A DNA stretch of 40,695 nt from a virus. Taxonomy: Duplodnaviria > Caudoviricetes. The notes under the pieces were generated by a model. That model made no database searches. It worked only from the letters and a program-made list of their open reading frames with translations, and was not told the origin of the DNA. Each line of letters starts with the position of its first letter. Positions within the stretch are counted from its first letter, which is position 1. Location of the stretch: positions 1 to 40,695 of IMG/VR virus record IMGVR_UViG_3300002301_000003; one strand, given 5' to 3'. Below, in pieces: positions 1-40,695 of this stretch. Made by a program: the position numbers and the translations under genes.

Positions 1-71
1 GCCACCTAGCAGCACCGCTCCGATCCTGCGGAGCGCCAAGGCTCTGCGCGAAGCGGTGAGCGGTGGCCACG
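1..71. repeat. 71-bp terminal overlap, copy 1 (circular assembly signature)
   Basis: Bases 1-71 are identical to 40625-40695; a reading frame continues through the junction. Confidence 0.95.
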
Positions 72-2248
72 AGGCAGAGGTCTACGCCGACTTGCAACGG
101 CGTATCGTAGGCAAGCACAAATTGGACGCGGCGCGCGCGGCAGCCGACCTCGCCAAGCATCAGCGCGTCGTGGGTAACGCCTCGGAAGAAGAACAGCGCG
201 CACTGATCCATTCGGTGGAGACGCGCAGTCAGGGCGGTGCGATGGGGATGGCGGGGCCGATGCGCCAAGCTGCCGACGCAATCCGCAAGGTCGCCACCGA
301 CTACAGGAGCCGCATCGAGGCGGTGATGCAGAAAGCTGGCAGCGAAGAGAATGTGCCGAAGTTCGTGCAGGACTACTACGTCCACCTGTGGAAGAACTCG
401 CCGAAAGAGGTCGAAGCGGCGATGATCAGCAAGCAGGGGTCTGGACGCAACCTCAAGAAGCGCAGCATCCCGACCTACGCCGAGGGCCTCGAAGCCGGGC
501 TGGTCCCGGTCCACGAGAACCCTCTCGACGCCATGACCGCCTACGTGGACAACATGAGCAGGTTCCTCGCAGCGCACGAGCTGCGCGGCGCGATGCACAA
601 GAGCGGCTTGGCCAAGTGGGAGTTCGAGAAGGCCGCAGAACCGGGCCGCATCAAGTTGAACGGTGGCCACACGGTGATCGACGCCATGCTGGAGCCGGGC
701 AAGGAGGGTGTGAGCCCCGACGACCTGCCCGCTCCCAAGATGATCCCTCGCCGCATCCTCACCGCTTCGCCAGAGGTGGCCAAGCGCTACAACGCCTTCG
801 TCGATCCGGGCCTCGCCACCAACCTGCGCCGGCAGGGGAAGAACAAGCGCGCCTTCGCAGTCGATGCAGGCAAGAAGGCTGGCGGCATGGTCGGCAACCT
901 GGCGCTGACCGGCTCCGGGTTCCACCCGGCGCTTGTCGCAGGCAAGGCTGTCGGCAGCGAACTTGCAGTTGGTGTGAACCACCTGCTGCGCGGGAGGCCC
1001 GCCGAAGCTGCCAAGACGCTGTGGTACGCGCCGACGGCCCCGGTGCGCGCGGCCTACGCTGGCCGGCAGATGGGCAAGCGGCTGCTCGAAGGCGACCACG
1101 CCATGACCGAGATTGACAACCTGTGGCGTGACGCGGGAAACCGCTTCAACAACGGGTCGGTCTACCGTGCGTCGATCCGCCCCAACTTCCTGACCTCCGG
1201 CCTGCGCGGGACGCTGCGCGGGGACATCAAGAGCGCACTCAAGGCCACGACGAGGGGCACCGCCGGGATGCGCGCTGCTGCCGTGGCTGATCTCGTCCCT
1301 CGCGCCTTGGAGACATTCAGCGCCCCGGTGTTCGACCACTATGTGCCTGCGATCAAACGCGGTGTGTTCGAGCGTGAGATGGGCGCAGAGCTGGAGGCCA
1401 ACCCGAACTGGACGGCGGCGGAGAAGCGCGCGGCGGCTCGGCGCATCTCGGACAACATTGACGGGCGTATGGGCGAGCTGTCCACTGACAACATCTTCTG
1501 GTCGCAGACGCGCACCGACGCCTTGCGGCTGGCTTTCCTGTCCCCCTCGTGGGCCTACGGCGACGTGCGACTGGTTCTCGACGCCATGCGTGACGCGCCC
1601 AAGAGCGTCACCGGGCTGTTCCAAGGCAAGGGTCTTGGCCACGGCACCGCAGCAGCGGTAGGGATCGTCAGCTCGTACTTCCTAATGAACGGCATCGCCA
1701 ACTACCTCTACACAGGCGAGCGACCCGAGGGTGAAGACTGGATCGCCTTCCGCACTGGCGGGACAGAGGCCGACGGCACACCCGAGCGGTCAGCCGTCCC
1801 GTCGGTGATGAAAGACTTCTTCGGGGCTATGCGCGATCCGGTTGGTGAAGCCGAGAACAAGCTGCACCCGCTGGGCCGCGCCGTCAGCGAGGTCGCCACC
1901 AACAAGGACTGGCGCGGGCTTCCCGTATACCGGCCAAACAATGTCGAGGAGGATGACCTCGACCAGATCAAGAACGACATCCCCGACAACCTCAAAGGCT
2001 CTCGTGTGGCCGCTGCGCTGAAACATCTGGGCGGAACCGTCGTGCCTTATGGGTTGCAGCCCAACGCCAACGGCGAGAACAGCAACATCTCTTGGGCCTC
2101 GAAGGTCGGATTAGGCTTGAAGCCTGCTGGCAAGCAGTTCACAGACCCCGAGAGCTACGAGGATTCGGCGAAGAAGCGCAGCATCCAAGCCGTATCAATT
2201 GAAGCCAGCGCCGAGGCCAAGGCAAAGGCGAGACAGGAGAAGCCGTGA
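2..2248 (+). CDS. C-terminal part of large ejection/internal virion protein (continues from 38583 across the junction; ~1429 aa total)
   Basis: The frame of ORF 56..2248 is open back to base 2 and in frame with the ATG-38583 ORF once the 71-bp overlap is removed; last gene of the ejection cluster. Confidence 0.85.
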   Translation, partial: PPSSTAPILRSAKALREAVSGGHEAEVYADLQRRIVGKHKLDAARAAADLAKHQRVVGNASEEEQRALIHSVETRSQGGAMGMAGPMRQAADAIRKVATDYRSRIEAVMQKAGSEENVPKFVQDYYVHLWKNSPKEVEAAMISKQGSGRNLKKRSIPTYAEGLEAGLVPVHENPLDAMTAYVDNMSRFLAAHELRGAMHKSGLAKWEFEKAAEPGRIKLNGGHTVIDAMLEPGKEGVSPDDLPAPKMIPRRILTASPEVAKRYNAFVDPGLATNLRRQGKNKRAFAVDAGKKAGGMVGNLALTGSGFHPALVAGKAVGSELAVGVNHLLRGRPAEAAKTLWYAPTAPVRAAYAGRQMGKRLLEGDHAMTEIDNLWRDAGNRFNNGSVYRASIRPNFLTSGLRGTLRGDIKSALKATTRGTAGMRAAAVADLVPRALETFSAPVFDHYVPAIKRGVFEREMGAELEANPNWTAAEKRAAARRISDNIDGRMGELSTDNIFWSQTRTDALRLAFLSPSWAYGDVRLVLDAMRDAPKSVTGLFQGKGLGHGTAAAVGIVSSYFLMNGIANYLYTGERPEGEDWIAFRTGGTEADGTPERSAVPSVMKDFFGAMRDPVGEAENKLHPLGRAVSEVATNKDWRGLPVYRPNNVEEDDLDQIKNDIPDNLKGSRVAAALKHLGGTVVPYGLQPNANGENSNISWASKVGLGLKPAGKQFTDPESYEDSAKKRSIQAVSIEASAEAKAKARQEKP

Positions 2249-3576
2249 GACTGTTACTCGTGGATAATGCGGGCCTCATGCTCGACTTCGCCCTGCGCTG
2301 CCAAGAGGCAGGTCATACGGTCAAGTGGTTCGTGCGCCCCAACCGCATGACTATGAACATCGGCAAGGGGCTGCTGGTCGGTCAGAGCGCACAGGTTCCC
2401 GACTGGCGCGAGTGGGCACGCTGGGCTGACCTCATCGTACTTCCCGACAATGTTCGATACCTCTACGACCTCGAACCCTACCGCAAGATGGGAGTGCCGA
2501 TTGTCGCGGCGACACCTGAGACGGCTGCGTGGGAGACCGACAGGCAGCTTGGCCAGAACCTGATGAAGAAGCGCGGGCTGGCCGTTCCCGACTGCAAAGA
2601 GTTCAAGCGCTACGACGAGGCCATTGCGTATGTGAAGAAGGAGGGCAGGGCCTTCGTCTGCAAGCCCTGCGGCGACGAGGAAGACAAGAGCCTGTCTTAT
2701 GTCAGTAAGTCACCTGCGGACCTCGTGTTCATGCTGGAGCGGTGGAAGAAGCAGCAGCGCCACAAGGGCAGCTTCATCCTGCAAGAGCGTGTAACCGGCT
2801 GCGAGATGGCCGTCGGAGGCTGGTTTGGGCCGGGCGGGTTCCTGCCCGGCTGGCATGAGAACTGGGAGTTCAAGAAGCTGATGGCCGGAGAGACTGGCCC
2901 GGCGACCGGCGAGATGGGCACCGTCGTCCGCAACGTCGCCAAGTCGAAGCTCGCGGACAAGGTGCTGGCTCCCTTCGAGGAGGACTTGCACAAGGCCGAG
3001 TATGTCGGCTACGTCGATGTCAACTGCATCATTGACGACGACGGCACCCCGTGGCCGCTGGAGTTCACGATGCGACCCGGCTGGCCCACCTTCAACATCC
3101 AGATGGCGATGCTGGCAAAAGGGAAGGACCCCGCAGAATGGTTACTGGACCTAGCCGAAGGCCGCACCGCAAGTCCCTTCTCCTCGAACGCCTTGGCGGT
3201 GGGGGTAGTGATGGTGATGCCGGACTTCCCGTACAGCCAGAACACCCGGACCGACGCGATGGGGATACCGATCTACGGCCTCAACAGCCGCAACCGGGCG
3301 AACGTACACCCCTGCGAACTACAGCAGGGGAAAGCGCCTCACGATCTAGATGGGAAGGTGGTGGAACTGCCATGTCTGACGAGCGCGGGAGATTATCTGC
3401 TGGTGGCGAGCGGGCTCGGGACCTCCGTGCGCGAAGCCCGCGCCAGAGCGTACCGAGTTCTGGAAGGACTGGAGGTGCCAAACAGTCCATTCTGGAGGCC
3501 CGACATAGGGCAGAGGCTCAAGAAGCAACTGCCAACGATGCAGAAGTTGGGCTACGCGACGGGCTTGCAATTTTAG
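2245..3576 (+). CDS. PurD (GAR synthetase)-like ATP-grasp ligase
   Basis: Motifs FVCKPCG, FILQERVTGCE, GETGPATGEMG (PurD GPNTGGMG), LEFTMRPGWP (PurD EFNARFGDP), FWRPDIG; GTGA overlap with upstream gene. Confidence 0.85.
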   Translation: MRLLLVDNAGLMLDFALRCQEAGHTVKWFVRPNRMTMNIGKGLLVGQSAQVPDWREWARWADLIVLPDNVRYLYDLEPYRKMGVPIVAATPETAAWETDRQLGQNLMKKRGLAVPDCKEFKRYDEAIAYVKKEGRAFVCKPCGDEEDKSLSYVSKSPADLVFMLERWKKQQRHKGSFILQERVTGCEMAVGGWFGPGGFLPGWHENWEFKKLMAGETGPATGEMGTVVRNVAKSKLADKVLAPFEEDLHKAEYVGYVDVNCIIDDDGTPWPLEFTMRPGWPTFNIQMAMLAKGKDPAEWLLDLAEGRTASPFSSNALAVGVVMVMPDFPYSQNTRTDAMGIPIYGLNSRNRANVHPCELQQGKAPHDLDGKVVELPCLTSAGDYLLVASGLGTSVREARARAYRVLEGLEVPNSPFWRPDIGQRLKKQLPTMQKLGYATGLQF

Positions 3577-3839
3577 GGGCTGAGAAGCCCGAAGAGTTCG
3601 AGGCGCTCCTTGGCATGGCCTTGGCCCACGCCAAGGAGGTCATGGCCTTGCCGCTCGAACCCTGGGACAAGAACTTCCCGAAGGTGCTTTCCACCAAGAC
3701 TTCCGTCATGGCGTCAATCCTGACAGCGACGACGCGCGTCAATGACGGTGCGCTGCGGCGGAAGAACAGCGACAGGATTGGCCAGTTGCTCGACGAGATC
3801 AACCGGCGCGATCCTGTCGCTGAGGAGTTATTTGGTTAG
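3372..3839 (+). CDS. Hypothetical helical protein; start uncertain (ATG 3372 overlapping the ligase gene, or ATG 3615)
   Basis: C-terminal part of ORF 3051..3839 looks protein-like and fills the gap to the converging arm. Confidence 0.55.
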   Translation: MSDERGRLSAGGERARDLRARSPRQSVPSSGRTGGAKQSILEARHRAEAQEATANDAEVGLRDGLAILGAEKPEEFEALLGMALAHAKEVMALPLEPWDKNFPKVLSTKTSVMASILTATTRVNDGALRRKNSDRIGQLLDEINRRDPVAEELFG

Positions 3840-4241
3840 GCGGTCCTCTACCAGTTTGGCGTAGCCCTGAACGTCATGCCAGTTGTCGATGTAGTCAGGG
3901 TCGCCGTTGGCGATCCTCGCCAGTTTGTCACAGATGGTCCGCAGCGCTTGCCGCTGGAAAGGCTGCATCCGATCCCAGCTTGTCGCGAACCGCCCGGCGA
4001 GGCTGTCGCCCATCATGACGCCGAGCAATGCGTCTGTGATCTTTGCGTGCTCAGTGAAGTCCCCATATCGGGCGCCGCGCTCTGCCAGAGTTGCGTCAAC
4101 TCCCGCTGGTATTTCGGGGGCTGGCCCCTCTTGAGCCGAAAAGGTCAGGCACGCCGCGCCACATGCGCACTCCGGGCAGCACCCTATGCCGTCGAACCAG
4201 AACCAGCCCCGGTGGCTCTCGCATTCGATACTGTCTCGCAT
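3828..4241 (-). CDS. DUF6378-like phage protein
   Basis: TLAERGARYGDF...KLARIANGDPDYIDNWHDVQGYAKLV; strong RBS AAGGAGG. Confidence 0.75.
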   Translation of the reverse strand: MRDSIECESHRGWFWFDGIGCCPECACGAACLTFSAQEGPAPEIPAGVDATLAERGARYGDFTEHAKITDALLGVMMGDSLAGRFATSWDRMQPFQRQALRTICDKLARIANGDPDYIDNWHDVQGYAKLVEDRLTK

Positions 4242-4288
4242 TTCATTCCTCCTTCATTGGTCGGTCGTCGATCAGGCCGTCTCTGCCA
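4166..4288. repeat. 123-bp direct repeat, copy A
   Basis: Matches 4920-5042 with one mismatch (C4231 vs A4985). Confidence 0.95.
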
Positions 4289-4514
4289 GTGTGCCTTCGA
4301 GGCCAGTGGGGAAATCTTCCACCATAAATCGCACCATTTCAGCAGCCTGTATCGCGTCCAAAAGATTTGTACCCATAGGCTCACGATAATACTGATGCTC
4401 CGTTCCACCATTGACGACGCGGTTAAATGATATGCCGTTGTCGGGATTGAATTTAGATGGCAGCTTCCACGCAAGGAAGCGGTCAACCATATGCTTGATT
4501 TGTTCATCCTGCAT
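4272..4514 (-). CDS. Hypothetical protein (80 aa) in inserted segment
   Basis: MQDEQIKHMVDRFLAWKLP...; AGGAG RBS upstream; stop codon lies within repeat copy A. Confidence 0.7.
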   Translation of the reverse strand: MQDEQIKHMVDRFLAWKLPSKFNPDNGISFNRVVNGGTEHQYYREPMGTNLLDAIQAAEMVRFMVEDFPTGLEGTLAETA

Positions 4515-4857
4515 CGGGCGTCTCCTGTGTTATCCGGGCGAGGGCTGGCTCTGCAAAGTGCAAGAAATGCTCGGCATTAGTTGACCCCATGCAGCCACAT
4601 TCATAGCCGCTGCAGCACATTTGGTCGTATGCTTTGCCGCTTTTGATGAGGTCAATCGCCTCATCTAAAAAGGCTGTCGCCACCCGCAGCTCGGCGATGG
4701 TCTGGGCGTGGGCGATGATCGACAAGGTGAGATGTGTTGCATCTCCAGGACGTTCAGCCAATGCGCGTATCTCGGCATGGCTGGCCGCCGCCATTGGTAT
4801 CTTGGCGAGACTGCGCGCCTCGGCGATGTCCATGTCTGTTGGCTCAATCTGCGTCAT
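4504..4857 (-). CDS. Hypothetical protein with CCSGYECGCMG motif (in-frame extension to ATG 4995 possible)
   Basis: RBS AAGGAG before ATG 4857; frame open to 4995, where the duplicated RBS and start lie. Confidence 0.65.
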   Translation of the reverse strand: MTQIEPTDMDIAEARSLAKIPMAAASHAEIRALAERPGDATHLTLSIIAHAQTIAELRVATAFLDEAIDLIKSGKAYDQMCCSGYECGCMGSTNAEHFLHFAEPALARITQETPDAG

Positions 4858-4919
4858 GGTCTGGCTCCTTGGCTGGCATGAGCGAACCCGCTCGTTCTGG
4901 TTAATCCCCGCAGTGCCGC

Positions 4920-5042
4920 CGCACTCCGGGCAGCACCCTATGCCGTCGAACCAGAACCAGCCCCGGTGGCTCTCGCATTCGATAATGTCTCGCATTTCAT
5001 TCCTCCTTCATTGGTCGGTCGTCGATCAGGCCGTCTCTGCCA
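4920..5042. repeat. 123-bp direct repeat, copy B
   Basis: Matches 4166-4288; covers the primase 3' end, an RBS and about 25 codons of the next gene. Confidence 0.95.
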
Positions 5043-6865
5043 TGTGGCATTCGAATAGACCCGAGGGCCAGTGCGTGGTCGATGCACTTATCAAAGGCTC
5101 GCGTTGCGTTGCCCCTGTCCGTTATCCCTGACACGTCTCCAAAGGCTGCGCGCACTGCGGCGCGGGGGACAGGCTCGCGGGCGCCGAGGTTCACCTTCAA
5201 CCGCGCCGTCTCGATAGCCAAGGCCAAGCGGTCATACTTCGGCGGCTCCTTGGTGGGAGGGGTGTAAACCTCTGAACTCATCGACACCTCGCAGGTCGTC
5301 TTGGCCCTGCCCCGCTTGTCGTGCCCGACAGTGATTGAAGCCAGCGTGAAAGCCCCCCACGATCCGGTGCGACCCTCGCGTGACTTGGTGCATTCCATGA
5401 ACCTAACGGGGCTCTTCCCATCCCAGAATATCTCCATCACCGTGTCAAAGCCCGCCGGCAGCGCACCGCCGCCGCGCGCGCCAGTACCGTTCTTCGGCGG
5501 GTGGTGGTTGACGACCACGAGGCAGTCAAAGCGCAGCGACAAGCCCTCTAGGGCTTTAACCGCCGCGCCGCATTCGGAGTTGTTGTTCTCGTCTTGCAGC
5601 AGGCCGACAGCCGTCAATGTGTCGATCACGATCACCCCTAACGGCACGCCGTGGACCAGCTCCATTTGAGCTTTGGCGTCCTCGATGTCAGCGACCAGCG
5701 CCTTGACGTTCTCAGCGTCCCCCAGCGACCCCGAAGGCAGCACGCCGATAGGAAGGTTCTTGAGAGCCTTCATCCGCTTGCGCGCGCCGCTCAGCCCCTC
5801 GCCGGCCAAGATCAGTGTGCCACAGCGGTAGTCGGGCTCCACACCGAAGAACTTGTCGCCCGTCGCCATGCAGCGGCCCAGCTCATAAGAGATGAATGTC
5901 TTGCCTGAGTTGGTCGGCGCGACGAGCATCGCGGTGCCACGGCGCGGCAGCCGCTCGAACAACGCCCACTCTTCGTCCTCGTCGTCGTCATCACCAGCCC
6001 AGATGATCTTGCCGCGCGGAGGCTTCGGCTTGTACTCTGGCGAGGGAACGTCAACGCCTGCGAAGTGAGCCTCTGGCGTGTCAGAGCCTGGCGGGTTCTG
6101 GCCATTGGTGTAGGCCGACGTGACCTTCGCCTCCAGACGCTCCGGCTCCCAAGGAGGGTCACAGCGGTCGTTGTAGTGCTCCAGCATAAGGTCGAGGCAG
6201 ACGCCATCAGACACGCCGAGGTCTTTGGCGCGGCACGCGGTGAGGTACGCTTGGTCGTCACCGCGCTCACCCTGAACGGCGGGCTTGGCGAAGTACGCGA
6301 GGTACTCGATCACGCGCTGGATGTTGGCCTCGGTATTGAGTTCGGCGACCGGCTGACGCGGATCAGCGGCAGGGTCTCTGGGCTTGCCGCACCGCTCGAC
6401 CAGTGCCTGCGGCGCTGGCAGAACAGGCAGGTCTTTGACGACGCGGTACTCGCCGGTCGGCAGCTTTGACCCGGCAGCGATGACGTAGCCGACCCCACTG
6501 ACGCGCACGTCGAGGCCCTCACCTATTGCGCGCTGGCTCACGCGGCCCGCATGGGCGTAGAAGTGGTGCAGACCTCCGTTCGGGGTGGCCGTCGTGTATG
6601 TCTCCGGGTCGATGTCGAGGAGGTCAAACTCGAAAGCCCCAGGCTTTCCGTCCTTGTTATCCTCATCGACGATGATCATGCCGTCGGCCACGACGCCGAT
6701 GTTGGCGTCGGGGGTGTCTCTCCACCACGCAGCGATCTGCCCCTCGTCCTGCGTGGCCTCAGCCTTCCAGCGGCAACCCTTGGCGGGCAGCTTGGTTAGA
6801 GGCTGGCAGGGAAACACTCGAAGGCCCATGCGGGACGCGGCCAGTGCGTGGTCGAGCATCGTCAT
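4997..6865 (-). CDS. Bifunctional primase/polymerase (Prim-Pol) fused to AAA_25/RecA-like helicase
   Basis: VFPC, ANIGV, IVDED, TPNGGLHHFY; Walker A APTNSGKT, Walker B IVIDT, NHHPPK; ATG 6865 overlaps the upstream stop. Confidence 0.9.
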   Translation of the reverse strand: MTMLDHALAASRMGLRVFPCQPLTKLPAKGCRWKAEATQDEGQIAAWWRDTPDANIGVVADGMIIVDEDNKDGKPGAFEFDLLDIDPETYTTATPNGGLHHFYAHAGRVSQRAIGEGLDVRVSGVGYVIAAGSKLPTGEYRVVKDLPVLPAPQALVERCGKPRDPAADPRQPVAELNTEANIQRVIEYLAYFAKPAVQGERGDDQAYLTACRAKDLGVSDGVCLDLMLEHYNDRCDPPWEPERLEAKVTSAYTNGQNPPGSDTPEAHFAGVDVPSPEYKPKPPRGKIIWAGDDDDEDEEWALFERLPRRGTAMLVAPTNSGKTFISYELGRCMATGDKFFGVEPDYRCGTLILAGEGLSGARKRMKALKNLPIGVLPSGSLGDAENVKALVADIEDAKAQMELVHGVPLGVIVIDTLTAVGLLQDENNNSECGAAVKALEGLSLRFDCLVVVNHHPPKNGTGARGGGALPAGFDTVMEIFWDGKSPVRFMECTKSREGRTGSWGAFTLASITVGHDKRGRAKTTCEVSMSSEVYTPPTKEPPKYDRLALAIETARLKVNLGAREPVPRAAVRAAFGDVSGITDRGNATRAFDKCIDHALALGSIRMPHGRDGLIDDRPMKEE

Positions 6866-7095
6866 CCCCGGTACAGTCGGTACGTGTAGACTTCTGGGCC
6901 CGGCACCACCATGCAGTCGCTCTCGCGAAGGTTGAACTCCCGCACCAGTGGCCCCAAGTTCCCCATGCATGATCTATTGTTCCCGTCGTAAGGCTTTCCG
7001 CGCACTGCGGCGTAGAGGTCGAGGACGTGCACAGGACCGCCGTCCAAGGCGTCGTAGAGGCGCTGATGGGCGCGGGGTCGAGGCTTCTGGATCAC
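6862..7095 (-). CDS. Small hypothetical protein (possible winged helix)
   Basis: GTG 7095 overlaps the upstream stop; own stop overlaps the primase ATG. Confidence 0.6.
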   Translation of the reverse strand: MIQKPRPRAHQRLYDALDGGPVHVLDLYAAVRGKPYDGNNRSCMGNLGPLVREFNLRESDCMVVPGPEVYTYRLYRG

Positions 7096-7298
7096 GACCC
7101 GCCCCCTACGCCCTGCGCCTGCATCAGCGCCCATGTCTCGGACAGAGCCTCGCCTACCAACTCCGCCGCGCGCCGGAACACAAGCTGCCGTTCGGCAGAC
7201 AGTTCAAGGTCGGTGAGGCCCAACGTGGATTCCGCAAGGCTTCCGTCGCTGTGATGCGCGCGGACAATGACCTCGATCCACGGTTGCTTATTTAACAT
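7092..7298 (-). CDS. Small hypothetical protein (68 aa)
   Basis: Fills the gap between polymerase and next gene with overlapping ends. Confidence 0.6.
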   Translation of the reverse strand: MLNKQPWIEVIVRAHHSDGSLAESTLGLTDLELSAERQLVFRRAAELVGEALSETWALMQAQGVGGGS

Positions 7299-9435
7299 AT
7301 CGCTTGTCCTTCCAACCTTGCACAGCCACCGGCAGGCCCTCTGCCCACTCTGGCACGACGGACATCAGCTCCGCCAGCTCCTCTGGTGATCCGAAGCCTT
7401 CGGGAACCTCGCAGATGATTTCGTCGTGCACCGTCAGGACCAAGGTGTACCCTCGGACTTTGAACTCTCGCATCACGACTGCTGGGCCTATCGTACCGTC
7501 GGCTAGCCTCACATCGCTGAGGATGTCGTGCCATCGGCCGTCAGGGTGGAGAGCCTTAAGCTTTTCTTCGAGCCGGAACATGGCCTCTGCCATGAGGTCT
7601 CTCGCTATCCCTTGCACAACATTCTCCCATTGCAGGCCGCCCCACAGGCTGTTCTTCTTCCACTGCTTCGTAGTCGAGTTCATACCGTAGAAGGCGACGC
7701 GCGCTTTAATCTGGCCCGTCGCCCAGCATTCGGTGCAGTCCTCCAGCAAGCCCTCGTCATGCTCGATGGCGCCGTGGCCGTCGCAGGCTTTGCAGGTGCC
7801 GCTTTCGATGAAGGGCGCGACATAAGCCAGTGGCCTGCCGCTCGGCAGCCTGCACCACAAGATGTTGCGCGCCACCAGATAGGTGATCTTGCCGTCGAGG
7901 CAAGGAACCTTCATGCCGGGGTGACGGACGGCAGTGAGCGCAGCATCCTGTAGCTCGTACCAACCGGACTTAGTGGCGGGGTGCGCCTCACGCCATGCGT
8001 GCTTAACCGCGTCAGCGTGTTCGTCGGTGGCCGAGATGCCAAACTTGGCGCCCATCTTGTGGTAAGCGTTGACACCGCCTCCGAAAGCGAAAGCCAAGTC
8101 CATCGTCTTGCCTTCGGTGTTGCGCTGCTCCTTGGTCACGTCCTCGACCGGGATGCCGTAGGCGCGGGCGTAGGTCACTTTGTAGAGATCAGGCCCTTCG
8201 CCCGCGTCGAAGGCGTAGAACGCTGCCGTCTTCCAATGCTCGCCCGCCAGCCACGCGCTGACCCGGCCTTCGATGTTCGCATAGTCCCCGCCGATCAGGA
8301 CGTGTCCCGGCGCAGCGATCACCATCGAGCGAAGCGCCTTCGACAAAACGTCAAGCGGGTTGTCGAAGTTCAGCCTGCACAGATCGAAAGCCGTGTCTGC
8401 GTCGTTATGATATAGTATATCATGCAGCTCCCCGACCAGAGGCGCAGCGTCGAGTATCTTGGGGAGGTTCTGCGGTTGCCACAGCCGCCCCGCCCAGCGC
8501 CCCGTGCTGGCGCCGTGGAAGTTCAGCGTGCCGCGCGAGCGGCCATCGCGACAGACGGCGCGCAGCATCGCCTTGTACTTGGCGACAGAAGACTTCGCGC
8601 TGGCGGTGCGCAGTTCGATCACCTTGCGCGCCAGCGGATCGTCGAACAGGTCCGTGCGGACCAGAAGCTCTTCGGTCTCGCCCTTGCCGATGCTACCAGC
8701 GGGGATGCCGCGCGCGTTCAGCCAGGCGGCGATACGGGCCGTCTGAGTGGTGCGCTCGACGGCACCGTCTGTCAGGTCGAAAATCTCTGCCGACGCGCTG
8801 AGGGCCGCGCGTTCTGCCACGGCGAGGGCCTTCTCGATCAGGCCCACGTCGAGCATGACGCCGCGCGCGTTGATCTTCTGGTCGAGCACCCAGAGGCGCT
8901 TCTCCGAGGGCGAGAGCTGAGGCACCGCAGCGTCTATCGCGCACTCGGACATAACGTCCTGCGCGCAGTATTCAGACAGGCGCGCAAGCTGCTCTGGCGT
9001 CTCGTGCCACGTCAGAGGTTCCTGTGTCTTGGGCTTGCACATCCGCATCATCAAGCGGTGTCCCTCGACGTCCTTCTGGATGTTGAGGTTCAGGGCCTTG
9101 CCCGCCTGCTCAAGAGACTGCGGCAGGGACAGCGACGCGCAGCGCGCCATTGTGCAGTCGGTCTGCTCGATGGTGATCTCGGGGCAGTACGGGCCCGCTA
9201 GGCACCTGTTCCAGCCCTCGCGGTCGAAGGCAATGTTGTGGCCGGCGACGATGCCCCCGGCGGCGATGTGCTTAACGAGGCCGGAAAGGTCGTGTTGATC
9301 CCCCACCGGCCCGTCACCGATCCTCCACCGCACGACGAGGACTTCCGTCTCCGGGTCCTCGAAGTAGCGGTAAAGCCCTGCGGTTTTCAGGTCGCAGGTC
9401 GAGCGCGTTTCGATGTCAAGGTGCGCGACGGTCAT
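7288..9435 (-). CDS. Family A DNA polymerase with 3'-5' exonuclease
   Basis: Exonuclease motifs LDIET, HNIAFD, YCAQDV; STGRWAG/QPQNLP; motif A DYANIEGR; motif C TVHDE. Confidence 0.95.
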   Translation of the reverse strand: MTVAHLDIETRSTCDLKTAGLYRYFEDPETEVLVVRWRIGDGPVGDQHDLSGLVKHIAAGGIVAGHNIAFDREGWNRCLAGPYCPEITIEQTDCTMARCASLSLPQSLEQAGKALNLNIQKDVEGHRLMMRMCKPKTQEPLTWHETPEQLARLSEYCAQDVMSECAIDAAVPQLSPSEKRLWVLDQKINARGVMLDVGLIEKALAVAERAALSASAEIFDLTDGAVERTTQTARIAAWLNARGIPAGSIGKGETEELLVRTDLFDDPLARKVIELRTASAKSSVAKYKAMLRAVCRDGRSRGTLNFHGASTGRWAGRLWQPQNLPKILDAAPLVGELHDILYHNDADTAFDLCRLNFDNPLDVLSKALRSMVIAAPGHVLIGGDYANIEGRVSAWLAGEHWKTAAFYAFDAGEGPDLYKVTYARAYGIPVEDVTKEQRNTEGKTMDLAFAFGGGVNAYHKMGAKFGISATDEHADAVKHAWREAHPATKSGWYELQDAALTAVRHPGMKVPCLDGKITYLVARNILWCRLPSGRPLAYVAPFIESGTCKACDGHGAIEHDEGLLEDCTECWATGQIKARVAFYGMNSTTKQWKKNSLWGGLQWENVVQGIARDLMAEAMFRLEEKLKALHPDGRWHDILSDVRLADGTIGPAVVMREFKVRGYTLVLTVHDEIICEVPEGFGSPEELAELMSVVPEWAEGLPVAVQGWKDKRYVK

Positions 9436-9575
9436 TTCCGCAACTCGAATCCCGCGAGCTTGATCCGGTCGAGGAGCACGCCCTCGTCCACTCCGGCGAG
9501 CAGACGCACCTCTAGATCAGGATGGTTTCTAGCATCAGCCACCATCTTCTCGATGGCCAGTTCTTCCTTTGTCAT
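9432..9575 (-). CDS. Small hypothetical protein (47 aa)
   Basis: GGAGG RBS before ATG 9575; stop overlaps the polymerase ATG. Confidence 0.65.
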   Translation of the reverse strand: MTKEELAIEKMVADARNHPDLEVRLLAGVDEGVLLDRIKLAGFELRK

Positions 9576-9594
9576 GTCTGCCTCCACGGAATAA

Positions 9595-9621
9595 GCCCCG
9601 CCAGCCCGAAGCTGGCGGGGC
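9595..9621 (-). terminator. Hairpin after SSB gene; weak terminator or mRNA stabiliser
   Basis: GCCCCGCCAGC-TTCGG-GCTGGCGGGGC followed by TTATT on the - strand. Confidence 0.6.
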
Positions 9622-9627
9622 AGTTGA

Positions 9628-10311
9628 TCAATCGAACAGCCCAGTGGTGTCCACGTCGCCAGCGTCGATGCTGACACCCGCAAACGTCTTGCTCGGGTCC
9701 GAGGTCGGAGCGCCGTCAAGGCGCTGGTCATCAGCGACGATCATGGCCATGTTCAGGCCCCATGTGACGCCCTTGTTGGTGTCGCCCGCGTAGGCGTAGC
9801 AGTTGATGTTGGCGATCATCCACACACCGGGGTAGACCAACTCGGGGTCGGTGATGAGCTGGTTCTTGGTGTCCACGACAACGGGTTTCTTCTCGCCGTT
9901 GCGCCCGCCCGGCCCATTGGACCCGGTGCTGACCCGCAGGAAAGTCTGCCCCTCGTGGAACCCGTCGTATTTCAGGCTCTCTGCGCCGTCCAAGAACGGG
10001 GACTTGACCTTCGTCACCTTCCGCTTGTCATAGCCGGCGCGGTCCGGGTCATTCTCCGGCCACTTGGCGTACTCGACCCGCTTGGCCTCCGCCTCCAGCA
10101 CCGACAGGTCAGCGCCCTTGGGGAAGATCAGCGTGGTGCTATACACCCCGTCAGGCCGGTCCTTGCTCGGCTTGGTCTTGCCCAGCAAGTAGACGAAAGA
10201 CCCGCGCACCGGGCAGGTACGGAAGGTGCCGTCGCCCATGTCCTTGCAGGGGTTGCGCGTCACCGCGTTCTTGATCCACTCGTCGCTCATTTTTGAAAAG
10301 TCGTCCATCAT
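9628..10311 (-). CDS. Single-stranded DNA-binding protein (DUF2815/Enc34-like)
   Basis: PVRGSF, YSTTLIFPK, VYPGVW, NKGVTWGLN; acidic aromatic tail DVDTTGLFD; between exonuclease and polymerase. Confidence 0.85.
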   Translation of the reverse strand: MMDDFSKMSDEWIKNAVTRNPCKDMGDGTFRTCPVRGSFVYLLGKTKPSKDRPDGVYSTTLIFPKGADLSVLEAEAKRVEYAKWPENDPDRAGYDKRKVTKVKSPFLDGAESLKYDGFHEGQTFLRVSTGSNGPGGRNGEKKPVVVDTKNQLITDPELVYPGVWMIANINCYAYAGDTNKGVTWGLNMAMIVADDQRLDGAPTSDPSKTFAGVSIDAGDVDTTGLFD

Positions 10312-10318
10312 GGTCCGT

Positions 10319-11584
10319 TTAGTCCTCTGGTGATCCGAGCTGCACGTCCCCGAAGGACGCGGCGACCGGCGAAATTGCCGCCCGGCGGTCGCTCTCCGGG
10401 GCTGTCACCAGCCCCTTCGATTCTTTGATGGTGAAGCGCAGGATCATATCCCGCTCGGCCTCTGCGTACTCACCCTTTCCGACGTAGGTCTTCAAGAGCT
10501 TCTTCGCTTCGGTGATGGTGACGAGGCTCTTGGGCCTCAGCTCGTCCTCTGGCACGCCGTGCACCAGTTCGAGATACTCAGCGATTTGCTCTTCACCTTC
10601 GGTCCAGTGCGCCCGCCCGATGGCCTGAACCACCTTCCAGCCGGTTATCGTGCCCCCGGCCAGCAGGTGCTCGTCCATCGCCTTGCGCATGTCGCCAATC
10701 TGAGAACCGAGCCGGTCATACGCCGCGACAATCGCCGCAATGTGCTCGAAGTCGAGCGTGCTGACTTCGAGCGCTGCGACAACCGGCTCGATCCCGATCA
10801 GATCGACGCCGGCGAAGTCCTCACGCACCGCCTTGACGAACTCCTGTTCGCGGGCTGTGCAGATCGTGCTGGCTGGGCACCAGCGGCAATGTTCGCCAGC
10901 GATGAGCGGCGCGTCGGGCTGCTTGCAGGCGGTGATAGCCTCGTTCAGCTCATATGGGAACTCGATGACCTCGGCCATTGGCAGCGACCAGCGCTTGACG
11001 CCATCACCGCTGGCCGAGAAGGCGCGCGGCTGGACGATAACCAACTCGACCTCGCGCACATCCCATTCTGGGTGGCTCTGCCAGCCGCCCATCGCGTAGA
11101 ACTTGAGCTGCTTGCTGTCCTCGACATCGACAGCCACGCCGGCCCCGTGCTTGTAGTCGAAGTTCGTGATCTTCTTGGCCTTGGGAGAGTAGATAAGGCA
11201 GTCCGTCGAGCCGTGGACCTCCCCCGGCTCTGCGGCTTCCACGTCCAGAGTGAAGCTCTCCTCGACGTACATCTCGCTGTCCGGGTCGAGGTCGAACTCA
11301 TCCCACACCGCATCAAGGTATACGTCCACGGCCTTGCTGACTTCCTCGGTGATCACGACTTCCTTGCTGATGCCGTGATCGAGGTAGTGGAGCGTCTTGC
11401 CGATGGCCGCGACAGTCGAGCGAGCGCCGGTCGTCAGCGCCTCTGCCGCAACAGCGTGCGCGAAGGTTCCTTCCTCCGCATAGGGGCTTGGCTTCTCAGG
11501 GGGCGCCCGCCCTGAGAGCGCAATGCTCCCAGGGCAGGCCATGTAACGGCTCGCTGACGAGCCACCATAGGCTGAGTGTTTCAC
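10319..11584 (-). CDS. DUF2800 / Cas4-like PD-(D/E)xK exonuclease
   Basis: HSAYGGSSASRYMACPGS, EGTFAH, GSTD, DYKHG, QLKFYA, HCRWCPASTIC. Confidence 0.88.
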   Translation of the reverse strand: MKHSAYGGSSASRYMACPGSIALSGRAPPEKPSPYAEEGTFAHAVAAEALTTGARSTVAAIGKTLHYLDHGISKEVVITEEVSKAVDVYLDAVWDEFDLDPDSEMYVEESFTLDVEAAEPGEVHGSTDCLIYSPKAKKITNFDYKHGAGVAVDVEDSKQLKFYAMGGWQSHPEWDVREVELVIVQPRAFSASGDGVKRWSLPMAEVIEFPYELNEAITACKQPDAPLIAGEHCRWCPASTICTAREQEFVKAVREDFAGVDLIGIEPVVAALEVSTLDFEHIAAIVAAYDRLGSQIGDMRKAMDEHLLAGGTITGWKVVQAIGRAHWTEGEEQIAEYLELVHGVPEDELRPKSLVTITEAKKLLKTYVGKGEYAEAERDMILRFTIKESKGLVTAPESDRRAAISPVAASFGDVQLGSPED

Positions 11585-12105
11585 TTCAACGCCTCCAAGG
11601 CTGCGTATGCGGCGTCGAAGTCAGCAGGGTCGAGAGCGCCGAAAGCCTTGACCTTGAACTGCTCCAGCAGAAGAGCCTGAACCGGACCTGCACCTAGGGC
11701 ACTCACCAACTTGTTCCCAAGCGCCTTCACGTCGGCCAAGGTCTTGCTGACGAGCATCGGGTGTTCGTCATCAGAAGGGGATGTCGTCACAGAACTCGCA
11801 CTCGTACCGCTTTCCGCCGGGCCATTGTTTTCGGTGTGTGCCGGCTCCGCAGCTCCAGCACCAGCCAAGGGTTTCTTGGCGCGCGTCTTCGTCGCCGGCG
11901 GGTCTAAAGGGGTTTCTGCTTCGGCGGCAGTCGACCCCCTCGGCGCCGGTTCCAAGGGAAGCGTCACCTCGGCAACGTCGGTGACAACCACCTTGTCGCC
12001 CCACTCCTGTGATGCGCGCGCGGGGGCAGCGCCGGGGTGGAACCGCGCGAGCAGGCCGTCGAACTCCTCGACGTTTTCGGCGGTGATCTTCAATTCGATA
12101 GGCAT
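11581..12105 (-). CDS. Hypothetical protein with low-complexity linker and small helical C-terminal domain
   Basis: GGAGG RBS; stop overlaps the exonuclease start. Confidence 0.75.
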   Translation of the reverse strand: MPIELKITAENVEEFDGLLARFHPGAAPARASQEWGDKVVVTDVAEVTLPLEPAPRGSTAAEAETPLDPPATKTRAKKPLAGAGAAEPAHTENNGPAESGTSASSVTTSPSDDEHPMLVSKTLADVKALGNKLVSALGAGPVQALLLEQFKVKAFGALDPADFDAAYAALEALK

Positions 12106-12120
12106 CTTACTTCCTCCATT

Positions 12121-13455
12121 TTACAGTTCAGAACCCTGAACTTCGGTGATCGCGCGCGTCTTACGCGCGACAGACTTGCTCACCTCCTCGTCAATCGACT
12201 TGGCGAGGGAGATGAACCTGACATGGGTGTGCTGCGTCTGGCCGATGCGGTGGACGCGCTTCAACGCCTGTGCGTTGTTCGCCGGCGTCCAGTCTGACTC
12301 CAGCATCACCAGTTGAGAGGCTGCCGTCAGCGTCAGGCCAGTGCCCGCCGCGACGACGTTGCCAATGAACACCTTGACCTTGGGGTTGCTCTGAAAAGCC
12401 TCGACGGCATGGACCCGCGCGCTGTCGCTGACCGAGCCGTCGATCTTGACGTACCCGACCTTGTGATGGGTGAGGACTTCGCAGAGGATTTCGACGGGCC
12501 GTTTATGGCAACAGAACACCACGATCTTCTCCAGCCCGCCGTCGATCTCGTCGATAAGCTGCTTGGCGAACACAGGTGCCTTGGCCTCGCCGACGAGGCG
12601 GCGCAGCGTCGTGATGTGGCCGGTGGTCTCATCGAGCTTGTTGATCCCGCCCTTCTCAACCGCGTCTCTTATCGCGCGGTCGAGGCCGGGGTGAGCGGAT
12701 AGCATGGCGTTGATCTCGGCGGTGCTGCCTTCGATCTCCTGTGTGGTTATCCACAGCGGCGGGAGTTGAAGGCCAACTTCGTCGGTGGTGCGCCTGATCG
12801 AATACTTTGCGAGGATCGCGCGCAGCTCTGGCAGCGTGTCACGGCGCGGCTTGTAGCTGGTGTTGAAACCTCCGGTACTGCCAATAAAGTAGCGCGTGCA
12901 GAAGTTCTTGAAAGACAGCTTCGTGCCGCCGCAGTAGCGCAGGAAGGTCCAGATGTCCGACGGGTCATTGGCCATCGGCGAGCCGCTCAGGAACCAAGTG
13001 TGTGCGCTGTATCGCGCGTACCCATGAGCGCCAGAAGCGTCAGAACCAAGCGCCCTGCGGGTCCGGTTAGAACTGATTTTGCGGATGAGGTGCTCCTCAT
13101 CAAATATCGTGAAGTCGCGCAGGTCGCGCTGGAGTTCATTGTGCCACTTGCTGGCTCCCTCGTAGCTCATCACCAGCACGTCAACGCGCTCGCGCAGCCA
13201 CAGGTTGAGGTCTTGGTCGGTGAGGCCCTTAAGCACGCGGCGCGGGGTTCTGCTCCACTTGCGGAACTCGCCAGGCCAGACGTTGCGCACGCTGGCAGGG
13301 CAGACGATGATGCCGCGCGTCAGTCCGCAGTTGTCGAGCGCCCTGATCGCCTGCGCCGTCTTGCCGAGACCCATAGCGTCGAACAGCCCGGCGCGCTCTC
13401 GCTGGCCGAGAAAGTCAGCGCCTTCGATCTGATAAGGGAAGAGAGGATCGGTCAT
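12121..13455 (-). CDS. SNF2-like superfamily 2 helicase
   Basis: LFPYQ, MGLGKT, IFDEEH, LSGSP, GTGLTLT, QALKRVHRIGQ. Confidence 0.92.
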   Translation of the reverse strand: MTDPLFPYQIEGADFLGQRERAGLFDAMGLGKTAQAIRALDNCGLTRGIIVCPASVRNVWPGEFRKWSRTPRRVLKGLTDQDLNLWLRERVDVLVMSYEGASKWHNELQRDLRDFTIFDEEHLIRKISSNRTRRALGSDASGAHGYARYSAHTWFLSGSPMANDPSDIWTFLRYCGGTKLSFKNFCTRYFIGSTGGFNTSYKPRRDTLPELRAILAKYSIRRTTDEVGLQLPPLWITTQEIEGSTAEINAMLSAHPGLDRAIRDAVEKGGINKLDETTGHITTLRRLVGEAKAPVFAKQLIDEIDGGLEKIVVFCCHKRPVEILCEVLTHHKVGYVKIDGSVSDSARVHAVEAFQSNPKVKVFIGNVVAAGTGLTLTAASQLVMLESDWTPANNAQALKRVHRIGQTQHTHVRFISLAKSIDEEVSKSVARKTRAITEVQGSEL

Positions 13456-14093
13456 TGCGAGGCCACTACTGCATCGACGAGCCAGTCAGCCACGCCGGGG
13501 TATGTCTCAGCGCGCTTGGCGCTGCGGTCGGGTGAGGGCCCTAGGCGGTTCTGCCCGCTGTCTGTCTGGTTGCCCCAACGCTCCACAACCTTGCCGTTGC
13601 GGGGATCGGTCACGAGTCGGCCTGGCAGGCGCTTGGCCGGGTATATCGGTCCGGGCTTGATGCCGCGAAACCAGAACCATGTCTCTTTGCTGGCGTCGTC
13701 GCCGAAGTGATACGGCTGGACTGCGAGGCGGTAGTCATAGCCGGCGATGGCCTTCCCGAGCTTCCCCCGGCTGTTCTCCAGTATGACGCGCGGTATGGGA
13801 GCGCCCCAAAGCTCCAAGGCAAAGGCGAGGGCTTCGGTCGTCTTGGCGTCACGCCACTCATACCTTGGGCGGGTGTTCCAGTGCAGCCCAGAGGCGCAGA
13901 GAAACCGGCACTCTGGATGCGCGATCATGGCGTCCCACACACCGCCGAACGCTACGCGCAGCGCGTCCTCTTGTATATGGTGTATCGAGCCGTCTTGCGC
14001 GGGCTCAAGGTCGCACGACCAAGCGTCCAAACCCGCAGCCCTCAACGCGCGCCGCACGACGCCGCTCTTCTCACATGCGACCAGAACTCTCAT
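13452..14093 (-). CDS. Short phage DNA cytosine methyltransferase-like protein
   Basis: RVLVACEKSG, WSCDL, AHPEC (motif IV Cys), LENS, QPYHFG, RAETYPGVA. Confidence 0.7.
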   Translation of the reverse strand: MRVLVACEKSGVVRRALRAAGLDAWSCDLEPAQDGSIHHIQEDALRVAFGGVWDAMIAHPECRFLCASGLHWNTRPRYEWRDAKTTEALAFALELWGAPIPRVILENSRGKLGKAIAGYDYRLAVQPYHFGDDASKETWFWFRGIKPGPIYPAKRLPGRLVTDPRNGKVVERWGNQTDSGQNRLGPSPDRSAKRAETYPGVADWLVDAVVASQ

Positions 14094-14479
14094 CTCGCCT
14101 GCTCGCCCATCACGTCGAGGATGCGGCGCCAGAGCTGCGAGGCGCGCTGCGGGCTTATGCCCATGCGCCTCGCAGCTTCTGTCAGTGTGCAGCCTTCGGA
14201 GACGTGGCCGGACAGCGTATAGAGGCTCTTCACTCCGTCCTTGCGGATGTGGGCCGAGGTGCTGTCGCCAGTCGCGACGATCATAACCCTGCGCGACGAG
14301 CGTGTGCGCTCGACGATTATCAGGCCCCGCGCTTCGAGGCGTTCGACAATATCAGAGGCGGCTCTTGGAGCCGCGAATCCGGGGAGCATCGAGCAGAGGT
14401 CTACATTCGAAGGGCAGGGCCCCCTACTGGCCGCTGCGCGCGTCAAGGCGTCCATCACGATCTGTTCAGCCTCGGTCAC
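14090..14479 (-). CDS. Helix-turn-helix regulator (LexA-like N-terminus plus C-terminal HTH)
   Basis: PCPSNVDL...IVERLEARGLI and TLTEAARRMGISPQRASQLW. Confidence 0.7.
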   Translation of the reverse strand: MTEAEQIVMDALTRAAASRGPCPSNVDLCSMLPGFAAPRAASDIVERLEARGLIIVERTRSSRRVMIVATGDSTSAHIRKDGVKSLYTLSGHVSEGCTLTEAARRMGISPQRASQLWRRILDVMGEQAR

Positions 14480-14955
14480 ACCAAGCCCTCCTTGATTGCG
14501 TAGTGCCCGAGCAGCGCGGCTTCCGCCGCCCCGTCGTCTTTGGCGCGGGCAAAGAAGGTGTTGGCGTGCTGAGGCCAGCGTTCTCGCGCCATCACCAGTG
14601 ATTTCCGCTTGAAGCTGGCGACGCTCTCGCCGTACTCGCGGCGCAGCCCGAGACCACCTTTCCAGTCAACTGGCCGGACCAAGACGGGCTCGACATCAAG
14701 TGCAGCGCAGACCCCGAGCAACTCGCCGTAGGCCCTGCCAAAATTGAACGATGCGGGGCCAGACTGCCCCGGAGCGCCGTTGACCTGCTCGATCACGACG
14801 CGGCGGTGCTTGTATGCGACGAGCCGCTTGCAAAGGGCTCCGGGTGTAGCCGGCATTACGTTGTCCAGCCGGTCGCCAATGAAAAGCGCGATAGCGCCGG
14901 ACTTGCCTGGGTCAATAGCGAGTACCACCTGGGTCAAAACAGCCTCCCGAATCAC
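14476..14955 (-). CDS. RuvC-like Holliday junction resolvase
   Basis: LAIDPGKSGA, VVIEQV, SFNFG, PVDWK, DDGAAEAALL. Confidence 0.85.
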   Translation of the reverse strand: MIREAVLTQVVLAIDPGKSGAIALFIGDRLDNVMPATPGALCKRLVAYKHRRVVIEQVNGAPGQSGPASFNFGRAYGELLGVCAALDVEPVLVRPVDWKGGLGLRREYGESVASFKRKSLVMARERWPQHANTFFARAKDDGAAEAALLGHYAIKEGLV

Positions 14956-15005
14956 TTAGCCTTGTTTGGCACTATTTGGTGCGGTTTATAAATTGGAAAT
15001 TCCGA

Positions 15006-15419
15006 TTAGTTGCCTAACGCTTCTCGCACTACGTCGATTTGTCCGGCCAGTGCGTCGAGCAGTTTGTGCATTCTGGCGCGTTGGTCCTCGGTCAGCCGCT
15101 CAGGGACACGGCCCGCGCCTGTCGCCTGCACAGTGCTTTTAGGCATACCTATAGCCCGCCCAACGCTCTCGTTGGTGATCTTCATCTCAAAGAGCGCAGA
15201 GAGGGCGCCAAAGCTGGCGCGCTCGTCGCGGATCACCCACGCGGCCCTTTTGCGCACGGCCTTAACCCAAGCCGCGTCGCTGGTGTCATAGCCTTCGAGA
15301 TCGAGGATCAACTCGATTCCCGCGAGGTCTTGTTCTTTTGAGCGGTGGCTGCCGGGGATGCACTTGGCGACACGCTCGATCAGCGCGGCGGGCAGGTCTT
15401 GGGGGTCTGGATTTTTCAT
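15006..15419 (-). CDS. Hypothetical protein with possible HTH
   Basis: AGGAG RBS before ATG 15419; TNESVGRAIGMPKSTVQ resembles an HTH. Confidence 0.65.
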   Translation of the reverse strand: MKNPDPQDLPAALIERVAKCIPGSHRSKEQDLAGIELILDLEGYDTSDAAWVKAVRKRAAWVIRDERASFGALSALFEMKITNESVGRAIGMPKSTVQATGAGRVPERLTEDQRARMHKLLDALAGQIDVVREALGN

Positions 15420-15427
15420 GTATTCTC

Positions 15428-15586
15428 CTATTCGCAGTTCTGGCGGATGAAAGCCCGCCGGCATTCAATGTGCTTACGCTCGACGCCATGTCGGCCCTCG
15501 AACTTGCGTTCGATGAGGTCCCAGAGGCCAAAGCCCCGCCCGCTTTCGATCACGCGGTAACGCTGGTCAAATTCTTCTTTGGTCAC
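15428..15586 (-). CDS. Small hypothetical protein (52 aa; not in ORF track)
   Basis: AGGAG RBS, GTG start, MTKEEFDQRYRVIESGRGFGLWDL...RQNCE. Confidence 0.65.
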   Translation of the reverse strand: MTKEEFDQRYRVIESGRGFGLWDLIERKFEGRHGVERKHIECRRAFIRQNCE

Positions 15587-15595
15587 GACGATCTC

Positions 15596-15652
15596 CTAAT
15601 GCCAATGCGCCCCCGGCAACCGGCTTCGGCTCCGGGGGCGGTAAGGCATCAG
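15596..15652 (-). promoter_or_regulatory. Intergenic long hairpin 1 (putative RNA processing site)
   Basis: CTGATGCC-ttac-CGCCCCCGG...CCGGGGGCG-catt-GGCATTAG; shares a 37-bp repeat (34/37) with 16378-16414. Confidence 0.65.
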
Positions 15653-16251
15653 GGCTTCGCAGGGGCTTGCAGGAACCTTTCGCGGACGTACTCGCCAGAG
15701 CCTTTCCGAACAGGCATGACTACCCCCAAGCAGTCAGTGCGCCCATCGAACATGAAAGCGCAAGGCCCCGTCGCGTCCTGCCACACCTCGAAAGCATTGA
15801 CGCTGTTCTTACCCTTGCCTGCAATCAGGACGGCCATTTTGCCCATGGTGGCGTAGTGGGTGGGGTCGAACTTGGCTGGCGTTTCCTCGGCTGGGCCCGA
15901 AGGTATGACCCTCGTCCAGTCTGGGAAGGTGCCGTCAACCGGCGTGAACCAGGTTTCATTGGCGCCGCGCGCCAAGCCCCAGCGCTCGCCGTCCACGCTT
16001 GGTTCGCTCACGTAGTAATCGACGCCCTTCCCCTTGACCACCAAGTCCAGCGCCGCGCGCGGGATGATAATGGGCTCTTTGAGGACCACAAGGTATTCCA
16101 CCACGGCGGCGAACATAATGTGGCCATTGGTGGCCACTACATAGCCGGCGGGGTCTAAAAACACGCCGTTCAGGTAGTAGCGCGTTTCATCTGGGGACAC
16201 GGCTAGGCGCGCGCAGTCCATAAACGCGGCGGGAATAACAAATTCGGTCAT
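15649..16251 (-). CDS. DNA polymerase III beta-clamp-like protein (short, 200 aa)
   Basis: DETRYYLNGVFL, VATNGH, IIIPR, VDGTFPDWTRVIP, GVVMPVR match DnaN motifs. Confidence 0.8.
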   Translation of the reverse strand: MTEFVIPAAFMDCARLAVSPDETRYYLNGVFLDPAGYVVATNGHIMFAAVVEYLVVLKEPIIIPRAALDLVVKGKGVDYYVSEPSVDGERWGLARGANETWFTPVDGTFPDWTRVIPSGPAEETPAKFDPTHYATMGKMAVLIAGKGKNSVNAFEVWQDATGPCAFMFDGRTDCLGVVMPVRKGSGEYVRERFLQAPAKP

Positions 16252-16263
16252 TGTTTGATCTTT

Positions 16264-16338
16264 CTAGTCTGGCTGCCCTCATCAGCGCCAACCTGCCAAG
16301 GTTGACGGACGCCTCACGGCGTTTCGGCTTTAATCTAG
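16264..16338 (-). ncRNA. Type II hammerhead ribozyme
   Basis: GCC-GAAA-CGCC(GTGA)GGCG-TC^-CGTCAACCT(TGGC)AGGTTGGCG-CTGATGA-GGGC-AGCCAGA; predicted cleavage between 16308 and 16307. Confidence 0.85.
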
Positions 16339-16368
16339 GCACAGAAGGCCGTCATCACCGACATAAAG

Positions 16369-16414
16369 GCTTTGCGACCCCGGCAACCTGCTCCGGCTCC
16401 GGGGGCGGTAAAGC
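16369..16414 (-). promoter_or_regulatory. Intergenic hairpin 2
   Basis: GCTTT...CCCCGG...CCGGGG...AAAGC; near copy of hairpin 1. Confidence 0.6.
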
Positions 16415-16415
16415 G

Positions 16416-16658
16416 TTAGGCGGTGGCGTCGGTACTGGCAGGGCCTAGCAAGGCGGCTTGACCGCCTAGCGCCTCTAACGTGCGCGCCGTTATGTAGGTG
16501 AAGACACCTCCGGCTGCGCGTGCGTTCGGCTCGTGGTAATAGGTTTCCCAACCTTTGCCCCCGCGCCGAACGCGCATGGTGTAGGATGTCTTTCCGGCCT
16601 GCGCGTGAACGACATATTCGCCAGGTTTAAATCCGCTTTTGTCAATCAGTCGGTGCAT
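16416..16658 (-). CDS. Early hypothetical protein (80 aa)
   Basis: GGAG RBS; bounded by hairpins. Confidence 0.7.
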   Translation of the reverse strand: MHRLIDKSGFKPGEYVVHAQAGKTSYTMRVRRGGKGWETYYHEPNARAAGGVFTYITARTLEALGGQAALLGPASTDATA

Positions 16659-16679
16659 GGTCGCTTCTCCGTTTGTGGC

Positions 16680-16737
16680 CTAGTGCCATCATCGCCCCGC
16701 GCCGCAAATTAAGTGACGCGGGGCAAGGGGGCATTAG
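16680..16737 (-). promoter_or_regulatory. Intergenic hairpin 3
   Basis: CTAATGCC..GCCCCGCGTC..GGCGCGGGGC..GGCACTAG. Confidence 0.6.
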
Positions 16738-16991
16738 GGCAGCAACGCGACGCATTCGCCGGTTTGGAGCCAGTGGGCGCGCTGAAGAAAAGTAAGCGAA
16801 AAACGTTCGCAGGTCATGGCGTCCCGGATTGCCGACTCCTGCCATGCGACATAAGAGTCGAGATCGTTGACGTGCTGCCTCCCCTCGGTTGCGTCGGATA
16901 TGCACCTCCGGGATATATCGGCGAAGTGCTCCCGCGTCAGGGCTATAGTTTCCGGTGTAAGGGCCACGCCGGCAAAGCTAGGGTTAATCAT
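16734..16991 (-). CDS. Early hypothetical protein
   Basis: ATG 16991 overlaps the upstream stop; ends QTGECVALLP. Confidence 0.7.
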   Translation of the reverse strand: MINPSFAGVALTPETIALTREHFADISRRCISDATEGRQHVNDLDSYVAWQESAIRDAMTCERFSLTFLQRAHWLQTGECVALLP

Positions 16992-17113
16992 TGCGGATTC
17001 CAATCGTTAAGGCGGCACTGTTCATCGTTGCCGCACGTTGCATTCGTATCGGCGCATATGCTGGCCAGTATGACACCGGCCAGTAGTGCGAGGGCGAAGA
17101 TAAGGGCGCGCAC
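16988..17113 (-). CDS. Small membrane or exported peptide (41 aa)
   Basis: GTG 17113 with GGAG RBS; hydrophobic N-terminus RALIFALALLAGVILASI; three Cys. Confidence 0.55.
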   Translation of the reverse strand: MRALIFALALLAGVILASICADTNATCGNDEQCRLNDWNPQ

Positions 17114-17829
17114 TATTCGGGCTCCACCGTGAACCCAAGGGCACGCAATATGCGATAAGACGCCCGCACCCCATTGTTTGTATTCTGGCGCTGCCATGCC
17201 CCCTCACGCGGCGACCAGCGGAACGCCTCGCGCTTCAATGCCGCGATGGTTTCCGCATCGGGCTTGCCGTCGAAAAGCAACTGAACGCGGTCCAACGTGG
17301 TGTTCTGCACCAGCTTTACGCCGGGGAACTCGATTGTGCGATGTTCGGTCGATGCTGATACCTCAGCCAGCGCAGACTTTTCAGCGCGGCGCTCTTGGCG
17401 GTGGAACCACGCGGCCCAGTCCCTACCATACCCGAGCAGCTCATCTAACCGCTTATGCTCCACATCCATCCGTTTTTGATTGCGGGCGACAGGGAAGTGA
17501 GCGGGGCCGGTGAGCATCCAATTGACGGTGCGCGATCCGGCTGACTGGAACGCCGCCCAGCGCTTTACGCAACCTGCAACCCACGCTTCGATTTGCTCCG
17601 GCGTCGCACCCATCACGGCCAGCTTTTCGCAGACCTCGGCAATAAGCGAGGCCCAATCGTTCAATGCGCCATGAGCCTGACGCTCGGGCGAAAACGTGCG
17701 TTGGCTAAACCATCCAACAAAGCGCCCGAAGTCGCCGCCAACAGAGGCAAGCAGGCGGTCGCGTATGATCGCAGTGCCATAGCCGCCAGCCGTCGCAGTG
17801 CCGCGCTCTTCATGTGCCAGTTTTGTCAT
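17113..17829 (-). CDS. Early protein resembling DUF3560/polyvalent-protein-associated domains
   Basis: GAGGAG RBS; MLTGPAHFP and RVQLLFDGKPDAETIAALKREAFRWSPREGAWQR motifs. Confidence 0.65.
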   Translation of the reverse strand: MTKLAHEERGTATAGGYGTAIIRDRLLASVGGDFGRFVGWFSQRTFSPERQAHGALNDWASLIAEVCEKLAVMGATPEQIEAWVAGCVKRWAAFQSAGSRTVNWMLTGPAHFPVARNQKRMDVEHKRLDELLGYGRDWAAWFHRQERRAEKSALAEVSASTEHRTIEFPGVKLVQNTTLDRVQLLFDGKPDAETIAALKREAFRWSPREGAWQRQNTNNGVRASYRILRALGFTVEPE

Positions 17830-17845
17830 TGTCTCAACTCCTCTT

Positions 17846-17895
17846 GCGTTGTCCAATGCGCCCTTGCCCGGCGGCAAGGGCGGTAGGGAGAGCGC
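17846..17895 (-). promoter_or_regulatory. Intergenic hairpin 4
   Basis: TCC-ctac-CGCCCTTGCC(gccg)GGCAAGGGCG-catt-GGA; same internal loop as hairpin 1. Confidence 0.65.
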
Positions 17896-17896
17896 G

Positions 17897-18238
17897 TTAG
17901 CGTGCCGGGCCTGGTGGGAATGTGACAGCTGAATTGCCGTAATAGTTTCCCGCCCGCCATTCGGTTTCTAGATCATCGCGCAACGCCTTTTGCACTTGAA
18001 TCCTATCGGCACGAGGGAATACGGAGCTCCATTTTTCACCCTCAAGGCAAAATTCAGCCACATAGGATCGTGCAGCCAGCTCGACTGCGTAGGCAAGGCC
18101 CTCAACCGCAAAATCGCTGACATAAGAGCCCTGCGCTATGCGCTTCTCGTATGCGCGGGCCATATGCTCCCGCGCTGCGCAGGAGCGCGCGCAAGAGGTT
18201 GTCGCCCAGATATAAAGCTCTTTTGCCGTATCGTTCAT
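17897..18238 (-). CDS. Early hypothetical protein (113 aa)
   Basis: GAGG RBS; bounded by hairpins. Confidence 0.75.
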   Translation of the reverse strand: MNDTAKELYIWATTSCARSCAAREHMARAYEKRIAQGSYVSDFAVEGLAYAVELAARSYVAEFCLEGEKWSSVFPRADRIQVQKALRDDLETEWRAGNYYGNSAVTFPPGPAR

Positions 18239-18251
18239 TTTTCAATCCTCT

Positions 18252-18308
18252 ACTAAGTTCACCTATGGGCTGGCGGGCTCCAATCGCCAGCCCCAAGGAA
18301 AGCCTAGT
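18252..18308 (-). promoter_or_regulatory. Intergenic hairpin 5
   Basis: GGGCTGGCG...CGCCAGCCC core with extended flanking pairing. Confidence 0.55.
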
Positions 18309-18316
18309 TTAATCGT

Positions 18317-18505
18317 TCAATCCTCCACTGTCCAAGTGGCGCGATAGCCGAAAGAGGTGCGCTCCGCTTTTTGCTGATCCGGCCCCAGACGCGCAGCACA
18401 AAACTTTACGCGCCAGTCGCTCATCTCGTGCCTCTTGCCGTCAATGAAATAGCGGAAGCGATAGACGCCTCCCCAACGCGATGATGTCTTAACAAATTTG
18501 CGCAC
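18317..18505 (-). CDS. Early basic hypothetical protein (62 aa)
   Basis: AGGA RBS and GTG start. Confidence 0.65.
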   Translation of the reverse strand: MRKFVKTSSRWGGVYRFRYFIDGKRHEMSDWRVKFCAARLGPDQQKAERTSFGYRATWTVED

Positions 18506-18509
18506 TGTC

Positions 18510-18650
18510 CTACCCTTTCAAAATTTCAGCACATTCCAGAATACGCACCAGCTCACGGGCCCATTGCGCCGCCTCGTTGTCTTTGCCGCAGGCTTTATAG
18601 GCTATGGCTTTCGCCATGGCGCGGCTTGCTTCGGATCGATCAATGCTCAT
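18510..18650 (-). CDS. First early gene (46 aa; not in ORF track)
   Basis: AAGGTG RBS; MSIDRSEASRAMAKAIAYKACGKDNEAAQWARELVRILECAEILKG. Confidence 0.65.
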   Translation of the reverse strand: MSIDRSEASRAMAKAIAYKACGKDNEAAQWARELVRILECAEILKG

Positions 18651-18680
18651 TGCGAATCACCTTTCGTTGTCTGCGCCTCA

Positions 18681-18708
18681 TTTCTAGTCATGCGGCTAGG
18701 ATTGTCAA
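18681..18708 (-). promoter_or_regulatory. Putative sigma70 early promoter
   Basis: TTGACA-N16-TAGAAA with an upstream T tract, just before the first leftward gene. Confidence 0.65.
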
Positions 18709-18723
18709 GTCAAAAAAACTAGC

Positions 18724-18880
18724 GCTGTATGCTGTATTGTTGCTGTATGTCTGCTGTATTACAACACCGGCGCCGTTGTGTGCTGTATGCTGTATCTCCC
18801 CTAGGGATACAGCACAGACAGCGCAGAAACCCAGCAATACCTGGGCTTTTGGTGTTTTGCTCTGTTTTGCAAAATACAGC
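18724..18880. repeat. GCTGTAT heptamer cluster (6 direct, 2 inverted)
   Basis: Direct at 18724, 18731, 18742, 18753, 18782, 18789; inverted at 18807, 18874. Confidence 0.85.
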
Positions 18881-18900
18881 GGGGCAGCATCCTGGGCGGT

Positions 18901-18985
18901 GAGGTTAGGCATTTGCCCATGGGGGTCGTCGAGGCTAGGCATTTGCCCATGGGGGTCGTCGAGGCTAGGCATTTGCCTATGGGAG
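18901..18985. repeat. 30-bp tandem repeat, about 2.8 copies
   Basis: Unit GAGGYTAGGCATTTGCCCATGGGGGTCGTC. Confidence 0.9.
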
Positions 18986-19246
18986 CCTGTCATGATATAA
19001 CATCTCATAGTCTTCGCGGCGCTGCGGTGTCTCAGCCTTCTAACACACCAACACACCTCCAAACCCCCACTGGCCCGCCCATCCCTTTGATTTCATTAGC
19101 TTTTCGCCTAATGTTCCTGTTAGGTTCTCAACCTTGGGTAAACCCTAGCCCCCTCCCAGGTGAAAAAATTTTGAAGACCTCACTCAAAAATCGCCCAACT
19201 TTTCAAGAACCTAAGCCGTATAACCACACAGACCTCCCATCCCTCC

Positions 19247-19275
19247 TTGACAACATCCAAGGCTCAGGGCAGACA
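19247..19275 (+). promoter_or_regulatory. Putative rightward promoter
   Basis: TTGACA at 19247 with a weak -10 (CAGACA) 17 nt downstream. Confidence 0.4.
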
Positions 19276-19312
19276 GCACCTCGGAACACGAACCGCCGGC
19301 AGGACAAAACCT

Positions 19313-19807
19313 ATGAACCAATCTCAATTCGAGGCTGACCTGACCCCACTGGTCCGTCATGCGATCACCGGCGGTGCCGGCATCATCGCCGGATTGCTCG
19401 CCGCCCACGGCTACGCCACCCAAAGCCAAGAGGTTCTGTCCTACGCCGTGGCTGGCGCTGGCATGGCAGCCGCTTACGCCACGAGCATCGTCTGGTCACG
19501 GGTGTCCTCGAACAAGACGGCAACCGCCATCATCACCGACGCCCCCTTCGACGAGGTTGGTGAACTGGCCTCCGTGGTTCAGGACTTCCGAGCCCGAGGC
19601 GCGTCGCCGATGCTCGTGGCCCACACCGCTCAGGTTCTCGCGTCGCTGGCCGTGGCCGAGACGCAGGCCCCTCCCGTCATCGCCTCGCCGCCTGTGCCTG
19701 CCACACAGGTGGCTGAGCCCCCGCTGGCGGCTGGTGAGCCTCCCATCGTTGCGCCGCCAGCGGGTGAGCCCGCCTCTGGCGCCTTCATTTGGCAGGTGTC
19801 AGCATGA
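19313..19807 (+). CDS. Putative holin-like membrane protein with Pro-rich tail
   Basis: Two N-terminal hydrophobic segments; first gene of the lysis cluster; AGGA RBS. Confidence 0.55.
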   Translation: MNQSQFEADLTPLVRHAITGGAGIIAGLLAAHGYATQSQEVLSYAVAGAGMAAAYATSIVWSRVSSNKTATAIITDAPFDEVGELASVVQDFRARGASPMLVAHTAQVLASLAVAETQAPPVIASPPVPATQVAEPPLAAGEPPIVAPPAGEPASGAFIWQVSA

Positions 19808-20166
19808 ACAGCTTCGCCAAGGGCTTTCGCATTTCGCTCTTCCTGAGCGCTCTCCTGTGGGCAGCCATCATCTGGTCCGCGCTGCTGATCGCCGGGTGTG
19901 CGACGGCGCCCGTCAGCACGACCACCCTCGCCGCGGTTGAGCAGTCTGCGACGCTGACCACTCAGGCCGCTGACACCTACGTCATCACCGCCAACCCCTC
20001 GCCAGCGACGCGCGCCCTGATCGGCAATGCGTCCAATGACCTTCACGCCGCAGTGAAGTCCCTCGAAGCGCAGCCAGCCGGAACGCCCCTCGACCTCTCC
20101 GCGTTCAACGCGGCGCTGGCAGCCCTCGCGGCGGCTGGCGTGCCAGTTAAAGCCCCGACGCCATGA
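19804..20166 (+). CDS. Putative lipoprotein (spanin-like)
   Basis: Hydrophobic leader ending in lipobox LIAG-C; in lysis cluster. Confidence 0.6.
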   Translation: MNSFAKGFRISLFLSALLWAAIIWSALLIAGCATAPVSTTTLAAVEQSATLTTQAADTYVITANPSPATRALIGNASNDLHAAVKSLEAQPAGTPLDLSAFNAALAALAAAGVPVKAPTP

Positions 20167-20438
20167 GCACCACCGATAAAGTCAGCGGCCTCGTTGCCGA
20201 CGCAGCCGCGATCCTGGGCGCGCTCAACCCCATCGTCAACGTCGTCGACCCCGCGATAGGTGCAGCGTTGACACTGGTGCAGAAGATCGCCAGTGGCGTC
20301 GCCGCCGCAGAACCGACAGCCGTGGGCTTGTACACCATGCTGACATCGGCTACGCCCCCCACAGAAGCACAGCTCACCGACTACGCAGCCGCATATGACG
20401 CAGCGTTCGCAAAGCTCAACACGGACCTACAGGCATGA
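20163..20438 (+). CDS. Hypothetical protein (91 aa)
   Basis: ATGA overlaps at both ends. Confidence 0.7.
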   Translation: MSTTDKVSGLVADAAAILGALNPIVNVVDPAIGAALTLVQKIASGVAAAEPTAVGLYTMLTSATPPTEAQLTDYAAAYDAAFAKLNTDLQA

Positions 20439-20815
20439 CCTACATCGTCGCATCCCTTGCCATCGCCACATTGCGAGGCGTCGAGCGCGCCCTTCGGGGT
20501 GGCCAGGCTGTCAACCCCGCCGCGCTTGGCGCTGTGAACTCTGGCCTCTCTGGTCTCGCCGCCCGAGGCACCGAGCCGACCGCAGCAGAGGTCGAAGCGG
20601 TCAGCGCCGCGATGCGCAACCTGAGTGTGGCCGAACCTGCGGCCGAGCCGACCGCAGCACAGGCCGAAGCGGTCGGCGCCGCGATCGACAACCTGACTGC
20701 GGCCGAACCTGCGGCCGAACCTGCGGCCGAACCTGCGGCCGAACCTGCGGCCGAACCTGCGGCCGAACCTGCGGCCGAACCCGTGGTGGTAGATGCCCCT
20801 CAATCCGCCACTTAA
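20435..20815 (+). CDS. Hypothetical protein with (AAEP)7 repeat
   Basis: ATGA coupling; internal EPTAA duplication. Confidence 0.65.
20698..20781. repeat. Perfect 12-bp tandem repeat x7
   Basis: Unit TGCGGCCGAACC. Confidence 0.95.
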
Positions 20816-21236
20816 GCAAAGCCCTGCCGGAGAGGCTCTCACCAAGAGCTTCGAGGGGTTCAGGCTCACCTCCTACCAAGACGGCGCTGGCGTCTGGACG
20901 ATAGGCTGGGGCCACACGCAGGGCGTGAAGCCGGGGCAGACGATCACGCCAGAGGTCGCAGAGTCTTTCTTCCTCGCCGACACACACGCCGCCGTAGCCG
21001 GGGTGAACCGCCTCGTGAACACCGCGACGCAGAACCAGTTCGACGCGCTGGTGGACTTTGCTTTCAACCTCGGCGTTGGCAGCCTTGAAAGCTCGACGCT
21101 GCTCAAGCTCCACAACGCAGGGGCGTTCAACAGTGCCGCAGGGCACTTCGGGCATTGGATATACGCAGGAGGAGGTATCGAGCAGGGGCTCGTCCGCCGC
21201 AGGGCCGCAGAGACAGCGCTCTACACCAAGGCTTAA
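20793..21236 (+). CDS. Endolysin, GH24 lysozyme
   Basis: E-x8-D-x5-T triad in FEGFRLTSYQDGAGVWTIGWGHT; QFDALVDFAFNLG; GLVRRRAAE. Confidence 0.95.
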   Translation: MPLNPPLKQSPAGEALTKSFEGFRLTSYQDGAGVWTIGWGHTQGVKPGQTITPEVAESFFLADTHAAVAGVNRLVNTATQNQFDALVDFAFNLGVGSLESSTLLKLHNAGAFNSAAGHFGHWIYAGGGIEQGLVRRRAAETALYTKA

Positions 21237-21259
21237 CAACGGGCTGGGAGGCCGACGAC

Positions 21260-21469
21260 ATGGCAGAAGTGATCCAGCAGCGTTCGAGCTTTATCGCTGA
21301 GACAAGCTACGACCACGACACCAACGAGCTTGAGGTCACCTTCACCGACGGCAAGACCTTTGCCGCAACGGTCCCCCGTGCGGCCTACACCTCCTTCATC
21401 ACCGCGCCCTCTCGCGGTAAGGCGTGGCACCAGATGCTCAAGGACCGCTACGACTGGGAGGAACAGTAA
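21260..21469 (+). CDS. KTSC-domain protein
   Basis: SSFIAETSYD...LEVTF...VP...FITAPSRGK pattern; GGAGG RBS. Confidence 0.8.
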   Translation: MAEVIQQRSSFIAETSYDHDTNELEVTFTDGKTFAATVPRAAYTSFITAPSRGKAWHQMLKDRYDWEEQ

Positions 21470-21699
21470 TGGCTGACATCCACAAGCTCCCTTGGGTCAA
21501 CAACCTCGACGTCGCCGACAAGACCGACTACCCCGCCTACCTGCGCGGGCTGGCCGACCTGATCGAGAACGGCACCGTCGAGGCCGAGGGTATGACAGTC
21601 GCCATAGTGCTGCCCGGCTCATCTATCACTCTGGCGCGCGTCGGTCTCACCGCCATTGAAGCCGCCGGCGTACTGGCTGTGGCCGGTAGGATCGTGTGA
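21469..21699 (+). CDS. Hypothetical protein (76 aa)
   Basis: GGAGG RBS; start and stop overlap neighbours. Confidence 0.7.
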   Translation: MADIHKLPWVNNLDVADKTDYPAYLRGLADLIENGTVEAEGMTVAIVLPGSSITLARVGLTAIEAAGVLAVAGRIV

Positions 21700-23666
21700 C
21701 CCCCGAGGAACAACACGCCCAACTGTTCAAGCGCCTGTACGAAGACCGCGTACTGGCGCACCGCATCCTATTCGCCCACCGGCACACCAGCCGCACCCAG
21801 CCCTTCCACGAAGCGATGATCCGCGACTGGCATAACCCGGCCCACCCGCGCTTGCTGGAGATGGCCTTCCGAGGTTCAGCCAAGTCCACCATCGCAGAAG
21901 AGGCTTTGATCCTTCTGGCGGGCTTCCGGGAGTTCAAGAACGGCCTTGTCATCGGCGAGACCTACGACCGCGCCTGCGAGCGCCTTCATACCGTCCGCCA
22001 CGAGATGGAGACCAACGAGAAGCTGCAAGAGGTCTTCGGGTCACTCGTCGGCCCCACATGGTCCGACGGCGAGATCGTCACCAGCGCAGGCGTCCGCCTG
22101 CTGGCGCTGGGGCGCGGGCAGGCGCTGCGCGGGACCAAGTTCGAGGAGATGCGTCCCGACGCCATCTTCTGCGACGACATCGAGAACAACGACAGCGTTG
22201 CCGACGAGAAGCGGATCATGAAGGTACGCCGATGGTTCTTCGGCGAGCTGCTTCCAGCCTGTGACATCCAAGCTCTGGTCCGCGTCGCCGCCACGCCATT
22301 GTCTCCCGACGCCCTCGCCGTGCGGCTGCTGCGCGCCGAAGGGTGGAAGTCCAAGATATACCCGATCGAGTTCATCGGAGAAGACGGTGAGAGGAAGGCC
22401 ACATGGCCCGACCGATACCCGCTCGACTGGATCGATAAGAAGCGCGACGAGCTTGCCGAGCAGGGAATGATCGACGATTTCGAGCGCGAGTACCTGTGCC
22501 AGGTCATTCGCAAGGGCGAGCACACCTTCTCCGAACTTCCGATGCCCGTCGAGCCGCAGGTCCGAACGTGGCAGGCGGTCTACGCCATGTTCGACCCGGC
22601 GCGAACCGTGAATAAGGGGAGCGCCACCACGGGCTTTGCAAGCTGGTCGTGGACCGGCGCGGACCGCTTGGTTATCTGGGACGCATGGGGTAAGAAGCTC
22701 ATGCCCGACGAGATTGTCGCCGCCATGTTCGAGGTGGGCCTCAACAGTGATCTACCGCCCGTGTGGATGGGCGTCGAGGAGGATGGTCTGAATGAATTTC
22801 TTCTCCAGCCGATTCGCTCCGAGCAGGCCCGCCGTGGCCAGTCTATCCCTTTCCGAGCTGTCCGCGCGCCGAAGGGAAAGATCGACTTCATCCGGGGGCT
22901 ACAGCCCTACTTCCGGGCAGGCCGAGTATCATTCGCAAAGGACTGTCCTGATCTTGCTGCCCAGCTCCGCAGGTTCCCGTCAGGCCCTATCGACGTACCT
23001 AATGCTCTCGCATATGCTCTACGTCTTCGCCCCGGCGCTCCGATCCACGAGCACTTCTCGTTCCGTCACGTAGTCGAGGACATGGGCGCCATCGGCGGGG
23101 CGCAGCCCTACCTGGTGGTGGGCGCCGAGCGCAACCTGCTGGCGGGAGTATTGGCCTATGTGCGTGAGGGGTCGATATACTTCAAGGAGGACTGGCTGCG
23201 TGAGGGGTCCCCTGCCGAGCACCTCCCCGAGATGGTCGCCGCAGCGCAGATGTCCGCAGGCAAGAAAGTCGTCGTGGTCTGCGAACCAAAGCACTTCGAC
23301 TGGGCCACCAACGTCGGTATCACACAGGCGGCTGGCCGCATACCCGTGACGGTGCAGAGGAGCGGCACCAGCATAGACGGCCAGCCTGTGCTGTCTCGGC
23401 TGTTCCAGAAAGAGGCTCGGGGTTTCCCTTGCGTGCAGGTGTCCACAGCGGCGCGCTGGACGCTCAACGGGTTGGCAGGCGGGTACTGCCGGGGATTGAA
23501 GAACGGCGTCCTCACGCTCAACGCCGAGGAGGGCCCCTACCGCGTGCTGATGGAAGCCGTCGAGGGCTTCGCCTCCCTCACCGATGCCGGAGCGTTTGCG
23601 GACGACGATGACTTGAGCTATGCGATGACGGCAAGCGGGGTCAGGCACCTGTCCGCGAGGAGATAA
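21696..23666 (+). CDS. Terminase large subunit with C-terminal extension
   Basis: AFRGSAKST, IFCDDIE, FEREYLC, nuclease MFDPA/VEEDG/DVPNALAY; directly upstream of portal. Confidence 0.9.
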   Translation: MTPEEQHAQLFKRLYEDRVLAHRILFAHRHTSRTQPFHEAMIRDWHNPAHPRLLEMAFRGSAKSTIAEEALILLAGFREFKNGLVIGETYDRACERLHTVRHEMETNEKLQEVFGSLVGPTWSDGEIVTSAGVRLLALGRGQALRGTKFEEMRPDAIFCDDIENNDSVADEKRIMKVRRWFFGELLPACDIQALVRVAATPLSPDALAVRLLRAEGWKSKIYPIEFIGEDGERKATWPDRYPLDWIDKKRDELAEQGMIDDFEREYLCQVIRKGEHTFSELPMPVEPQVRTWQAVYAMFDPARTVNKGSATTGFASWSWTGADRLVIWDAWGKKLMPDEIVAAMFEVGLNSDLPPVWMGVEEDGLNEFLLQPIRSEQARRGQSIPFRAVRAPKGKIDFIRGLQPYFRAGRVSFAKDCPDLAAQLRRFPSGPIDVPNALAYALRLRPGAPIHEHFSFRHVVEDMGAIGGAQPYLVVGAERNLLAGVLAYVREGSIYFKEDWLREGSPAEHLPEMVAAAQMSAGKKVVVVCEPKHFDWATNVGITQAAGRIPVTVQRSGTSIDGQPVLSRLFQKEARGFPCVQVSTAARWTLNGLAGGYCRGLKNGVLTLNAEEGPYRVLMEAVEGFASLTDAGAFADDDDLSYAMTASGVRHLSARR

Positions 23667-23669
23667 CCA

Positions 23670-25820
23670 TTGGACGACGAACCGGAACTGGCGACGATCC
23701 CCGAGATCGAGGACGACGCACCCGACCGCAAGGTCAAGGACCGCGACGCAGAGCTGACGACGCGAAAGTCCATCCGTGAGGACGCCGAGGAGGTCATCGG
23801 CGATGTGGACAAAGGTTTCGAGCGCAAGAGGGACCGGGCCGAGGCAATCAAGGACCATTGGTCAGCCTATAACAACCAGTTGTCCGACCGCCAGTTCTAC
23901 AACGGCACCAGCATGGTGTGCGTGCCCTTCATCCACGATGCGGTCGAGGCGCGCAAGACACGCTTCGCCAACCAGCTCTTCCCTCCGTCGGGTAAGTTTG
24001 TCGAGGTCGTCACCGAGAATGGCGACATCCCACACGCGACAGTCTCGCTACTGGAATACTATGTCCGCCGGCTGAACCTGAAAACCCAAGTGGTCGAGCC
24101 GCTCTGTGTCAACGGCGACAACGAAGGCCAGTACTCGATCTATGTCGGGTGGGACAAGATCACACGCGAGGTCACGCGCAAGATCAGGAAGCCGGTCGAG
24201 ATGGAGGGCATGGAGGTGCCCGCTGACGTAGCCGAGCCGATTGACGACATGGAGACCAAGGAGGTCGAGGACGCTGGCCCGGTCGTCGAGGTGCTGCTCG
24301 ACAACGACCTGCTCGTTCTGCCGGCCACCGCGCGCAGCATCGACCACGCCATTGAGTCTGGAGGGTCGGTGACGATCCTTCGCCGCTGGTCCAAGGCGGA
24401 GATCAAGCGCCGGAAGGCGAAGAAGGAAATCTCGTCGAAGGCCGCCGACGAACTCATGGAGGCGATGGGGCAGAACCCCAGCGCCAAGGACCGTGACACG
24501 GCGAAGGCGCAAGGCCGGGCCGCTGGGGTCAAGGTCCAGCACGACGACAAAGTGGCCTACGTCTATGAGACGTGGGCCAAGATGGACGTGGGCGGTGGTG
24601 AGCGAAAGCTCTGCCGCATCTATGCCGCAGGGCGTGAACACGTCCTGTCCGTCCGCCGCTGCCCTTACTGGTGCGATCAGGTTCCCGTCCTGTCCGTCGC
24701 CGTGGACAAGCAGTCAGGCGTGTTCAATGGCCGCGCCCCCGTCGCCGATGTCCTTGACCTGTGGATACTCGCCAACGACATGACCAACGAGGCGGCTGAC
24801 AGCGCGCACTACTCTGCCGCGCCGATCATCATGTCTGACCCCTCGAAGAACCCGCGCGTCTCCAGTTTGGTGTTCAGTCCGCTCGCCGTCTGGCTGACCA
24901 GCCCCAGCGACACCAGCTTCGCCAAGATTCCCGAAATGTGGCGTGAAGGGTTCCAGCGCGTCATGGAGGTTCGCGCGCAGATATTCCAGACACTCGGCGT
25001 CAACCCGTCGATGATCCCCGGCACCACCGGGGGCAAGAACAAGAAGAACCAAGCTGAGGTCGCTCAAGAGCAGCAGGTTGACATCCTCACCACCATCTCG
25101 GCTGTCGAGGTGATCGAGGACAACATCCTCACGCCGCTTATCTCTCGCATCCTCGAATACGATCATCAGTACCGCGACGACACGTTGACGATCCGAGGCT
25201 TCGGCGAGGTTGGCCGCAAGGTCATCATGGAGGAGATCGAGCCGCAGCAGGTCCACCGCCGCTATGACTTCCGCTGGTTCGGCGTCGAAGGCGCGCGCAA
25301 CGCCGCCCAGATGCAGCAGCAGATCGCCGCCGTGAACGTGGTGCGCGGCATTCCGCCGCAGCAATACCCCGGATACAAGCTGAACCTCGCCCCGGTCATC
25401 ACGCAGATGTTCGAGAACGTGTTCGGTCCGCGCATCGCGCCGCTGGTGTTCACCGAGGACACACCGATTACCGTCGATCCGAACATCGAGAACGACATGA
25501 TGATCCACGGCTTCGACGTGAAGGTCCATGCCGCTGACGAGGACATGCAGCACTTGCAGGCGCACATGCAGGCGGTGCAGCAGACGATGGACCCGCATGG
25601 AACGCTTCGGAAGCACATGGGCGAGCACCAGCACCAGTTGCAGATGAAGCAGCAGGCACAGCAGCAGATGAAGGCCGGGCCCCCACAGGGCGGCGCTCCG
25701 GGCGGCGGTCCGGCTCCGGGCGGGCAGCCCTCCGGGCCGCAGTCGCAGCCCGGCGCCCCAGGGCAAATCCCGCCCGACCAGATGGCCGCTGCTGGCGCGC
25801 CGCAAATGCCGAGGAAGTAG
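23670..25820 (+). CDS. Portal protein
   Basis: 716 aa following terminase; Gln/Pro-rich C-terminus typical of podoviral portals. Confidence 0.85.
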   Translation: MDDEPELATIPEIEDDAPDRKVKDRDAELTTRKSIREDAEEVIGDVDKGFERKRDRAEAIKDHWSAYNNQLSDRQFYNGTSMVCVPFIHDAVEARKTRFANQLFPPSGKFVEVVTENGDIPHATVSLLEYYVRRLNLKTQVVEPLCVNGDNEGQYSIYVGWDKITREVTRKIRKPVEMEGMEVPADVAEPIDDMETKEVEDAGPVVEVLLDNDLLVLPATARSIDHAIESGGSVTILRRWSKAEIKRRKAKKEISSKAADELMEAMGQNPSAKDRDTAKAQGRAAGVKVQHDDKVAYVYETWAKMDVGGGERKLCRIYAAGREHVLSVRRCPYWCDQVPVLSVAVDKQSGVFNGRAPVADVLDLWILANDMTNEAADSAHYSAAPIIMSDPSKNPRVSSLVFSPLAVWLTSPSDTSFAKIPEMWREGFQRVMEVRAQIFQTLGVNPSMIPGTTGGKNKKNQAEVAQEQQVDILTTISAVEVIEDNILTPLISRILEYDHQYRDDTLTIRGFGEVGRKVIMEEIEPQQVHRRYDFRWFGVEGARNAAQMQQQIAAVNVVRGIPPQQYPGYKLNLAPVITQMFENVFGPRIAPLVFTEDTPITVDPNIENDMMIHGFDVKVHAADEDMQHLQAHMQAVQQTMDPHGTLRKHMGEHQHQLQMKQQAQQQMKAGPPQGGAPGGGPAPGGQPSGPQSQPGAPGQIPPDQMAAAGAPQMPRK

Positions 25821-25821
25821 C

Positions 25822-25851
25822 TTGACAGCTAGCTCCGACCGGCTGTATTCC
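25822..25851 (+). promoter_or_regulatory. Putative promoter for head genes
   Basis: TTGACA-N18-TATTCC in the portal-scaffold gap. Confidence 0.45.
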
Positions 25852-25922
25852 TCGGGGCACCGACTGGTGGCCGATACCTCACCACACGACTTGCCGGGCG
25901 TTACTGGCTAGGAGAAGCGATA

Positions 25923-26651
25923 ATGGACCCTGACGACCTCAACGGTGGTGACGCCGACGACTATCTCGACGACACCGAAGTCCTTGACCAAGAAGACCAG
26001 GACGAAGCTGACCTAGTTGCTCCAGAGCATCAGGAAGCGCCAGAGGCAGAAGCAAGGCAACCGTCGCGGGGTAACGCCCGCATCCAGCGACTGGCGACCG
26101 AGCGTGACACTTACGCACAGGAAGCCGCCGCAGCCCGAGCAGAAGCCGAGGCTTCGCGTCGGGAGTTGCAGAACCTTCTGAGTGGTCAGAACCGCCAAGC
26201 CAGCGAAGCTCAGGAACAGCAGCGCCTCGCGCAGATGGAACCTTGGGACCGAGCTGAGTATATCGCTCGACAGACCCAGCAGCAGACACAAGGCGTCGTT
26301 GCTCGGTTGGAACGCAGCATCGCTGATCAAGGGGACAGGGCCGCGTTCGCAGCCATTTGCGCCTCGAAGCCAGCGGTAGCCAAGGTCAGCGCCGAAGTTG
26401 AGAAGCTTCACAGCGACCAGATCAAGTCGGGGGGCGTACCTCCGCCGCGCGAAGTGATCGCCGCCTTTGTGATCGGTCAGGCTATCCTGAACGGCGCAAG
26501 CAAAGCGAGAGCGACGCAAGTACGATCCGCTGCGGCGAACGTAGCTCGCGAGAGGGCAGCACCTGTCACTTCCGGTTCGGATGTGCGGGGGTCTAACTCC
26601 AAGAGTGAAAGCGCCGCTCGTATGGAGAGGTTGAGAAACCAACTCATCTAA
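25923..26651 (+). CDS. Capsid scaffolding protein
   Basis: Acidic N-terminus, coiled coil, position before capsid; AGGAG RBS. Confidence 0.75.
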   Translation: MDPDDLNGGDADDYLDDTEVLDQEDQDEADLVAPEHQEAPEAEARQPSRGNARIQRLATERDTYAQEAAAARAEAEASRRELQNLLSGQNRQASEAQEQQRLAQMEPWDRAEYIARQTQQQTQGVVARLERSIADQGDRAAFAAICASKPAVAKVSAEVEKLHSDQIKSGGVPPPREVIAAFVIGQAILNGASKARATQVRSAAANVARERAAPVTSGSDVRGSNSKSESAARMERLRNQLI

Positions 26652-26685
26652 CGTGGGGCCATAGTGGCCCCAGAAGGGGACCATA

Positions 26686-28035
26686 ATGGCCGGTAACAAC
26701 ACTGCCGCGAACTTTTCGTCTGACGTCGTACCTTTCATTCAGGAGAAGACTCTCCCGTTGGCTCGGCGTCAGCTCGTCGCGTATCAATTCGGAGACCCGC
26801 TACGCCTTGAGAAAGGCCGAGGCACCACCTACACCGCCACGCGGTACAACCGCATCGCGCTGCCCTACCAGCCGCTGGCCGAGGGCGTCGGCCCTCCGCT
26901 CGGTGAATCGCTGACCATCGGTCAGGTGTCGGCTGTCTGCCAGCAGTGGGGTGATAAGGTGGTCATCACCGACGTTGCCGAGATGACCGTCTTCCATCCG
27001 CTGTTCTCGCAGGCGATTGATCTGGTCGGTTTGCAGATGGGTGAAACGCTGGAGCGTAACACCTTCAACAACCTCATGGCGCTGACGCAGGTCAACTACG
27101 TCAACTTCCGAGGCTCTCGTGCCGCGCTCACCGCGACCGACTACCTCGACCCGCCCACCGTTTCGCGCACGTCGGCCAACTTGGAGACCATTGGCGCTCC
27201 GCACTTCATGGGCGACGAGCAGACCGATCAGAAGAACTCCCTGGACGGCGGCGGCGCTGACGCCTCCAAGAACCCGCGCACCAACCCGCACTACGCTGCG
27301 GCCATTCATCCGTTGGTGGTGAATGACTTCCGTCAGAGCTCCACCGTCGCTACCGCGTGGTCGTACAGCGACATCAACCGCCTGTACAACTTCGAGGCCG
27401 GCGAGTGGGCTGGAATCCGGTTCTGCAAATCGAACCTCATCCCGACCTTTACCGGGGTGGCGCAGATCACCGGCACAGCCGCGACGACCGGCACGCTGGC
27501 GACCGGCACCTACTACGTGCAGGTGACTGCGAGCGACACGCAGAACCAGTACGAGAGCCGCATCTATCAGGTCTCCGGCGGCATCTCCGTCACCGGCCCT
27601 ACCGGCTCGATCACGGTCACGCTGCCGACCCTCCCCGGGTACACCTTCAACGTGTACATCGGCACCACGGCCAGCCCGGTCAACCTTGGCGCTTGCGCTG
27701 CTGGTCCGACCTACGGTCCACAGACCGGACAGGCCACCCAGCTTGCCGGCAACCAGACCGTGACGATCACCACCACCGGCAATGCTCAGATCCCTCCTGC
27801 TGCGCCCGCGACCGGCATCACCGTGTACCCGACCTTCGTGTTCGGTCGCGGAGCCTACGGTCAGGTGGTCCTCGACGATCCGAAGTTCGCCTACCTGAAA
27901 GACCCCGACAAGTCTGACCCTTTCAACCAGCTTCGGGTGATCACTTGGAAGGTGTTCTACGGGACCATCATTCTCAACACGCAGTTCGCTGCGCGCATTG
28001 AGTCGACGGCCTCCACCAACGGCTCCTTCGGCTAA
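26686..28035 (+). CDS. Major capsid protein (N4-gp56-like) with inserted beta-rich domain
   Basis: QFGDP, PLAEG, QQWGD..ITD, GEWAGIRF, DKSDPFNQLRVITWK. Confidence 0.9.
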   Translation: MAGNNTAANFSSDVVPFIQEKTLPLARRQLVAYQFGDPLRLEKGRGTTYTATRYNRIALPYQPLAEGVGPPLGESLTIGQVSAVCQQWGDKVVITDVAEMTVFHPLFSQAIDLVGLQMGETLERNTFNNLMALTQVNYVNFRGSRAALTATDYLDPPTVSRTSANLETIGAPHFMGDEQTDQKNSLDGGGADASKNPRTNPHYAAAIHPLVVNDFRQSSTVATAWSYSDINRLYNFEAGEWAGIRFCKSNLIPTFTGVAQITGTAATTGTLATGTYYVQVTASDTQNQYESRIYQVSGGISVTGPTGSITVTLPTLPGYTFNVYIGTTASPVNLGACAAGPTYGPQTGQATQLAGNQTVTITTTGNAQIPPAAPATGITVYPTFVFGRGAYGQVVLDDPKFAYLKDPDKSDPFNQLRVITWKVFYGTIILNTQFAARIESTASTNGSFG

Positions 28036-28058
28036 CAGTCCTTAGCCTAGACATGACG

Positions 28059-28085
28059 GCCTCTGCGGGTTATGCCCGCAGAGGC
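28059..28085 (+). terminator. Hairpin after capsid gene
   Basis: GCCTCTGCGGG-TTATG-CCCGCAGAGGC, with an extended stem then TTTT. Confidence 0.55.
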
Positions 28086-28110
28086 TATCAAGGCTTTTGG
28101 AGGTTTAGCT

Positions 28111-28632
28111 ATGGAAGACGATGTAGACGCCCGGTTGGCGCGAGAAGCGGCCAAGCCGGCAAGGACGCCCAAGGCGGTAGAGGCTGAGGTGCGCAAGCAC
28201 CCGGTCCTGACCAACTCGGAATACGACGCTGCTGTGGCCGAAGCCCAGAAGCGTCTCGACGACGCCGAGCGCAAGGCTGCTCGCGAGCGCCTGATTGCCG
28301 ACAGCATGGACGCCATCCGTCGCGAGCGTAACGCGCTGACCGGCGTGGTGGACCAAGACGAGCCGGTGACGATCACCATCGACCTCGCCGAGTATACCGA
28401 CCGCATCGTCATCGACGGCGAGCAGTTCTTTCACGCATCGACCTACACGGTGCCCCGCCACAAGGCGCAGAGCATGAACGAGATCATGTTCCGCAGCTAC
28501 ATGCACCAAGCCCAGCTCGACGGCAAAGACCCGCAGGAGGCTTACCGCCGTAGCCACGCCCAGCACGTCAACAAGAATGGAGCCGTCCCTGTGGACCCGG
28601 CCCTTGCCGCCAAGATCGGAGCATTCGCATGA
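28111..28632 (+). CDS. Hypothetical virion-module protein
   Basis: GGAGG RBS before ATG 28111. Confidence 0.75.
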   Translation: MEDDVDARLAREAAKPARTPKAVEAEVRKHPVLTNSEYDAAVAEAQKRLDDAERKAARERLIADSMDAIRRERNALTGVVDQDEPVTITIDLAEYTDRIVIDGEQFFHASTYTVPRHKAQSMNEIMFRSYMHQAQLDGKDPQEAYRRSHAQHVNKNGAVPVDPALAAKIGAFA

Positions 28633-29180
28633 ACGAGGTAGAGACCATCCCGGCTTTGGGCATCGAAGTTGTATCGGCTCTGGGCGATACGCGCCAGCTC
28701 AAGATGACCACCTACGTCTCTCGCGACGCCGGCGCCGCCGAGATCAACGCTCTCCTCGACAAGGCGTTGGCGGCTGCTGACCGGCAGGAAGCCAAGTACA
28801 AGTGCGAGAAGGTGGCCGAGGACATAGAGGACGGCGAGCGCACCTTGCAGAACCTGCACGATGACGTGACCCGGCTCGACGACGAGCACAAGATGAGCCT
28901 CGCCCGCATCGACGTGCAGGCTGGTTTCGTGCGCGACGAGATCGCCAAGATTAACGAAGCTGTGAACGCTGCTGGCCGAGCCAAGGCTCTCGGCGCGCAG
29001 GGCGCTCAGCTCCACAACCTCGAAGAGCAGTTCAAGGCGTACAAGGCCCAGAAGGAGACACTGGAGTCCGAGCGCAAGAACCACAAGGGCAACATCGGGG
29101 TGACGATTGCGCGCCACGAGCAGCACCTCGCCAAGCTGCGCACGAAGCTCGCTGCGCTCACCGCGACTGCCGGAGGCTGA
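28629..29180 (+). CDS. Coiled-coil hypothetical protein
   Basis: ATGA overlap; heptad-rich sequence. Confidence 0.75.
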   Translation: MNEVETIPALGIEVVSALGDTRQLKMTTYVSRDAGAAEINALLDKALAAADRQEAKYKCEKVAEDIEDGERTLQNLHDDVTRLDDEHKMSLARIDVQAGFVRDEIAKINEAVNAAGRAKALGAQGAQLHNLEEQFKAYKAQKETLESERKNHKGNIGVTIARHEQHLAKLRTKLAALTATAGG

Positions 29181-29183
29181 CCT

Positions 29184-29870
29184 GTGGCACTGCAAGCGCA
29201 ACAGATCATTACGCTTGCGTGCCAGAAAGCGGGTGCGCCCGGCATGACCAGTCAGGCCGGGCAGTACCTCAACGCGATCCTCTCAGACCTGTGCGAGACC
29301 TATGATCTCGACTTGGCTAAGACGACCACGGTCCTGAACATATCGTCGGGCGCCGGGCCTTACCCCCTCCCAGCGGCCTACCTGCGCACTCTGCCCGGTG
29401 AGGTGTTCATCACCTTCAACAACGTACCCTACCCACTGGTGCCGCTCGACCTGGCCGAGTTCGATTCACTGGTGCAGCAGCCGGGTCTCCAGTCGATCCC
29501 GACGATGTTCGCCACCGACATGAGCCAGACGCCTCCGGTGATTTATTTCTGGCCGCCGCCGAACGGTGTGTACCCGGTGACGATCCGGTACTACCAGCAG
29601 ATGCCTGACATAGCCTCGCCGCAGAGCAGCAGCGTCGTGCCGTGGTTTCCCAACACGAACTATCTGGAGACACGCCTCGCGGGCAAGATGATGGAGCACG
29701 TGGACGACACACGCGCCGACTCCTTCCTCCAGAAGGCCGAGATGATCCTCAACAAGTACCTCAAGATGAAAGACGATGCGTCTGACAGGTCGATGCGGGT
29801 GAAGCTGGACCGTCGGTTCTTCGGCCAGAATTTCAACAGGTTGCCAAACACCAAGACCGTGGGCTTCTAA
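29184..29870 (+). CDS. Head-tail adaptor
   Basis: QQIITLA..., YLNAIL, YPLPAAY, YFWPPP pattern; position before nozzle. Confidence 0.7.
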   Translation: MALQAQQIITLACQKAGAPGMTSQAGQYLNAILSDLCETYDLDLAKTTTVLNISSGAGPYPLPAAYLRTLPGEVFITFNNVPYPLVPLDLAEFDSLVQQPGLQSIPTMFATDMSQTPPVIYFWPPPNGVYPVTIRYYQQMPDIASPQSSSVVPWFPNTNYLETRLAGKMMEHVDDTRADSFLQKAEMILNKYLKMKDDASDRSMRVKLDRRFFGQNFNRLPNTKTVGF

Positions 29871-29873
29871 GCC

Positions 29874-32015
29874 GTGGGCCTCCGCAACGCCAAGGACATC
29901 ATCTACTCTCCGGTCGGGTTGACGGATAGCCTCGACGGAACCAATGCGCCGTCAGGGTCGATGCGCTCACTACAGAACCTTTGCCCGAGCTATGGCACGG
30001 CCAACGTATTCGTTCCCCGGCCCGCTGGCGTGCCGGTCATATTCTTTCAAGGCGGAGACCTGACCACCGAGAGCGGCCTCAACATCACCACTGAGTCAGG
30101 CGTCGCTCTGGAGCTAGAGGGGCCTGTATACGGGGGACTGGTCAACGCCCTCATTGTGATAGGCACCAGAGCGTATGGATGGGCTCAGTCCGCGATATAC
30201 CCCGGATACGACGAGCCCTTCTGCTTCGACTTGGTGGCCCAAGGCTTCGTCACGATCTCCGGCATAACTGCCGCGCTCCTCCCCACGTCGCTCCCCTCAA
30301 CAGGGGACTGGACACCCCCGGTCGTTTGCGCCGTCACCAACTCCCTCATTCTTTTCCTGCATCCGGGTTATCAAGGTGGTGCGCTACCCTACTTCGGCTG
30401 GCTGGACATCTCAGGGTTCTCGCAGACGGTCCTGGCCAACACCTTGACCTCCTCCCGCACCCTGACCGGACTGGTCACGTCGCAGGGAACCTCAGCGCCG
30501 ATCCTGCAAGGCATTCAGCCGGGGCAGCTTGTCGCTGGTGCCGGCATCCCGGCGGGGACATACGTGGTGTCCGCGACCAATGGGACGTTCAGCCTCAGCA
30601 CCACCGGCAATGTGTCCAGTGGCACGTCTATAGCGTCAGTCGCCTCGGCCGCCGGGGTGATCGCCGGCATGAGCGTGACGGGCCCGGCTTTCCTCGCCGG
30701 AACCTATGTGACGAACGTCAGCGGCTCGACGGTGACGATAAACCAAGCGGCCATTCTCACCGCCACGGGCACGTCGGTGAACTTCTCCGGCGGCGGTACT
30801 GTCGTTATCTCAGCCAATCCGACAGCGACAGCCAACAACGTGTCTCTGACCTTCTCGGGAGGGAGCCCCGCCGCGCCCCTCTGGGGTGCAGGGAACACCA
30901 ACACCAACCCCTTGAGCCAAGTCCCAGTAGCCTGCTCAGGGTTCAGTGGGCGAGCGTACTTCGGTGTTGGGCCTTACCTTGTGTATTCCGACCCCCTCAA
31001 GCCCTTGCAGGTCAGCTTGGCTTCGCAGGCACTGGTGATCGGCGACAACACACCCATCACCCTCATCAGCTCTGTGCCGCTCACTTCTCAACTGACCGGC
31101 GGCGTGCAGCAGTCTCTAACCGTGTTCAAGGGCTCTGGCTCGCTGACGCAGATCACCGGGGACCCTCTCACTTCAAACTTGGCTCAGAACACGATCCAAG
31201 GGTCGGTAGGGACCCTCGCGCCGAACTCGATAGCAGCCACACCCTATGGCACCGCGTTTATCGCGACGGATGGTCTGCGGGTCCTCGGACTGACTGGAAC
31301 GCTGTCCGAGCCAATCGGTTCGAATGGAACAGGTGTTGTGCTGCCTTTTATGAACGCGCTATATCCGAGCCGGATGTGCGCCGACTACGCCGACGACATC
31401 TACCGCGTCACGGTGCAGAACGCCGCCGCGCCGGGACAGCCGCTCTACGAATATTGGTTCAACTTCCAAAACCAGCAGTGGACGGGCCCTCACACCTGCC
31501 CGATGCGGCTCGTCGCGGCCTACGATAGCGGGTCTTCTTTCCTCGGCATTCCCTGGAACGCGCAGGGGGTGGCGTGGCAGTCGGGCGTGCTTCCAGTGGC
31601 CACCTCCGAGTATGTCGAGAACGGCGTACCCCTTACATGGCAGTTCCAAACTACCTTGCTTCCCGACAACCACGACGGCAGCTTCAACAAAGTCATGCAG
31701 ACCAGCATCGCGCTGGCGATCTACGACACGGACCACCTTCTCGTCTCCGCCGTCGATGACGGAGGGGTGACGCTCGACGCGGTGGGGATTTCAGGTTTCT
31801 ACCCCTCAGCCGGTATATGGGGCACAGGTTTCTGGGGCTCTGGGGTGTGGGGCGCAGCAGCCCCTTACCTGCGAGAGATTCCCGTGCCATGGGACCAACC
31901 CTTGGTGTTCCGGCAAGTGTCCTTGTCGGTGACTGGGGCTTCGGCTCCGGGCCAGCAGATCGGGAACATATACGCCAAGGTACAGCCTGTGCCTTGGAAT
32001 TACGCACTACAGTGA
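29874..32015 (+). CDS. Tail nozzle/stabilisation protein (P22 gp10-like)
   Basis: 713 aa, beta-rich; VGTLAPNSI; WG repeats near the C-terminus; follows adaptor. Confidence 0.7.
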   Translation: MGLRNAKDIIYSPVGLTDSLDGTNAPSGSMRSLQNLCPSYGTANVFVPRPAGVPVIFFQGGDLTTESGLNITTESGVALELEGPVYGGLVNALIVIGTRAYGWAQSAIYPGYDEPFCFDLVAQGFVTISGITAALLPTSLPSTGDWTPPVVCAVTNSLILFLHPGYQGGALPYFGWLDISGFSQTVLANTLTSSRTLTGLVTSQGTSAPILQGIQPGQLVAGAGIPAGTYVVSATNGTFSLSTTGNVSSGTSIASVASAAGVIAGMSVTGPAFLAGTYVTNVSGSTVTINQAAILTATGTSVNFSGGGTVVISANPTATANNVSLTFSGGSPAAPLWGAGNTNTNPLSQVPVACSGFSGRAYFGVGPYLVYSDPLKPLQVSLASQALVIGDNTPITLISSVPLTSQLTGGVQQSLTVFKGSGSLTQITGDPLTSNLAQNTIQGSVGTLAPNSIAATPYGTAFIATDGLRVLGLTGTLSEPIGSNGTGVVLPFMNALYPSRMCADYADDIYRVTVQNAAAPGQPLYEYWFNFQNQQWTGPHTCPMRLVAAYDSGSSFLGIPWNAQGVAWQSGVLPVATSEYVENGVPLTWQFQTTLLPDNHDGSFNKVMQTSIALAIYDTDHLLVSAVDDGGVTLDAVGISGFYPSAGIWGTGFWGSGVWGAAAPYLREIPVPWDQPLVFRQVSLSVTGASAPGQQIGNIYAKVQPVPWNYALQ

Positions 32016-32022
32016 GGCACCC

Positions 32023-32820
32023 ATGAGCATCGCCAACGGGCTTACCATTCCATACCAGCTCGCCAATGGCAGCAGCGCGCTTGACGCGACGACAGCCATG
32101 GCCAACTATAACGCGCTCCTCGCAGGGCTCAACCGCGCCTTGCTCGATAGCGGTACGGGCATGAACGCCTTCGGTTCGCAGATACACAACATCGGCGCAG
32201 GCACAGCTTCGACAGACGCGGTGAACGTGGGCCAACTTACTGGGCTGCCGTACCTGACGATAACCGGAGGAACGCTGACCGGATCACTGGCGGCGGCGGC
32301 AGGGCTGACAGCGCCAACGATGCCGTCGGCGGACAACTCGACTAGCGCCGCGACCACCGCGTTCGTGCAGGCGCAGGTGACTACGCTCCTCGCGGCCATC
32401 GCGGCGTCGGCACCGTCAGGAGCGCTGATGGACTTCGCCATGCAGACCGCGCCTACCGGCTGGCTGGAGTGCACTGGCGCGGCGGTGTCCCGCACGACCT
32501 ACGCGGCGCTGTTCACCGCCATAGGCGTCCTCTATGGTTCGGGAGACGGATCGGCGACGTTCAACCTCCCCGACATGCGCGGCAACTTCCGGCGCGGATG
32601 GGATCACGGCGCAGGCGTTGACGCCGGGCGCGCCTTCGGTTCGCTCCAGCTCGACGCCTTCGCGAGCCACACGCACAGCGTGCCCTACTCCACGACGAAC
32701 CAAGCCTACTCTGGCGCCGGGGCCAACTTCTTCGGTAGTGGGTCATCGGCCACGGGCAGCACCGGGGGCACTGAAACGCGCCCACGCAACCTCGCCGTTC
32801 TCACTTGCATCAAGACCTAG
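32023..32820 (+). CDS. Tail fibre with tail-collar domain
   Basis: DAVNVGQL, AATTAFV, APTGWLECTG...FNLPDMRGNFRRGWD, ETRPRNLA. Confidence 0.9.
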   Translation: MSIANGLTIPYQLANGSSALDATTAMANYNALLAGLNRALLDSGTGMNAFGSQIHNIGAGTASTDAVNVGQLTGLPYLTITGGTLTGSLAAAAGLTAPTMPSADNSTSAATTAFVQAQVTTLLAAIAASAPSGALMDFAMQTAPTGWLECTGAAVSRTTYAALFTAIGVLYGSGDGSATFNLPDMRGNFRRGWDHGAGVDAGRAFGSLQLDAFASHTHSVPYSTTNQAYSGAGANFFGSGSSATGSTGGTETRPRNLAVLTCIKT

Positions 32821-32829
32821 GGGATAGAA

Positions 32830-33015
32830 GTGCACGACCACGAAACCGCAAAGCATATCGCAGACATAGGTGCGGCTATCCTGTCGGTGTTCGCGCTGAC
32901 CGCTCATGTCGCGCAGATCGCTAACCCTATTCTAGTTACAGTATCTACGGTGCTTGCCATCACATGGACGGCAACACGCCTGGTTGATCGGTTCAGCCGA
33001 GGAGATTCGAAATGA
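32830..33015 (+). CDS. Small two-TM membrane protein (holin-like)
   Basis: 61 aa, two hydrophobic segments, charged C-terminus. Confidence 0.55.
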   Translation: MHDHETAKHIADIGAAILSVFALTAHVAQIANPILVTVSTVLAITWTATRLVDRFSRGDSK

Positions 33016-34559
33016 ACATACTCCGCTACCTAGTCCTCGCCGCCGTGATGCTCGCGTCCCCGGCGCGGGCGCAGACCGCGCTTCCTATCTCTGCGCTCCC
33101 GGCTGCATCTACGCTCACCGGCACGGAGATCGTCCCCATCGTCCAGGGCGCCATCACGCGGCGCACGACGGTATCCTCTGTCAGCTCGGCGGGGCTGCCT
33201 GCACTGACCCCGGCATCGAGTTCGGCGGGCATGTCCTCGGTGTGCGTCACGCCGGGTACATCGGGGAGCGCGCAGCTCTGCACTCCCACGCAGATCGTCA
33301 ACAGCGTCAGCGTGATCCAGATCGGCGGGGCGGGCAACAACGGGCCCTTCAATGTTCTCGCGCCTAACGGCGCAGCGACCACGGGGTTTCTGTCGAATAG
33401 CGGCGACCCCACGACCAATTGGTTCGTCCTTCGCGATGCATACCTCGGCAACCGCCAGAGCGGCTTTGGCTCGATGGGGTATACCAGTGCCGCCACGGGC
33501 AACGGCAGCACGGCGACGTACACATATACAGGCGCGGCAATGACCGTAGGTCACACCCTTGTCGCGGCGGGCTTCACCCCGGCAGCATTCAACGGCAGCT
33601 TCACAATCACCGCCGCCAGCACCAACAGCGTAACCGTCACCAGCACAGCCAACGGAACCGCCACCACGCAGGGCTATTTCTGGGATGCCAGCGCGGCGGG
33701 CAACGGCAGCGGCCCTCGTCTCGATTTCCAAAGCCCGAACTCTGCGGGCGTGATGCGGGATGCGGCAGGTATCAACTGCGGCCTGATCTCGGCAACAGCG
33801 GGCAGCGAATCGACCGACTGCGATTTCGACGGGTGGCGTTCGGGGTCAAATGTGATTCTTGCCGCGCTCGACGCGAGCCGCCCCGCATTTGTCCCCGGGA
33901 CAGACGGCGGGTTCGCCCTAGGCGATCTGTCGCTTGGAGGCTCGCACAGCCTCAATCGCTGGTCCTACGGGTACTTCGCGACGAGTGTTTGCGTGGCGTG
34001 CACGGCGGCGGCACCCACCTCGCCGTTCCAAGCCAATGTCGCGGCGAACAGTAATATCGGCGTCGATCTTGAGGCATCGTCTGGCTATGTCAAGCTGCTC
34101 CCCTCGATGTCAAACGTGGCGTACAATGGTATTGTGCGGGCGGGCGACGCGGCGCTGCTCTATGCTTCCGGTGGGTTCTTTGACATCATCCCAGCCAGTG
34201 GGGCGACCAGCGGCGCGAGGTGGGACGCGAATGGCAATCTGGTGGAAACCGGCAGCATCACCGTCACCGCTGCGCTGATCAAGGGCGGCTCTGCGCCCAC
34301 CCTTGCCGGCACCTGCACCGCCGGCACGCAGGTCGGCGGCAACACGGCGGGCAGCTTCAAGTTCAGCGCCGCCTGCACCGCCGGCACGGTGATCATCACC
34401 TTCGCCTCGTCCGCACCCACGGGCTGGGCCTGCCGCGTAAACGATATGACGACCCCGGCGGATGCGCTGAACCAGACGGCCTATACCACCACCACCGCCA
34501 CCATCACCGGCACAGCGGCCAGCGCTGACCAGGTGGTCTTTCTCTGCGAGGCATTCTGA
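33012..34559 (+). CDS. Putative tail fibre/spike protein with signal-peptide-like N-terminus
   Basis: MNILRYLVLAAVMLASPARA|Q, then ISALPAA..LTGTEIVPIVQG; G/A/T/S-rich with many Cys. Confidence 0.7.
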   Translation: MNILRYLVLAAVMLASPARAQTALPISALPAASTLTGTEIVPIVQGAITRRTTVSSVSSAGLPALTPASSSAGMSSVCVTPGTSGSAQLCTPTQIVNSVSVIQIGGAGNNGPFNVLAPNGAATTGFLSNSGDPTTNWFVLRDAYLGNRQSGFGSMGYTSAATGNGSTATYTYTGAAMTVGHTLVAAGFTPAAFNGSFTITAASTNSVTVTSTANGTATTQGYFWDASAAGNGSGPRLDFQSPNSAGVMRDAAGINCGLISATAGSESTDCDFDGWRSGSNVILAALDASRPAFVPGTDGGFALGDLSLGGSHSLNRWSYGYFATSVCVACTAAAPTSPFQANVAANSNIGVDLEASSGYVKLLPSMSNVAYNGIVRAGDAALLYASGGFFDIIPASGATSGARWDANGNLVETGSITVTAALIKGGSAPTLAGTCTAGTQVGGNTAGSFKFSAACTAGTVIITFASSAPTGWACRVNDMTTPADALNQTAYTTTTATITGTAASADQVVFLCEAF

Positions 34560-34614
34560 CGAACCTTTACCTCTACCCCCGCGCGTGGCATAAGGCACGA
34601 GAAGGAGACGAACG

Positions 34615-34773
34615 ATGAGTAAGTCCAACATGCTTGAAGGCATGACCACCAAGAGCGCTGAGGCCCCCAGCGGCTACGCCATCGACAAGATGGCGACCAA
34701 GATGGGCACTGGCGACATTGGTCGTAAAGACCCGGCGCCCAAGGTCAAGTCGATCGGTGGCCGGGTTGCGTGA
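34615..34773 (+). CDS. Small basic protein (52 aa; not in ORF track)
   Basis: AAGGAG RBS; MSKSNMLEGMTTK...IGGRVA; GTGA overlap with next gene. Confidence 0.65.
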   Translation: MSKSNMLEGMTTKSAEAPSGYAIDKMATKMGTGDIGRKDPAPKVKSIGGRVA

Positions 34774-35279
34774 ACGCCTTCACGCCAATCGGTTTCTATG
34801 ACCTAGCCAACCTGTTCGCCGGCTACGTCGGCAAGCATAAGCGCGCACTGGTCGAGAGCCAGAACCCTCGGCACACGGGGGTCCGGTATCTCGACCTGCT
34901 TCGCGACAAGGAGAGGTCAGAGACGCTGGAGGCGTGGCCCGGCGCGCAGTCGTTCCTGCAACGGGTCGAGCGCAAGCTCACTGACCTTCCTAGCGCTCCG
35001 ACGCTGGAGCACGCTTACATCGTCGCCTTCGACCCGGAAGGGTTTGAGGCGTGGGGCCGAGAGGAGGTGATCAGAGGTCTGATGCGGGTCGAGGTTCTCC
35101 TCGCACCCGCGCCGGGGTTCAGGGTGTACTCAGGCAACGAAGCCATTGCCCCCGTGCCGTGGGTTGCGACGGTCGTCAACTCCGAGGCACCCTCCTCGCG
35201 CAGCAACTTTAATGCGCCCAACACGGCGCACCAACTGGTCTTGGAACTGGCGCTTGATGTAGGAGCCACCGATGTTTAA
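34770..35279 (+). CDS. Degenerate Asp/Asn beta-hydroxylase-like (2OG-Fe(II) fold) protein
   Basis: Strand pattern matches AspH-like proteins by eye, but the metal-binding His residues are absent. Confidence 0.5.
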   Translation: MNAFTPIGFYDLANLFAGYVGKHKRALVESQNPRHTGVRYLDLLRDKERSETLEAWPGAQSFLQRVERKLTDLPSAPTLEHAYIVAFDPEGFEAWGREEVIRGLMRVEVLLAPAPGFRVYSGNEAIAPVPWVATVVNSEAPSSRSNFNAPNTAHQLVLELALDVGATDV

Positions 35280-36099
35280 GAAGATTGCCCTCGCCGCGCT
35301 CTTGCTGTTTCCGGGCGCGGCCCTCGCACAGAACGCCACAACGGCGCAGCCCGCCTACCTCGGCGGCAACCCGGTGACAGTCTACCAGTCGTGGTCTCCG
35401 AATGGCGACGGCACTTACTCTCCGCTCGGACAGTCCGGGGGGAACGTGGCTTCCGGCACCGCCGACACTGGCAACCCGATCAAGATAGGTGGCGTTGTTG
35501 ATACGAACCCAAGCGCGACCGTTCTGACAACAGGCAGCCGCGCCAACCTGCGCAGCAACCCCACTGGCGAACTATATGTCGCTGCTGGCACATACGCAGG
35601 GACGGCAGGCACGGACAGCATTGCGTCTCTTTATGGTTTTTCCGGTAGGATAGGGGCCACCTCTAACCCTGTCCCTGTCGCCATGGCTTCTTACATATTC
35701 AACGGTGCGGCGTTCGATAGACAGCGCGGGAACATCGATACCGCCGCGCTCGTCACCCTCACCGCCGCCAGTGCCGGCGTCAACAGCGCAGACCAAACCA
35801 ATTACAATGGTCGCGGGGTAAAGGTAGGGGTCAACGTCACCGCGCTCTCAGGCACGGCCCCAACGCTGACCGTAACGGTGCAGGGTAAGGACGCTGCGAG
35901 TGGGGTGTACTATAACCTACTCGTCGGTACTGTAATTGCAGCGACAGGCTTTACCACCCTGACGCTCTACCCCGGCGAAACTGTGTCGGCCAACGTGTCG
36001 TCGAGCGATGTGCTGCCTCGGACATGGCGCATCGTCACCACGATTGGCGGCACCACTCCGGCAGTCACGGCCACCGTTGGCGCTTCGGTCATCAACTAG
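35272..36099 (+). CDS. Beta-rich virion-module protein with signal-peptide-like N-terminus
   Basis: MFKKIALAALLLFPGAALA|Q; AGGAG RBS. Confidence 0.7.
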   Translation: MFKKIALAALLLFPGAALAQNATTAQPAYLGGNPVTVYQSWSPNGDGTYSPLGQSGGNVASGTADTGNPIKIGGVVDTNPSATVLTTGSRANLRSNPTGELYVAAGTYAGTAGTDSIASLYGFSGRIGATSNPVPVAMASYIFNGAAFDRQRGNIDTAALVTLTAASAGVNSADQTNYNGRGVKVGVNVTALSGTAPTLTVTVQGKDAASGVYYNLLVGTVIAATGFTTLTLYPGETVSANVSSSDVLPRTWRIVTTIGGTTPAVTATVGASVIN

Positions 36100-36113
36100 G
36101 TGGCCAGAGCAGC

Positions 36114-36581
36114 ATGACCCTTTCACTGGCGTGGGAGCCAATAGACAGGCTGCTGGACGAGGGTGTCGAAGACCTTCTGTTCAAGCACTGGCAGGAGGTG
36201 GCGAGGGATCGCGGACGCATTCCGCTTGATCCCGACTGGGACAAGGCCCGCCAGCTTGAGCGTGACAAGATACTCTGGACCGCTGCACTGCGCAGAGACG
36301 GCAGGCTGATAGGTTACAACTCGATGTGTGTTCACCCGCACATCCATTACCGCACGACGCTCCACGCGGTGAACGATGTCGTCTATGTGGACCCGGCAGA
36401 GCGCGGCAGCGCTGGCGTCAGGCTGGTCAAGGGCACAGAGGCGATGCTCAAGAACATGGGTGTCGTAAAAGTGATCTACCATACCAAGCTGACGCAGATC
36501 GGCGGCAAGCACACGGTAGGTGACTTGCTGTCCGTCTTGGGCTACACGCACTTCGAGAACCTTTACTGCAAACTTCTGTGA
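36114..36581 (+). CDS. GNAT-family acetyltransferase
   Basis: GRLIGY, VYVDPAERGSAGVRLVKGTE, LGY. Confidence 0.85.
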   Translation: MTLSLAWEPIDRLLDEGVEDLLFKHWQEVARDRGRIPLDPDWDKARQLERDKILWTAALRRDGRLIGYNSMCVHPHIHYRTTLHAVNDVVYVDPAERGSAGVRLVKGTEAMLKNMGVVKVIYHTKLTQIGGKHTVGDLLSVLGYTHFENLYCKLL

Positions 36582-36588
36582 GGCGAAT

Positions 36589-37410
36589 ATGGGCGGCTCT
36601 TCGGCACCGATGGCGTACACGCCGGCCAACCAGGCCGGTGCCGATGCGTCGTACACCTCGACACTAAACGGCCTCACCGCTGGCGACACGGCGAACTACA
36701 ACACCGCCAGCACTGGCTTCAACCAGACCTATCAGAACGTCCAGAACAACCCTTACTACCCGCAGGCGCAACTGGGCATCAATGCCTCTGGCGCGCAGCA
36801 GTATGCTAGTGGGACGGCGGACATAAGCAACGCCAACACGTTGAACGGCCTCGCCCCGTCGATTATCGCCAGCGGCTTCGACCCGACCTCTGCGCTCTAC
36901 AACAACGGCCTCAAGAGCGCACAGGACGCGCAGTCGATTGCCTCGTCACAGGCCGGGGTGGCGGGTTCTCCGTTCGCCGCCGGGATGCAGGGCGACGCGA
37001 CGACCGGCTTCAACATGAACTGGCAGGCGCAGCAGGCACAGAAGCAGCAGCAGGCCATCGCCGCGCTGGCGTCGCTGTTCAGCAATTCTGCCAGCACTGC
37101 GGCCACAGGCGCGCAGCAGCAGCAGGCAGGCGCTGCTGCGCCCGCTCAGGTGTACAACGCCAACCAGTCGTCGATCATGCAGGCGCTGGGGAACTTGGTT
37201 AACGGTACGGGATCGTCCTCCAGCACTGTCAACAACGACGTCAGCCAGTACGGCAAGTATCTCGGCATCGGGCAGAACGCAACACAGATCAACGACCAAG
37301 CGACATCGCAGAACAACACGCAGGGCGGTTTGATGGGGGCCCTGGGATCAATATACGGTATGACCAGTCAGGCGGGCCCGCAAGTGGCGATGGCGATGGC
37401 GGGGGCCTGA
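36589..37410 (+). CDS. Ejection (pilot) protein 1
   Basis: MGGSS start; Q/A/N/G-rich; GLMGALG C-terminus; follows GNAT. Confidence 0.7.
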   Translation: MGGSSAPMAYTPANQAGADASYTSTLNGLTAGDTANYNTASTGFNQTYQNVQNNPYYPQAQLGINASGAQQYASGTADISNANTLNGLAPSIIASGFDPTSALYNNGLKSAQDAQSIASSQAGVAGSPFAAGMQGDATTGFNMNWQAQQAQKQQQAIAALASLFSNSASTAATGAQQQQAGAAAPAQVYNANQSSIMQALGNLVNGTGSSSSTVNNDVSQYGKYLGIGQNATQINDQATSQNNTQGGLMGALGSIYGMTSQAGPQVAMAMAGA

Positions 37411-37411
37411 C

Positions 37412-38581
37412 ATGAGCATGAACATCGGCAACCTGAATAACTTCTTCCAAGCGTTGCAGGCGAGCCAGCAGAACGCGCAGCAACAACAGCTACGCGCACA
37501 GCAGATAGCGAATGCGAAGGCCGAGGCCGGCGCACAGACCGCCGTGGGCAAGGGTCTCGTACCAATACCCACGGCCCCGAATCTCTCCGCCCTTGGCTCT
37601 CTTGGTCAGGGCGCCCCTGTACAACAGCCGCAAACGGCCAGTCCGTCTAATCTATCGGCCCTTGGGGCTCTCGCCCAAGGAACCCCCGCGCCGTCGCAGG
37701 CTCAGGGGTCACAACAGCCGGCTCCTATCCCGACAGGTCCAGTGCCCGCAGGCGCGTCGTTTGCGCAGGCGTTTGGTCAGCAGGGGCCGAGCACCCCGGC
37801 CCCTCAGACACAGGCCCCTCAGACACAGGCCCCTCAGACACAGGCCCAGACAGACACTCCGGTCATGGACGACCCCGTTGTCGAGGCCCAGAAGATACAA
37901 ACGAATATCGCTCAGAACATCAAGGCGCAGAACCCCGGCATTGACCCGCGAACTTTGTTCTTGGCCGTGCAGCAGCAGCTAGAGCTTGTCAGAGGGGTGT
38001 CTCCCCTGACCAAGGCGGCGATGAGCGCGCAGAGCGCCATGCTCAGCTACCAGTTGAAAAGGGACGCATTGCAGCAGCGTATCGCGTCGGAAGACCAACG
38101 ATGGCAGGTCAACCGGCAAAATGCCAACTCTCGCGAGGAACGCAACCGGATCGACGAGGCGCACTTCAAGGCGATGGAGGCGCTGGGCCAAGGGCGGATC
38201 GACGAAGGGTACGCGGGCATCGAAGAGCACGGCATGGCCGCCGCCGGCCATGACGCCACAACACTCAAGGCTACCGAGATGCGCGACGCGACATCGCGAG
38301 CCAACAACGCGGACACCAATGCGCGGCAGGACCGAGGTTCCAACCAGCGGCAGGACGCCCAGCGCCAACAGAACTACCGCTCGGTTTACGCCGCGTATCT
38401 GCGCGCACACCCTAAGGACCAAGCAGGGGCGGTAAGGGCCGCTCGCGAGGCATCTGGCGGAGGTGCGCCTTCATCTGGCGGAGGTGGTGCGCCCGTAAAG
38501 GTCAGCACCCCAGAGCAGGCTCGCAAGCTGCCCAAGGGGACGCATTTTGTTACCCCCGACGGTCGCCAGTTCGTAGCGTAG
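37412..38581 (+). CDS. Ejection protein 2
   Basis: Q/P/A-rich with coiled coil; ends KLPKGTHFVTPDGRQFVA. Confidence 0.7.
   Translation: MSMNIGNLNNFFQALQASQQNAQQQQLRAQQIANAKAEAGAQTAVGKGLVPIPTAPNLSALGSLGQGAPVQQPQTASPSNLSALGALAQGTPAPSQAQGSQQPAPIPTGPVPAGASFAQAFGQQGPSTPAPQTQAPQTQAPQTQAQTDTPVMDDPVVEAQKIQTNIAQNIKAQNPGIDPRTLFLAVQQQLELVRGVSPLTKAAMSAQSAMLSYQLKRDALQQRIASEDQRWQVNRQNANSREERNRIDEAHFKAMEALGQGRIDEGYAGIEEHGMAAAGHDATTLKATEMRDATSRANNADTNARQDRGSNQRQDAQRQQNYRSVYAAYLRAHPKDQAGAVRAAREASGGGAPSSGGGGAPVKVSTPEQARKLPKGTHFVTPDGRQFVA
37798..37842. repeat. 15-bp tandem repeat x3 (APQTQ)
   Basis: Unit GGCCCCTCAGACACA. Confidence 0.9.
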
Positions 38582-38582
38582 C

Positions 38583-40695
38583 ATGGCCGACCCGTGGGCA
38601 TCCTTCACCCCCGTGAAACCCGCAGCCGCAGACCCTTGGTCTGGGTTCCGCCCTGCCGCTCTGGATTCTGGGACAGCACAGACGAGGCCCCGTGCTGCTT
38701 CGCCCGCACTCCCTCGAAGCCGGTATGGCTCGGAGATTGAGAGCGAGGCCCTCCGCCTCGATCCTTCGCTCCGCGTTACAGGCCGCGAGCGCACGGCGAC
38801 GCGCAATGCCCAAGTCGGCGGCGTCCCCAACAGCGCTCACCTCACCGACAACGCCAGAGACTTCGGCGTCGGACCTGGAGAGACGCTAGAGCAAGCCCGC
38901 TCTCGTCTCCAGAAGACATTCGGGCCCAAGGGTTATAAGGTGCTGCTGGAGGGGGCTGGCGCTGCGCACTCGACGGCTCCGCATCTGCACATCGAGGCCA
39001 CGTCGTCAGCGCAGGACTTCCCAGCCGGTGATCCGTGGGCCGGGTTCAAGCCCGCCCCCGCTAAGGCCGCTGCGCCCGCCAAGCCTGCACCAGTCCACAA
39101 GCCCGCACCGGACCCTTACGCCGGGCGCGCGTACCACCAAGGGCCCTACGGCAACAGCACCCTGTCGGCTCCCGCACCCCGCTCGCTCTTGGAGCGCGCC
39201 AAGGACGCGATGCACGACGAAGCCTACAGCACGTCGCTGATGCAGACGGCTGGCGACGCGGTGTTCAGCCACATCCCCGGCATGAAGCGGCAGATCGTGG
39301 CCCAGCGTGCGAACGAGGCCGGGATGCGCGACAGGCGCGACAGCGCAGACCCCGCGTGGCACCCCGGCTGGGCAAACCTACCGGGCAACCTGGCGCGAAA
39401 AAGCGCAGAGATAATCGGCGGCACGGTCGGCGGTGTAGACCCTACTTACCTCATCGGCGGACCGGGGAAGAACATCGCGCGGCGGGCAGCTTTCCAAGGC
39501 GGGTTCCAAGGCTTCCGCGATTCGGCGCAGCAGCTTCTGCGGATGCACGCAGGACAGCAAGACAAGTTCGACCCCTCTGAGGCAGGAAAGGCCGCTGCCG
39601 GTGGCGCGCTGCTGCACGCTGGCGGAGAAGCTGCGGCTCCTGTGCTGCACGCGGCGCTCCACCCCAGCGCAACCGCCGCTCGGGTCGGCGCAGGATATGC
39701 GGCTGGTGGAGTGCGCGGCGCGGCGCGCGCGGCCACCGACCGGGGCTTCGTCACTGGCAATCCCGAGAACTGGCGTTACACGGGCGGCACGCCCGGCGAG
39801 ATCAACAAGGCCGGCGCTAGGCGCGCAGCGTCTGCTGCGGGCAGGTCGAGCGCTGCGGCACCGTTCAACCCCGGCAACAGGAAGCGCGGTGCGGACCATG
39901 CGGTGCAGGTCATGGACGACGCGGCCAACGCTGGCCATATCCCGCGTGAGACGGCAGAGTTCGGCAAGTGGTTCGTCCGCAAGAACCCCACACTGGCCAA
40001 TGAGGTCAGCGTAACCGTGCAGCGCGGGGGTCGGGGGCTGCAAGGCTTCTACGACCCCACGTCAAGGCTGGTCGCGCTTATGAAGGGCGACACGATGGAC
40101 CGGACGGCGGTGCACGAACTGCTGCATCACACCGAGCGTCTGCTCCCCGACAAGTCACGCGAGGCTATCCGCACCGCGTGGTCTAAATCGGTCGACACAC
40201 TGGCTAGGGGGCCCGCCCACTTGCAGTCGTTCGCGAAAGCCATTCGAGATTTCGAGGCCAACCCAACGGAAGCAGGGCAGGAACGGGTCCAGCGGACTAT
40301 GCCGGGCATGAAGTATTACCAGTACGTCAACCCCTCGGAGTTCTGGGCGGAGAACGGATCGCGGCTACTGGCTGCGCGTCGGACTGCCGAAGGCGGGCGG
40401 TTCGCGGGTGCTGCGCTCTGGCTGAAAGAGTTCGCGGAGCACGCCAAGCATACGCTCGGGCTGCAATCCGACGCTCCCGCGTTGCGCGCTATCAACGACG
40501 TTCTAAGCCACAAGACCGGCAAGAGCGAAGGCTCGATGCTGACCGGGATCGGAAAGATTTCCGACCCGACGACCGCAGCGATGGCGGGGGCGAGCGAGCG
40601 CCCCGAGATCGGGCCGGCGGCGCGGCCACCTAGCAGCACCGCTCCGATCCTGCGGAGCGCCAAGGCTCTGCGCGAAGCGGTGAGCGGTGGCCACG
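38583..40695 (+). CDS. N-terminal part of large ejection protein with M15 and HExxH peptidase motifs (missed by ORF track)
   Basis: ATG 38583 with no stop found to the window end; RNAQVGGVPNSAHLTDNARD...HLHIE and GFYDP...VHELLH...SEFWAE. Confidence 0.85.
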   Translation, partial: MADPWASFTPVKPAAADPWSGFRPAALDSGTAQTRPRAASPALPRSRYGSEIESEALRLDPSLRVTGRERTATRNAQVGGVPNSAHLTDNARDFGVGPGETLEQARSRLQKTFGPKGYKVLLEGAGAAHSTAPHLHIEATSSAQDFPAGDPWAGFKPAPAKAAAPAKPAPVHKPAPDPYAGRAYHQGPYGNSTLSAPAPRSLLERAKDAMHDEAYSTSLMQTAGDAVFSHIPGMKRQIVAQRANEAGMRDRRDSADPAWHPGWANLPGNLARKSAEIIGGTVGGVDPTYLIGGPGKNIARRAAFQGGFQGFRDSAQQLLRMHAGQQDKFDPSEAGKAAAGGALLHAGGEAAAPVLHAALHPSATAARVGAGYAAGGVRGAARAATDRGFVTGNPENWRYTGGTPGEINKAGARRAASAAGRSSAAAPFNPGNRKRGADHAVQVMDDAANAGHIPRETAEFGKWFVRKNPTLANEVSVTVQRGGRGLQGFYDPTSRLVALMKGDTMDRTAVHELLHHTERLLPDKSREAIRTAWSKSVDTLARGPAHLQSFAKAIRDFEANPTEAGQERVQRTMPGMKYYQYVNPSEFWAENGSRLLAARRTAEGGRFAGAALWLKEFAEHAKHTLGLQSDAPALRAINDVLSHKTGKSEGSMLTGIGKISDPTTAAMAGASERPEIGPAARPPSSTAPILRSAKALREAVSGGH
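40625..40695. repeat. 71-bp terminal overlap, copy 2
   Basis: Identical to bases 1-71. Confidence 0.95.

What the first reader, a model, noticed from the sequence alone, without database searches (positions are those of the whole stretch)
16264..16338. Self-cleaving hammerhead ribozyme (type II) in the early transcript
Seen on the coding (-) strand: all core elements in type II order. These are GAAA, stem III ACGCC/GGCGU with a GUGA tetraloop, the GUC cleavage triplet, a 9-bp stem I and CUGAUGA. A short stem II (GGGC with GCC) has one extra G, plus distal CUAG/CUAG pairing. Loop I UGGC is complementary to GCCA just 3' of stem II, giving a plausible pseudoknot. Cleavage would leave a 56-nt leader on the clamp-like gene. 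Known: hammerheads occur in some phage intergenic regions, but their role is poorly understood. Inference: host-independent mRNA processing that gives a 5'-OH, possibly stabilised, transcript.
Basis: partly seen in the sequence, partly recalled or inferred. Interest (0 to 1): 0.85.

Follow-up and report, generated by a model that had tools for sequence, protein, structure and literature searches.

The report
Phage type II hammerhead ribozyme
A small self-cutting RNA motif (a type II hammerhead ribozyme) sits just in front of a sliding-clamp-like gene of an uncultured phage and likely cuts the long early transcript into separate messages; such elements have been known in phages since 2011, and this copy probably came in with a gene that has since been almost entirely deleted.

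Summary
Observation confirmed: Rfam RF02276 (Hammerhead_II) matches 16329-16267 (-) at 45.2 bits against a cut-off of 37. It is the only match in this complete 40.7-kb phage. The core is intact, and a cut after C16308 would leave a 56-nt leader.

It is an ordinary member of a common phage family. Among 111 look-alikes the median leader is 58 nt, the loop I/tail pseudoknot covaries (77 of 111, against 22 with swapped tails), and the motif abuts the upstream stop codon (61 of 76). Perreault 2011 described this class, context and proposed role, and this scan has noted it on other DNA (54 findings).

It is not specific to the clamp-like gene: 3 of 48 homolog loci carry it upstream, and the syntenic relative lacks it.

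New local detail: the ~17 codons before the ribozyme match the C-terminus and stop codon of a widespread phage protein family, so it probably trailed a now-deleted gene. An extra G and a competing upstream helix may slow cleavage. Cleavage and 5'-OH stabilisation are untested.

The parts
18681..18708 (-). Promoter-like site (TTGACA, 16 nt, TAGAAA) at the head of the leftward early operon, about 2.4 kb upstream of the cut site
   Evidence: Seen by eye; same layout in relative L308. Not flagged by the consensus scan. Function inferred.
16416..16658 (-). Upstream 80-aa ORF of unknown function; its stop lies 87 nt before stem II
   Evidence: no PHROG, Pfam or NCBIfam hit; homolog in L308 in the same position
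16373..16410 (-). GC-rich intergenic hairpin, one of three related copies (also 17885-17857 and 15643-15606), each after a stop codon
   Evidence: Repeat D9, 82% over 57 nt; folds and third copy
16330..16383 (-). Probable remnant of a deleted gene: about 17 codons ending ...YVGDDGLLCLD plus TAA, one base before stem II
   Evidence: Profile of the last columns of 66 family members scores 24.2 bits; next best in the window 15.5, best of 100 shuffled windows 16.9, best in 673 kb of other phage DNA 16.1. Not detected by the full-length HMM.
16267..16329 (-). Type II hammerhead ribozyme; predicted cut between 16308 and 16307
   Evidence: Rfam RF02276, 45.2 bits, cut-off 37, E 3.1e-6; only match in the genome
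16270..16298 (-). Pseudoknot between loop I UGGC (16298-16295) and tail GCCA (16273-16270)
   Evidence: Sequence; covariation in look-alikes, and the same register as the commonest class
16260..16265 (-). Shine-Dalgarno-like AGAAAG, 8 nt before the ATG
   Evidence: Sequence; role inferred
15649..16251 (-). 200-aa protein resembling the central domain of the bacterial beta sliding clamp (a partial clamp, not a full DnaN)
   Evidence: PDB beta clamps, best E 1.3e-8 over residues 10-120; phrog_947 E 2.7e-16; TIGR00663 27.5 bits, far below its cut-off of 137.65. The best PHROG (phrog_3007) is labelled RusA-like, which the PDB hits do not support.

Best explanation
This is a type II hammerhead ribozyme in an intergenic gap of a phage early operon, predicted to cut its own RNA after GUC at 16308 and so likely to split the long early transcript without any protein. 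Shown: an intact core, three stems, the family match, and the family-typical geometry (leader length, pseudoknot register). Inferred from known hammerhead chemistry: stems III and I fold locally, the loop I/tail pseudoknot holds the short stem II in place, and cleavage leaves a 2',3'-cyclic phosphate upstream and a 5'-OH message downstream. That message starts with half of stem I and has a 56-nt leader, the SD and the clamp-like gene. The role is generic punctuation between small early genes, not control of this gene. Inferred history: the ribozyme arrived attached to the stop codon of another early gene, which was then deleted except for about 17 codons, with the junction in the 3' arm of the phage's own intergenic hairpin. 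Cleavage is probably slower than in typical members because of the extra G and a competing upstream helix.
For: Rfam hit above cut-off. Among 111 distinct look-alikes from viral contigs: leader median 58 nt, IQR 52-63 (n = 100 of 111 with a start found). Watson-Crick pseudoknot of 4 or more pairs in 77 of 111, against 22 +/- 4 (max 33) in 500 tail swaps. Register 4 in 52 of those 77, and 4 here. Upstream ORF stop within 3 nt of stem II in 61 of 76 with enough flank, against 2.4% at random positions. Two or more copies in 26 of 80 loci (two pairs of loci share a contig). Downstream genes are mixed: 10 of 63 have a PHROG hit, none a clamp. L041 has 8 copies (7 by Rfam, 7 by descriptor, union 8), one before each small gene including a clamp-like gene and ardA. 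Perreault 2011 showed cleavage of such phage arrays in vitro and in E. coli, and 14 of 18 consensus hammerheads tested were active. Remnant; L184 has a full gene of that family followed directly by a type II hammerhead.
Against: No cleavage or RNA data for this copy. Nearest-neighbour folding puts the ribozyme fold 6-8 kcal/mol above a fold in which upstream bases pair with the stem II 3' strand (pseudoknot and tertiary energy not counted; the 4-bp helix is worth roughly 4-8 kcal/mol). That penalty is in the upper fifth of the family (4-19 of 102 are worse, depending on flank). The extra G is rare (GGG in 2 of 111). A review reports that a G between A9 and G10.1 strongly harmed a viroid hammerhead (PMC3705267 passage). 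The closest relatives lack the element (0 of 5 records), so it is dispensable. The remnant was noticed post hoc, the full HMM does not report it at E 10, single-sequence tblastn gives E 0.28, and only 1 of 50 family records has a hammerhead right behind the gene.
Confidence: 0.6

Rival explanations
1. Decaying relic: the ribozyme was left behind when its upstream gene was deleted. The now untranslated remnant pairs with the stem II strand, and with the extra G this makes cleavage too slow to matter.
For: Probable gene remnant; stem II pairing probability near 0 in all folds with upstream sequence; folding penalty above the family median; G insertion harmful in a viroid hammerhead; absent from the syntenic relative L308.
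Against: Core, both long stems and the pseudoknot are intact, and the extra G keeps the commonest pseudoknot register. Natural copies with an extra U at this position occur in L018 and L184. Folding programs leave out pseudoknot and core energy, and typical members also carry a penalty (median about 4 kcal/mol).
Confidence: 0.25
2. Regulated switch for the clamp-like gene: the competing helix gates cleavage, and cleavage changes translation of the gene.
For: A competing fold exists. In 3 of the 4 clamp-homolog records that have any type II hammerhead, one lies directly before the clamp-like gene. A 9-codon ORF (16364-16335) crosses the competing strand (sequence).
Against: The energy to open the SD and start is unchanged by cleavage (4.3 against 4.2 kcal/mol). 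The competing strand is explained as leftover codons. 45 of 48 homolog loci and L308 have no such ribozyme upstream, and those that do fall in at least 3 separate places on the tree.
Confidence: 0.07
3. Cleavage is real, but its purpose is to speed decay (5'-OH entry for an RNase J type enzyme, or loss of protection of the upstream piece), as for glmS, not to release a stable message.
For: RNase J1 degrades the 5'-OH glmS product (PMC3997798 passage). The host is unknown.
Against: Arrays with one ribozyme before every early gene (L041) fit unit-length processing better than selective decay. The 3' product would begin with a hairpin.
Confidence: 0.08

Closest known systems
Type II hammerhead ribozymes of bacteria and prophages (Rfam RF02276; Perreault et al. 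2011, PMC3088659; read: passages, sections 6 and 8, part 1 of section 11; supplements not read)
   Same: Topology with stem II open, canonical core, short stem II, loop I/3'-tail pseudoknot, position between small phage genes, proposed processing of polycistronic RNA.
   Different: Single copy in the genome, not a cluster; extra G at the base of stem II; no intact gene directly upstream, only a probable remnant.
HHphage of haloviruses HF1/HF2 (same paper, discussion)
   Same: A hammerhead close upstream of a DNA-metabolism gene in an early polycistronic region; there a mapped 5' end lies within 3 nt of the cut site.
   Different: HHphage is a core variant in an archaeal virus; this copy has a canonical core and no mapped end.
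glmS ribozyme (PMC3997798 and PMC6765202, passages)
   Same: Self-cleavage in a 5' leader leaving a 5'-OH message.
   Different: Different fold, ligand-dependent, tied to one gene. Nothing here indicates a ligand or a fixed gene.
PK hammerhead crystal structure 8YDC (PMC11300833; abstract and part 1 of Results)
   Same: Same core, with G12 as base and G8 2'-OH as acid.
   Different: There the pseudoknot takes the place of helix II; here it joins loop I to the tail. Not the same architecture.

Membership tests
Hammerhead ribozyme type II (RF02276) | Covariance-model score above the gathering cut-off | tested here: met
   45.2 bits against 37, positions 1-66 of 66
Hammerhead ribozyme type II (RF02276) | Core C3-U4-G5-A6-N7-G8-A9, G12-A13-A14, A15.1-U16.1, H17 | tested here: met
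   CUGAUGA, GAAA, A16322-U16309, C16308
Hammerhead ribozyme type II (RF02276) | Stems I and III closed by loops, stem II open | tested here: met
   Stem III pair probabilities 0.82-1.0 and stem I 0.23-0.88 across contexts
Hammerhead ribozyme type II (RF02276) | Stem II with G10.1-C11.1 (two pairs suffice in nature) | tested here: inconclusive
   Two G-C pairs are possible in register, or three with one G bulged; but upstream sequence outcompetes it in nearest-neighbour folds
Hammerhead ribozyme type II (RF02276) | Loop I / 3'-tail pseudoknot of 4 or more pairs | tested here: met
   UGGC/GCCA in the modal register; covariation 77 of 111 against 22 +/- 4. Complementarity is shown, formation is not.
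Hammerhead ribozyme type II (RF02276) | Site-specific self-cleavage giving 2',3'-cyclic phosphate and 5'-OH | not testable with these tools
   Needs an in vitro assay or end mapping
Clustered hammerheads flanking phage genes (Perreault 2011, Fig. 3 legend and text) | Several ribozymes close together, flanking genes | tested here: not met
   One RF02276 match in the complete genome; one by descriptor; no other ribozyme family up to E 10
Gene-specific regulatory ribozyme (glmS-like) | Conserved position before one gene family | tested here: not met
   3 of 48 homolog loci; absent in syntenic L308; mixed downstream genes among look-alikes

The most novel reading that the evidence does not exclude
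Phage type II hammerheads are translation-coupled cutters. Because the stem II strand and GAAA start within 3 nt of the upstream stop codon (61 of 76 look-alikes), a terminating ribosome would cover the core or clear competing structure, so cleavage would report whether the upstream gene is being translated. This copy, whose upstream gene is reduced to an untranslated stub, would be a natural uncoupled control, and the stop-ribozyme-SD unit would be the joint at which early-gene cassettes are swapped.
Probability: 0.12. Interest if true: 0.65.

Novelty: new member of a known kind. Interest (0 to 1): 0.22.

Why it matters
As a single element it adds one more example to a class known since 2011. 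The purpose of phage ribozymes is still open: a 2019 review calls bacterial ribozyme roles largely elusive (PMC6765202 passage). This phage has no known host, so it does not make the question easier to test than cultured phages do. Two by-products are of modest use. First, these ribozymes start at the upstream stop codon in 61 of 76 cases, which I did not find described (searches; closed-access papers and supplements not covered). Second, this locus seems to record the loss of a gene with retention of its ribozyme.

Tried and rejected
No RNA holder listed for 14500-18500, so expression and the cut site could not be examined; the two DNA runs are contigs and one may be the source of the window. 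An exact search for the intergenic hairpin in viral contigs found 0; a look-up among earlier findings found none. blastn of the gap against GenBank phages gave only weak short matches, best E 0.2. DNA polymerase relatives are about 35% identical or less and do not name a host. The promoter/terminator scan found no more sites than shuffles. My descriptor misses copies with an extra U after A9 (L018, L184), and Rfam at the gathering cut-off found only L041 among 48 loci; the whole-record search at E 0.001 is the better count. The full-length HMM of the deleted gene's family did not report the remnant. The first profile (32.1 bits) used 32 of 67 members chosen for having the motif and is biased; one search repeats it on all 66 aligned members. 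Cleavage-gated translation: no change in SD access. Distal CUAG pairing: context-dependent. The pair count on the 10-sequence alignment was not completed. The tree left out L046-L049 and one short row; the window's branch is long and its place unsure.

Full report
Setting. The window is a complete phage record with direct terminal repeats, 63% G+C. It has a leftward block of early and replication genes (resolvase, helicase, exonuclease, DNA polymerase, primase) and a rightward lysis and virion block. The host is unknown: polymerase relatives are about 35% identical or less. A promoter-like site at 18708-18681 heads the leftward block and has a counterpart in relative L308; the consensus scan did not flag it.

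Observation. RF02276 matches 16329-16267 on the - strand over its whole length, at 45.2 bits against a cut-off of 37. It is the only match in the genome. The downstream gene resembles the central domain of bacterial beta clamps (PDB best E 1.3e-8) but is far below the DnaN cut-off.

How typical is it? A strict pattern taken from this copy hits 124 listed stretches of viral contigs, about 170 in all, giving 111 distinct copies. The pattern fixes stem III and the core, so those columns say nothing; loop I, stem I, the tail and the flanks were free. The median leader is 58 nt (100 of 111 with a start found). A pseudoknot of 4 or more Watson-Crick pairs is possible in 77 of 111, against 22 +/- 4 when tails are swapped. 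The register (stem I side minus stem II side) is 4 in 52 of 77 and 4 here, so the extra G keeps the usual geometry for a 9-bp stem I. An upstream ORF stops within 3 nt of stem II in 61 of 76 copies with enough flank (2.4% at random positions), and 26 of 80 loci hold two or more copies. The genes that follow are mixed and mostly unknown (10 of 63 with a PHROG hit, no clamp).

Is it tied to the clamp-like gene? No fixed link. Of 48 records with a homolog, 4 have any RF02276 match at E 0.001. In 3 of them (L018, L041, L044) one lies directly upstream. L041 and L044 are near kin, and L041 carries 8 copies, one before each small gene, including ardA. On a protein tree the four carriers need at least 3 changes, and 50 of 500 shuffles are as low. 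The syntenic relative L308 has the same upstream gene and the clamp-like gene, with a 68-nt gap and no ribozyme; 0 of 5 related records match RF02276. For a mild link: 3 of the 4 records with any copy have one before this gene.

Why is the upstream stop 87 nt away here? A TAA does lie one base before stem II, and the frame before it reads ...GSQSLYVGDDGLLCLD. I recalled a phage protein family ending this way (recall, no name from any call) and tested it. A pattern search gave 52 stretches; one, L184, is a full gene of such a family followed directly by a type II hammerhead. Its relatives (79 loci) end in a consensus YGEVDLYVGDDGLVYLS plus stop. A profile of these columns from all 66 aligned members scores the window site 24.2 bits: next best 15.5, best of 100 shuffles 16.9, best in 673 kb of other phage DNA 16.1. 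The stop falls at the consensus position. Against: the full HMM does not report it, tblastn gives E 0.28, and only 1 of 50 family records searched (of 79 loci) has a hammerhead right behind the gene. The match begins inside the 3' arm of a GC-rich hairpin of which the early operon has three related copies. I infer a deletion from that hairpin into the last codons of the gene.

Does it cut? Untested. For: the core and pseudoknot are intact, and 14 of 18 consensus hammerheads were active in Perreault's tests. Against: upstream bases pair with the stem II 3' strand in nearest-neighbour folds, 6-8 kcal/mol below the ribozyme fold before pseudoknot and tertiary terms, with 4-19 of 102 family members worse depending on flank. 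A review reports that a G inserted between A9 and G10.1 harmed a viroid hammerhead, while U helped (PMC3705267, passage only; the primary paper not seen). L018 and L184 carry an extra U at this place. Cleavage does not change predicted access to the SD. I put meaningful cleavage at about 0.7.

Mechanism. Most likely constitutive, protein-free cutting of the early polycistronic RNA, releasing a 5'-OH message for the clamp-like gene and what follows. Whether that end stabilises is open. RNase E is stimulated by a 5'-monophosphate, which this end lacks (inference), but RNase J1 attacks the 5'-OH glmS product.

Prior knowledge. Perreault et al. 2011 described type II hammerheads, the pseudoknot, clusters flanking prophage genes of changing identity, the ardA link, activity in vitro and in E. 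coli, and the processing hypothesis. A 2019 review repeats the hypothesis and calls the role unresolved. This scan holds 54 findings with these words in at least 53 genomes; these are leads, not support. Searches for the stop-codon adjacency or cassette exchange found nothing relevant (search listings only).

Verdict. Real, correctly identified, a new member of a known kind in a known context. Interest 0.22.

Noticed in passing
window 17885-17857, 16410-16373, 15643-15606 (-); also 18319-18236 and 16738-16656: GC-rich hairpins between stop codon and SD at most early gene boundaries. Three share TACCGCCC...GGG.CGCA; in the copy after the clamp-like gene the base of the stem includes the stop codon and the next SD. 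Candidates for RNase III sites or stabilisers.
   Followed up: partly
L041:1858-5060: Array of 8 type II hammerheads, one in each gap between small early genes, including a clamp-like gene and ardA.
   Followed up: partly
L018:2911-2979 and L184, just behind the stop at 1513 (-): Type II hammerheads with an extra U after A9.
   Followed up: partly
window 2245-3576 (+): 443-aa ATP-grasp protein resembling PurD/GARS (Pfam GARS_A above cut-off, TIGR00877 below) at the end of the virion block.
   Followed up: no
window 4166-4300 and 4920-5054: 135-nt direct repeat, 96% identical, containing an SD and start-like sequence and flanking two small genes; looks like a recent duplication or cassette insertion.
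   Followed up: no
window 18894-18983: Three 30-nt tandem repeats in the gap between the divergent gene blocks; L308 has repeats in the same gap. Possible origin or operator region.
   Followed up: no
window 20571-20798: 12-nt and 72-nt tandem repeats in the small gene before the endolysin.
   Followed up: no
window 15649-16251 (-): Stand-alone partial beta-clamp proteins are common in viral contigs (48 loci); the PHROG label 'RusA-like' for phrog_3007 looks doubtful given the PDB hits.
   Followed up: partly
window 16364-16335 (-): A 9-codon ORF without a clear SD crosses the strand that competes with stem II; probably chance.
   Followed up: no
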